NCBI GenBank assembly: GCA_047495785.1
Contig: JBLDXI010000010.1
Span: forward strand, 1 to 64,000
Source of the DNA: Lepidodermella squamata
Taxonomy: Eukaryota; Animalia; Gastrotricha
DNA: 64,000 nucleotides
Direction of reading: 5' to 3'
In this document: piece after piece, positions 1-64,000 of the stretch
Numbering within the stretch: the first letter of the stretch is position 1
Layout of the letters: the number at the start of each line of letters is the position of its first letter
Notes under the pieces: model-generated
The model's database searches: none
Told to the model about the DNA's origin: nothing
What the model saw: the letters and a program-made list of their open reading frames with translations, nothing else
Translations under genes and position numbers: made by a program

Positions 1-17
1 ACACATCTCGTGAGAGT
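1..17 (+). other. Probable untrimmed PacBio barcode (bc1003 plus T overhang) at the sequence start
   Basis: ACACATCTCGTGAGAGT matches the bc1003 barcoded-adapter sequence as I recall it. It is the only part of 1-3073 with no mirror in the inverted arm, whose match begins at base 18. Confidence 0.8.
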
Positions 18-134
18 AGCTAAAATCATTATTTCTACTTTCATCATTATCTATCAATTTTCAAAATTCGCAGCAGAAATAAAAATATGGCTATCGGTAA
101 ATTCTCCCCGTTTTTAAAGTCTTCGTAATTTATT

Positions 135-404
135 ATGCATCAAACAACAGATATTCCGCGTGCTGTTTTACCGATCCTATTGCTGCTATCCCTGGTTACC
201 ATTTTAATCAGCTTTTTCGCTGTTATGGAAGTTCGCAATACTCAAGCCGAACTCCTTCACCTGCGGCAACTTGTCGAGTCTACTGAGCGGATGTTATATA
301 ATATAAATGATTTATTATTCCACTTAAACGGTGATTTATTTAGCCACATGGCTAATTGTTCGGTTGTCCCTACTTGCCGTAAATTAGCTATAAAGAAGAA
401 TTAG
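135..404 (+). CDS. Polinton small membrane protein, fold-back copy
   Basis: Identical 89 aa translation to 5866-6135. Confidence 0.5.
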   Translation: MHQTTDIPRAVLPILLLLSLVTILISFFAVMEVRNTQAELLHLRQLVESTERMLYNINDLLFHLNGDLFSHMANCSVVPTCRKLAIKKN

Positions 405-407
405 GTC

Positions 408-1616
408 ATGCCACGTAATAAACACAATGCGAGACGTCTAGCTGAAGGAGATGCTAAAATAAACCACAGGTCAGACTTGAAATCGTTTGTTTTGAGCTTC
501 TATAATGATCCGAAACATGTTGGATCATTTCAAGGCCTGCGCAGATTATACTCAACACTTAAAGCTACATTACCCTTAGAGCTGAGAAATTCCTTACTCA
601 TAAAAAACTAGCTGAGATTATGAGCCATGATCGAACATATTCATTATATAAACCACTAAGTGTAAGAAACCGGAAGCAATTCATGCAATATGAAGTTTAT
701 GCTAGAAGTGACCTCTTTCTAGGTGATCTTCTTGAAGTTCAAGATTCAAGCCAAGATAATGATGGAACCCGCTATTTACTTACAATCAAAGACTGTTTTA
801 CGCGTTATGCTTTCTGTATTCCCTTACTTAACAAAGAAGGAAATTACACTGCTGAGAAGATCAGTAATTTTTTGAGCAGCCTAACACCTGATTTGCGTTG
901 CCGCTCTTTCACTACAGATTCTGGCGGAGAATTTATCAACAAAGAAGCTAAAAAAATATTTAAAAAATTCAATGTTTATTATTACACTACAACCTCCATG
1001 TTCAAGTGTTCACCCATAGAAATTTCAACCGTTGGCTTCGTAGAACTATTTCGAGGCATCAAATTGCAAATCATACGCTGCGTTACATCGATTACTTACC
1101 TTTTTCTTAGCGTCTTACAATCAAATGAAAAATCGCAGCACTAGGGTTGCCCCGTTAGAATTATGGCTAGCTTCCCCAGAAGATCCTATAAATTTGGTTG
1201 CTTACAATAATGTTTTTGGAAAAAGAGATCAATTGATGCTTGAAAAGCGCAAGAATTTACTATACAAACCGACTTTTTCTGTCGGTGATTGTGTTAGAAT
1301 TAGTCGTGTAAAGGATTTATTTCACAAAGAAGGAGATTTCATTTTTACTGAAGAATATTTTTTTATCGACCGCATAGATACTTGTACCATCCCCGACAAG
1401 TATTATCTCCGTGATACTCTGAATAAGCGTATTCAAGGTAGTTTTTACGATTGGCAGCTTCAGATAGCACATCCGCAAGAAACATATTTAATAGAAAAAG
1501 TTCTGAAGCATCGCACTATAAATGGCAAGAAACAGGCTCTTGTGAAATGGCAAAACTGGCCGATTGAAGCCGCTAGTTGGATTGATGCAAACGAGATCAA
1601 AACCTTGGCCTCATGA
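408..1616 (+). pseudogene. Polinton integrase, fold-back copy with three apparent frameshifts
   Basis: Split into 67, 174 and 163 aa ORFs by single-base homopolymer deletions near 592, 1023 and 1101 relative to the intact copy. These are likely sequencing errors. Confidence 0.85.
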
Positions 1617-1816
1617 ATAGAGTTCCTACGACTCCACTCTTAGCTTTCCTACAAAAGCCATCTGTGCGTGTAGGGGCCTACATTTTTTTCCTTCTAATAA
1701 CCGTTTGGCTTATAGAAATTTCAAACTATTTATTCAAAACTAAGCTCCCCCCTTTTGGCAACAGCGCAATCCTTACTTTAGAAAAGATAGATAAGGATAA
1801 CATAACAAATGCTTAG
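1613..1816 (+). CDS. Polinton small membrane protein, fold-back copy
   Basis: Identical 67 aa translation to 4451-4654. Confidence 0.45.
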   Translation: MNRVPTTPLLAFLQKPSVRVGAYIFFLLITVWLIEISNYLFKTKLPPFGNSAILTLEKIDKDNITNA

Positions 1817-3028
1817 CATCCAGGAGGACTTCTTTATTTATTTACCCTCGAATGCCTCATATTCTCAACATCCGGCGAATACTCCGTCGGATTATCAAGT
1901 TGCTCTCCCTGTCCCAATTTGCGTACCCGATTGCCGTGCTTATGAAGTAGCCCTACTTGAGGCTACAATTCCTGTTAGGTGGAGTAGCATTGATCGTCAT
2001 ACAGTCTATGTGCTTGATTGTAACTGGCTGAAATCTTTTAAAAACGACATTATTGCTAATTATTTAACAAATCCTGGCTCTTTGCCACATCGGATGAAAA
2101 GTTTCAACAATCCATGGGAAACTGGCTTTATTAACAAAGTAAATTTCGGAGGTGAATATTTTGCGAATATAACCAAACTAATCGATCACTTTAATGAAAA
2201 AATATCCATCTCAAGTAGTAATGGCTCTATTTTTGCTCATTATGATTCAGTCAACAAAAAAACTAAAATTACCTGTAAATGGCCATATTCTATGTTTATA
2301 CCTTCAGATTCTGCTGGCCTCTTAGGTTTTGTGTCTCCAATAGAACAGAATACACCGTCTGGAGTTTTCATTTTTCCCAAGCCCCAAAAAATGACGAGCC
2401 AGAATTTAATGAAGTTTCCACTTTTGATATAAAGTCAACGTATGCCTTGGCATATGCGTGGAATATGAGCCACCAAATTCGTGAAAATCCACACATTTTA
2501 TTCAACTCAGTTGGGATTGTTAGGCTTTCTAGCAGACCAAAACTTAAGGAGGATGCAAATAATGAGACAGCGGCGGTAGAAAATCAAGAAGGCGTAAATT
2601 CAGCACAGCACTTTGATTTTTCTGAGCAAACAGTAATCACCAAAGATAATGATTTACCGCCTGCCTTTATTTATGCATGCTATGAAGAAAGTGCTACAGC
2701 TCAATACAACATTCAGTTGAATTATGGCAATAACTCACTGTTCATTTACTGCTCAGTTGCAGCGGATGTTTTTGTTGGAGATTGCCAAGCTAGCCTCCTT
2801 CGAATGATAACCTATTCTACGATGGCTTCTGCTACGGCAAATTCAGACTTGTCATCACATTTTACAGTGATTTATAACTCGGGCCTATATTTACCTTTAA
2901 AAGCCAATTTTATAGATTCAATTCAAGTTCAAATCCGCCGCGATAACGGGGCATTGATCGATTTTGTGGATGGTAGCAAAGTTGTATTGCTACTTCATAT
3001 TCGCCGAAAAACCGGAGCCTTATATTAA
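1809..3028 (+). CDS. Polinton minor capsid/penton (PX-like), fold-back copy with one apparent frameshift
   Basis: N-terminus FFIYLPSNAS..HPANTPSDYQVALP..YEVAL and C-terminus LFIYCS..VGD..ASLLR..YLPL..IDSIQVQIRRDNG..LLLHIRR. One G appears to be missing near 2381. Confidence 0.8.
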
Positions 3029-3073
3029 TATAAGTGGCTGAGTTCTAATTATTAATATTACCGAAGATGCCCC

Positions 3074-3197
3074 AGCGGAAATGGTCCAGGTTAGCACCCG
3101 CTCCAGCTCCATAGCCTGCTATCAGCGGGGAGGAGTGTTGGCGGAGAAAAAACTGCTGGTACTTGTCAACGTTTTGGTTAGAATAAGCTAGGGGCAT
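3074..3197 (-). CDS. 5' part of a Gly-rich Polinton core-like protein (PW-like), truncated at the fold-back junction
   Basis: Translates as MPLAYSNQNVDKYQQFFLRQHSSPLIAGYGAGAGANLDHFR directly downstream of the penton. IAGYG fits the adenoviral protease consensus (M/I/L)xGxG. Confidence 0.55.
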
Positions 3198-3235
3198 CTT
3201 CGGTAATATTAATAATTAGAACTCAGCCACTTATA

Positions 3236-4458
3236 TTAATATAAGGCTCCGGTTTTTCGGCGAATATGAAGTAGCAATACAACTTTGCTACCATCCACAA
3301 AATCGATCAATGCCCCGTTATCGCGGCGGATTTGAACTTGAATTGAATCTATAAAATTGGCTTTTAAAGGTAAATATAGGCCCGAGTTATAAATCACTGT
3401 AAAATGTGATGACAAGTCTGAATTTGCCGTAGCAGAAGCCATCGTAGAATAGGTTATCATTCGAAGGAGGCTAGCTTGGCAATCTCCAACAAAAACATCC
3501 GCTGCAACTGAGCAGTAAATGAACAGTGAGTTATTGCCATAATTCAACTGAATGTTGTATTGAGCTGTAGCACTTTCTTCATAGCATGCATAAATAAAGG
3601 CAGGCGGTAAATCATTATCTTTGGTGATTACTGTTTGCTCAGAAAAATCAAAGTGCTGTGCTGAATTTACGCCTTCTTGATTTTCTACCGCCGCTGTCTC
3701 ATTATTTGCATCCTCCTTAAGTTTTTGGTCTGCTAGAAAGCCTAACAATCCCAACTGAGTTGAATAAAATGTGTGGATTTTCACGAATTTGGTGGCTCAT
3801 ATTCCACGCATATGCCAAGGCATACGTTGACTTTATATCAAAAGTGGAAACTTCATTAAATTCTGGCTCGTCATTTTTTGGGGCCCTTGGGAAAAATGAA
3901 AACTCCAGACGGTGTATTCTGTTCTATTGGAGACACAAAACCTAAGAGGCCAGCAGAATCTGAAGGTATAAACATAGAATATGGCCATTTACAGGTAATT
4001 TTAGTTTTTTTGTTGACTGAATCATAATGAGCAAAAATAGAGCCATTACTACTTGAGATGGATATTTTTTCATTAAAGTGATCGATTAGTTTGGTTATAT
4101 TCGCAAAATATTCACCTCCGAAATTTACTTTGTTAATAAAGCCAGTTTCCCATGGATTGTTGAAACTTTTCATCCGATGTGGCAAAGAGCCAGGATTTGT
4201 TAAATAATTAGCAATAATGTCGTTTTTAAAAGATTTCAGCCAGTTACAATCAAGCACATAGACTGTATGACGATCAATGCTACTCCACCTAACAGGAATT
4301 GTAGCCTCAAGTAGGGCTACTTCATAAGCACGGCAATCGGGTACGCAAATTGGGACAGGGAGAGCAACTTGATAATCCGACGGAGTATTCGCCGGATGTT
4401 GAGAATATGAGGCATTCGAGGGTAAATAAATAAAGAAGTCCTCCTGGATGCTAAGCAT
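3236..4458 (-). CDS. Polinton minor capsid/penton (PX-like) with two apparent frameshifts
   Basis: Same motifs as the + copy, with an extra base near 3884 and another near 3722. The consensus of both arms gives one ~406 aa ORF. Confidence 0.8.
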
Positions 4459-4654
4459 TTGTTATGTTATCCTTATCTATCTTTTCTAAAGTAAGGATTG
4501 CGCTGTTGCCAAAAGGGGGGAGCTTAGTTTTGAATAAATAGTTTGAAATTTCTATAAGCCAAACGGTTATTAGAAGGAAAAAAATGTAGGCCCCTACACG
4601 CACAGATGGCTTTTGTAGGAAAGCTAAGAGTGGAGTCGTAGGAACTCTATTCAT
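4451..4654 (-). CDS. Small single-pass membrane protein of the Polinton
   Basis: 67 aa with hydrophobic VGAYIFFLLITVWLI. Its ATG overlaps the integrase stop (ATGA) and its end overlaps the penton start. Confidence 0.5.
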   Translation of the reverse strand: MNRVPTTPLLAFLQKPSVRVGAYIFFLLITVWLIEISNYLFKTKLPPFGNSAILTLEKIDKDNITNA

Positions 4655-5862
4655 GAGGCCAAGGTTTTGATCTCGTTTGCATCAATCCAACTAGCGGCTT
4701 CAATCGGCCAGTTTTGCCATTTCACAAGAGCCTGTTTCTTGCCATTTATAGTGCGATGCTTCAGAACTTTTTCTATTAAATATGTTTCTTGCGGATGTGC
4801 TATCTGAAGCTGCCAATCGTAAAAACTACCTTGAATACGCTTATTCAGAGTATCACGGAGATAATACTTGTCGGGGATGGTACAAGTATCTATGCGGTCG
4901 ATAAAAAAATATTCTTCAGTAAAAATGAAATCTCCTTCTTTGTGAAATAAATCCTTTACACGACTAATTCTAACACAATCACCGACAGAAAAAGTCGGTT
5001 TGTATAGTAAATTCTTGCGCTTTTCAAGCATCAATTGATCTCTTTTTCCAAAAACATTATTGTAAGCAACCAAATTTATAGGATCTTCTGGGGAAGCTAG
5101 CCATAATTCTAACGGGGCAACCCTAGTGCTGCGATTTTTCATTTGATTGTAAGACGCTAAGAAAAAAGGTAAGTAATCGATGTAACGCAGCGTATGATTT
5201 GCAATTTGATGCCTCGAAATAGTTCTACGAAGCCAACGGTTGAAAATTTCTATGGGTGAACACTTGAACATGGAGGTTGTAGTGTAATAATAAACATTGA
5301 ATTTTTTAAATATTTTTTTAGCTTCTTTGTTGATAAATTCTCCGCCAGAATCTGTAGTGAAAGAGCGGCAACGCAAATCAGGTGTTAGGCTGCTCAAAAA
5401 ATTACTGATCTTCTCAGCAGTGTAATTTCCTTCTTTGTTAAGTAAGGGAATACAGAAAGCATAACGCGTAAAACAGTCTTTGATTGTAAGTAAATAGCGG
5501 GTTCCATCATTATCTTGGCTTGAATCTTGAACTTCAAGAAGATCACCTAGAAAGAGGTCACTTCTAGCATAAACTTCATATTGCATGAATTGCTTCCGGT
5601 TTCTTACACTTAGTGGTTTATATAATGAATATGTTCGATCATGGCTCATAATCTCAGCTAGTTTTTTATGAGTAAGGGAATTTCTCAGCTCTAAGGGTAA
5701 TGTAGCTTTAAGTGTTGAGTATAATCTGCGCAGGCCTTGAAATGATCCAACATGTTTCGGATCATTATAGAAGCTCAAAACAAACGATTTCAAGTCTGAC
5801 CTGTGGTTTATTTTAGCATCTCCTTCAGCTAGACGTCTCGCATTGTGTTTATTACGTGGCAT
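4651..5862 (-). CDS. Polinton/Maverick retroviral-like (rve) DDE integrase with C-terminal chromodomain
   Basis: N-terminal FYNDPKHVGSF. Catalytic D (LGDLL), D (TTDSGGEF) and E (PIEIFNRWLR). Chromodomain YLIEKVLKHR..ALVKWQNWP..ASWI. Intact 403 aa. Confidence 0.93.
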   Translation of the reverse strand: MPRNKHNARRLAEGDAKINHRSDLKSFVLSFYNDPKHVGSFQGLRRLYSTLKATLPLELRNSLTHKKLAEIMSHDRTYSLYKPLSVRNRKQFMQYEVYARSDLFLGDLLEVQDSSQDNDGTRYLLTIKDCFTRYAFCIPLLNKEGNYTAEKISNFLSSLTPDLRCRSFTTDSGGEFINKEAKKIFKKFNVYYYTTTSMFKCSPIEIFNRWLRRTISRHQIANHTLRYIDYLPFFLASYNQMKNRSTRVAPLELWLASPEDPINLVAYNNVFGKRDQLMLEKRKNLLYKPTFSVGDCVRISRVKDLFHKEGDFIFTEEYFFIDRIDTCTIPDKYYLRDTLNKRIQGSFYDWQLQIAHPQETYLIEKVLKHRTINGKKQALVKWQNWPIEAASWIDANEIKTLAS

Positions 5863-5865
5863 GAC

Positions 5866-6135
5866 CTAATTCTTCTTTATAGCTAATTTACGGCAAGTAG
5901 GGACAACCGAACAATTAGCCATGTGGCTAAATAAATCACCGTTTAAGTGGAATAATAAATCATTTATATTATATAACATCCGCTCAGTAGACTCGACAAG
6001 TTGCCGCAGGTGAAGGAGTTCGGCTTGAGTATTGCGAACTTCCATAACAGCGAAAAAGCTGATTAAAATGGTAACCAGGGATAGCAGCAATAGGATCGGT
6101 AAAACAGCACGCGGAATATCTGTTGTTTGATGCAT
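5866..6135 (-). CDS. Small membrane-anchored helical protein of the Polinton
   Basis: 89 aa with an N-terminal hydrophobic run (AVLPILLLLSLVTILISFFAVM) followed by a heptad-like helix. It ends 3 bp before the integrase ATG. Confidence 0.55.
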   Translation of the reverse strand: MHQTTDIPRAVLPILLLLSLVTILISFFAVMEVRNTQAELLHLRQLVESTERMLYNINDLLFHLNGDLFSHMANCSVVPTCRKLAIKKN

Positions 6136-6299
6136 AATAAATTACGAAGACTTTAAAAACGGGGAAATTTACCGATAGCCATATTTTTATTTCTGCTGCG
6201 AATTTTGAAAATTGATAGATAATGATGAAAGTAGAAATAATGATTTTAGCTTAAAAAAAGACGGCACGCGATTAATCTTCCCTCATTCATTAAATCATT

Positions 6300-7438
6300 T
6301 TATTGTTGTTTGATATACAGAAAAAAAGGCGCCAATTTAACAAATGCTATTTTTATAAGAGATAACGAAAAACAGCCGCTCATAATCATTTTTCCAGTGT
6401 GAAACAGTGTGGCAGATACATTTAACTTTGGTTCATTTTCATTAGTGCTGACTTTGGAGAAAACACGTATACGCAACCCAGGAAAAAATTCTGGTTGGTA
6501 AACGCATATTTTAGGAAATTGAAAAGCTAGCAGGCTAAGATTGACAGTTTTATGTAAATCGTAGAACAATACTATATTAGTAATTATTGGGTCACGGATT
6601 ATCAACCGTCGATTAACAATTTTTCTGAGTGTAGCTTGAAGAACTCCAAAAGCAGTAACACAATTCGAGGCTGTTTTGGTACCACTACAAATTATAGCTC
6701 CGGATGAAAATAATAAAAACGTCGCGTTAAAAGCAGGTACTTTATAGAACAAAGCACTCGACATTTTTTTTGGGTTATATTTTGCACAAGGTAAAATTAG
6801 GGCTAGACTATCTAAATTAAATAGAAAATTTGACCTTGATTTAGCCATAATATTTGAAATAGAGTAATCAATATCATATTGTATATTATTTACTTCCATA
6901 TTTAATGGTGGGGATTTCAATAGAAAAAAAGGTTCAGTGCTAGATTGTAGCTTTAAATCAACAGGATAGGATATAGTCAAATTTATGATCGTGGTCGACT
7001 GTGATGCGGCTGATTGAAGGCTTGTAACATACTTGATTTCAGCTGTTTCTGTTTGAACTTTGCGATAGGTTGAGGGCAAATCATGACCAAAAAAGAGGCG
7101 ACAGAATCTTGCTTTCGTGACTCATGATTGGTAATTGGAACAGCTGGTTTATTTTTCGCCTTGCATGGCGTTTTCGCCGATTTAGCAACTGATTTCTTCT
7201 CAGTACCTATGACTTTTTTCTGAATTTTATGTTTAGCATTGCGTTTCGGTTGATTACGAACCGCAGTTTTTGCTAATCTAGAGGCTGATGTTTGTTCAAC
7301 AGGTTCCTTGGTAAACGTACTCGTATTCGGTTCATTCAGGTTTATTGGTACGAAATCATTGTTAGAAAAAAACAATGGAGAAGCCGGAGATGAATTGAAG
7401 AAAGCTTCCATAAATTCAGTAAGAAGAATAATATTCAA
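6300..7438 (-). CDS. Divergent TATA-binding protein (TBP)-like gene inside the Polinton, probably one ORF with a Lys-rich N-terminal extension
   Basis: Both TBP repeats are present: SNIMA..NLDSLAL..AKYNPKK..LLFSSGAIICSG and TNIV..NLSLLA..YQPEFFPGL..TLFHTGKMIMSG. One extra T in the T6 run at ~7089-7094 would fuse the 151 aa and 259 aa ORFs. No introns. Confidence 0.88.
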
Positions 7439-7579
7439 AGTTCTTGCGTTTGAAATGAAAAATGATCGAATGACGGAAGCCGGCCGCGGTGATTGGTTGG
7501 AGTTGCTGAGCCCCAGAACCTTCTGATTAGGAATGAATAAATAACAAAGGCATTATATAAATAAAATAAACTGACCAAA

Positions 7580-8386
7580 TTAGGTCGAAGAGCTGTTGTT
7601 GAAAGGTAAGACGGTAGCGACAGGTTGTAGTGCGATGGAGCGTTGCATGATGCCCGGCCATTTACTATTCGCACCTTCCTGCTGACCATTAAGAACATCG
7701 ATGACTGATGCCCATGGAATTTTCTGAGCGTGTTGATAGGGTGGAGGTACGACGTTCTGCATTTCTACTGAGACCCTACGACCTGCCCGAAGTAAAAGGT
7801 AGAATATGTGCCGCAGGTTTACGCTGACACCATTAAAGTTTTTTAACAAATCGTAAAATAAATGTTGGATGTAGATATATCGGCCTTCGGTGTAGGTAGG
7901 GTGTGCCGTTAGGCCATACCAGAAACTTTCTTCCAGGCCAGACACAATAATAGGGTTAGGGCTATCGTCGAGGCAATCATCCAAAAGGTAATCACTTTCA
8001 GTAAAAATAATTGAGTGACAAATGGACGACCATAAATCATCCTGGCGAACAAGGAGCGTGGTAGTATCATTTAGGATGCTCTTCCATAAATCATGCCCAA
8101 CGATGGAAGCACAGGTAGCTAAATTATATTCGGCAAAATGTTGAAAATTCGTGCCATCGTGGGTTGATGGGAAGAGACGAGCAACGGCTCTTTTGTAGCC
8201 GAGATAAACATGATCGATAGTAATATGTTGGCCTTTCGAGTTGGCAATCAAATCGAATATGGCGACTTCAGCGAATGTAATGCGTCCAGAGAGGGTATTT
8301 AGTGATATATTTAATGATTTCGGAGGAAAAAGTAAATCTTCTCGGTAGAAAATCGCTTCATAAGATTCATCATAGCCAATAATCAT
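7580..8386 (-). CDS. Polinton orphan protein (268 aa) with an internal ~35 aa duplication
   Basis: Long ORF in AT-rich element DNA, co-oriented with the other element genes. No family recognised. Confidence 0.65.
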   Translation of the reverse strand: MIIGYDESYEAIFYREDLLFPPKSLNISLNTLSGRITFAEVAIFDLIANSKGQHITIDHVYLGYKRAVARLFPSTHDGTNFQHFAEYNLATCASIVGHDLWKSILNDTTTLLVRQDDLWSSICHSIIFTESDYLLDDCLDDSPNPIIVSGLEESFWYGLTAHPTYTEGRYIYIQHLFYDLLKNFNGVSVNLRHIFYLLLRAGRRVSVEMQNVVPPPYQHAQKIPWASVIDVLNGQQEGANSKWPGIMQRSIALQPVATVLPFNNSSST

Positions 8387-8481
8387 AGCAACTTATTTGA
8401 CCTTGCTATCCCTACCTTAATCTTTGCTTTTATTCGATTTTCCTTGAGTAAAAAAATGTTTCTTATATTTTTTAGATTACA

Positions 8482-8710
8482 GTTAAGTTGGATTGATAGG
8501 AGAAAGTAAAGTTTATTTACAAAACAAGTTAATGGACATATCAGGAAAGAAAGGAGTATTTATAAATGCTAATGGCCAAAGTAAAAAATATTTATTATAT
8601 TTTAGATTAAAGTTAAGGGGGATTGATAGGAGAAAGTAATGTTTATTTACAAAAAAGGTTAATGGAAAGTAAGGTGTATTTATATAAGCTAATGGACAAA
8701 GCAGGAAAAA
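8482..8710. repeat. Imperfect ~120-130 bp direct repeat (2 copies) in the element's non-coding region
   Basis: GGATTGATAGGAGAAAGTAA..GTTTATTTACAAAA..GTTAATGGA..GTATTTATA..GCTAATGG occurs twice. Confidence 0.75.
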
Positions 8711-8839
8711 AGATGAGCTAGCTTGAGTTCTTAGATTACTGTATCTAATCAAGTATCTTTTTGGAAACTAAGAAAATTGATGGAAGCAGAAGACATGTAA
8801 GTTTGGTTCTTTTTTAAAAAATCTTGAATAAATTCTGTT

Positions 8840-9055
8840 ATGTTTAGTCGTGAACGCTTATATCAAGCACTGCTAAGCATTGACCATCTGCAACGAGCAA
8901 TGACAGCAGCTATAAACGAAATGTTGAACACACAATTGGAGGTTGAACAATTGATCAATGATGCATCACGATTTATGATAGCAACTCGAGCAAGAGATCA
9001 GGCATGCAGCCTAGATTGTGGTGATTGGAATTGTAATTACTGTTACAAAGATTGA
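8840..9055 (+). CDS. Small Polinton ORF, helical with a C-terminal Cys cluster
   Basis: 71 aa from an ATG, ending CSLDCGDWNCNYCYKD, followed by AATAAA near 9066. Confidence 0.45.
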   Translation: MFSRERLYQALLSIDHLQRAMTAAINEMLNTQLEVEQLINDASRFMIATRARDQACSLDCGDWNCNYCYKD

Positions 9056-9219
9056 AAAATTAAAAATAAATTATCATGTGTGCATTTTTTATATTACAAA
9101 TTAATTCCCAGAAAGAATGCAAAAGCATGACTCATAATAGTTTTAGAAAAAAAGTATGCCCGCTGTATATTTTATCATAAACATTGCGTACATTTATGGG
9201 GCAACGGATAAAACGCACT

Positions 9220-9421
9220 TATATATTTATGTGAAACGGTTATAGTAAAAATGACCGTAGTGCTATTACTGATACAACGCTCGTATATTTATGCCAAATG
9301 GCTATAGTAAAAATCGCCGTACTGCCATTACTGATCCCAAATTGCGTATATTTATACCAAACGGCTATAGTAAAAATCGCCGTACTGCCATTACTGATCC
9401 AAAGTTCCCATCCTTACTACT
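9220..9421. repeat. Polinton terminal region with ~3 tandem 62-63 bp repeats, ending in ACTACT
   Basis: G(C/T)TATAGTAAAAAT..CCGTA..ATTACTGAT recurs at ~9239, 9301 and 9364. The terminus ACTACT at 9416-9421 is the reverse complement of AGTAGT. Confidence 0.85.
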
Positions 9422-10985
9422 CACTGCTAACGGGTGAAGTAACTACGGGAGGGTTCTCGGCCGAGGTTTGAGGACTTGTAGTTCTCGACCCTGGATTCGC
9501 GCCAGAATTTGTTGTTGAGGTGGACGTCGTTGTTTCAGACTTTGGCTGCTCCACCGAGTTCATGCGCCGCTTTCTCGCCGCCTCATCGCTAGGTGGTACG
9601 TGGAGTAAATGCGCCGATGCCATTTCCTGCTTACTAATATTGCTAAGGGCTTGAGCGATATGTTCGCTGTTGAAACCACTCGGGTGTAAGTGCAGGTGAG
9701 TCGGGTCGTGGTATTCTGACAGCCGCTTTCGAGGAGCGGACGGCTGCCGCGATAACGGGCTTGTCAAATGTTGATGCATCGCATGAGGTCTCATGTGCGC
9801 TAGAACAGCCGCAATAGCCGCTAGGCCGTCGCTTCCAATCATCGGGGTCGGCATTAAGGCGGCCTTCGGCGATTCCCGGAAACACCTCACGCCCTCCGTG
9901 AACAAATCCGACAACACGTGCCATTCGTTAGAATTAGCCCGCATTTCATACTCGAGGAATCGATAACCATTTCCGATGGTAACTTGCAAATCCAGCCCGT
10001 TTGACGATGTCCCAGAATGCGAGACAGTATCAGCAGCCATTTTTCGAACCGCGGCCGTCACGGTTGGGTAGACATTGCTCGACGCTAGCGGGTATTGCAC
10101 CATAGTCCGAAGCTCGTAAGACGGTGTTGATGACGCTTCTTTATCAGCAGGTTGGCGTTGAACGACTAAACTCGCATCGACATGCACAACTCGCCCCCTC
10201 AGGCTTTGATCGCGCTTGTAACGAACTTCAAACGGCAGACACCGGCGTAGGGTGTCTAGAATTTCGTTGACATAAGCCGGGAAATCATTATTGTTATTGC
10301 TAGACGACGAGCTGGGCGGCGTCGGAAAAGCTGTGGCGGAGTTGGCAGCTAACGCGGCGGCGATTGAAAGTGGCGAAACGCCTTCGACCATCGCAGAATC
10401 CGACGCCCGGCCGCCGGCTGCAGCGGCCAGGGTCAGCGCAGCCGCGACAGCTGAATTCGCTGCGGACGCATCTTCAACGTACAAACTTGGCGGAGATTTG
10501 CTATTCATACTTAGAGATGTAGTCGTAGTTAACGGCCGGTGTTGCTGTTGCTGCATCTGCCCGGGTAGAGAGAACACCCTGGGAAACAACCCACCCCCAG
10601 GTCCATTGATTACCTTAGACTGTTGCGATTGAAATAAGCTAATCGGACCATTCGAGGTTGGCCCATTTTGAGATTTTATAACATTGTGCTGATCGTGATT
10701 TAAATGGATAGGGGTTGGTTGAAGTACGCCGTTAGAATGGCCATTTGTAGACGCATTTCCAGTACTGTTCATCATTTTTATGCCATTTTGAGTAGGCTGA
10801 TTAGGGCCAGTGTGGCTGCGTTTCATGTGGCGCGCTTGCTCCAAAACAAGTTCAATCCGATCTGAGCCTTCGTAGTTGACACAACCACGGCAAACCGGCT
10901 CGGAAAAGTCGTGAATCATCGCCCACGGCATGCGAGGTAAATCGCACAGAAAGCACTGCTGGCGTTGTGAGCGATTAGCCATCAT
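9417..10985 (-). CDS. IRF2BP: IRF2BP family transcriptional co-repressor, C-terminally truncated by the Polinton insertion
   Basis: N-terminal C4 zinc finger [30 protein letters not shown] and middle domain ([19 protein letters not shown]). The C-terminal C3HC4 RING is absent and the stop codon lies in element sequence. Confidence 0.92.
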
Positions 10986-13160
10986 GGCTTCGAGAGTTTC
11001 AAGTTCGAAAATTCATAATAAACAAGCTACCAAAACAAATGAGGATGAAAAGTTCAACGCGGCTATGTTAGGGGCCCTCGACATCACAACTGCCTTAATT
11101 AAAACCTATGGAAATGCTAATTCCCGTTGCTAACACCGCGTACCGAAAAAACGCGCCGAATCAGTTCACAACGATTTTAATTAATGCGACGGCCGCAAAA
11201 GCGAAATAAAACGCAGCCAAACGCAAAGTCCGGCAATGAGTGTTCCGGTAAAATTGCAGCAGAATTAAGTAATTTAAATTTCAAATTCGGACCACCCGTA
11301 GCGCATCAAAACATCGCATTCAGGAGTGTAATGCCTAAATTTTATTCGCAACTCTAATATATAATTTTACCCTAGCTTACGATACAAGATAGGTAGTAAA
11401 TTAACTGTTAGCTCGCAATCCTTATTAAAGGCGACAGTAATTTGCATGAAGTAGGCGAAAATCAGCAGAAGCCCGTTAAATGACAAGCATAGGTGATGAG
11501 CGAAACGCGGAAATAGCATGCATTCTGCAGGGGTGAATTCGCCGAAGGATTACAACGCTACTTTTCGCGATCATTTATCGTAATTTGAAATCTAACACCA
11601 ATTAATAACGCGTGTCATCAAGTTGTTTTAGTCGCAGAGCTCAACAGATCTCTTAAAAGCCTGAGGTAATCGAACGCAAAAAAGCGTGAAATGCATTACG
11701 CATTCGTCTAATTAAAAACTCCTAGACAAAGCGCTTAAAAAGAATCGAAAATTACACGCCTACAACGGCAAATTTACTTGTAATGATCAGCTGAGTAAAT
11801 TAATTTGCTTATAACGCCTAGCTAATTACTCTAATTAACAGAAGCGAGATATTATTAACGACACGCATCTCAGCGTCAATTGTCATGTTGACAGAACAAA
11901 GAATTATCTAAATTTTAAGAGAAGCTAAAATTAGACGGCTTTGACGTGTCTATTCATTCTAAATAAATAAACTAGCGGTTATAAACAGGCCAAGGGAAGG
12001 CGCGTGACTGGTTCCTATAAAAATGCAGGACACGCGGCCGCTTTTAGTCGGCCAGGCAATGACGACAGATGAGTGACGATATGCGTCGCGCAGGTTGAAA
12101 CTTTCGGCTAAAAATCGGGCCTCTCTAATATTCGTCTTATCGCGGTAATATTTCCGCGATAATAGCAGAAACACGCCACCAGTCACGCAACAATGGCAAC
12201 AGATGCTTCTTCGGTTGATTATTTATTATTGGTTTTGAGAAGTAAGTATACTTCACACAGGTAGATGAGGTCTTAGGTTCTATACTTGACTTACGTTTGC
12301 ATGAGAAGGAAGCGCGATCACGCAATAATGTGATGTCGATAAAGCGAGCGCCATCCGAACGTTATCATCACGCAACTTATTTTGGCTCAAAGCAGTAAAC
12401 ACGGTCCGAGATTTTTTTAATTAAGCCAAAATAAGCCCGTGACAATCATTTGCTTCCTCCTAGAATCGCACAAAAAAATATACCAATCCCTGCGGGGATT
12501 CTCTTATACGAACTGAAAGCCAATCCAATTATAATTGATATATTAAAAAACGAATGGGAGAAGGTATGGCTTCAGCTGAGAACAAATTTTTACAGCTGCC
12601 AAAGCGTTTCACGAAATTCATTTTTACACGCGTTTAGTCTTATTGCAGCGTAAATTACGTTATTTTCCTATACCGATGCGCCGTAAATATAAGCACATGA
12701 CGTCATTGCAGACGGTTTTTTAGAGTGGATAGAAAAAAATTAAGACCGCTGACGTTTGTTATTTCGCCAGTTGTTAACATATACGAATACTAGCATTCAT
12801 GTCAAAGAACGAAGGCGTGAAACAAGGTTTCGCATGAGCTTTCGCACACGTAAGTAAGCAGTTCTGCTATGGTAAGGCGACATAGCTTGAATCTGCAGTT
12901 GACAAGAAGAGCAAAAATAACAAAGTTTCGCACACCTTCTCACGTGATCTTAAAGAAGTAATCGCATCGCTAGAGCCAGAATATGCGATGTACATCAAGC
13001 TCAGTGCAGTTAGAGTTGTTTTCCTTGAGAGCAAGAAGTGCGATTTGTCCGTAAAAATAATCCTGACTAATTGAGGGACAAGATAAGAATTTCGAAACTT
13101 GAGAAAACAAATAAAGAATGGATATGTACTAACGACGTTCAATCGATCCTCAGCGAGATT

Positions 13161-14925
13161 TCAAAAATGCTGTGAGAGATCATATACGACATAAGATGAC
13201 GATGTAAGCCATTTTGCTGAATTAAGCTCGATCGTCCTTAATAAAACGTAAACCGAAAGCTAGTACAATTACTGTTTTTCCTTCCTTTTATACAATTTCG
13301 ATTAGACTGCTACGTATTCGGCAAAACAACGCAAATTAATTCCCGGATCGCACACCTTGCTCTACTTAATAGTAAACATGTTGCTTACCTGAGGCTTCTA
13401 GCCTTATTGCTTTTTGGCGTTCCGAACTCTCGTCCCGAATTTTCCGCTTCGATCAGGTGCTTCAAGAGATGTCCAGGCATATTTTCTGATATATTCAAGT
13501 CAACGCAAGGATCGGACCTGTAGGAATCTGAACAGGGCGCTGGTGCTTTTGTGTTTGGTCTTGGGGCAGGTGTAGCTTCGAAAGGTTCACGAATCTGAAC
13601 TGCTTTAGCAGTTTTCAAGACAGATGGGGGCCGAGCCTCTTCCGGTTGTTTCTTTTCCTCGAATCCCTCCAACAAAGTTATTAATCGTCGCTGTAAATGC
13701 GTCTGTTCAAGCTGCAATCCTTCCAATACGAGAAGACGCTTTTCGTTGAGACGCGTTATTTCATTCGTATCTCTATCAGGTGAAAAGACTTGCGGCTTCT
13801 GTACTCTGGTTAGCACCTCAATTGTTGATTCAAGACCCTTCAGGCGATTAGTGAGATCGTGAATTATCGCCTCCATCTCAATGTACTTGTTATCACACTC
13901 GCCTCTCTCGTAATCTTTCGATAAAAACGAATTGATGGCTTCTTTTTTCTTCGAATTCGTTTCTTTATGATTTTCAACATCCGATTTTTCATCATCGACG
14001 CTACTGTCGGCATCCTTTTCTTTTCGGGGTAAAGCAGAAACCGAGGTGAATTCTGAGCAAGATGACTAGAAAAGAAATCTTCCAATTATTTAGAAACTTT
14101 CCAAGAAATAAACTCACATTAGAAGAAGCTTTGTCGATTTCACCAGTTACAACATCGATGATGTTTTCTCGAACGTCAACTATTTCAACTGTTGAGGTAC
14201 CTGATATTGCTGACTCAGCGATAGACGAGCTGGGATTTGATTCATTACAGCTAGATCCGCTGTTTGATTCGACATTGGTAGTTTGATTTTCAATCACCTC
14301 GGACAGATTGAGCAACTTTTCTTGCGTAGATGGAGATTGATCTACTTGACTTGTAGCCTTCTCGTTTGGGACTGACGTATTGAATTTTGATTGATCGGCG
14401 ATTGCGTCCACTTCTCGCAAACTGGCTATACGTTTTTGGACGGCATCGGCGTCCAGCTCTTTTAATAATCCTTTGGGAATTTTAACAACCACCTGGCTCA
14501 TGGATTCATCTTTTGCACGGTCATATTTAGTGTTCATTTTCGCAAATGAAACAGTCTTTCGAGACGGTGGCGTACTTTCCGACGTATCTGACGAAGACGT
14601 CACACGCTCAGTAAGAATAGAAATGCTAGCCATTGGCTGATCTGTAAATCGCCGCAAAATTGACGAAGCGGTGGAACTGGCTGATGATGCAGCACTTGTT
14701 GGGTGGAATTCGCCCGCCGATAGCGGTGTGGAGGCACTGGATTCATTGCTCGAACCAGACTAGTAATGAGAAACAATTGCTGTTTCACAATAATATTCCT
14801 TCAGAGACTCAAAATACCTGCAAATATGAGCTGGCTGGGCCGACTCGCGAGTTTCCCCTTCCGGGCTTAATTGATGAACTCACATCGAACAGGCCTAAAA
14901 TCTGTTCCGCTTGATCGGAATTCAT
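13161..14925 (-). CDS. Uncharacterised multi-exon gene (Ser-rich, coiled coil, possible RVxF motif KTVSF)
   Basis: The 218 aa and 163 aa ORFs can be joined by short GT-AG introns. First exon MNSDQAEQILG..., last exon ...VYDLSQHF*. Exon structure inferred by eye. Confidence 0.5.
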
Positions 14926-15882
14926 AATGATAACACAGCCTATAAAATTTAGCATAAAAGAAGAGTGGTTAGTCATTAGAGAACATCACGCCATTGCAAT
15001 GCAATGGGGAAGATGAGCAATGGGTAACAATAAATATCTTTATTTAGCCCCGATAGAACCGTCCTCTCACCTCATGCATCTGATCGACGAATGGAACGAT
15101 CTCTCTCGCAAAGTTGTATCGCAACGTGTCAACAGAAGTGCATAACAGAAATAAACACTCTAGGCCTGCCATGAAATCGCTTTAACCAAGGCTGAACATT
15201 GTTTTGTAAATAAAAAAGCCGTTTTGCCACTGTCAAGTACCACTTTCGGTTTTGGTTTTAAGGAATGCGAAGGCTGATCATCACTCAAAAACAGTTTAAT
15301 CGTGGAAGTTGAATATATTGGATCCAGTTCCCAGCAGATGCGATAGTAGAAAGGGGGAAATTAACGATACGAATAGTAAGCGAAGCGTGTCTTCATAAGA
15401 CAAACTTCAAATTTCGCGCTTGTTGCTAAGAAAATTACAAACGTTGTAACAAAAAAAATTATTTATAAAAAACAAAAATGTACAAATCTGTATATTTTCA
15501 GTTACAAGGTCAAAGAGTGGCGCGCAAAATAAAAAAGTAACGAGAGGTAACGGAGGCCCTTTTCGCACCTGATTGAATGGACCGCTGAAGTCTGTCTGAG
15601 TTACCGCATTGATACCGATTGATCGACGAGTTATCTGCTGTCTCCTAAATTAATATGTAATTGAGCCAAAGCTTGGAATTTGAATATGTCTTTAAATTTA
15701 CAGTACTGGTTATCCGTTATCCTTAAATTAGAACAACAAATGTTAAGTTTAGAGTTGTGATTGTTGATTGCTAGATCGCGAACTTATCTGTAACCGTATC
15801 GAGTTTCTGGTTAAAGGGGCAGACTTTGATCAATCCCTATCATAGTGCAATCCACGTCGAAGTCACGAGCGCACTTCTCATA

Positions 15883-15978
15883 CCGTAGTTACCGAAATAC
15901 AAGCCTAGGCGGCACCTCTTTGTCGGCACTTTGATGTTCTTTGTAGTGCCGCCTAGGCTTGTATTTCGGTAACTACGG
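15883..15978. mobile_element. 96 bp MITE with ~33 bp TIRs and TA target duplication (pogo/Tc2-type ends)
   Basis: TA|CCGTAGTTACCGAAATACAAGCCTAGGCGGCAC...GTGCCGCCTAGGCTTGTATTTCGGTAACTACGG|TA. Confidence 0.8.
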
Positions 15979-16518
15979 TATATTAGTGATTGTATTATGT
16001 TCTATTGTTCTGTGCGCGCGCGCGCATCATGTTACGCGATCAGGCGCACATGCTCGCTCCGCTCGCATGGTAATGGTGCTTGTGACTTCTCCGTGGATTG
16101 CTTATTTAGTAAAACCGGACTTTGATTGCCCTTGCACTTTCATCGACTATTTGAGTCTGGATTCAATGCTCTACATATTTGAACTCCGCTGTGACCCTCA
16201 AAGCCTTAATTTTTAAAACTGGTGGCCTGAAATAATATCAAAGTTTCACGTTTCGAATGTTGTATTGATGGGGGGTCATATCTGGTAGAGGTAAGTGGTG
16301 TTCAAGAACTAAGAATGCGGATTCAATCGTTCACCGTTTACTTCCGTGTGAGTTACTTCGTCCCGTATGATTTTGAAGTCAATTAGCCAATTTGAAATTT
16401 TGCGAAATCGTGACGGAGCGTGCCCTCTTTGCTGAATGAGAGAAACCCTTTATTGTGTTAGTTATAGGCTATTGTATTGTATTATAAGTGTCACACGTTA
16501 GAACAGCGTTTCACTGCA

Positions 16519-16780
16519 TTAGCCTAAGAAGGTCACAACATCCACAATTTTTCTCCAGTCATCACGGTTGGCAGCCACTTTTCTCATTCTGATCAGGTCT
16601 TTTGGGCATACGATAGCTTTAGGCAAACCCGGGTTTTCGATTGCCAGGATAAGACTGTAGGCGTGGTCATGGCGGACACGATAGACATCGTTGAGTTTCT
16701 TCATCTCTTGACTGATCAGTTTCGGCAGTGTAACTCGAGCTCTGCCGAGGTGCTTCTTCTTACCGGGCTTGACGTAGTCT
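16519..16780 (-). mobile_element. 3' end of a non-LTR retrotransposon ORF (RTE/L2-like C-terminus)
   Basis: KKHLGRARVTL..DLIRMRKVAANRDDWRKIV resembles the GRP..T..DL..A.DR..WR tail of LINE RT ORFs. Confidence 0.5.
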
Positions 16781-17266
16781 GAGGTTTTCTTAAAATGTGT
16801 TTCTGATTAACTCACATGCCTGCAGTCGCCAGCCGGCCTCGGGTGAATGAATCTTTACGCGAACGCCAGAGGCGTCGCGCCATCTTCACGATCGGAACCC
16901 AGAACACTAACGTATAGGCTATGACCATCTTTATTATTTAATTAATAGCGGTTTGATGTTGTAATATGAGTCGATACCAGTAGTGGCCGCAACAACAAGG
17001 GCTGAGGGCTGGGCTACGCACCCCGCGGAAAAAGCCGTAGCACCGCGGCTTGACACTTGAAGTTACACCTGCTTGATTCTTCATACTTCATATATGCTTC
17101 TTATATGCTTCATTTAATGGTCCTCGTAGCTTTAATGTTTCGTAAGATATCCTTAGTTCTAGCAATTCTCTGATTTACTTCTGCGGCTTAAATATCACTA
17201 TTTTTTTGGTAGAAACCGCACCTAGCGATCGGTTATTTTATTAGGATGCGAATTTCAAATAAAAAT

Positions 17267-18411
17267 TCAATAAGAATAAAATTTGCTAATATTTCTTTCG
17301 CAGGTCAACACCGCATTAATGAAGTAGTTCTGATCACATATTGCATCAATCATATCAGCTTGTTTATAAAACACATTTTCCAAAGCAGGTATCTCCTCGA
17401 GAGCAAGATCTCTAAACTTCTCATTCTTTTGCTCGCGAAAGTTGACTATTGAATCTACCTCCCACGTTCTGATGTTGTCATCGAACATTATATGATAACA
17501 TGGCTTTCCGGCAGAATTGACCGGCGGTTCATCCTTGCATACCCAAAACGGTTTACCGGCAATTGTATTGAAATCTTGACTGTGCCAAAATCCAAAGTCA
17601 TCCTTAATTGCCGTGATTCCACTAGATGAACCCATCCAATTTAGTATATTTCGCTCTCCCTGGCAAACCAGCTCATTAGTATCCGAATTATAAATTGCCA
17701 TGCCATTTCGCCCGTTTTCATCAATGTCACGTTTGAAGTTGAAGACTGCATTGCACAGGTCGATGGAGCCTAAGCCATCGGGAAATTCTGGGTGTTGCTT
17801 GTTCAAAGTCGATTGGAATGCCAATAAAGTTCCTTTAGCATCGATGCCAAATGTTCGAAGAATTATCGCGAAATCCCTATGAGTATCAGTGAGGTAGCGG
17901 ATGAGGTTGAGGAATGATTTGAAGATGTAATGATAGTCCTGCCCATCGAGACCCTGCGCGGTTATCGAATCATCTCGGGCATGTTTCCATTTCAGATTCG
18001 CGAGGCATTTGTCAAAGACTGCTTTATAGCGAAACCCAATTGGCTCGTTGACAAAATTTCCGGCTGCCAGTCGTAAATTTGCTCGCTCGATTTCAGATTT
18101 AATATCAACTGATTGCTCGAGGTATTTGTAATACGTTACAGCACCTGTGAAATAGCTTTAATTGATGTTAAGACCTAGCTTAGCTTTAACTTGCCTGGAC
18201 ATGGCGGCTTCAAACTTGGCTGTTCCGATATTGGTTGCCACATATTTGTTTCCTCATCGATTTCGCCCCATACAACTCCGGTCAAGTAGGCGTTAATTCC
18301 TTGCTCGACTAATAAGTGACCAATGGAGTCAGCAGCGAATAATGTGTTGCGTATATCCACGTGTAGTATCAACTTCGGTTTGGATTCTGAAGGATTATCG
18401 TCTGTGGTCAT
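17267..18411 (-). CDS. Uncharacterised protein with HAD-like motifs (probably 2 exons)
   Basis: KLILHVDIRNT near the N-terminus, IILRTFG, and HIMFDDNI near the C-terminus. Short intron near 18146-18193. Confidence 0.65.
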
Positions 18412-18680
18412 CTGTATAGCAGTGAAATTGCCGCTACGCAGTTCAGCTATACAAAATAATGAAAGCACCTTTCGGCTAGTGCTTGCACGTGTATTGATTC
18501 ACAGCTCAGTTGGTAGAGCATTCATCATTTTTACGCCTCTATTTATGTTTTATTGATGCAAATCAATAGAAGCTTTTGTTTTCGATCGACCCGCACGCCA
18601 TACTTCGCTTGTATCCGAGTCAAATGAAAATACCGTCTAATATTGAAAACTGCCCGCAGAATTATTAATAGGATTTTTTA

Positions 18681-21095
18681 ATGGCGGTTGAAGAATTGCG
18701 TGAGTCACTTCGATTCCTGGGCGTGGAGAATGTTGACGAGGACATTCTCGCCTCAAGTATGTTTATATATAAAAAAAACTTGATATATTGTATACTTAAG
18801 ATGATTCATTTTCTTAGTGGTCGAAACTGCAGCTGTTCATGGCATGAAGCCGGCTGAAATGGGTGACGCATGGACAGCTCATTCGCTGAATAATAACAGC
18901 GCAGTCTTGAATTTCGACAACTGGATGGCCTATAAAACAGAACTAGGACGTCAAAAGGCGAATCGATTGAATCGAAAGCGAGGCAGTGTAGCCATTTCAA
19001 GTCCGGCAGTTAACTCGCCTGCGATTAACAAGTCGATGCAAACGCCTCTCGCCCCGAAAACTCCATTAGCGCCCATTCACCCATCGCTTTTCCAGCAGCA
19101 AGAAATAACCGAGTCGCCAATGTCCACTGATCCTGCTGCAGTTGGAACGTCGGTTTTTCAATACACGATGGCTGGATTGCCCGATGATTCTCCTGCCTTG
19201 GTTATTGAGGAGAAGTGGTGGGGTTCGGCCCAGCGAGAACCGCCCGCATCCAGCGTGCACGTGATCAAAAAAGCGCCTTATCCATTCCGATATATGCTGC
19301 AAAAGCCTTCGGAAATCGTTCTAGGTCAGAGTTGAATATTGATTTGAAAGGAGTAAAGAAAATGAAAAAAATGTAATGAAAAAGATCAAAAATCTGAAGG
19401 CGAACGAAAATTTGACAAGGAAGGGAATTTATAATTTATTGTTTATTTTTCAGCTTTAAACGATCATTTGGAATGGCTTGAACGTGAAGGTTTTCCTCAG
19501 CCAGCGGATAATAAAAACGGCGAGACAAAAGCCGAAGAGGCTCCAGAATCCCAGGCCCCGAATAACGGAGTTCCTGAGCCTGTGAAGATAGTTGGTCGAT
19601 TGGTTGTAGCGTGCTCTTCTAATGAAGCCCATGAAGGAAATGGATCCGGCGTATCACTGCAAGGCACCCTAGAAGCGTCTGCCGGCGCTGAGACACCGTT
19701 ACAAGTACTTCCTAGTGCTATTAATGGCTTCAGTGTTTGCCAAGGACAAGTTGTCTCTGTGACTGGAAATCAAGCCCAGACCTCCCGGAAGTTGTTTGTG
19801 GTGGAGAAAATTCAATTACCTTTGCTGCCACCGCCTTACATATCGAATTCCCCGACAAAGGAAAATGATTTCGTTGTGATGATTGCTTCGGGCCCTTTTT
19901 CGAGCTCCAACCAAAAATCAGCTCCGACTGCAAACTACAACGGCTTGGCGCAACTTATTCGCCAGTACAACCCGACCGTTGCAGTTTTGATAGGGCCCTA
20001 TGGAACTGTTGGACTTGAAGCAGCACTTGCCCGCGATCTCGGCCAGGTCGCTACCGTCACGACAAAATTCATTCTCGTTCCTGGTCATTCTGATTTACCG
20101 TGCGATACGCCGCCTGTTTATCCAACACCGCCTCTTACCAGCTTACACATTCCAGCTGGCACTGTTTTACCACCTGACCCTGCTGTGGTCGATGTGAACG
20201 GAGCAATGATCTGCGCTACGTCTCTCGACGTTCTTCGGCATTTGGGTTCGTTACATTTAATTATTCGTTTATTTCGAAGTTTCGAAGTTGTTCGATGAAA
20301 GTAAAATTTTTTTGAATTTTCCTTATCGCGAGGATTTAACGTGACCAATCAATTAATCAATTCGTAAATTTTGCCTGTTTTCAAACTGATGCTCAATTTT
20401 GAAGATTTCGGGTTCTCTTTTCTTCGTATTTCGGGTATAAGACTAGAATTTCGATCATCAGCTTGAGACACGGAAAGTCTAAAATAGATGAAGCAAGTTC
20501 AAAAGTTCGAAGACTGGCTAAATTTTACGATTCTATTTTCGAAGAAAACCCGTAAACTCCGATGGTTACGGTTTAGTAATTTTCCGTTTTTTTAGCCGGT
20601 ATGACCGAATTTCTTCGGATTTTTTTTCAAGTTCCATAGTTTCAGAATTTAGTGATATTATAAATTTTCGCAGCTATAAAGGCAGAAATCGGCTATCATT
20701 CGAGACTTCATTTGAAAATAATTCCTTTTTCCACTTCAGCCACATCGGAGCTTCATCTTGGTGGCGCTGCTGGCGGCGGGGGAGATCGTCTCGCTCGACT
20801 TGCGAGCACTTTAATCTATCAACGCTGCATGTATCCTCTTTACCCGCATGCTCCTACTGTACCTGTCGACTGGCCATTGTGGCGCAAACTCGCAACTATC
20901 CCTAATTTGCCCTCTCTGATGATTCTTCCATCCGATCTGAACCCTTTCATCGCCCCATTTACGCCGGTGGGCGATAAACCTACCAACCCTACCCTTATAG
21001 TGAATCCAGGCCGCGTTTCTCGTCGACGAGCTGCAATCGTTCGTTGGTCGGCCAAGGACCAAGCTTTCACTGCCGGTCGCATCGTGCGCGTTTGA
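18681..21095 (+). CDS. POLA2: DNA polymerase alpha subunit B (multi-exon)
   Basis: FRYMLQK, SLQG..QGQVV, ASGPF, LVP, YPTPP, PDP, DVLRHLG, DRLARL..QR.MYPLYP, ILPSDL.PF and VNPGR appear in order. Short GT-AG introns. Confidence 0.9.
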
Positions 21096-21262
21096 TTTTG
21101 TCGTCTCAAATTTGCTCATCTCATTATTGCATTGCCATGTGTTTCCCGGTTTTAACTCGCTGTCAATTAAGATTTTGTTTTACCAGAAATAAAGTGCGCT
21201 GCTTTCACTGTATAATTGTTTTGTTAGAGTGGTTTTAAGCTACTGATTATGCGAAAGAAGAA

Positions 21263-24200
21263 ATGGACACGACAAAAGCTATGACGGTTATTGTTGAGCA
21301 GTTCGAGCAGGATGGAGGGTTGGCTCTTGATTTCAATTTTTGGTTTAATTATTAATTTCGCTATGTGTTAAACTAGAATAATGACCGAGGGTGAAGAGCG
21401 CGGCAGTCAAGTACCTTCGAAAGCTCGAAAATTGCGAATAGCCCTGTTACATTGGTTGGCTAACGTGACGAAAAGCGCTAAATCGGCCAAGCCAGAAGAT
21501 GTGAAACAGTTGACAGGAGTATCGATAGAGATTATCAATTTTTGCGGACCTTCTTTCCTGCCGAATGGCACTGGCGAACAAGCTGGAGAACAAATGGATG
21601 CTCAAAGTTTGTAGAAAAGCTAAAATTTACGCATGATGTCTAAATTGAGTTTTACCAGGCATGATTCTGTGGATGTTCGAACGATTTTTCAGTATTTTAT
21701 CCACTGTTGAGCCTGCCAACGTGAATGTGAATGAAATTTTGGACACGATGACGGCAATTTTAAAGCTAATTGAGGAGTTCGACGTCAGTCTGTATTATGA
21801 AATATCCTTTCGACTCGTTGCATTTCTTGGAGGTATTTCCTTTAAATAATAATTTGACAAATTTATTTAATACTTTATTAGACATTGTGCAGACCTATTT
21901 GAAAGACCACTGTACGGGCGTAGTGAAACTTGCGTATAGCGATCTTGAATTTTTCACGGAGGATTTCGATTTGAAGCAATGCCGCCTGCCATCAAATGGG
22001 ATCGAGTTGAACGGCTTGACTCAAATCAATCGATTAGTCACTCATTTGTTGGCGATTTTACACAACGGAATCACCTCGATTTATGCCACTGCCCAACCTT
22101 TGATTCTTCTCGATGCATGTCGAGCTGTTTTGATCGCTTTGGAATGTGGCGACCCGCAAATTAAGCTGGCAAGTTTTAAGACTGAAATGTATTCTCTCAT
22201 TATTTATATTTTTTATTTAGAAAAGCCTACAGTTTTTGTGTATTGCGATTATGACACTTCATAAGTCTTTCCGGTGCTGCTACGTCGCAGAATTGAAATG
22301 CTTGAACACTTTAATTCCGATTCTGTTCGCAGATATTTGCGCAACTGTCAAGCTATTAAACGGTTACAAATCGGAATATTCAGCCGTTTTGAATGGATGC
22401 GTAGATCTCATGGCAGCTTTGAGTCCAACGTTATTAACCGATTTATGTTCACCTGAGGCTTTAGCTGAAATAGCAGAAACTAGCATAACGTTTTTGATTT
22501 CGAACCCGGTCGATGATCATCGGATTTTCGAACAGCTCATTGACCTGTTGTCCTTGGGTAATAGTAACGAGAACCCGTTACCAACTGGTCGAATTTTCGA
22601 TTTGCTCGAAAGCTTATTAGCTAATCCTGGCTTCGAATCTCTGTCAATGACCGCGAATTTATTAGGAAAAATCGCTGTGCTAGTTCAGTCGAATTCAGCT
22701 GATTTTGGCTCTTCTTGGTTTCGAAATCTTGAAGAAAACGAATTATCGGGCATATTTTCTTCTCGAGATTCGCCGAGTGTCATGATTCCGGCGAAAAGGC
22801 AAAAAACTGAAGAACCGTTGATTGCAACTAACGCTCGAACTGTCGCTCATTTTTGCAAAAGTCATCCAATTATCGGAATTATTCTACGATCTCTATCGAG
22901 TTCATTCATCGCCCACAACGATAAAGGCCTTCCAGATTCGGTTTCTAATGTCAATTTGCTAGCCTCGGTACTATTTTCTGCTATCAACGCTGATTTGGAA
23001 AAAGCTGCGTCTGACGTAGTTCAATCTTACTCGGGCATTGTTCGAAGTGTGATGGCAGCTATTCAAAGCATGCTGTTGAATTTCGTCGAGCAGAGCCAAA
23101 ATCCGGCGAAAGAACTCGACACAAGTTTGGCCTATTTATCATTCTTTCAGCACATCACTTCAATGACTTGGCCGGAAAAATTCTTCGATCAAAGCCAATT
23201 GTTTGTTTTCACTGGATTCGCGTCATTGCCATGGTTCAGTGGGCAGCAAAATTGGCTGGATCTGAAGTTACCACCTAGCATAACGAAATCCCTTCAAAAT
23301 TTCGCCATGAAATTTGCTGCATTCGATTTGAAGTATTTGGAATCGGCAGTTGATTGCATAACTTTTTTGCCTCGAGAAATTTGCCCGCAATGGCGGCAAT
23401 TTGTCTTCCGAGAATGTTTCAAAACACCTCCGACTCTTGGTGCGATTCCGGCGATCAAAAGATTTCCATATTTATTGCATGTTATGGGTCCGACCAGTAA
23501 TTCGCTGGTCTATGAATCACTCCATCAATTCGTGGCGTCTGAAAGCGATAGAGCCGATCTAATGGTCCAAGTTGCGTCAATTCTCGGCGATTTAGCTTGC
23601 GTCATTTCGAGGCAATGTTCAGTTTCAAGAGGGACGTCAAAAGCTTTGGCAATAAATTGCCCATGTCATATTCAAAATGCGACTATCGACGATTCGGAGG
23701 CCGGGCGATCAACATCGAGCCGCGCCGTTGATGCTGCGATGTTCATCCCTGTTGCTGACGTTCTCTCGATTAACAAATTGGATTGCAAGGTGAGGCGACA
23801 AATGGCGGCGTCTTGCAAGAAAATCTTCTCCCATTTGTCATTCGCCCAAACTGCTTCGATTGAGCTACTGAAAGGTTTGTTTCCTATTGCCAGGAAGGAA
23901 TCTCTATGCAAAAAATTTCCACTCACAATTTGAGCACTAGCAAAAATAACTACTTTTTAAGTGCGCTGAAATTTCGAATATCTTTTAAAATTTTGGTTTA
24001 ATATACCGTAAATACCGAATTGGTAAATGTAGGTTTTCTTATCAATATCCTTAAATTCGTCCAATATAAAAGATTAATAATTAGCAGCCGTCCGACTTTC
24101 GTCGCTTTGGCTCATATTCAACAATACATACATAGATCATTGCCCGGTGGAACATGATACCCAACTTTTGATCCAAGACCCCTTTATTCTTTATTCATAA

Positions 24201-27200
24201 TTGATCGGATGATCCCAGCGCGCGGCCGGGCCTTCGATGACAATCTCGACTAGTGTTCATCCCAGCTCAATCTCGGCGTTAATGTGACTCCGAGATATTT
24301 CAGCGACGGAACCTGCGGTATCAGTTTTCCATTGAGTCTAACAAGTGCTTTCGGCTTCTTGTTATAATTCCCGAACACCATCACTTCGCACTTGAGCAAG
24401 TTGAGTTCAAGTCGCCATTTGTCGCACCATGCAGAGATACCAAGCAGCTTGTCCTCGATTCGCCGGCATGCCGCGCCATAGGACCTGGCCGCTGCCCAGT
24501 TGAGGGCGTCGTCCGCGAATGTCCCACGAGCCACAGAGCCCGGTGTGAATGCATCGTTCGCTTCGCACTGCTTTTCTTGCATATCCGCTGTGAAAAGAAT
24601 GAATATTTTAGTGAAAAGAAAGAATGAAATAGGCATGCCGAATTATTAGGCACTGCCTTCTAATATTTTTGAACGCCTCTTCTGCGTCTTCACCGCATTC
24701 TTGAGACGCGATGACCGCCTTAAGCTTGTTCAACTCATCCATTGCGGCTTCGCAGGGCTTGCCCGGTTTGAAAGCCGAGATCAGGGTGTCTTCACTGCCG
24801 TCCGTTGCCACGGTGACACTGCAGCTTTTGAATGAATCGGTAATTACTGACATCGGCAACTCTTCCCAGGCTCGAACAATCCAAGAACACACCTGCTCGA
24901 AAGTAGGCTGACGCATATTACCGCTCTTTGTAAAACTGTGCTGGATTTCATCCGCCATAAATTCATCGTAAAATTCGACGAGGCGAGCAATAAAATATTC
25001 ATAGGTGTATAGGTGCCAGAACGAGCTTTCAACTTTTCAGATTGTTCTTCCCCGGTGGGCCTATGGTCCAGAATAAATCCTAGTCATTCGATTGGTGAGA
25101 TAGCGGGCAGTGTGGTGTTAGCGATTTGCAGGCTGATTGAGGGAATTTCGACTGGGTGCCCTGGGGATGAAACCATGAACTGGGACTTGTCTGGGTTTAG
25201 TTTAAGCGAGTTTAAGCGAGTAAACCACGAGCAGAATTTGACTAGCCTATCTTGCAGTAAATCTCTGGCCTCCTTCAAGTGATCTCAGTACTGCTATATC
25301 GTGACACTTGGGCTGTATGAGAATTGGATGTATAACATCAAAACTTACCAAAATCAACAGTTTAGATCCGTCGATATTATCTTGGATCGATTGACTGATA
25401 ATGGCTATCGTGACAGAAAAGATGGACCAACGGCCCTTTGCCTAGGTATCGTTCTCCGTGAACTCACGAGTTCCCAGCTGAGAGGTGACATTTGATTGCG
25501 CACGCGAACAGTTCCGACGAGCCATAAAAGGGCTCATCGTTAGCCCAGAATCCAGCTTGAGCTTTTGAACTTCTTAGAAAATCTTATTTCTGATTTGAAT
25601 AATCTAACTTACGGCATTTTTCAGTCGCGAAGTCGGTTATGAGACAGGTTTGCTCTCATCGCAATGCCTTTAATTTGAGTATACCATTTTCCGTCGAATT
25701 TCACTGTGTTGTGCTTCAGAACGAATTCAACTGTTTCAACGAAGAAGTCGCTGCAACCTTCTTCAATCGCTTTAGTTTCCGAGATTATTCTGTTAGCCGA
25801 GGCAAGAGCTTCATTAATTGGTATTTGATTATACATATCAGAGATGTCTGCGGTAGCATATGGGGGTCTCCTGGACCCCAATCTTGCGCATTTGGTGGGT
25901 CATAGACCAGAAAGCACATTGAACATTGATACCCGGGAAGGGAGATGTTGACGGGTAAAATCGGAACCTAATTGATCCATAGTCCTGATAATTCGATAAG
26001 TATTTGATGGATATAAGTAATTTTTCTTAATTTTAATTGTTTTATTTTAGGAAATTGTTTGTCACTTCTCACTGATGAAGACGACGCCGCTCGACTGCTA
26101 TTCGCAGAATCACTTGCTAGCGTGGTTGACGTGGGCGAAGAGTTGAAAGCCGCATTTCTCGAAAAAATCTCAAAAACTGAAAATCCAAGCCAACTTTTGG
26201 CCTATTCACACGTCTTAGCCGTCTCATCGTTGCTGAAAAATGCGCGTGAAAACGTCTTCTCCGCACTTCTCACTTATTTGGTCAACTGCTCGTTGCAAAC
26301 CATGTCGAATCAGTCTGAAACTCGACTATCAGGCTCGGTGGCTGAAAATTTGTTGGCTGATATTATTGTTAAGCACAACCCCGATCGGCCTTTCATGGTT
26401 TTCGTCGATTGCATGGCCGATCTAGGCGAGTTGCTATGCCAACGCTTGATCACCATCACTACTAACGCGAACCAAATCGCAAATGGCGATAAAGACAGGG
26501 CAAGACGTCGCGCATTGTCCGGAATTTTACATACCATGGAAAATATCTGCCGGACGTTCCGCTTCACCGACCTTGAGCATTGCTTCTCAATGGTCATGCC
26601 AGCCGTTTTACCGCGTTTAGTCACCGCGTCCGACGTTGATATTTCGATCAGAGTGAATCTACTCGAATTTCTAGCCGAACAGTTAAGGATGTCGCCGAAA
26701 CACCTGCTGGCTGAGCATGTCGTCCGAATTTGGACCTACGTGTTGTGTTACGCGCAAACCGCCCAGGCTATCGAGGCAGCTAACAGCGTCGTAAAAGCAG
26801 TGGCGAAGTCGAATTTGGACGAAATGGTCTCGCGAGACAGTCAAAAGGCCTGCTTCCAGTTGGTCTCCAAGCTTGGCGTGAATCAAAAGCAGGCGATTAA
26901 AGGCTTGAGATTCCTCGCCGAGCATGAGCAAACATCAGGCCAGCGATTGAGTGATATGCAATTCGTCGACTTTTTGAGCCAACGTTTTCTTGGAATTCTT
27001 CTGTTTCTAGACACTCAATTTCAATCGACCTCAGTGTGTCATGCCGAGAAATTGTCCCTTGTTCAGAGTCTATGTATCTTACTCACAACCATGGGCGCTA
27101 GTCATGTAAACACGGTTCGAGTGAAACTTTTGGCCACGCTTCGCATTATTTTGAAACTGAAGGCTAAACGATTTTTGGAGGTCGCCCTCAAAGCTTGGGC

Positions 27201-30200
27201 GCTTTTCGTCAAGTCACTAGAGCCGGATAATCTGGCTCATATGTTGCCGCAGATCCTAGTTTCCCTGCTACCTCTCGCCAAAATGTTTCAGGGCAATGTC
27301 GACTCGATTTTCGAGTATTTGTTCAGTTTCAAAGGCGCTGTTATCCAGAAGTCGGCCGAAGAGATTTCTTACATCATCGTTGATATCGTTGAATTTGCCC
27401 GGCATGTCAAAGCTGTCCCGGATATAACTGCGATTAAACGAAGCCCGAAAAACTTTGCCATCGCGTGCTCTCGCGGTTGCGCGAATGAAAGCAGTGAAGT
27501 TCGTCTGCTGGCTTTGAGTCGATTGAAAAGCTATTTCGCGGAGAATCAAACCGTTTTGGTCAACAGCATGAGCTCGAACACGCTGGAGCAAGAATGGGGG
27601 CCGGTTTTAGGCCAGCTATTGAGGTGTTGCCACGATACTGATATCAACGTTCGATTAGCAGCGACTGAAGTTTTCGGCCTATTCGGCGCCGTAAATCCGT
27701 CTCGTATTCCGGCTTTGCAAAGCGGTGCTACGCATTTGACCAATTCTAACCTATCACTATCGCTGAATGAAGTAACAACAGATCCTGGTTTCGCGTACAG
27801 TTTGATTATGGACGTTTGTCGCGTTTTTCTGGCTGCTGATGACACGAAGGTTCAGGATGCTGCTGCTTATGCCCTGCAGCAGCTACTTTCAACTTTTGGG
27901 GTCAATGAAGCGCTTTTGACGATGAGTCAGCTGCAAACTAATAGCAGTTTTGGAATTCGTTTATGGAACAAATTTGCAACTTCGACCCAACAGCTACTGA
28001 AACCATACCTGAAAACCAAGTAAGGATTTTCTCAGAAAGAAAAATTGTAGCGCCACAGAAAATTTTGTATAATCTAAGAAAATGTGTAAAATCTAGGGTC
28101 ATTTCCTTCGGCCTGAATGCTAATTTCATGAAAATGTCAATCAAGCTTGAAATTTGGGAACTGGGGAAAAATACAATCCGTGTCATATCAGGAAGGGCCA
28201 GCACTCTTAAATCTGAAACTACAATTTGCTGTATAAAAAAAGCGTAATTATAAATGAAAAAAGTCCACTTTTTTGTAACGACAAATGTTACGTGACACGT
28301 TACCGGTTTTTCCTTCGATGTATGGCTTATTTCCACTGCCAAAAAACGTAAAAAATTGCCGTATCATTCGTTACGGTTTATTTGTAACTACATTTTTTCC
28401 CGTCGCACACGCCGCACTTCTTGCTAAGCGTGGTCGAAATTTGTATCGAAATCATACAAGTCAGCGAGATGAATGAATTCATGTGACTTGGACTTGAGGA
28501 TGTTCAAATGATCACCAAATCCAAGTCCAAGTCACATGAATTCATTCATCTCGCTGACTTGTATGATTTCGATACAAATTGCGACCACGCTTAGCAAGAA
28601 GTGCGGCGTTTGCGAAGGATATATGTTGCACAAAAACAGAACAAGAAGAAATGTGGATAAAATGAGTATAATCAAGAATATAATTGGATGAGCAGGATTT
28701 TCAACAGCTCATATTCAAGTATAAGTATAAGGCACTCATTATTAAGGCATTCAATTTGGCATACAATTTGGACTAGTTTGAGATATATTTAGGGTATGCT
28801 TTTGAGCAAGATTATATGAGCAATTTCGATAACTCTCAAGAGCATCATTCATAGGATCACCGGTGTATGCATCAGCACACATGAAAGCTATGTAGAAAAA
28901 CAAGTCAAATCATCGTCATCAAGATCATCATCAATAGGTATTGTCATAAGATCGCATCGGCTTGATTAGTTTTCGCGAGCACAGAACCTTTTGAGTTGTG
29001 GCGATGAAGGTTGTACAAAGCATTTCTTTGAGCAGAACCAAAAACTACAGATCGAGCACTGGCTCCAACCGGCTTGGCCGGCCTCAAAGAGTCTAAAGCA
29101 TAAGCGGCACCGATTTCGGTCGACGAGGATTGGCGTAAGAGGCGTTTTGTTTTCGACCAGTTCGCTATCAGCTTCAGCATTCTATAATCGGAAAAAAATG
29201 ATGAGAAAAAATGTTTAATTTCGTTTTCATCATTATTATTATGCGACAATACTTACCGAACGTGAAGAGCTGCTCGCTTCGTTATTCGGACTTTGGCGCA
29301 GTTTGTGCATGCGTTTGACTCGCATGTTAGTGGAAATCGACGTCATTAACCATCCCTTTATGAAAGGAAGAAAACACATGTAAAAATGTATTACACGGAA
29401 TATCGGCATTTTTTGGAAGCCATTGTCAATACGGACAAAATTGGGTTAATCTTTTTTCATCTTGCCAAACATCTTTTTCTATCTAACCGAAAATTTCCAT
29501 CTTTATTCATCTAACCAGCATTTTCTCGCGTGAAAAATACGAAAAATCTTTTTTCATCTTGCCAATGTCTTTTTGTATCTTGCCAACATCTTTTCCCATC
29601 TTGCCACGTGTTTCAATAGTTTTTTTGCGGCCACGCGTCTCGCAACGAAATCTTCAATAGCCTACCACCCAAGTGGGCAGTACGCTTAGGGTAATCGAGA
29701 AAATCAATCTCACGATTCGGTTCCTCAAGCCTAGCCCATCCGTTGATTTAGGCCTGTTCTTTAGGAACTTCGAATCGACCAAGGATAGGACGGCCGCCCG
29801 GTACCGCACGACGCAGTACTTCACAATTGCGGCCGGCATTCGATTGAAAAGTTCCAAAATGTTAGCCCTCTCAGCCGGTGTTACCTGAAATTATAAAATG
29901 ATGAGAAATTGTATTATTAAAATTGAAAGCTCACATAAACGGTGAAATGAATAAAAATGTGTTATCAGTATAATAACTGCGCATGGGCCACGGTAAGAAC
30001 TAAGTCTCTGGCCTCAGAGCAACTCGGGAACCGTCGAAATTTGGCACGCGGTGAATTCCAAGTTAATACTCCGAATCGCAGTTATCAGCAAAAACAGCAG
30101 TCAAATGCCAAGTTTCTTCGTGCGAAAAATTGACTCAATTTTTGCGAATTTTTATTAGCTGGATCACCGACGACAACAGCATCTCCAACACGATACTCAA

Positions 30201-33200
30201 CACCGCGAATCGTAGTTTTAGAGTAGCAGAGAACGACCTGAGGAAATTCGGGCAGCAAAAGAGTCAAAAAAATCAATCGGTATCAATTTCGCGTTAGGAT
30301 TTCTTTTCTGCTCAATTAAGGTAGCAACGAATCGAAGTATAGCAAACTTGGCAACCGAATAGGGCGTATTTTTGGTATTTTTATAAGTTTTCGACTTCAG
30401 TATTGCGTGATAGGCCTCAAACCGCATGGTCCAGGTGATTCGCAAGGGACCCAGGGCGATCATTTGAGCGGCTAGATGGAGCAAGTAGTGGTGTTTCGGG
30501 CGAATGAATTTTTTGCCGTTCGAAGAAACTGGGAATGATGCTTGCATACAACATCGTTCAATTTCTTTGAAATTTGGACGTTAGATAGCGGTGACAAACT
30601 AATGACAAGCTGATAGGCATTTATTAGTGAATGGGCCACTATTGGAACAAATACGTTAAGTTAATTAGTCGATCGGACCGATTTGGTTTACACTTATAAC
30701 TTGAATGTTCTGTTTTTATTTTGTATTCCTTGCCCATTCGTGAATAGTATTTTATATCGCTCACTTTCATTACACTATAGTGTCACGGAAATTATTTACG
30801 TAACATCCCGGCCCACGGAATACCGGGGCAAATTACATTTTTACTTTGGATTTCGGAAAACAGTATCGTGGCGGCGTTGTTACTCTTTTTTATTGTGCGA
30901 CCGCATAAATTTATGGTTTATCTGACGAAAATAGCTTAACCGTTACTCTGTTATGGAAAAGTTTACGTTTTTTCGAGCTGTTACGCCCTGTAACGGCAAA
31001 AATTGTCGTGCTAAATTTAAGAGTGAGAATACCGAAAGCTACCGAACCATTTACTATGTATACCAAAAATTTCTTGAACTGTTCAAAAGCTCTCTCTTCA
31101 AGATAATTCGAGCTGCCAAAAGTTTACATTTTTCTTTGATTTTTCAATTTTTTAGGTATGTTTTGACTGCCAAGTTCGATCCGTCGCAAGTGAAAATTCC
31201 GTTTTTCGGTTCGAATGACCGCCTTTCTCAATACAAGGAATGGCTCTGCGCTTTCACCCATTACTTGATCCAATCTCTGCCCGTATCTGCCAATGTCAGC
31301 GGCCACGCTAGTCAGCTGACCAACTGCTTCCAAGCTTGCAAAGCCATCGTTCGTTACGACGCAGCCCTGGCGTTGTTCCTGCTCCCATTTATTGCTCTTC
31401 ACGTTGTCACGAATTCGCAAGACAACAGTGGAAATTCTGGGCTTTCAAACGAAATCGGCCTTGAATTGCAAGCTGTTATCGATGCTTGTGTCGCCACGAA
31501 TGACCATCGATTAGTTGTAGTTAACACAACCCTAACGAACGCTTCGCCATCTGGGCGTGACGGAAGTGGGACCCCGCCAGCTTTTGCTATCGCGTCGCAA
31601 GTTCAATCCTACGTGTCATCTCAACTTCCAATGGCAGCTCAGGCCGCGTTCATCGTCATCGATCATTTCACGCGGTGGTTGGAAAACGCGAATTTGAGAA
31701 ATTCACAGCATCAACAACGGGCGATGCAAGTCAGCCGGCGTGGTGCTGATCAACAGGCGCTACCTCCAGCTGTTCCGTTACTCCAGGTCGAAGCTGTGGC
31801 TAACTTTCTTCGCAAAATCCCATCGCTTTCCCTGGCAATAGCTGCGGCGAATTGCCGGTACCCAGCTCGGGCGATGCGTTACTTCGAGGAGCATTTAGCG
31901 AGCCAGACTCCTAATACGCCAGTTTCTACGGCTGCGGCAAATTTCCTGCAAAAGCTCTACATGCATCTGGGCGAGCCTGATGGTGTCCTTGGCGTAGCAG
32001 CTACTTTCTGCCAGACACCCACTATCGAGCAAAACATCTTAAGGCACGAAATTAACGGCCAATTGAGTGATGCCTTGACGTGCTACGAGCAGGCTATTGA
32101 GCAAAACCCGGATAATTTCGACTTCTATCGGGGCGTTATCGGCTGTTTGTTGAGTTTAGGTCGTGATACATCGGCTTTGCATACAGTCGCCGGCGTTTTT
32201 GGCCGGCAGGATGAATCTCTTCAACTACCTGTTCAAGCTAAATTCTTACCATTTCAAGTCGAGGCACTAGGTCGGTTGAGTGACTGGTCTAGGTTGGAAA
32301 GTTGCCTAAAATCAGCGAGTTCAACCCTGATTCCGAACTCAACCGCTGTAACTCGAAGCTTAGAGTGGCCGGTTGGCTTTTGGTCAGCAGTTGTTTCACT
32401 GCGGCGCAATGACTCGTCTGCCTTCAACGAAGCGATTTCCTCGCTACGGCGGGCTGAACTCGGCCCGTTATCAGCCGCTAGTCTCGAGGCTGCGTCTTAC
32501 GTTCGTGGCTACGACAGCATAGTAAAAATGCATGTTTTAGCTGAGCTGGAAATGTTGGCGAAATACCTTTTAGGCCAAGGCACTGCCCTCTCTGAAATCG
32601 ACCAGGGCGATAAGCGGAATAGCAATAAAATAGCTGATACCTTGGCGTTATTCGACGTCAGGTTAGCGCTGACTGAAAAATCGTTAGCAGTTCGAGAGCC
32701 GCTACTCCAATTCCGGCGATTGGCCACAAAATTGCTGGCGGAGGGTGGAAATCAGCAAATGTTGCCTGGTTTGAACTCTCGTCTCGGTCGATTGTGGCTA
32801 GCCAGTGCCCGGCTGGCGAGGAAAGCTGGTCGTTACGAGACAGCTTATGGCCATATTCTGGCTGCTAACGCGTTCGCCGACCCAGGCGAGTTGCGGCTTG
32901 AAACTGCGAAATGGCTGTGGGCTCGAGGCAGCCGGGAAGACGCCTTATCATCGCTTGAACGGTGGTTAATCACGAAAAACCAGACTGGAAGTGCTGCTTC
33001 GAAGGACCCTCTCAATGCGCGAATGTTGTGTTTATGGACGCGTTACAACGAAGAAACGGCTATGTTGGACAGTGCTTCTCTAGTCAAACACTACCGGGCT
33101 GTGGTCGATGCTAATCCGAGGTCCGAAGAGAGTTATTTCTATCTGGCCAAGTATTTGTCGAAACTACTTCTCACGGCTTTGGAACAGCCTGCTCAGCAAG

Positions 33201-36200
33201 CTCCGAATCGGGCAAGTATCGGGTCGGGGACTGCCTCGAGTTCAACCCTACCCGATGGGCCTCTGCACCTCGAGGCGATTCGTAATTTTGGCCAGAGTTT
33301 GCGATACGGCAGTAAATTCATTTTTGAATCAATGCCGCAGTTGATTTCGCTGTGGCTCGACTACGCTCTGGCTGTTCACAATGCGTCGCAACAGCCGCCG
33401 CAGCAGCAGTCGACGTCTAGCATCAACACGGCCCGGCAAACGATGATGAGCATCAACACGGAGGTGAAGGCCATGCTTGGTCCTGTGCCGGCCTATCAGT
33501 TTCTGGTCGCATTTCCGCAGCTGATTTCTAGAATTTGCCACCCGCAACGGGAAACTTCTAGCGTCCTGCTCGAAGTGGCGGCCTATGTGTAAGTTCCAAG
33601 AAATCTATTCTAATTAGCCTAACATATACCCCTAGGCCAAGTACATTTTAGGGATATATGTTGACATATTTTTACATATTGAGCAGTTGATTTGTTAAGG
33701 AGGAGCAAATATTGGGCAGTTGTCAATTTAAGTTCAGACCCATGAAGCTCTTGAAACCCCTAAGAAACCCAAGGAACCCAAAACAAAGTTATTATTTAAA
33801 ATCAAATGAGCTCATGACAAAGCGTACAGGTAGGACGTCAAAACAGCGAAAGCGACGAAACAGCGAAAAATCCTCCCCAAAATGCTGTGTAATGTGCGAT
33901 ATTAAAATCGCTGTTATGTCGCAAATTAGATTTTTCGCTGTTTTGTCGCGTTCGCTGTTTCGGGTATTCGCTGTTATGGCGGTCCGCCAGCGTACAAGGC
34001 TCGGGAATCGAGAATGGCGCGGAAAACAAGCGCCAGAAATACAAAAAAACTAGCAATAGCGACTTTTCGAAGCAATGTCGCGGCATGGAGTTCAGGGAGC
34101 AGATTGTTGATTGGTCCCGCGAACCATCATCGGAGGTCGGAAACGGGACGTGTTTCAAAAACGAGCGTGAGACTTCGTTGTTTTAATGTCAGTTATTAAG
34201 TGTGAAAATTGAGAAAAAATGGGAATGAATTGCAAATTTTGCCACAAAATGCAACAAATTATTCATCAAAATCGAAAATGCTCGATAGCAAATCAGCACA
34301 AAATTGAGAGAATAACATCATCGTTCGAGGGCGAGTTTTCGGCCGTTTTGGTGAGAACTTTGGCAGACCGACAAAACTGCGTAGTCGTGATAGGGCGAAG
34401 GATGGGGCTTGTCGCGAAAATCCTGGGATGATTTATGGCCAAACCTCTGCCTTGTTATTCGTCCATTATTGCAAGCCTGGTATAGACTTGGGAAAACAAC
34501 GTCGGCGAGATCCAGACGGTGCCGCCTCACGCCATCTTCCGGCTTAATTTCAACAATTTGAGATTACGTTGAGTACCAAAGCAAAGGATTCGCTCTTCAT
34601 CATGGGTGTCGAATAACTGGAAGTCTACGACTCGAGTTGTCTTCAGTGAGTGGTTTTTCACTGATGAAATTATCATGCGTCATGCGTCATGGAAATCGCA
34701 TAGTCCAAGATAGGCGGAGTGGACCCAAGACTGTCATTTGCGCTCTTGGGTGAAGCTGATAACGGAACAATTTGACGGATTATGTTAGAAAAATATAGAA
34801 TTTTATGAGCCCTGTGGTGACTGCGAACAAGCTTTTCGAGCTTGTTTGCTAATGAAGAGTTGGCGATTGGCGAAATCGGCTTGCAATCAATCACAAGGAT
34901 TATTAACAATTAGTCAAAGGCGCACTCTAGCCTTGAATCGTTAACACTGAACACTTTAACATGAAAGGGCGAAGATCGGAGTTGACTTTTCGTCGCCATT
35001 TTTTCACGGAAGATACGTTTAAAATGTCGAATAGCTTGTTGAAGAATTCCAATTTGAATTGGAGATCTGTTTCATGTTTAAACTTTTTCTCTTGGAGCAA
35101 TCCTGTTGACTGCGGAAATAACTTGAGTTAGTAATGTTGTGATCGCTCCCGTTGTTGGGGCATAAACGAGGCATGATTTTTACGTCTGAAAACGGCTATT
35201 GCAGCGCATCCACCGCTGCTCCCCCTGATTGGTCATTGAGAATTCGATTTGGTGTACACTTGAGGAGATGAGGCACATCCTGGATTCGATATCGACTCCA
35301 GGAATGCAATTGTGTTGCAGACCTCGGCGCAAAAAATACGTCTTGTATCCTTGATTTTTCCCGCAACCGTCTTTTTCCTTCTATTCCGTTCAAGCATAAA
35401 GCGGGGAAGTGTCGGCGCCTGCCAATTCAGGCAGTGGCAAGGCGACGAGAGGCTCCGCCAACACATCAGCAACAGGTAGGGGAAGCGCCAATCGGGCAAA
35501 CGGCGCGCCGAGAGGGATGAGACGGACGATATGCGCTCGGCTGAATGTGGGAATGTCCGCACCCGGAATTCTGCCGGGTTTAACCCAGTAAATTATGCAG
35601 TACCCGCCGATGTGGGCCTGCAACTGCCTGACGATGTGACGAGCGAAATCAGACTGGTACATGTCTACCTCACCTCTAATGACCAATTCAGGCACTAACC
35701 TGGACAATAACTCGAATGAATAATACGGCTCAACAACAACATCGGCAAAGGAATCACACGAAATTACGATGAAACTGGCTGACGCTGATGAACCGTGGCC
35801 CTTGACAGTAGCAGCCGTCGCACGACTTGCGGCAGGCACTTGTGAATGTGACGTCATTAATAAGGATGCGATCCGCGTCAAATTTGTAGGCGTAGAGCCG
35901 CTCGTGGAGAGGTATCCCGCCTGCGGGAAAGGAAACATTCGCAACGGCTTGCCCAGCCGGCACCCGGCAGAAGGCAGTCAGAGGACAATGTGCGAATCGA
36001 GCGCCATCGAGCGCATTCGCTGACAATAACTGGATGGCTGACGGCGATCACAGCGCCCGGCCCGATCAGACCGAGATACGACAGGGAAAGCCGGTCGCGT
36101 TGCGTGTCCCGCAACAGGAGAGGCATAATGAGTACATAGCATTAGCACATAACGTAAAGGATTGTAATGAGGGCTGTAGTTCGTTGATGCGAGTCAACCC

Positions 36201-37916
36201 CAGATCGTAGAAGCGTTGCGATGTCACGATACATCATTTCACTATCGCGGTATAGAATGATATCATTCTTATTTTAATTTTTAGGATGTCAGCCTATCCG
36301 CAGCAAACTACATGGTTAGCGATAGCTGTTTCTCGTTCAATGTGGCCAACACGGCGAAAGCGCTGTGAAGACTTATTCGCCCGACTGCGCCAGATGAAGC
36401 TCGAACTCAATCAGTTCATATCAGATATCTCACGTCTCACGGATCGCCTGTGCGAAGTCTGCGACAAGTCCACAGATCGCGACCCAGATTCGGACGAATC
36501 AAAGCTCATGCCGCTAAGTGTTGGCCGCGATTTCCGGCAAATGAAACGGCTGGTTGAAGACCAGTCTTTCAGCCGAATCTTGATCCCTCTTCAACACCTA
36601 CTATGGCCTACCCTGCCGACTTCTAGGAAGAATCCACTTCAAAATTCGACCAGTGCCACGCCTCACCAACCGTTTCCGAGTGATGAGATCTATTTCGCTG
36701 GCTTTGGCGATGAGGTCGAGGTGATGCGTTCTCTCCAACGGCCGAAGCGGTTGCTTGTTCGAGGCAGCAATGGCAAATTGTACGGCTTTTTGTGTAAGCC
36801 TAAGGAAGATCTGCGGAAAGACTCGCGTTGGATGGAATATGTCACCGTGGTGAACAGCTTCCTGCGGCGAGATGCCGATGCTAGCCGGCGCCGATTGTCT
36901 ATTCGAACTTTTGCCGTTATTCCCTTGAACGAGGATTGCGGTATCATCGAGTGGGTCGATGACACCCACGGTATCAGACCTATCCTGGTGGATATCTACA
37001 AGGAACGTGGTATTCTGAAAGATCATAAATTTCTCATTTCGTGCAAACTCCCGGCCGATGCGCCTCTCAGTGAGAAATTGAAAGTTTTCAGGGTGAGAGT
37101 CGCCTTAAGTTTTTTGATGATTTAATCCCTCATTTTTTTCAGACGAGACTTCTCCCAACACATCCGCCCGTGCTTGGAGACTGGTTCCGGCGAACCTGGT
37201 TTGCCGACGCTTCGGCGTGGCACGAGGCCAGGCTCGCATTTTCGCGCTCAGCCGCTGTTATGAGTATAGCCGGCTACATCCTCGGCCTGGGCGATCGCCA
37301 CGGCGAGAACATTCTCATCGACAAAAAATCTGGCGAAGTTGTGCACGTCGATTTCAGTTGTTTGTTCAACAAAGCCGACGCTTTTGAATATCCTGAAGTT
37401 GTGCCCTTCCGCCTCACCCATAACATGACTCATGCTATGGTACTGATTTTAATAAAAATGTGATTTTTTGTTGATTTTTTGTTCTATTTCAGGGCCCGAC
37501 TGGGTACGAGGGCGTGTTTCGAAAGGCGTGTGAGGTGACGATGCGAATCGCGCGGCATCATTCAGACGCGCTGATGATTGTCCTCAAGTCATTTGTCCAC
37601 GACCCGCTCGTTGAATGGCAAAAACCGGCCCAGGCCAACAAAGCCAAACCCAGAGACCAGTCCGGAGCTGACAATGGCGAAATTGTCAATTCACAGGCTG
37701 TAAAGTAAGTTTTGAATATTATACAATTCGCGGTTATTTTCGTCTTTTTCTACCAGAGTTCTCAATGATGCGCGAAATCGTCTGAAAGGCTGTGTTACGA
37801 CTTCTTCTATGGATTTGCCGCTCTCTATCGAGGGCCATGTCAACTATGTGATTCGGCAGGCGACAGATGACAGCAACCTCGCCCGCATGTATATTGGCTG
37901 GGGCCCGCAAATGTAG
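21263..37916 (+). CDS. ATR: Serine/threonine kinase ATR (PIKK family; HEAT/UME, FAT, kinase, FATC), multi-exon
   Basis: SLQRPK..GSNGK..CKPKEDLRKDSR, IPLNEDCGIIEWV, GYILGLGDRHGENIL, VHVDFSCLFNK, VPFRLTHNM and FATC MYIGWGPQM*. Large introns at 23875-26050, 28020-31155 and 33589-36284. Confidence 0.96.
24110..24525 (-). mobile_element. Degenerate non-LTR retrotransposon RT fragment in an ATR intron
   Basis: FADD..WCDKWRLELNLLKCEVMVF..KYLGVTLTPRLSWDEH*..KA..IVEYEP. Confidence 0.85.
24680..24995 (-). mobile_element. pogo-family transposase C-terminal fragment
   Basis: FYDEFM..HSFTKSGNMRQPTFEQVCSWIVRAWEEL..SFKSC..DGSED. Confidence 0.85.
25020..25280 (-). mobile_element. Second, different non-LTR RT fragment
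   Basis: LQDRLVKFCSWF..LKLNPDKSQFM..*LGFILD. Confidence 0.75.
25325..25430 (-). mobile_element. Short degenerate Penelope-like RT fragment
   Basis: Across frameshifts it reads PSF..DSH..IDGSKLLILVSFDV, resembling the PSY.KDS..LVSFDV motif. Confidence 0.45.
25621..25900 (-). mobile_element. Penelope-like RT fragment
   Basis: ATADISDMYNQIPINEAL..VEFVLKHNTVKFDGKWYTQIKGIAM. Confidence 0.85.
28403..28615. repeat. Long hairpin/palindrome (94 bp arms, 25 bp spacer), possibly a MITE
   Basis: Arms 28403-28496 and 28522-28615 are near-perfect reverse complements. Confidence 0.9.
29445..29610. repeat. Degenerate ~21 bp tandem repeat (TCTTTTT.ATCTTGCCAA-like)
   Basis: About six CATCTTGCCA/ATCTAACC units. 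Resembles a transposon subterminal array. Confidence 0.55.
30085..30560 (-). mobile_element. CMC/EnSpm-like transposase fragment
   Basis: PKHHYLLHL..IALGPLRITWTMRFEAYHAILK..NTKNTPYSVA, then a frameshifted GVEYRVGDAVVV. Confidence 0.8.
33825..33990. repeat. Short inverted-repeat element built from AACAGCGA/TCGCTGTT units
   Basis: AAACAGCGAAAGCGACGAAACAGCGAAAAATC is mirrored by GATTTTTCGCTGTTTTGTCGCGTTCGCTGTTT. Confidence 0.6.
34455..34655 (-). mobile_element. MULE (Mutator-like) transposase fragment
   Basis: My translation reads DFQLFDTHDEERILCFGTQRNLKLLKLSRKMA*GGTVWISPTLFSQVYT, matching RILIFGT..NL.LL..DGTF..P..F.QLYT. Confidence 0.75.
34940..35300 (-). mobile_element. Internally deleted P-element/THAP9-type transposase fragment
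   Basis: DVPHLLKCTPN, KIMPRL, TQVIS and FFNKLFDILNV..LRPF occur in the order expected for P transposases. Confidence 0.75.
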
Positions 37917-38246
37917 CCCCTGCGCGTGTTTTTTTTTGTTTTACCTCCCGCAATCTCTGTATATCAAGACTTTCAATTCTTAACAAACACCGATCATTCC
38001 TTGCCGGTACATAGATTATATTATTCAAGCGCTGAAATTTTAATGCTATCGAGAAAATAATAAAAGACGTAAAAATGTTTCAAATAATGGCTTTTATTGA
38101 GCACAACAAACAAGTGCAAGTAATTTATCATCATTTCCATGCCTTAATTTCAGCATTTCAAACAAAAAAAGAGAGATCAAAGTGATAAAGCAAAATGTTT
38201 AAATGAGCTTATGGAAGTCAAGACTTTTCAAGGCTTGGATTTTTTT

Positions 38247-41200
38247 TCAGATGAGGAATCGCTCATCGACGCCGGTTTTCAGGGCGACGTTCTTCTCACC
38301 GTAATTGGCGCGTATCGTTATTAAAAGTTTGCTCACTACGTACGTAGTAAGACCAGCAATAGTGGCGTCACTGGCGAACATGTCGATGACGCAAAACAGC
38401 AGCAGTTCAAACAACACGAGCGTCAACTCATGGCCGAGTAGGAGTACATTTTCAAAAGATCGGCCGTCATCTGTGAAATGATTAATCATAAAGTTGGTAC
38501 AATAATAAAAAAAATACAAACCTTCATAGAAAATCATGCCCTCGGGAGAACGAACGCATTCGATGTCGAATAAATTCTCAAGAAATGACTTCTTAGTTCT
38601 GAGAACTGCCCCGCTGTTAGCGCCGTTTTTCTCAACTTCGGTTGAGATGAAGTATTTAAGGTGTTCCTGAGCTGCAGAGAGAGCTGTATAATCGGTAGAA
38701 GCGTGACCAGGGGTGTTGCGAACACTTCGCTGCTTCGAGCCAGTAGCTTGTCTAATTTGAAGAAGATACGCGTCAATCGTAGTTCGAACTCGAGCCGGAA
38801 CCATGATTTCGAAAGTTCGCTGGGCACTCCCAAACAATCCACCCTGAGGGCTTTCGTCTTTCTACAATGGAACTCAAGTTTTACTTGAAAAATTCAAAAA
38901 TAATCGATTTACAGCTTCGGATTGGAGGAATTCAGTCAGTTCTTTCTGGTTCGTATCTGCGTGACCGTGAAGGAGTCTTCCATGAATATAGTACCCATGC
39001 CTCTGTTCGGAAAGCATGAAAACACTGATATTCGAGAGCGCGCACAAATCCACGAAATTTCGGGCCGAATCCTCGACAAATCGTTCGTAGATGAAAATGA
39101 AGAAAATCCACTGGGCGAAAGCTAAAATAAATTGATAAATGAAGTGTCGATATAGGATGTCAAATTACTTACCAAACAAGACGTACATCGCACTTGTAAT
39201 GCCAAATCTGAGGACTCGGCGAATCTCACTGTGATAGTATTTGGGCGAAAGGTTCGTTTCAGTGTACGGATCTCCGGTAGCCAAGTTGCCAAGACCGACG
39301 AATTCGATCAGCATCATCACTACAATAATTTGAATGACCGGATTAGTCCGGCGGCATACTTGAAGTTCGTTCCATTCGTTTCCGATAAACAGAGTTCGCC
39401 AAACTGAAATAGGCTGTACCACCTCGCGAACGGGTGGTTTAATGTCAGCGCTAGGTCTAGGCTGGCGGTTGACAACGGAACCTCGAGCTACTGGGGTTGC
39501 TGTGCCGGAAGGAGTGTTAGGACCCCCAGCACCAGATGACAACGAAACCACCTGTGACAGTTTCGGCTGCTCCCAATCCAGAAAGAAAATATCAATAGTG
39601 GACTGTTGAATGATGATTTGAAGGCAATGAATCAGTTTGCAAACGCAGGCTAGAACCGCAACAAGGATGAATCCTCTCTCGCCATCTTCTTTAGCCGGAA
39701 GCATGAAAACCGCGAAATTTTGAAATTTGTAAGCGATCAAGTACCAAATACTAATAGCCAATGCCACAATGGACAATATATTTCCGCAACCTGCGATCAG
39801 CAGCATAATACTGGGTAAAATGCATGCGCCCTGGTCGCAATCTCCGCCTCTTCGTTGAAACCAGCCGTACAGTTTGATGCCAACATAAAATCCAGCAGCA
39901 ATCAGAGAAATCAGCAACATTCGAACAATGTCATCAAACGTGGCACCTGAACCCTCGTATGTGACTGAGAATTCAATATCTAGCATCGAATTTTGATTCG
40001 ATAAGAACACATCACTATACGTGATTTGAAGCTGAGGTGGCAAAATCGCGTCAGTGCCGTTTACTCGAACTAACAGAGTGACTTTGGAGGCGTAGCGTAT
40101 GGTCTCAATAGGGCCATCCCTGGAGCCTTCGAATCGCCGGAGGCTGTCTCGATCGACCATAAAAAACCGAGCTATGTAGTTTTTAGCATCTTGTCCAAAT
40201 GGACTGGTCATTTTCACAGGAACGCTGAATTTCTTTAAAATGTTGCGCTGGCCACCAGCGGTTTCATCTCGCTCCGGAAACACAATATCTAAACATAAGG
40301 CGATCAATCATGAGAAATCGACTAGTGAAGTTACGTGGACTTACACATCTGATAATACTTGGTTTCAAAAGAACGCCATAAATCTCGCGCAGGAATTTTA
40401 CAGGTGCTCTTATAATTGACACCAAATCCAAGCCAGGCTATCAGGGAATCGGAAATTGACATTATTAAATCATTACATTCCGTTCAAATATTTACCATCA
40501 GGAAATCTTTGTTTATTAAAACAAAGCTGGAGAAAGCCATCAGATGCGTTTTTCCATCCTTCAAATGAGCCGTTTATGTTGAAAACTGCGGCCTTTAGAA
40601 CAAAAATAATACATCTAGCAATTCCAACCATAAATGAGACTTACTCTAAGGTCTAGATAAGAATATATATTCCCTGCTGCATACAGTTCTCTAGTTCTAT
40701 CGGCAACAAAATTGACGGGCGGAAGTCTTGTTTCGCTTTCAGCGTCAGTGATTATCATGCTAAATTAACGATATAGGTATCATGCTATAAACACTTTATC
40801 ATATACTTATGCCGAACACTTACTTCGTAAACGTATTAGGATTGCAAAGTTTCTCTGTGCGGTCGAGGTCACCGGAAGATCCACGAAGAGTACACAGATT
40901 GGCAACTAAGCTACATGAAGAGCTTTTCGAAATCTAGAATAGATGCATGGTTAAAATATATAGGAAATATAGTAAAATGTGCAACCGACTTTAGTGCACA
41001 AGGTGCGCGAAGTAACCAAACGATAATAGTCCATGTAGTAAGCCGACGTGATCCGATTATTTGTCTAAATGGGTACATCAGGTAATGTCATCAAATGAAA
41101 ATAATAAATTAGGCCTTCTTACTAGACCAATAGCTATGCTGGTTTGACTTTGTGCCTCTTGGCGATACGATTCGTCGATCCTCAGACAAAACGAAGGCTA

Positions 41201-41960
41201 AAATAGAATAGTTTTCCAAATACCGAATACACTTCTCAAATTCATACCACAGGCACGCCCGAAGGAGGGTTGCACTCCCTAGACCAGATATCAATGCAGC
41301 TCGCTTGAACCTCAAAACTTAAATTAGGAGCGCTGCATGGAACACATGCTGTCTTTCGTTCATTGGGGACGTATCCTCTTGAGCACTGCACGCATTTTCT
41401 GCGACTAAGTATCTCGCCATTAAACTCACTTTCGACTGAGAGAAGTGACATGTAAGGACAAATCAATCAAGAAAACCGAAACCAACCATTTATGTAGCCA
41501 ACTGGGCAATCACATCGCCCGTCACGAGCGGCAGGACTTTCGGCTGGACAATCGATACAGGTGCTATACATCGATATCTATGAATCAGATTATCTTGATA
41601 ATAAACAAGTAATCTAGAGATTGCAAGGCCTTACCACTTGCTTGTCAGCGCTAGGACAAATTTCACATCTCTGGACATCGAAAGATGAGGAATTTTGGCG
41701 ATAACCAGGACGGCAAACGCAATTCAAGCCTGTAAGAAACAGTTAATGGTAATAACTTGTTGGTCAAAATAAGTATTACTAGAGTTTGCTGTCCACTGAT
41801 CCGGACCACACGGCTGACAGAGCATAGTGCTCGTCTCAAAGAATTGAATGATACCACAGGACGACGGTTCAATATAGTTAGTTCCAGCAGCGAAAGTATG
41901 GTAAATTCTCAATATTGTAATAAATATTGACAAGATGCTGAACTCGACGAATCCAGCCAT
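38247..41960 (-). CDS. TMEM67: Meckelin (MKS3), multi-exon
   Basis: Signal peptide and Cys-rich N-terminus, RFFMVD, IRYASKV, DIFFLDWEQPK, SVWRTLFIGNEWNELQ, and C-terminal VDERFLI*. Confidence 0.93.
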
Positions 41961-43348
41961 GTCTTACGGAGAGCGTAAATCCAAAAGCAACTCAGGATCC
42001 GATGAAGCCAAAACATGGAACAGGAAAAACCGTTGTACAAGGACGCCATAATTTAAAATTTTTTGATTTTGCACATAAATAATTAAAATAATTTTTGGGT
42101 GATAGTATATTTATATTTGTCAAAATCGGATGGAATTGCCGCTAAAATGGGCTATCGGGCAGCTGATTAGGCGATAAAAAGCAGAGGACGATGGACTGAG
42201 TTCTCACCTACAGGCCGTCCTCCTGTTTGTCCTTGATTTCCGCACAAAATGCGGTTGCTAGCTAACCTGCCGTGCACACGGCTCAGCTCGCTAGCTATGG
42301 TTTTTTCGGTCGAGTTTTTTTGTTTCTATCTCCGGCCTCCGGTATACGAGTTGGCTTTCCATCTCATCATTGGTTTTGTCCCATCAGTAATACCCTAGCC
42401 ATTATTTTCAGAGGCAATGTATATCAAATCATTTGGTATTAAATATACATATTAGATTTTGATTTTATGTTTTAAGCTTCGTGTTGCTGCCCTGAGTTAA
42501 CATGAATTCCACGAAAGAAGAGCGTGGTAGCCCTGCTATAGTTGGCTAACAGGAAGCTACCTATTTTTCTTTCCTTTTGCTAATTGTAAAAATTATATTT
42601 TTTAACCGATGGGACCTTCGTTTGCTTCGTTGCAGTGGCCAGTTTAAATCTCGTGCCACTAAAATGATTTTATGGAATATGGAATATATAAAATGCTATA
42701 CGGGGGATTGTGCTGGTCATATTCTTCAGAGTATATTTTCCACCTGTTTTCCTCTCTTTAGCCTCATGTCTCTCTCTGATACATATCAATTGTAAATAAA
42801 TTGATGATCTTTTAATGTTTCTCGGTCGATGGTGGTGTAGTTTGGTAGTTCAAATGCTTGGTGTCCTGGTTTACTATGAGCATTGACGAATTAGAAGAAA
42901 CGCTCGATCATGATGCATGACACATGGTCATGTATCCTATTACTAGATCTTGGTTGGCACAGGTGATATGTGACGCATTTCACTGCCGAAGGGAACACTT
43001 TTTGGCAATCAATACTTCGAAGTTTTCTTGTATGAATGGGGAAGGGGCACGGCATCTGCCGCTGATTTTAGATTTAACGTTGCTTCCGAAAAATATCCCA
43101 ATTCGGTTTGCTGACTTGCGTCATGGTTTCTGATGGGATAAGATTTAGCGTGCAGTGTTGGTATTAGGCGCGTGTTAAACGTCCAGGTCATCTGAATAAG
43201 TATATCAATTAAAAATAATCCATCTGTTGGAGATCCGCTGCATGCTGTATAAATTAATGACTTAGCTTTACTTTCTATCGAATAGATTTTCCCGTAATTA
43301 AACCAGACCTGCTGAAGTGGCGGATGAGCATTGAGCTTGGTGAGGAGC

Positions 43349-44646
43349 ATGCCTTCCTGCCGCGTCAGCGAATGCAGTAATCGGTCTGGAGGCGGCGTTC
43401 GGCTCTTTAGCATTCCAAAGCGATCAAGAGATATTGACATCGCGAAGAAATGGCTCAAAAGTGTCTGGTAAAATTTTCAATTTTGTGCCCGGTGTGGCGG
43501 ATTAAATCATTTCTGAATTCCAGGGACAAAGAACTGGATGACGAGCAATTCGCATTGTTGATGAAAGAAGAATTTCGTGTTTGTGCTGAACATTTCGTAG
43601 AATCAGATTTTGACGCTCGAGGCAAGCTTAAAGCAGATGCTGTACCCAGTCGATTTCCTTGGAACGGGGGCCAACAACGGGTTTCTTCTGTCAGGTTTGA
43701 TGATAAAATTCACTTATGGCGTATTCTATTATTTTATTTTACTTGAAGCAAATCTAAATCACTGCCAACGGAACACAAGCCCAATGGCGCGTTAGTGAAT
43801 AAACTCACCCGAGCGTTAAAAGCCGCTGAATCGCTCGTGGATGGGGAAATTAAGGACATTGATAGATGGTGAGAAACCTTTTCCCCCCTCGGTTCTTTCC
43901 TCATGGCTCGTTATTTTAGGATTCTTCAACTCGAAGCTCAGGTTGACCATCTGAGAAGTAAGCGTGAAAAACTTGTGCAACACAAAACTGAGCTCGGCCG
44001 CTCGCTCGGTTCCTCCTCCTCCTCCTCCTCAATGTCTGCTGTCGTTAAATCGGAAGCGGGACAATCTTCGCTGAGCACCGCGAACAATTTTGTTATGAAT
44101 AACGGAACAAACGTGGCTAATAATAACACTAACTCTAATTATAATTTTATCAATTCAAATCCTGGTGAATCTCTATTCTTGTCAAATGATTATTCGACTA
44201 CAGTCGGTGGCGAGGACGGAGAGTCGGATGATACTGCTGCCGTTGAACAATTGATACGGCGAGGCAAGGGCGGCAAATTGCTTCGACGATCGGCTGACGA
44301 GGCGTTGTCGCTGACCTCGGTGGAAAGATACTCAACATACGGCAACAATAACGGCAGCGCGAGTCATCACCTGTTTCTGCCGCCCGTGCCTACGCCGCCG
44401 GAGAGTACTGAGGCGGCCGCCGCGAACCTAACTACTGCTAGTAGCTGCACTTTGCCAGCTGAGCAAAGTGGCTACCCGTCGTCTGCTGCTTCATCGCCCG
44501 CTCATCATCATCATCATCATCGCCAATTCGCCACGCGGCGCAAAAATTTGAAACCTACACGTCGAATCGATTTGACATCAGCAGCGCCTGCGACTTGCTT
44601 CACGTCGTCGTCGGCCGGTGATAACTTTAGCGATGAGAAAAAGTGA
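43349..44646 (+). CDS. THAP-domain protein with a coiled coil and low-complexity tail (at least 4 exons)
   Basis: Spliced by eye: MPSCRVSECSN..LFSIP..KKWL..FRVCAEHFVESDF..LKADAVPSRF, giving the C2CH signature and AVP motif. Introns at ~43468-43523, ~43695-43748 and ~43869-43919. Confidence 0.8.
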
Positions 44647-45339
44647 GTTGTTTTATGCACTAATCGATCAATGTAAACCTATCCGGTTAAGCGCGCGCGC
44701 GTGCGTGTGATGAGTGCATTTAGCGCCCTTCATCAGCCTAACTCACCTACGATGATGATAATGTTTTTCTCGTCGCTTTTTCTGTAGCCCGCTGCCAAGC
44801 AGCAGTACTGTGACGAGCGCGAGCCCTGATGATGAGCCGATGGCCCTGAGTAATAATCATGACGCGGGCAGCATGGAATGCGGCGACGATGAGGACGCGT
44901 CTTGCGGCCAACGACAATGTGATTTGACTTCATTCTCCTCTCAGAGCCACTATACTACTACTACTACTACAACTAAATGAAGGAAATTATAATATACGTA
45001 TATTTTTGCCGAAATGCCAAAGATTGACGCTCGATGTGTAAAAAAATTATTTTTTCGCGAAAACGTGGTGAAATATTGTTATTTTATTATTGCTGGTATA
45101 TAAATCGATTGCACTCGCCGATTTTATTTTCGTATTATTAACTGTAAAAATTATTCATTACCTCTCGTGTCTCTCTCTATTTTATGATGAAATATTACAT
45201 ACAGCAGTAGTGATTGATGATAATATATATTTTATTTTTTTCGCGCTCTCGGAAAAGAACAACAGTAAAATTGTGTTTCTTCGTCAGATATTTTCGACCC
45301 GTTCAGCTCGAATTCAATTTTCTTATTTTTAGAGCCGTC

Positions 45340-45940
45340 ATGTTAACGAGATTGCGATTTTTGTTGCCTAGTCGCCCTAATAGCCGACTCACAGCTGCTC
45401 TATTTTCGTCGTCGTCGTCGTCGGCCGGCGAAAATGCGCCGCCTCTAGACGGAAGTCTATTAATGAAAGTCGATATAAGTGATAGCTGTGTGAAGGTATA
45501 TAATTATTATATTTAGCACCGCGTAATTTTACGCGACTAATCACGGGAAAAACGTGGCTAAGACTGAAATCTGATCGGCCTTTTTTGTTATTACAGAAAT
45601 TGCGCCAGCTACAGAGCACCGACCCGGGTTCGTTTCTTCGAGTCAGCGTAGAGAGCGGAGGCTGTTCAGGCTTTCAGTACAAATTCACGCTCGACTCTAC
45701 GATAAACCCTGATGACAAGTTGATTTTTCATCGAAATTGTCCATCGCCTCATTATTTTATTTCAGGGTCTTCGAACGCGAGGGCGCTAAGGTGGTTGTAG
45801 ACAACGATTCTTTGCCTTTAATCAACGGTGCTCAGATCGACTACTACAGCGAGTTGATTCGATCATCGTTTAGAATTGCAACTAACCCTCAGTCGGAGAA
45901 AGGCTGTTCATGCGGATCTTCCTTTGCTGCGAAAATGTGA
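45340..45940 (+). CDS. ISCA2: Iron-sulfur cluster assembly 2 homolog, mitochondrial (3 exons)
   Basis: Transit-like N-terminus, [29 protein letters not shown] and GCSCGSSF. Confidence 0.92.
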
Positions 45941-46978
45941 ATCTGATTCACGGAAAATATGCACTTCATTTAAGATATTTTGTTGTCCTTCCTTCCACGC
46001 CCTGAGGCTGAAGTCAAAGTGTAAAGAAACATTATTTATTTTATATTAATTTGTATTAAATAAAGGCGATAATTTTAAGTATACAGCAGTGTTGATTTGA
46101 AGTGTCGCAGATTTTTGCGTATTTACTTATGGCCGTATGTAGGCGGCGATGGAGACAGACGATGATGATGAATGCCTTCTACCACCAAGTTTCAAGGTTT
46201 AATAACATATGTTCATTACAGACAGCTGCTGATAGGTGTGAATCGATGATTTTGTTATCCTCTCGATTCCCAAATGCCTACGGGCCTACTACTACAAGTT
46301 CGCTCCAATAAATAATTGCCGAAAATCTTGGTCCGTATTATAGTTTTTTCAGAATAATTAAGATTTTTCTCAAACTCTACAAAGCACCTAGCATCGCCTA
46401 GCCTCCCTTGACCCTTGACATCACGCCGAAGACGCCCACGCGATTCAGAAGCGCTATCATTATTGAAAAAATAGTCACAGAAAACTGATGACACCATGAT
46501 TGCTTGTTTTAAAATTTGTTTGAATGTTTCACCCATCGGACGAAGCCAAAATGTAGATTTATTAAAAAAGTACACCCAACTCCATAAGCCATGAACAACT
46601 CCTTGTTCTTCTCCGAAAATTTGATTCCCGCTTGAGAAAGGTCCGAGGTCGGTTTTGGGGTTCGTTTAGGCTAATTCTCCTACCCTCAATGGCTGCTCAT
46701 TGGAGAGGCGATAGGTCAAGGAAAAGTCGCGTAATGAGTGTTAAGGCACATCATGCGACCAGTCGCCACAGCGATTCAAGCATTTTTTCAATAAGCTGCT
46801 GGAAACTCACCTGTAAGGTTCAACGCTTGATTCTAGGATTGTATAACAAAGAGCTCGAAATTTGGCATAAATTCATTTCAAAACCTCGTAGTAACATTCC
46901 GAGAAATGATTTTTTGGATTCAGTTATGTTCGAAAGGCTTTAAAAAAGTTGACATTTAAAAAAAATATTCGCGCCGAG

Positions 46979-47624
46979 ACGGCGGCTACGGCAGCTGTCA
47001 CACAAAAACCCGTGCGACGGTGCAAACGTAAAACAGCCATGTGAAGTCTGCTTCGCAAAAACACGATCTTATATTTTCTTATTGTCCGAAATTTATTTCC
47101 CGAGTAAGCGTAGAAGCTTTGGTCTAAACGTTTTTTCGAAAGTTAAGAATCATGAGCCGTTATATCCGATACCTATGCGACGTTCACCAATTTTCTTTCC
47201 CAAACATCACCTTATAATAAAAATAGAAATACGGCGGGAAGTTGTTTTCCCAACTTTTCGAAAACAAACAATTGCTTAATAACATTCCTCACTCATATCG
47301 CCCCAATCAAATGTTCGAAAGCGAACGTTTTTCATGGCGGAGGTAATGAAAGTAAGGAAATCCAAGCTTTCGCATTGCTATAAACGTATTTTAGCGATTA
47401 TTCAGGGTTTAGGCCAGAGTTTCAACGTTTCAGCCACCTGTTAGGATGAGCCAGAAATGGGACATTATTTCATTTTAAAATTTCTTAGTAAAATTCTGAG
47501 AAATTTATTTATATTGATTCAGCTTTTATTTATGGATTCAGCTGAAAAGGTGCTATGTATTGAGAAAATTATTTGCACGGAAAATTCAAATTCAAAATTC
47601 TACGGCGGCTACGGCAGCTGTCAC
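46979..47624. repeat. 23 bp exact direct repeat ACGGCGGCTACGGCAGCTGTCAC at 46979 and 47602
   Basis: Seen directly in intergenic DNA; probably transposon-derived. Confidence 0.6.
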
Positions 47625-50552
47625 TCAACAACTTTAGCGTAATAGAACAAACGATTTTGCGAAGCTTACTCTATATATTAGCCTCAGCTGTTAGCTAAAA
47701 GCTCGGACATATCTTCTTTATTTCTCTAACATCTATTTCTCGAGAAAGCGTTGAAACTCTGGTCTGAACTTCACAGGTGTGATTCTATCAACCGTTACAT
47801 TCGTTTCACGACTTCTATTCAACGTTAGCAAAAATTACTTTCCGAAAAATAGGTACCTTATCTAAAGGAACAGCGGGGCTTTCTTAAGGCGGAGTCGGAC
47901 TTTTTGGGAAATTCTGGGTAGTGTTTTGAGTGTTGAGTGAGCTTAAATAACCGAAATGTCGTTCTAATGAACTTATTTGGCTGTGACGGCCCGACGAGAA
48001 ACCGAAGATCATGTTTATTAGCCGGAAAAAATGTAACAATGAGCCTGTTTTTTTCCTTGATTTATTCAGTGATTAGTAATTTGTGGGGGTTTTCGGGATA
48101 TAAACGGGAATTGTGCCTTTGCGCTATCATTTCCCACGTTCATCCGCATAATTGCCTGCAGCATGAGTCGCAATAGACAGAAGACGGCTACAATCATATT
48201 AACATGTTTATAGAAGACATTTTTTTATATTGAAATTCACAGGCCAAAAATCAGCAAGTCGACGCACGACCAGCCGGAACACCATTGTCTCCGCTTTTTT
48301 GTAAGTCGTAGACTTGTATTGAGACAAAACTCACAAAAGTTGCAAATCTCATTACCGAAAAATCGAAGCCAGTGTGCCGAAAAAAGCAGACTTTGGCGCG
48401 CGCCAGTTTCCGTTCCTTTTTTTCGCCTTCTTATTCGCCCGTCTAATTTTTCTCGTTATCATAATCACCCGCTCAAAGTTTGGCGCGACAACACAAGAGA
48501 CATGTCATTTGCTAGCGAAAGCTCAAATCCTTTGTTAGTTTTCCGCGTTATTTCTACGCCCATTGTTTGCGATCGAAAAACACGAATTATCAGTAGATTT
48601 AAATCCCGAAAAAATTCGCCTGCCAGGGTCTGCTTTATCGAATTTACATCCCATTTGACCGCAAGCTTAAAAAAACATTGTGCACTGTTTTATTTTCGCA
48701 AGACTTTAGACCTTGATTCTGTACCCGCTGATCTGAAGAATTTGAACTACTTTTACGTGATAATATACACGAGCAGGTGTTATAATTTTAGAATCTGAGC
48801 ATCTGTTTTTGTTACTTTCAAGCAAATCACGTTTGACAGGGTCATTGAAGGATGTCGTTACGAAAATTACCCAATAAATTGCATGGCGAAACGTAGCGAA
48901 AATAGCGAATTAGTAACAGCCTTGGTAATACCTATTTGTAATTAATTGTTTTTGCGATTTAATTCATTGCTTCTTATGACCGAGTCGTTCAGAATCAGGC
49001 TACGTGGTTGTCCAGGTCAGATAAGGTTTGATTTGGATTTGGTATTTTTTGAACAAATTACTTGCGAAATTGAAACTCTTCTAGGAAACGTTTTATTTTA
49101 CCCGATTACTATACAAGATAAGTATCTTAAAATTAAGAATAATAATTTTAGGCTTGAGCTCACAATGTATTTTCCCAAACCCCGATGTGTTAACAGGTGT
49201 TAGTTCTTTGGATAAAACGCCTTCAGATATTGACATTTTCTCTCCAGTTTTTTGTCCGTTACCATGAGCCTAATATAATATAACGGAAGTAAGACGAATG
49301 GCTGGCATTTCCATTGTTTTAGCTCAAAACATTTAGAATTCCTCTTATTCAGCGGATTATCACAAAATCACTTGTAACAACTTCCGTTATATTGTATGAG
49401 CTGATTTATTTACGATAATTCAATTGCATTTTTTTTATTAATAATTGATATAATTTGTTGCTCAGTTTATGGTTTTGTGAATGCGTGGGAGAGATTTCTT
49501 ATTCATCCGATCAGTGGGCGCGCGCGCAGCCTTGCAATACCCGTGCTGTTTTCACATACGGGAGAAGGACAGAAAACTGTTAATAATCGATCTAGTTGGC
49601 CACCGGGTCAGCTATCAATAATACAAGCCTTACAACACGTTTTATAATGTCTTTAATTCAGTTAACGAAAGGAAGTTCTGTTTTTTTCAATAAGGACACA
49701 CATAGTCTCCATAATACGGAATTATGAATGGAAATTTTAAGCGTTTATACAGCCGCGGCGAGGTTCAAGATCTTTTAATGAATTCGGAAGAACCACGGGG
49801 TCTGTTTTGATCTACTCATGTGTGGGACCGTGCACTTGTCGCGCGCCGAAATTTCATATCATATATCTTTTTTTAGAAAAAAATAACGCAACGCGATGAT
49901 CTTAGGGATAGAAAACAATTTCGGGGCCGTTTTTTTTTATGACGGATAGTATATTGTGAAAAAGTCCCACTATGGAGACAGTATAAAATTGTTCTTGCTT
50001 TTTTTATTTATTTCAAATTTCAACGACAATAGCGGCTGGCCCGTTTTCATCATCATTAACATGTATACCCACTGCGCATCCGCACAGCGCGCTCTTAATG
50101 ATCGCCGATCATTGACCCACGCAATCCGACGCAGCTATAATAATAATAGTAACAACTCGTAGGATGTAGTTTTTATTTGCGATTATTGAGAGAGATGATA
50201 ATAATAATAAGAATTGATGCGCACCGCGGCCTCGCCCCAAAAACTAAAACAAAAAATACGCGCACTGACTATGCATATATCATTTTCAGCGTCTTTGGCC
50301 TGTACGCGGCGCCACGGGCTTTAGACGATAGAAATTCAATTTGAATTTTTCGAACTTTTGATATAACCTTGCAATACAATGGCGCCGTATTTTTTCGTTA
50401 ACTGGCACAGGCACTTTTTAAAGACCTTATTCCCAGCGCCGACGCCGAGGCGGTTCCTAAGGGCGCACCGAAATTTCGCCTCGTTTTCATCATCAATTGG
50501 CGCTGAAGTAACCGAGGCCGAGGACGTTTTTTACAGCGTTAGCTCTGACAAC

Positions 50553-52877
50553 ATGGTGCTTCTCAACGAATTGACATCACCCGGCGCTATGGCCGCGCAT
50601 GCCACCTTCTACCTACCCCACATAATATTTTTCCTGTACAAGATTGGCCAATCAGTTTTCTCGCCTACAACGAAACTCTACCTGTACACTTCGATATGTT
50701 CAGATCGATATGGCGAAACGCCGTTCCAGTTAATACCCGACGAACCAGTGTTGGGTTATGACCCAGTTACAACACCTAGGCCTTTCCATAGACCGAAAAC
50801 GGGCAAATCGGGCGGAAGCCAATCGAACAGCTCAATTACACGGCGAGTTTTGACCGAGCCACCTGCAACTTTCACACGAAACTTTACAACTTGTCAAGAT
50901 CTGTCCGGCGTCGAGGAGGATCTTATTCAGATGCAAGCCGCTGATTACATCATGTTGATGAAAATTCTGCAGGACGTTCCCGCTTTTATGCTTGGAATGT
51001 TTTGCGGTGGCTGGAGTGATCGTGTCGGTCGACGGCTTCCTATGATGTTGCCTTGCATTGGTGGCCTGATCGTGACACTTTTATTCGTCATAATTCAGGT
51101 AATCATAATTCGAATGATCAGCCTCCGAATTTTCATTAATTCTACAAAATTGCACTGGGAAACCGAAAATTTTAATAAGAAATCTGTTAAAATTTCAAAA
51201 ATCCAAACCAGCTGAAAGCTGAATGCTGACTTTTTTTTACCCATCGACTTCACATTTTTTGTATTGCAGGCCAGTGGAGGCGTAGCGATTCCTGGAATAT
51301 TGTTTGGTGTTGCAGTTAATTCCTTCACCGGCCGTAACACCTTGGTGAGTACTTTCAAGCTGGAACTTTATAATTGAGCTTATCGATCGATAGGTTTCAA
51401 TGGCTGTTCAAGCCTACGTAACGGACCAGTCGAATGAGCAGGAGAGAACTCGTCAGTTGGGCCGAATTTTAGCTATGAACTTTTTCGGCCTTTTCGCTGG
51501 GTCTTTTATCATGGGTATGTATCATTTTCACTTGAAAATCGCAGTTTAACCGTTTATTTTTTGTTTATTTATAGCAATTTTAGCCGATCGTGTGTCTTTC
51601 TGGGTCGTTTTTCTGTGTGTTGCCGTGTTCTACGCATCGGCTCTTGCTTTGATTTATTTCCTGTTACCCGAGAGCAAAATGCCTGGACATCATGGTCACG
51701 GTCATGGTCACGCAACCGTCACCAAACGGCCATCATCATCCTCCCTAGCATCCTACCCCCAAGCAGAGAGCGGAACCCCGATAAAGCCGTCCGAGTCACA
51801 GGAGGACCTCAGCAACTTGCCCCTGCTCAAGAAGCTGACCTCATGCTTGAGAATTGAAAACTTCACGGACACGCTTAGCACGATTACACGCCAGCGGCCG
51901 AACAACATGCGCCGGTACCTGATCGTGTCCTACATTTGCATAGTCCTACACAACATGTGCAAGTCTGGCGAAATCGACGTTCTGCTACTTTTCGTCAAGC
52001 ATACCCCGCTAAATTGGACGAAAAGCGGCTACGGCTATCTGCTCTCTTTCCAATACGCCACCGTCGGCCTGTTCCTCATTTTCCTACTGCCTTTCTTGCT
52101 AAATAAGCTAAAGCTTACAGACTCAAACATAATCATTGGCTGCGTTATCACAAAGGTAAATTTAACAAATCAATTGAAATTCACTGAAATAATTGACATT
52201 TTTAGGCCATCGGACTTTCCTTCCTTGCCTTCAGTGACCAAACTTGGATGGTGTATGTATCAAACGTTTTCGTGTCAACATTCGGCATGATCATTTCATG
52301 CATGCGATCAATTGTTTCGAAAATTGTCGACGAAGATGAAACTGGCCGGTGCTTTGCAATCATCTCATCTTCGGAGACTGTTAGCGACTTGTTCGGCGTC
52401 GTACTCTTCACGCGGCTCTACTACATCGGCCTGTCGATGGACAACGGCAGGCCTTTACCCTTTCTAGTCATGGCTATGGTCCATATAATCCTTCTAGTCC
52501 TAGCGATTTATATAAGCCATGGCATTAAAAAGTACGGAGGCGATAATGCAAATGGATCTGGTGGTTATGATACGCTGGTCGAAGAGGGTGCGGAAACTTC
52601 CGCTGGACACCCTGGAAATAACGGGGCGATCCTAGCTGGAATGCGTGCGAATAGTTCGGTCAGTTCTACTATGGACGAGGAGGGTGGGCCAAGTCGTAGC
52701 AGTGTTACATCGCAACCTGGAGGCCCTAAAACTCCTATCAGATCGGCTGGACTAGAGGGAAGCCCTGCCGCTAGCGGGTACGGCGCCTTCCAACAGCCTG
52801 TGGGCAGTAAGTCTAGCAACAATCCATTCCTAAACACTACGCCAGCAAACAGCAGCAACGAACGAAATTTCTACTAA
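50553..52877 (+). CDS. SLC46 (PCFT-like) MFS transporter, multi-exon
   Basis: GGWSDRVGRRLPMMLPCIG, AYVTDQS..ERTR, LLFVKHTPLNW and RSIVSKIVDEDETGRCF. Confidence 0.85.
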
Positions 52878-53196
52878 AATTACTTGCAGGTGATTGCTTC
52901 ATGTTTTACGCCAAAAAATCCTTTCTTATTGCTGTATTCTATTTATAACTTAGCCTTATCTGTTTTCTGAAGTAAGATTTTGTTCACTCCCAGCGGCTTC
53001 AATTAAATTTTTGAATACATATAACCGTTTTGAGTAAATTATGTGCTAGCGTCATAGTTTTATCGTACCAAATAACTGGTCTGTTACATTCAGAGATAAA
53101 TAAAAGAGAAATTTGGCGCTTTTGACTTTTCAGGATTTTACTGAGATATAACGAATATTTGACGCACATTTACTAAGGCTTCAATTGCCAAGTGTT

Positions 53197-56100
53197 TTAC
53201 ACAGGAGTGATGTCGCCCTGCTGGGCTAGAAAATTGGCCGCTGTGCCTGAGACAGTTTTCCATTTCTTAACATTCGCCAGTGACGGCCGTTTCTCGCCAT
53301 TATAGGTGAGAGGGATATCGATCGTGTCTTGCTCTATTGTCTCGTTATCTTTCAAATGCTGATCGTCAATCGACGCGAAAAACTGGTGCTTCTTCTTATT
53401 GGCGAACGCGAATATTTTACGCCGAGCCGGGCTGTTGCTGCCGCTGTGACTCACTTGAGGCGAGAAGCGTTGAAACGGCGCGAATCGATGCCCTACATGA
53501 TCGTTACTGCCCGACTCTGAATACAACTGACCGTTCGAAGCTACTTTCTTTTGAGGACTTGGATTGGCGCTCATTGTTGCGAATATCTTCTTGGAGCCGT
53601 TTTTGAAAATTTGGGAAGGCGAAGAGGCGGCAGATACAACCATAACGTTCTGCTTCGAGCCGTTCATGTTGATTTGCTTGCCGTTTTTAGACAACAGGAG
53701 TAGCGTATTCTTAACCGGTATGGAATCTGGCTTCCGTCTGTTTGCCAAGTTGGCGGCAATTTTGCTAGGCTTTATCCTTTCATCGTCATCGCTGTTTCCA
53801 CCATCCAGCATCCTAAGCAAATCTTCAGTGTCCTGATCTACATCTGAGTCAGTATCGGAAGCGCAACTCCTTAGCGGCATTGATTTCGGTAGGGGTGAGA
53901 AAATCGGAGCCATGGCCATGAACAATGGATTAATGGTTGTTGAAGTTGATCTCCTCGTAGGAGGTGGCTTTGATCTCATGACTTTAGGGGTCTCCTCAAC
54001 TTTATGACGCCTCGTAATGGTTTCCGTGCTTTTGACGTGTTTCTTACCTCGCCTTTCGCTTCCCTCGGTATCATCATACACGTCGTCATCACTATCGCGA
54101 TTCTTCTTCGAAAGCAACGGATTGTCACTGCGGCGTCTCTCCTTTGACGAGTCAACCCGATCGACGGTCTCAGCTTTGGCCTTGGATCTTATGTGGCCAT
54201 GACGGTGTTTAGTGCTATGGCTTCTCTGTCGGTGCACACCCCGGGACTTTGGATCCTCGGAGGATTGCCTTCTGATAGTTCCACTTGATTTCGATGGGGT
54301 TACAGAGCGTCTCTTTCTCCTTTCATCATCAGTAGTACAACGAGAGCTTTCTTCCCCCTCAGTAAGCCTCGGCTCAAGCCTGTGGTGGGAGTATCTTCGA
54401 TCCGCTTTTTCATGATGGCCCTCTGACTTGTTGCTTCTCTGCTCAGATGCAGCTTGTTTTGTCGGTGAAGTTTTGTCAATAGATTCTGAGTTTTCCGACT
54501 GAGATAACGCATGAGTGTGGCGATTGTTTGTCGAGTTGGCATGACCCGATACAGAATCCATAGTCACAGTTGGCGTTGAGGAAATGCCTGGTGTTGAGGC
54601 TATGTTGTTATTGCTGCAGGTCGGCGTGCTTATCCCATCCCTTTCATTGATCGAAGAAGATTTCAGGAGAGAAACAGCGACACTTGCCGGCGTTCTGGGT
54701 GTCTCTAGGGTAATTCCAGGTCTCTTAGCCCCAGGACTACTTCCATTCATCTTAGATGGCCGAGCAGTAGCGAATTTAAACTTGGTTTTCACTCCACTTC
54801 TCTGAAGGAGGTCTTCGTTCCCAGTATAGACGACATACAACTTCGGGCCGAACATACACATTTGGATATCGATTGCGGACAAAGTGATGCAAAGAAGGAA
54901 ACTTGTCATTTGAACCTGTCAAGTTTAATCGCAATGAAAGAATATTTCTAGGAAATCTTAGTTAGAACGTACAGTGTAGTTTGATGTCACGAGGAAGTAT
55001 ATGGGCATAAGACCGATCCAAACCACGCATGAGGAGTACATTAAAAAGGCGATATATTTAGCCTCTAAAGATTAAAATCAGTTAAAAATTAAAAAAAAAA
55101 ATTAACAAGCAACTTACCGTTGAAATTCTCAGGAATGTTGCGCACTTGCCACGCTAAACTTGTTGTAGCCACGATTACGAGGATATCGTAGATGAAAGTC
55201 AAGAAGAAAGTCGTGTTCTTAATTTTACACCTAACAATAGTTTCTGGTAGGTTGATGGTCCAATGTTCGACCTCAGGTGGCTCGAGGGTAAGGCAGACGA
55301 TTGACAGCAGCAAAGAAACGGCCGTACACAGCAGTGACATGATGATTTGGGATTTCGGGGATATGAACGGGGGTCGATGGATAAGATTGCTCAAGCTCGG
55401 CATGAAAATCCTGTAGATTCGATGAGTTTTCGTGAAGATCGAAGCATAGCACATGGTTAGCGATACCGGCATTCCTAAAAGTCCTCTTCAACACACTTCA
55501 AAGTACATAAGTCAATATCTTACCCAGGCGCATGATAGTACAGCTAACAAAGGAAGGCCACAATGGCTGGAGCATGATAGTTATAAAAGTCATAGTGAGG
55601 CCAGTTAAGAGGATAACACTAGATTCACGACCAGAAGCTTTGATGATGGCTGTTTTGTTGTATCGAATCAGAGTGTAGAGGATGATCAAATTAATCACCA
55701 GACCCATGCAACTGAGAGCGATGGGGATGCATGGCCAAATCGTGTACCAATCAATGTGGACGAATCGAATCTTTTCGCATTGGTCAACTCTTGTTGATGA
55801 TTGCAGCTCATCCTCTGGGCAATCACTACATTCCCTACTGGACATATTGAGGTACTTGTTCTTGTGACATCGTTCGCAATGCCAGCAACACTGGCTGTCG
55901 CTAGTATACTCGTAGCCTTGGTCCGGTGGGCACTGGTCGGAACAATAAGAAACAGGCATTGGTGCGTCGTAGGAGCCCCTTGCGCAAAATGTTTGAATCG
56001 CTCCTTTGACGTGAGGTTGGTGCAAAGCAAGTCTAGAATCGTAAATTCTTGCTTTCCAGTTAATTTTATTGCAATAACTTACCCATCCTTAGGATTCCAC

Positions 56101-58171
56101 CATCCAGTTTTGACGTACTCGTAAGTGCCGTTCTTTCGCAGCCTGAATTGATAGACTTCATACTTTCCCTCGACGCCGCCTTCGCTGTTGAACTGGATAT
56201 GATTTTTGGAGATTCCGAAGAAGCTCACGTTTTGGATAAAGTCTCGAACTAATGTACCGTTGTAAATCACTCTTTTCATGTTCGTACACAGTCCATGATA
56301 GCTTTCTCCGCAATAAATCTAGCAAACACACGTTAATCCATTTGGAGGATAAGATAGGAACACGCATACCCGTTGAATATTTCTCAGAGCGTGGGCCAAC
56401 GCGTAGACAGAATCGATCACAAATTGAATGAGACCCTCTTGCCGATAATTTTTCACTAACGAGTTGCCCGAGTCTGTGTTAATGGAAAATTAAAGCTGAT
56501 TAAAATCAGAACTACAGCAACGTATGCTGCGGACACTTACCAGGGCATTTTTTGAAATTGCTAACGGCGCCTGACGCCCTGCAAGAACAGTTGTTCAGCT
56601 GTTCCCAATATTCCTGTAGCCACGGATTTTTCGCGGCAACTTTAGCGTCATTGCACTTGAATTGCAAGCTCCGCATGTATACGTCAAAATCTGTCACGAG
56701 TTCTTTTTGCGGCAATATCGTGATTGCGCCATCTGCAACTTCTTCGAGGCCTTGAACAAGCCGCTGTTTTGCTCCCCAGCTATCACTTGCGAGCCAGTAA
56801 AATTGATTCGTCCGTCCTTGAACAAAATAATGAACCTGAGGAGGAATTGAAGCTAAGCATACCTCTTCTAACTGTGGCTTGAAGTAATCTTCGGATATTC
56901 GCCTCGTTACAAAATAGGACTACGCCCCGTGCTCGCTCATTGGAAGCCATTTTGTCAACGAGGTCATCGAAAAACTTATCCTTGGCATTCCTCGGGATGA
57001 AGTACTCCTGACCGATGCATACATCTGCGAGATTTAATCTTGAAAAGAAGCCATATAAATGTCATTCAGAAGCCTTACAGTGATCGATCGCCTCGGCGAA
57101 TGACTTGACGCCTTTGTAACCATACGGCCCCTCGTCGCCAACAGCCCAAACGTAGCGCCATTTCAATGAATGGACAATGGCGGCCATAACTTCCGCCTGA
57201 AGATTATCCGGAGGCACAACTCGGAAGAAGAAATCGAACCGCGATCGGTCACTCAGCTCAGTTGAGGTTGCAGCGTAACTAATTTGCGGAATCTAAAGAA
57301 ACAAGCTCATAAATTCCTCCTTAATCCTCTTACAAATCTGTAATACCTGGAAAAGGCGTAGAACGGAGGCAACTGCCGTAGTGATTGAGGATTGTGCTGG
57401 GCCTATAACTGCCACTATTGGCTTCCTTACAGCGGCGGTTGGCGTTTTGATCAATGGAGGGGCTGCCACCTGGTTTGAAGGCGAACCAGGCGTGATGGAA
57501 GATGCGAGGGAAGCCAAGGTTTGGCTGGATTCCAACTGCGAATATCCGTTGTTTGTATTCAAAAAATTTGCCGCCGTGTTTGTCCCAGAGTAAGTCACTC
57601 TTTGCGCATAGACATTAGGAGATGTCCCTTCCGCGTCAAGATCAAGAGCACCCCTCAAGGAGCGGCTTCTCATCGCGATGAACTCCAAAACTCGTTCCAT
57701 GGCGTAAATATCATTTTGGCAGGTATCGTGGGCGTGCAGGCCAATTTTGATCCCAGGTAGAATCATTTCATGATTATTCAACCTGTCAACAGCATACATC
57801 ATAGCTAGCAGCCTTTGAAACCCAGTTTCAGCATTCAGCGTTCCGCACGGCTTCCCTTCGCCCTTGTCGTGGACCTGTTGTATGGGAGACAGTAATTGAC
57901 CTCTAGACGGCTAATTAAGCGCCCAACTTACGGGAAAGAGGCCTCCGAACATGACATCACCAGGCTCGATAACGGCGGGGTGTAGTCGATGTGACGCATC
58001 AAAGTCCACCCCAATCGAAGCTGCTGCAGCCGCTCTGTTGATTTGGGTTGTAGTATCGGCTATTTGCACGTATTGGGAATTAACCGGCGTAGTACGGCGG
58101 GATTTTGTTGCGCAATATGCGATTGAGGCGTTGAGTAACATCAGCAAAACGCCTCTTAAAATCGGCAACAT
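53197..58171 (-). CDS. Metabotropic glutamate receptor-like class C GPCR with a long low-complexity C-tail, multi-exon
   Basis: GDVMFGGLFPVH, DTC, VIGPAQSS, QISYAATS, FFRVVPPD, NPWLQEYW, CCWHCERC, IIKASGRE, TKTHRIYRIF and IPENFNE. Confidence 0.93.
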
Positions 58172-60145
58172 GTCTCATGCCAAAACTAACTTAACCTTTA
58201 TCCATCTTGTAGTAGGATCCGATATGAGTGACAAGTCTCGATTAATTTCAGTGTTAAAATGCGAGCCTTTTTGCTATTAAAAAAAGATAGAGAGAAAATT
58301 TGAAGCGACTTTATCTGATGCGTGTTTAGCTTCGCATCAAGGGAAAAATAATTCGATAACGATTCGAGTTATTTTGTCAGTAAATCCTATGACGACTAAA
58401 GATGCTGTGATCCGTGTGCGCAGTGTTATTCAGTGCTGAGTATTTTTCCGACTAGCGTAATGATGATACCTCTTGTGTGACGGGTGAAGTTAATTAAAAA
58501 CGCGACGTCGAAGTCTTTCGCATGTACCTATATGCCCGAGATCGACATAATCACGAGGAGGGGCGATGATTAATGCCATCTCTAGGTATTTTTTTTACTA
58601 TATAAATTGTAAAAAATGATCAAGTGTTTACTCGATGTGTTAGCGGCGGAATAGTTCGTTGAGCTGAATTCGGACTTCGCCGACGAGAAATCAAAGTCGA
58701 CCCGATTTCCGGGAGATTATAGACGAACGCTGTTTGTAAAATTTATGCAAAATTTCGTCCGCAATAATCGAACTCGTTGAGACAAATACACTGTGATGTG
58801 GGCCGAAACTACTGACGGCGGTCTTGACTTGAGGATTAACGCCTTTTCTATGTCTGTGATATCGAAAATGGCTACTTTTCCTGCACCTGTCTACTTCACG
58901 ACCCGAATATTCCGACTGAAAGCGATGGCGATTAAAAAGTTTGAAATCGATACCACGCGAACTAGGTTTTGTTGTTTGTTTATTGCGTAGAAATTGAGGC
59001 GTAAATTACATATTAGTCAAATCGATCACCATAATATATAGCTTTTTGGTATTTTATTGCTAAGAGCGAGCAATCAACGGAAAAAATTAAGGTCACATTA
59101 CCCAAAATAAGGGCCAGGCCTCGTGCGATTTTTGCAGTCATTTTTTCATCTCCCGTTGAGATAAATTTTCGATCTATCATCAATCAGCCAATCAAATAAG
59201 GGAAAGTGACATGTAACAAATATGTGGCCCGGCTAACTGGCCTTCAATAGCTATTTCCCAATTTTTGTTATCTATTCACGTTGATTTTCTGTTAATTTTT
59301 TAGTCATCGTCAAAATAACCCACATTCGTCACCCTAAATTTCAACTTTTTCACTCAAGCACGGTTTTTAAATTAAGTGAGTGTTCAAATAATTTTTGACG
59401 TCGGAGCTTAGAGGTCGAATGTCTACTCTCGGCATTGTTTGATGGTTTCGAAAATCCAGGAGAAAAATAATTTGTTTCGTCTTACATACGTTGTATTTGC
59501 CGAACTCGCGGAAGTGCGCTGGGCGCCTACTCGGCAGAGCGTCCGACCTCTGTCCGTCCGACCGAAATTAGTGTGACGGAAACGATAATTCCACATCAAT
59601 CATTTCCATGTATCATCAAGCGTCAATAAATTTTTTCAGCTTCAGTATAAGAAAGTAAATTATTTCGATTTCGCGAGTACGTAACTAAAACATCCGTTTG
59701 GAACCTATATTATGATTACTTTCATACACGTGGTATTTAACTCGAGATGAAATTTCAGCTTATGATGCCCTGCGATGCGCGAATACTGTTTTACTCCTCG
59801 ATGGCCAGTTCATCCGATCTGTCGATCGTTGAGGTCAAATTGGTGATTAAATGTTCATAGCTTTTTCACGCCGATAAGCGCAAATTCGTCCCATGGCTAA
59901 ATGGCCTTGGCGCTTCATAAATGAACTCATAAACTTTGCAAATCGGCTCATTAGGCTCCGAAACGATGAAAGGAAAAATAAAAAAGGAAAAATAAAAGCT
60001 TTGAAAACTTGGCGTTCCAGGAGAATCGAACCGCAATATAGGATTTCGCCAAATTGCTTGACCATTTTATACTTGGCGCTTGGCGCACAAATTAAGAATT
60101 CTAATTAGAAAGGGTGTGACTTTTTCCATCAGACATAATTTCTTC

Positions 60146-60635
60146 TTTTATCAGACATGTGTCTTATTTCATCCGACATCCTAAAGTGTGACTTTAATTA
60201 TCCGACAACAGTTCTCACTCCGAACCAAGTTTCACTGAATTTTTAGCAAATGAGGGAACTTCAAGAAAAACTTGTTGACTGTGGATATCTAGTGATTCCG
60301 AAGTCGATATTGATTAGGAAAAGGGGTATTTGGTTTAGGAATATTTTTGAGATAGAAAAATCCGTTCGAAATCCTAGCATTGAACCCTTTTTTACGTCAA
60401 AGGACGGAATTTTGAAGTCCCTATTCCGCCAACTCATGGGTTCCTCAAAATATTTCTCGTTTTGGAATCGATTGGAGCCACCGATCGAATATAAAGAACT
60501 GAGTTTATAGGTTCTTGGGCTTGGCTATTGGGCAGAGATGATCGGCAAAGTTTGAATTTATAGGCAAATTTCGTGTTGTTTATTTCAAGTCACATTTTAG
60601 GGTGTCGGATGAAATAAGACATATGTCTTATAAAA
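60146..60635. mobile_element. MITE-like element with ~49 bp imperfect inverted repeats
   Basis: AGACATGTGTCTTATTTCATCCGACATCCTAAAGTGTGACTT is mirrored at 60587-60635. Confidence 0.65.
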
Positions 60636-61155
60636 AATTTGTTAGAAAATGGCATCGACGCGAGCGGGGTCGATTACCCCTGTTGTAGCATCGATGAAAC
60701 CTTTTCGCTGGAACGTTCGATGTTGCGAGATTATCAAAGATTTAAAAATACGTCGTTTTTCGATTCATCTCAAAAACTCGTTTTGTGGCAAAGCCCGACG
60801 AACTAGTGGCCTATAACACGAATTACAAGCTAAACCAGAAACGGGTCCTATTCGTAACAAGAAATGTCGGTAAAATAAAACAGGTTATAAGGCCGGTTAT
60901 TTTACGTTCACACCATCATAATTTATTTTGGCAATACTTCATAGACAAATTAATCAAGTATTAAACTGAGATTAGTATAATCACTCGGCATGTTGTTTTC
61001 AACAATTTTTACATCGAGAAAAGAGAGAAGAAACATGGAGAGCGATCAGATGCACAATAAGAAATAATGAATTGATCATATAAATATAATTCTAAAATGG
61101 AATTTTTCAAAACTTATATGGAATTATGAATTATCTACTCTTTCGACTGAATCGA

Positions 61156-62477
61156 TCAGTTAACAGCAGCGGCTGCTGCCACAAGACTGCCGATGTAATT
61201 CGACTGTTGCGGCTGTTTTTGGAGCGTGGCGAGTTGCGCGGCCAAGTGCCGCGCAACATGCGCTCGAAAATCCGCCAAATTCAAACATTGCAGACCACAC
61301 ATCGGGCATACACTCTGCAAAGTCGCCTCAGCACTCAACGCATTTGCGAAGTCGGGCTCCATCCCACTGGATCGCGACAGGCGGGGTTGCTTTGACGAAA
61401 AGCTGTTTTTCGAACTAGATGGTGAGCTTTTCGAGGAAGCTGAGGGTCGTTTCGAAGGGGGTTTGCTCGAAGTCGAGGTTCGATTGCTACCAATTTTATC
61501 GGCTTGGTCACTTGTCCCACTTGGGCGCGAACCCGGCAGGAGATCGACTTTTGGGCGGTGCCACCTCCTGTTTAATTAATTAATTTAATTTAATTCAAAT
61601 TAATTCAGAAATTTGCTAACCTGTGAGAAGCGAGATTTGCCGGGCAGCTGAAAACTTTATTGCACTCTGGGCAGCGGTGTTCGGTTTTTTCCAGCTTCGG
61701 GCAGTTGTGAGCAGCCAAGCAGAACGCGTCTTCGAACTTGACAGAGCATAGCGCGCAGACGTAGTCGCCAACGATGTTATGCATCGACGCCAATTTTCGC
61801 CGAGCTTCGTCTGAAACAGTCACCAGTTTAGCGTAGATGTTGTTAGCGTCGTAGTACCGGCTTTTACTCGGGGTCGCTGCTTCGCTGCTGAAAGCTGGCG
61901 ACAAAGCGTCGCTTATCAGTTTTCGTGACCGTTTCCGGCTGTTTGATTTCGTGCCGATGATAGTAACTGGTACCGTTCTCGGCAGTTGAAGGATAGCGGC
62001 TTCTTCTTGGTTGAAATTCAGCACTGGAGTACCTGGTTCCAACTTGGTACCAGACCCGGAACCGGAGACTTCTTCTTCGAACCCTGTCGAAGGTGTGCGG
62101 GTGGCAATCGGCTCGATTGGAAGTTGTTGCTGATCCCGAATCAATGACATCTGACTTTTCAACTGCTCGAGATTATTTTTCAGGGTTAGAAACGCTAATA
62201 GCTGTTGCTGGTGTTGTTGCGCTTGTTGTTGCTGCTGAAGGTGTTGCAGAAAATTTATGGCACCGCTTTGATTATTAAAAGCAGTGGCAGCTGCCGGCCG
62301 AGAAGTGGCACTGTTCAGCAGGAGCTGGCTCCAGATCAAAGATAGAGCCGATTCTGAGTTGGAACCCGGTAGCTGAAGGGCATTGGGCGCTTTCTCTAAG
62401 GCACCGATCGACAAGTTCAGCGGCTCACCGAAATCGCCGCTTTTGCAGATCGAAGTGTTAAACAAATTACCGAGCAT
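61156..62477 (-). CDS. INSM1: INSM1/nerfin/EGL-46 family C2H2 zinc-finger transcription factor (2 exons)
   Basis: NIVGDYVCALC..FEDAFCLAAHNC..HRCPECNKVFSCPANLASHR|RWHRPK with an intron at ~61569-61620, plus a further C2H2 finger CPMC..HVARH. Confidence 0.88.
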
Positions 62478-63483
62478 AGTAAATTCGCAAAAAATCTAGT
62501 TTTCGATGAACAATAATTGTAATGAAGCTTTAAGGTGGATGCAATATTGTTAATCGCGCGAGGGGTCACGCGTCACATTGACAAGGCGATTATTGCGATC
62601 GTGATGATGAGAGCTGCGCGCGCGCGCACAGGGTCGTCGTCGAATATTGGCAATAGCGAACTTCGCGTTACGATCAGGTTCCTTGTCTCAGCTATCGATT
62701 TGTTATTGGCATTGCTGGAGAAATCAGGACTACAAACACTACTATAGTCTATAGTTTTGTTCTTATGGCGTCTTCGATGACAATAAGTAGAAATACGTAT
62801 GGATTTGCATCGGGTTCTCCTCAAAGACTATAATAGTTAAAAGATCCGCGGTAAAGAAATTGTAAGCCCTTGCCCGAATCTCCATCTGAAGTTAAATTAA
62901 GTGAATTGATTAGCATTCAGAGTCAGATCGGGGCCGAAAAGTTGAGAATTCTAAAATCTGCGTCTCAACCTAATCTTATAGTGGAACCAGTGAATCCATG
63001 TTTCCATATCCCGAACAAAAAAGTGCACACTGTTTAAGAGATTTTTGGGTTCGCATTATTTTTTACGGGATTTTTGGCTATTTTTTTTATCGCCAACGAT
63101 GATTCATTCAGTCGTTTGGAGGTTTTATTGCTGTTATTGGAGTATTTTTGTCATAGTGCGAGAAATGCCCAAAAAAGTAGACGGCGCGTGCCACTTTTTT
63201 GCGAGGTTGATCGTCATGAAAAAAATGCACAGTGATATCACGAAAAAAATACGACTTTTTCTGCCATTCATGGAGTGGCGTTTTTTCGACTGATATCGAC
63301 CCTGTGATTTTAATTGCTGTTTTGGGGTTCTTTAGGATTTAATTTGAAATTAGCGTAAAAATGTCGAGATTTTTTGCAATGTCAAGAAATCTCGAAAATG
63401 AAATATGGACTTGGCGTCGCAAAAACAACAAAGTCCAAAGAGCAAGTTATTTATAAACCAATAAAAACAACATCATTTATGTG

Positions 63484-63565
63484 ATCGCTGGTGGCGTAGT
63501 TGGTGAGGCGTTGGGCTGGTGCATCAATGTTCGATGGTTCAACCCCCGCCAGAGACACATTTTTA
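63484..63565 (+). other. tRNA-derived Pol III-like unit (pseudo-tRNA or SINE head)
   Basis: A box TGGCGTAGTTGG, B box GGTTCAACCC and a downstream T5 run. The stems are imperfect, so it is not called a functional tRNA. Confidence 0.5.
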
Positions 63566-64000
63566 ATTAATTGATTAAGCAATTATTGAATCAAATTACG
63601 ATATTTCTAGCTATTTGTATATTCTCGACATATTACGCTAATTTCAAATTAAATCCCAAAAAACCCTACTTAGAAAACACGTAAAAAAACACGAGAAAAG
63701 TCGCATTTGATAAACTTTTTTTTGTTCGGGATGGCGAAAGGCTTGAAACCCGATAGGTTGGCTCAAACGGCGCAAAACTCTATCGGTTTGTAACCCGTCT
63801 ACTTACTCGAACCTACACCACGAGGATTTGCGGGGAATCAAATCAAGGTGAAGATGAGTGAAGATCGCGACAAAAATGCAAATAACGTAGATTAATACCC
63901 GTCTGATCAGCCAAACGGCGCCGTTTGGAAAACAGGCGGCCGAATTAGACGGCGCGGAAAATGGATAATGCCGTCTGATTTCGGCCGTCTGACTAATACC

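What the first reader, a model, noticed from the sequence alone, without database searches (positions are those of the whole stretch)
6300..7438. Polinton/Maverick carrying its own divergent TBP gene
Seen: an intronless gene with both TBP repeats lies between the element terminus and the integrase, co-oriented with the virus-like genes. Three of the four TATA-intercalating Phe positions are kept (LLFSSG, PEFF, TLFHTG). The first is Met (YNPKKM versus YNPKRF), and the TFIIB-contacting loop reads YQPE instead of YEPE. Known: TBPs occur in large DNA viruses but are not among the core Polinton genes (pPolB, INT, ATPase, PRO, capsids). Inference: the element may redirect host transcription initiation to its own promoters or act as a TBP decoy. 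This could be a little-described lineage with its own transcription module.
Basis: partly seen in the sequence, partly recalled or inferred. Interest (0 to 1): 0.82.

Follow-up and report, generated by a model that had tools for sequence, protein, structure and literature searches.

The report
Jumping virus carries its own TBP
A many-copy, virus-like Polinton-type element in an animal genome carries a transcribed, strongly diverged gene for a TATA-binding protein that keeps most of the DNA-gripping face but has lost much of the surface used by the cell's regulators, so it likely serves as the element's own promoter-binding factor.

Summary
The gene is real, but shorter than stated. The TBP-fold ORF is 6300-6899 (minus strand, 199 aa); 6983-7411 is another frame. 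Its residue claims hold: three of four intercalating Phe kept, first one Met, YQPE for YEPE. The helix-2 basic patch is also largely gone. The gene belongs to the element: in one run it lies on contigs of depth 1630-1910, like the integrase and penton-like gene, against 79-104 in host flanks, and a diverged sister element shows a TBP piece in the same gene order. A spliced RNA contig covers it. It is about 25% identical to cellular TBPs, so not a recent retrocopy. The element end at 9421 interrupts host IRF2BP. pPolB, ATPase, protease and major capsid lie outside the window, so Polinton membership is incomplete. Best reading: an element-encoded promoter factor (0.5); no private promoter word beat chance here. 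Novelty is reduced: Starrett 2021 labels a TBP gene in Polinton-like viruses (figure legend only), and this scan noted TBP-bearing Polintons before on other DNA (38 notes, at least 5 genomes). I found no functional study.

The parts
6300..6899 (-). TBP-like gene, 199 aa, both TBP repeats, with an extra loop of about 10 residues in the second repeat
   Evidence: Pfam PF00352; model and fold search; residue map; X1 contigs at depth 1631-1678; covered by X2 spliced contig 5862-7336
6900..7121 (-). 74 open codons upstream of the TBP ATG, in the TBP frame; overlaps the end of ORF142
   Evidence: chance of 74 open codons at this base make-up 0.016; role not determined
6983..7411 (-). ORF142, Ser/Thr/Lys-rich, different frame from TBP, no family
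   Evidence: no credible Pfam, PHROG or NCBIfam hit
7580..8386 (-). ORF268, unknown; its RNA loses a 53-nt intron (7523-7575) just after the stop and carries poly(A) at 7326
   Evidence: joint in X2 and X3, poly-T loose end in X2; AATAAA at 7346; no relatives
8453..8700 (.). two 84-nt repeats, each followed by an ordinary TATA box (8557, 8677), between the divergent ORF268 and plus-strand gene
8780..9055 (+). small two-exon gene (intron 8797-8847), 74 codons, Cys cluster at the end
   Evidence: joint in X3; exon lengths in frame
9222..9421 (.). element end: 63-nt tandem repeats, likely terminal inverted repeat 9300-9421, terminus reading AGTAGT on the minus strand
   Evidence: loose ends before 9300 (X1, X2), behind 9421 and 9425 (X1), before 9422 (X2)
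5866..6182 (-). small two-exon gene (intron 6120-6172), about 87 codons, hydrophobic N-terminus
   Evidence: joint in X2 and X3; ATG at 6182 (one search shows my 6181 was one base off)
4651..5862 (-). Polinton-type rve integrase with chromodomain, 403 aa, acidic triad present
   Evidence: Pfam rve and Chromo; D107, D171, E205 invariant in 6 of 6 rows
3236..4458 (-). penton (minor capsid)-like gene, in pieces in the window (breaks near 3720 and 3880)
   Evidence: Atlas look-alikes at 0.96-0.97 including Sputnik V18/19 minor capsid; X1's high-depth contig differs from the window at both breaks, so they are probably assembly errors
9417..10985 (-). host IRF2BP gene, cut by the element at 9421/9422
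   Evidence: Pfam PF11261, PF25457; X2 contig leaves the window exactly at 9422

Best explanation
The element encodes and transcribes a TBP-fold protein that likely binds AT-rich TATA-like promoters of the element and is predicted to bring in host RNA polymerase II while escaping host TBP regulators. Shown: the gene is part of a high-depth element, lies on a spliced RNA contig, and keeps 3 of 4 intercalating Phe, both Asn and most phosphate contacts. Inferred from residue changes: (1) it still binds and bends AT-rich DNA, with looser or altered reading at the end gripped by the first repeat (Met for Phe) and at Thr164 (Leu in cellular TBP); (2) loss of the helix-2 basic patch frees it from Mot1/BTAF1, TAF1 and TFIIA-type control; (3) the half-kept stirrup (Q135, E137) binds host TFIIB weakly or needs a partner from the element. 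Inferred by analogy with herpesvirus and giant-virus TBPs: genes near the terminus with ordinary TATA boxes are switched on by host TBP first, and the element's TBP then turns on integrase and capsid genes.
For: Element membership: X1 contigs over 3097-9329 at depth 1631-1909 (8 of 8 listed) against 79 and 104 for two host-flank contigs; one contig joins integrase to the TBP 3' end (5303-6333). A contig of depth 54 matches penton, integrase and TBP codons about 7-20 in order, with 9 of 10 listed integrase differences at third codon positions. GC3 0.24, near element genes (0.32-0.42), below host genes (0.42-0.53). Fold and residues. Helix 2 has 2 K/R against 4-6 in 5 of 5 canonical rows printed. 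Ravarani 2020 (PMC7221094, passages) reports the same pattern in viral TBPs: DNA face kept, TFIIB and regulator faces diverged. Herpesvirus precedent: PMC7498053 abstract.
Against: No private promoter word: the best shared 5-mer (AAGCT, 4 of 6 upstream regions) is matched or beaten in 2045 of 5000 shuffles, the best 6-mer in 3215 of 5000. The integrase has an ordinary TATAAA 19 bases before its ATG, which host TBP could read. No TFIIB-like gene is recognised among the visible ORFs, whereas most TBP-bearing viruses have one. Met46 is unique among 44 compared rows at a position that is Phe in 41, and the end branch is the longest in the tree (2.61), so DNA binding may be impaired. No dN/dS could be had for the TBP gene; the sister match is only 39 bases.
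Confidence: 0.5

Rival explanations
1. Decoy or repressor: the protein occupies TATA boxes (host or element) but cannot build a working initiation complex, damping host defence genes or holding the element latent.
For: One of two TFIIB-contact Glu is lost and the helix-2 patch is largely gone while the DNA face is mostly kept. No shared private promoter word.
Against: E137, F139, P140 and K170 are kept; other short divergent TBPs also vary at the first Glu (3 of 24 rows); viral TBPs with this pattern are read as working factors.
Confidence: 0.22
2. Non-transcriptional DNA-bending protein: it binds the AT-rich terminal repeats to help protein-primed replication, integration or packaging.
For: The terminal repeats hold TATA-like words (9220, 9349, 9356); the gene sits near the integrase; partner surfaces are eroded.
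Against: The second stirrup is still nearly canonical; I know no precedent (recalled, not searched).
Confidence: 0.13
3. Old captured cargo with little present use, carried along by a recent burst of copies.
For: Near-identical copies need no selection to stay intact; very long branch; no close relative among 1.84 billion representatives (best identities 25-40%).
Against: Structural and DNA-contact residues survive at 26% overall identity; a diverged sister element keeps a matching piece; RNA cover.
Confidence: 0.11
4. Recent single-copy retrocopy of host TBP or TRF2 that fell into the element.
For: It is intronless while three neighbouring element genes have introns.
Against: Same depth as the rest of the element; 24-27% identity to human, plant, yeast and archaeal TBP alike; outside the canonical eukaryotic clade (98/93), with the joint clade rejected at p-AU 0.029 (long branch, group fixed after seeing the tree); keeps Phe where TRF2/TBPL1 has Trp (mapping of that position recalled).
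Confidence: 0.04

Closest known systems
TBP-labelled gene in MELD viruses with adintovirus-like PolB (Starrett et al. 2021, PMC8502044, Fig. 5 legend)
   Same: A TBP-like gene in a midsize Polinton-like virus or related element.
   Different: Only a legend entry in the section on non-animal datasets; I could not see the figure, so host and sequence are unknown to me. No analysis of residues or function in the passages read. Here the host is an animal and the gene is in a high-depth, transcribed element.
Polintons/Mavericks/adintoviruses (definition from Jeong et al., 10.1101/2023.08.22.554363)
   Same: rve-chromo integrase, penton-like gene, terminal repeat of about 122 bp, insertion at several sites.
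   Different: TBP is not in the core set listed there (0 occurrences of 'TBP' in that text). pPolB, ATPase, protease and major capsid are not in the window.
Giant-virus (NCLDV) TBP-TFIIB pairs (Ravarani et al. 2020, PMC7221094)
   Same: DNA face kept, stirrup and N-lobe regulator faces diverged.
   Different: Those viruses mostly carry their own TFIIB and often their own polymerase (recalled). None is visible here, and the element's genes are spliced and polyadenylated, pointing to host Pol II.
Beta/gamma-herpesvirus late TBP mimics (KSHV ORF24, EBV BcRF1, HCMV UL87)
   Same: A nuclear DNA virus using a TBP fold with host Pol II is the working model.
   Different: Those are large proteins with a separate Pol II-binding domain and five partners, and a TATT box (listing). 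This is a bare 199-aa saddle, much closer to cellular TBP (TM 0.80 against 0.37 for a UL87 model).
Cellular TBP, TRF2/TBPL1, TRF3/TBPL2 (PF00352)
   Same: Two-repeat saddle, both Asn, three Phe, YxPExFPGL loop.
   Different: About 25% identity; Met for the first Phe; Gln for the first stirrup Glu; helix-2 patch eroded; extra loop in repeat 2.

Membership tests
Polinton/Maverick | retroviral-like (rve) integrase | tested here: met
Polinton/Maverick | [quoted passage not shown] | tested here: inconclusive
   Not recognised among the window's ORFs; the element is cut near 3078-3097 by a fold-back and no genome is held
Polinton/Maverick | terminal inverted repeats of 100-1500 bp | tested here: met
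   Inferred from a second sequence entering at 9300 in X1 and X2 and other flanks leaving at 9421 and 9425; the far end itself was not seen. The AG/AGT start as a Polinton mark is recalled.
Polinton/Maverick | 5-8 bp target site duplication | not testable with these tools
   Only one flank is in the window
Polinton/Maverick | minor capsid protein | tested here: met
   Atlas 0.96-0.97, V18/19 minor capsid cluster at rank 13; recognition 2070 is below 2300, so moderate; no Pfam hit
Polinton/Maverick | packaging ATPase, maturation protease, major capsid protein | tested here: inconclusive
   Not in the visible 6.3 kb; rest of element unavailable
TBP family (PF00352) | two TBP repeats forming the saddle | tested here: met
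Canonical cellular TBP | four intercalating Phe | tested here: not met
   3 of 4
Canonical cellular TBP | two stirrup Glu for TFIIB and basic helix-2 patch | tested here: not met
   1 of 2 Glu; 2 K/R against 4-6
Canonical cellular TBP | TATA binding and initiation | not testable with these tools
   needs bench work
NCLDV orthogonal TBP-TFIIB system | virus-encoded TFIIB-like partner | tested here: inconclusive
   none among visible ORFs; rest of element unseen
Herpesvirus late TBP mimic | separate Pol II CTD-binding domain on the same chain | tested here: not met
   199-aa ORF is saddle only; a longer product is not excluded
Herpesvirus late TBP mimic | private late promoter box | tested here: inconclusive
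   no word above chance in 6 upstream regions; most late genes are missing from the window

The most novel reading that the evidence does not exclude
An active animal Polinton lineage runs a two-step transcription programme on host Pol II with the smallest possible kit: terminal genes with ordinary TATA boxes fire first, and a bare 199-aa TBP with a changed reading end then recognises a private box (a WAAGCT-like word 55-95 bases before four of its genes is the candidate) to turn on virion genes. This would parallel the herpesvirus late switch, reached separately in a transposon-sized virus.
Probability: 0.25. Interest if true: 0.82.

Novelty: new variant of a known kind. Interest (0 to 1): 0.58.

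Why it matters
How Polintons control their genes, and what wakes them, is open: virions have not been observed. A TBP of their own gives a direct handle, one small protein with a short list of changed residues and a few promoters. This element looks recently mobile (high depth, few variants, an insertion inside a host coding exon) and is transcribed, so it is a good test case. A TBP with altered specificity that ignores host regulators would also inform work on orthogonal transcription systems.

Tried and rejected
No genome was held, so copies could not be counted or read directly. Close relatives: 1 hit among 192 candidates, 30% identical; none below 1e-30 among 1196 hits. Viral-contig scans with the TBP, the integrase, its alignment and the penton piece gave no relative. 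TBP-alignment scans gave 4 viral loci and the best 80 of 434 metagenome loci; 0 of these 84 hold an integrase hit or a hit to 6 other element proteins at E 0.01, so the context of the short divergent TBPs stays unknown. The one match to the terminus in viral contigs is an 18-base chance match. ORF268: no family, no relative, fold unusable (pLDDT 33.8). Shared promoter word: not above shuffles (the TM start used there was one base off). The 437 bases before the TBP ATG fold no better than shuffles (z -0.39) and hold 6 upstream ATGs, so the X2 contig may merge transcripts; contigs cannot show starts. No run is on record as RNA; I read X2 and X3 as RNA from their splice joints and poly-T end. X6 gave only 22-32 base matches. 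Depth is not a strict copy number: only 2 other flanks were listed, so part of the depth may be free DNA. No complex prediction was run. The FastTree tree left the gene in an open fork.

Full report
The gene. The minus strand holds a 199-aa ORF at 6300-6899 with two Pfam TBP stretches (E 1.1e-24). AlphaFold2 on a 31-row TBP alignment gives the saddle at pLDDT 93.8 (the alignment favours that fold), and the top 44 PDB matches reach E 0.001, those listed being TBP chains at 24-27% identity (TM 0.80 to human 1cdw). Neither X1 nor the X2 contig shows a listed indel there. The 74 open codons before the ATG are unlikely by chance (0.016) and are unexplained.

Residues (plant-type reference plus 12 canonical, 24 short divergent and 7 archaeal rows; yeast numbering and the assignment of surfaces are recalled, and partly backed by passages of PMC7221094). 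Kept: F64, F139, F166, N16, N108, V110, L62, P140, T60, S66, R145, K170, E137. Changed: M46 for the first Phe (Phe in 41 of 44 rows, Met in none), M18 for Val, T164 for Leu, A68 for Lys, F177 for Lys, Q135 for the first stirrup Glu. Helix 2 has 2 K/R against 4-6 in the 5 canonical rows printed. Identity to the reference is 48 of 184, while 6 canonical rows score 66-73%. This is the pattern Ravarani et al. describe for viral TBPs: DNA face kept, TFIIB and regulator faces diverged.

The element. Downstream on the same strand lie a small spliced gene with a hydrophobic N-terminus (5866-6182), an rve-chromo integrase with its acidic triad and a penton-like gene. Upstream lie ORF268, two 84-nt repeats each followed by an ordinary TATA box, a small spliced plus-strand gene and the end at 9421. 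The end is fixed from both sides: X1 contigs leave the window behind 9421 and 9425 into other flanks, and an X2 contig of the host IRF2BP gene leaves it before 9422. A second sequence entering at 9300 in X1 and X2 points to a terminal inverted repeat of about 122 bp. The other side is lost: 18-3073 is an inverted copy of 3191-6251 with 0 mismatches and 7 gap columns, and X1 lists no such joint, so it is probably a fold-back artefact. pPolB, ATPase, protease and major capsid were not recognised in the window, and no genome is held. The host is an animal with short introns; apart from IRF2BP (Pfam), its genes were named by eye and its phylum was not determined.

Is the gene part of the element? 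In X1 all 8 listed contigs over 3097-9329 have depth 1631-1909 with no other letters, against 79 and 104 for two host-flank contigs, about 16-24 times. No difference at 1% or more is listed inside the TBP ORF, though contig breaks near 6500 and 6940 may hide small variants. One contig of depth 54 matches penton, integrase and 39 bases at the TBP 5' end in the same order, with 9 of 10 listed integrase differences at third codon positions: a diverged sister element that seems to keep the gene. GC3 is 0.24, against 0.32-0.42 for 4 other element ORFs and 0.42-0.53 for 5 host ORFs. In a 37-row tree (30 rows picked by me from the protein hits plus P0002, 3 loci and the query; the rest left out) it falls among short divergent TBPs of unknown origin without firm support, outside the canonical clade (98/93); joining it to that clade is rejected at p-AU 0.029, with a long branch and a group fixed after seeing the tree.

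Expression. No run is on record as RNA. X2 and X3 lack three GT-AG introns of 51-53 nt, and X2 has poly-T before 7326, 20 bases from an AATAAA at 7346, so I read them as mRNA. One X2 contig runs from 7336 to 5862, covers the whole TBP ORF and lacks the 6120-6172 intron. It shows cover, not start, level or a single transcript. Splicing and polyadenylation imply host Pol II.

Mechanism. Most likely the protein is the element's own promoter factor (0.5); the steps are marked in Best explanation. Earlier scan notes proposed a shared non-standard TATA box in other elements, so I tested it. AAGCT precedes 4 of 6 genes at 55-95 bases, but 2045 of 5000 shuffles share some 5-mer as widely. The integrase has an ordinary TATAAA. 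So this window does not support a private box, though most late genes are missing. Decoy (0.22), terminus-binding (0.13), idle cargo (0.11) and retrocopy (0.04) remain.

What is known. Five searches paired Polinton or Maverick with TBP, TATA or flatworm terms. [quoted passage not shown] 5 legend of Starrett et al. 2021 (PMC8502044: passages and section 3.4 read, figure not seen; its supplement was cut at 4 million characters and gave 0 hits, so unseen files may bear on this) and in its preprint (10.1101/697771, passages). PMC10675990 (passages) mentions TBPs in mirusvirus-like algal elements, not Polintons. 10.1101/2023.08.22.554363 and 10.1101/2025.04.19.649669 (passages) have no 'TBP'. PMC7498053 was read as abstract and outline. 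Subscription papers and Repbase are not searched. This scan holds 38 notes on TBP-bearing Polintons in at least 5 other genomes (8 shown), none sequence-similar to this one; they are unchecked leads.

Verdict. A real, element-borne, transcribed, strongly diverged TBP in a likely Polinton that seems recently mobile. It is a barely reported variant of a known kind, with function untested. Interest 0.58.

Noticed in passing
window 9417-10985 (-): The element sits inside the coding sequence of host IRF2BP and ends the ORF at 522 aa; X2 holds the uninterrupted form. The C-terminal RING finger expected of this family (recalled) is not in the ORF. Possibly a rare or heterozygous insertion.
   Followed up: partly
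window 18-3073 and 3191-6251: 3-kb inverted duplication differing only by indels; probably a fold-back artefact at a contig end, though a low-depth X1 contig (19-26) touches 3073-3096, so a snap-back copy is not excluded.
   Followed up: partly
window 7326-7575 (-): ORF268's RNA has an intron 4 bases after the stop and is polyadenylated inside ORF142, downstream of ORF142's ATG.
   Followed up: partly
window 5795-5862 (-): An AATAAA at 5812 lies inside the first codons of the integrase, and an X3 contig of the small upstream gene stops at 5795; contigs cannot prove an end.
   Followed up: no
window 8530-8690 and 9330-9393: TAATGG occurs 4 times in the repeats and twice in the terminal repeat (host rate 0.31 per kb), with GATTGAT at 8491 and 8621; they resemble homeodomain sites (recalled).
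   Followed up: no
window 9390-9421: An X1 contig shares only the last 32 or so bases of the terminus and then runs on in other sequence: a second element family or a derivative with the same end.
   Followed up: no
L007 169-729; L009 662-1207: Short divergent TBPs with an extra loop in repeat 2, on small gene-dense contigs beside unknown ORFs; no integrase on the pieces held.
   Followed up: partly
window 28400-28618 and 15880-15981: Near-perfect hairpins (97 and 36 bp arms) in host DNA, MITE-like.
   Followed up: no
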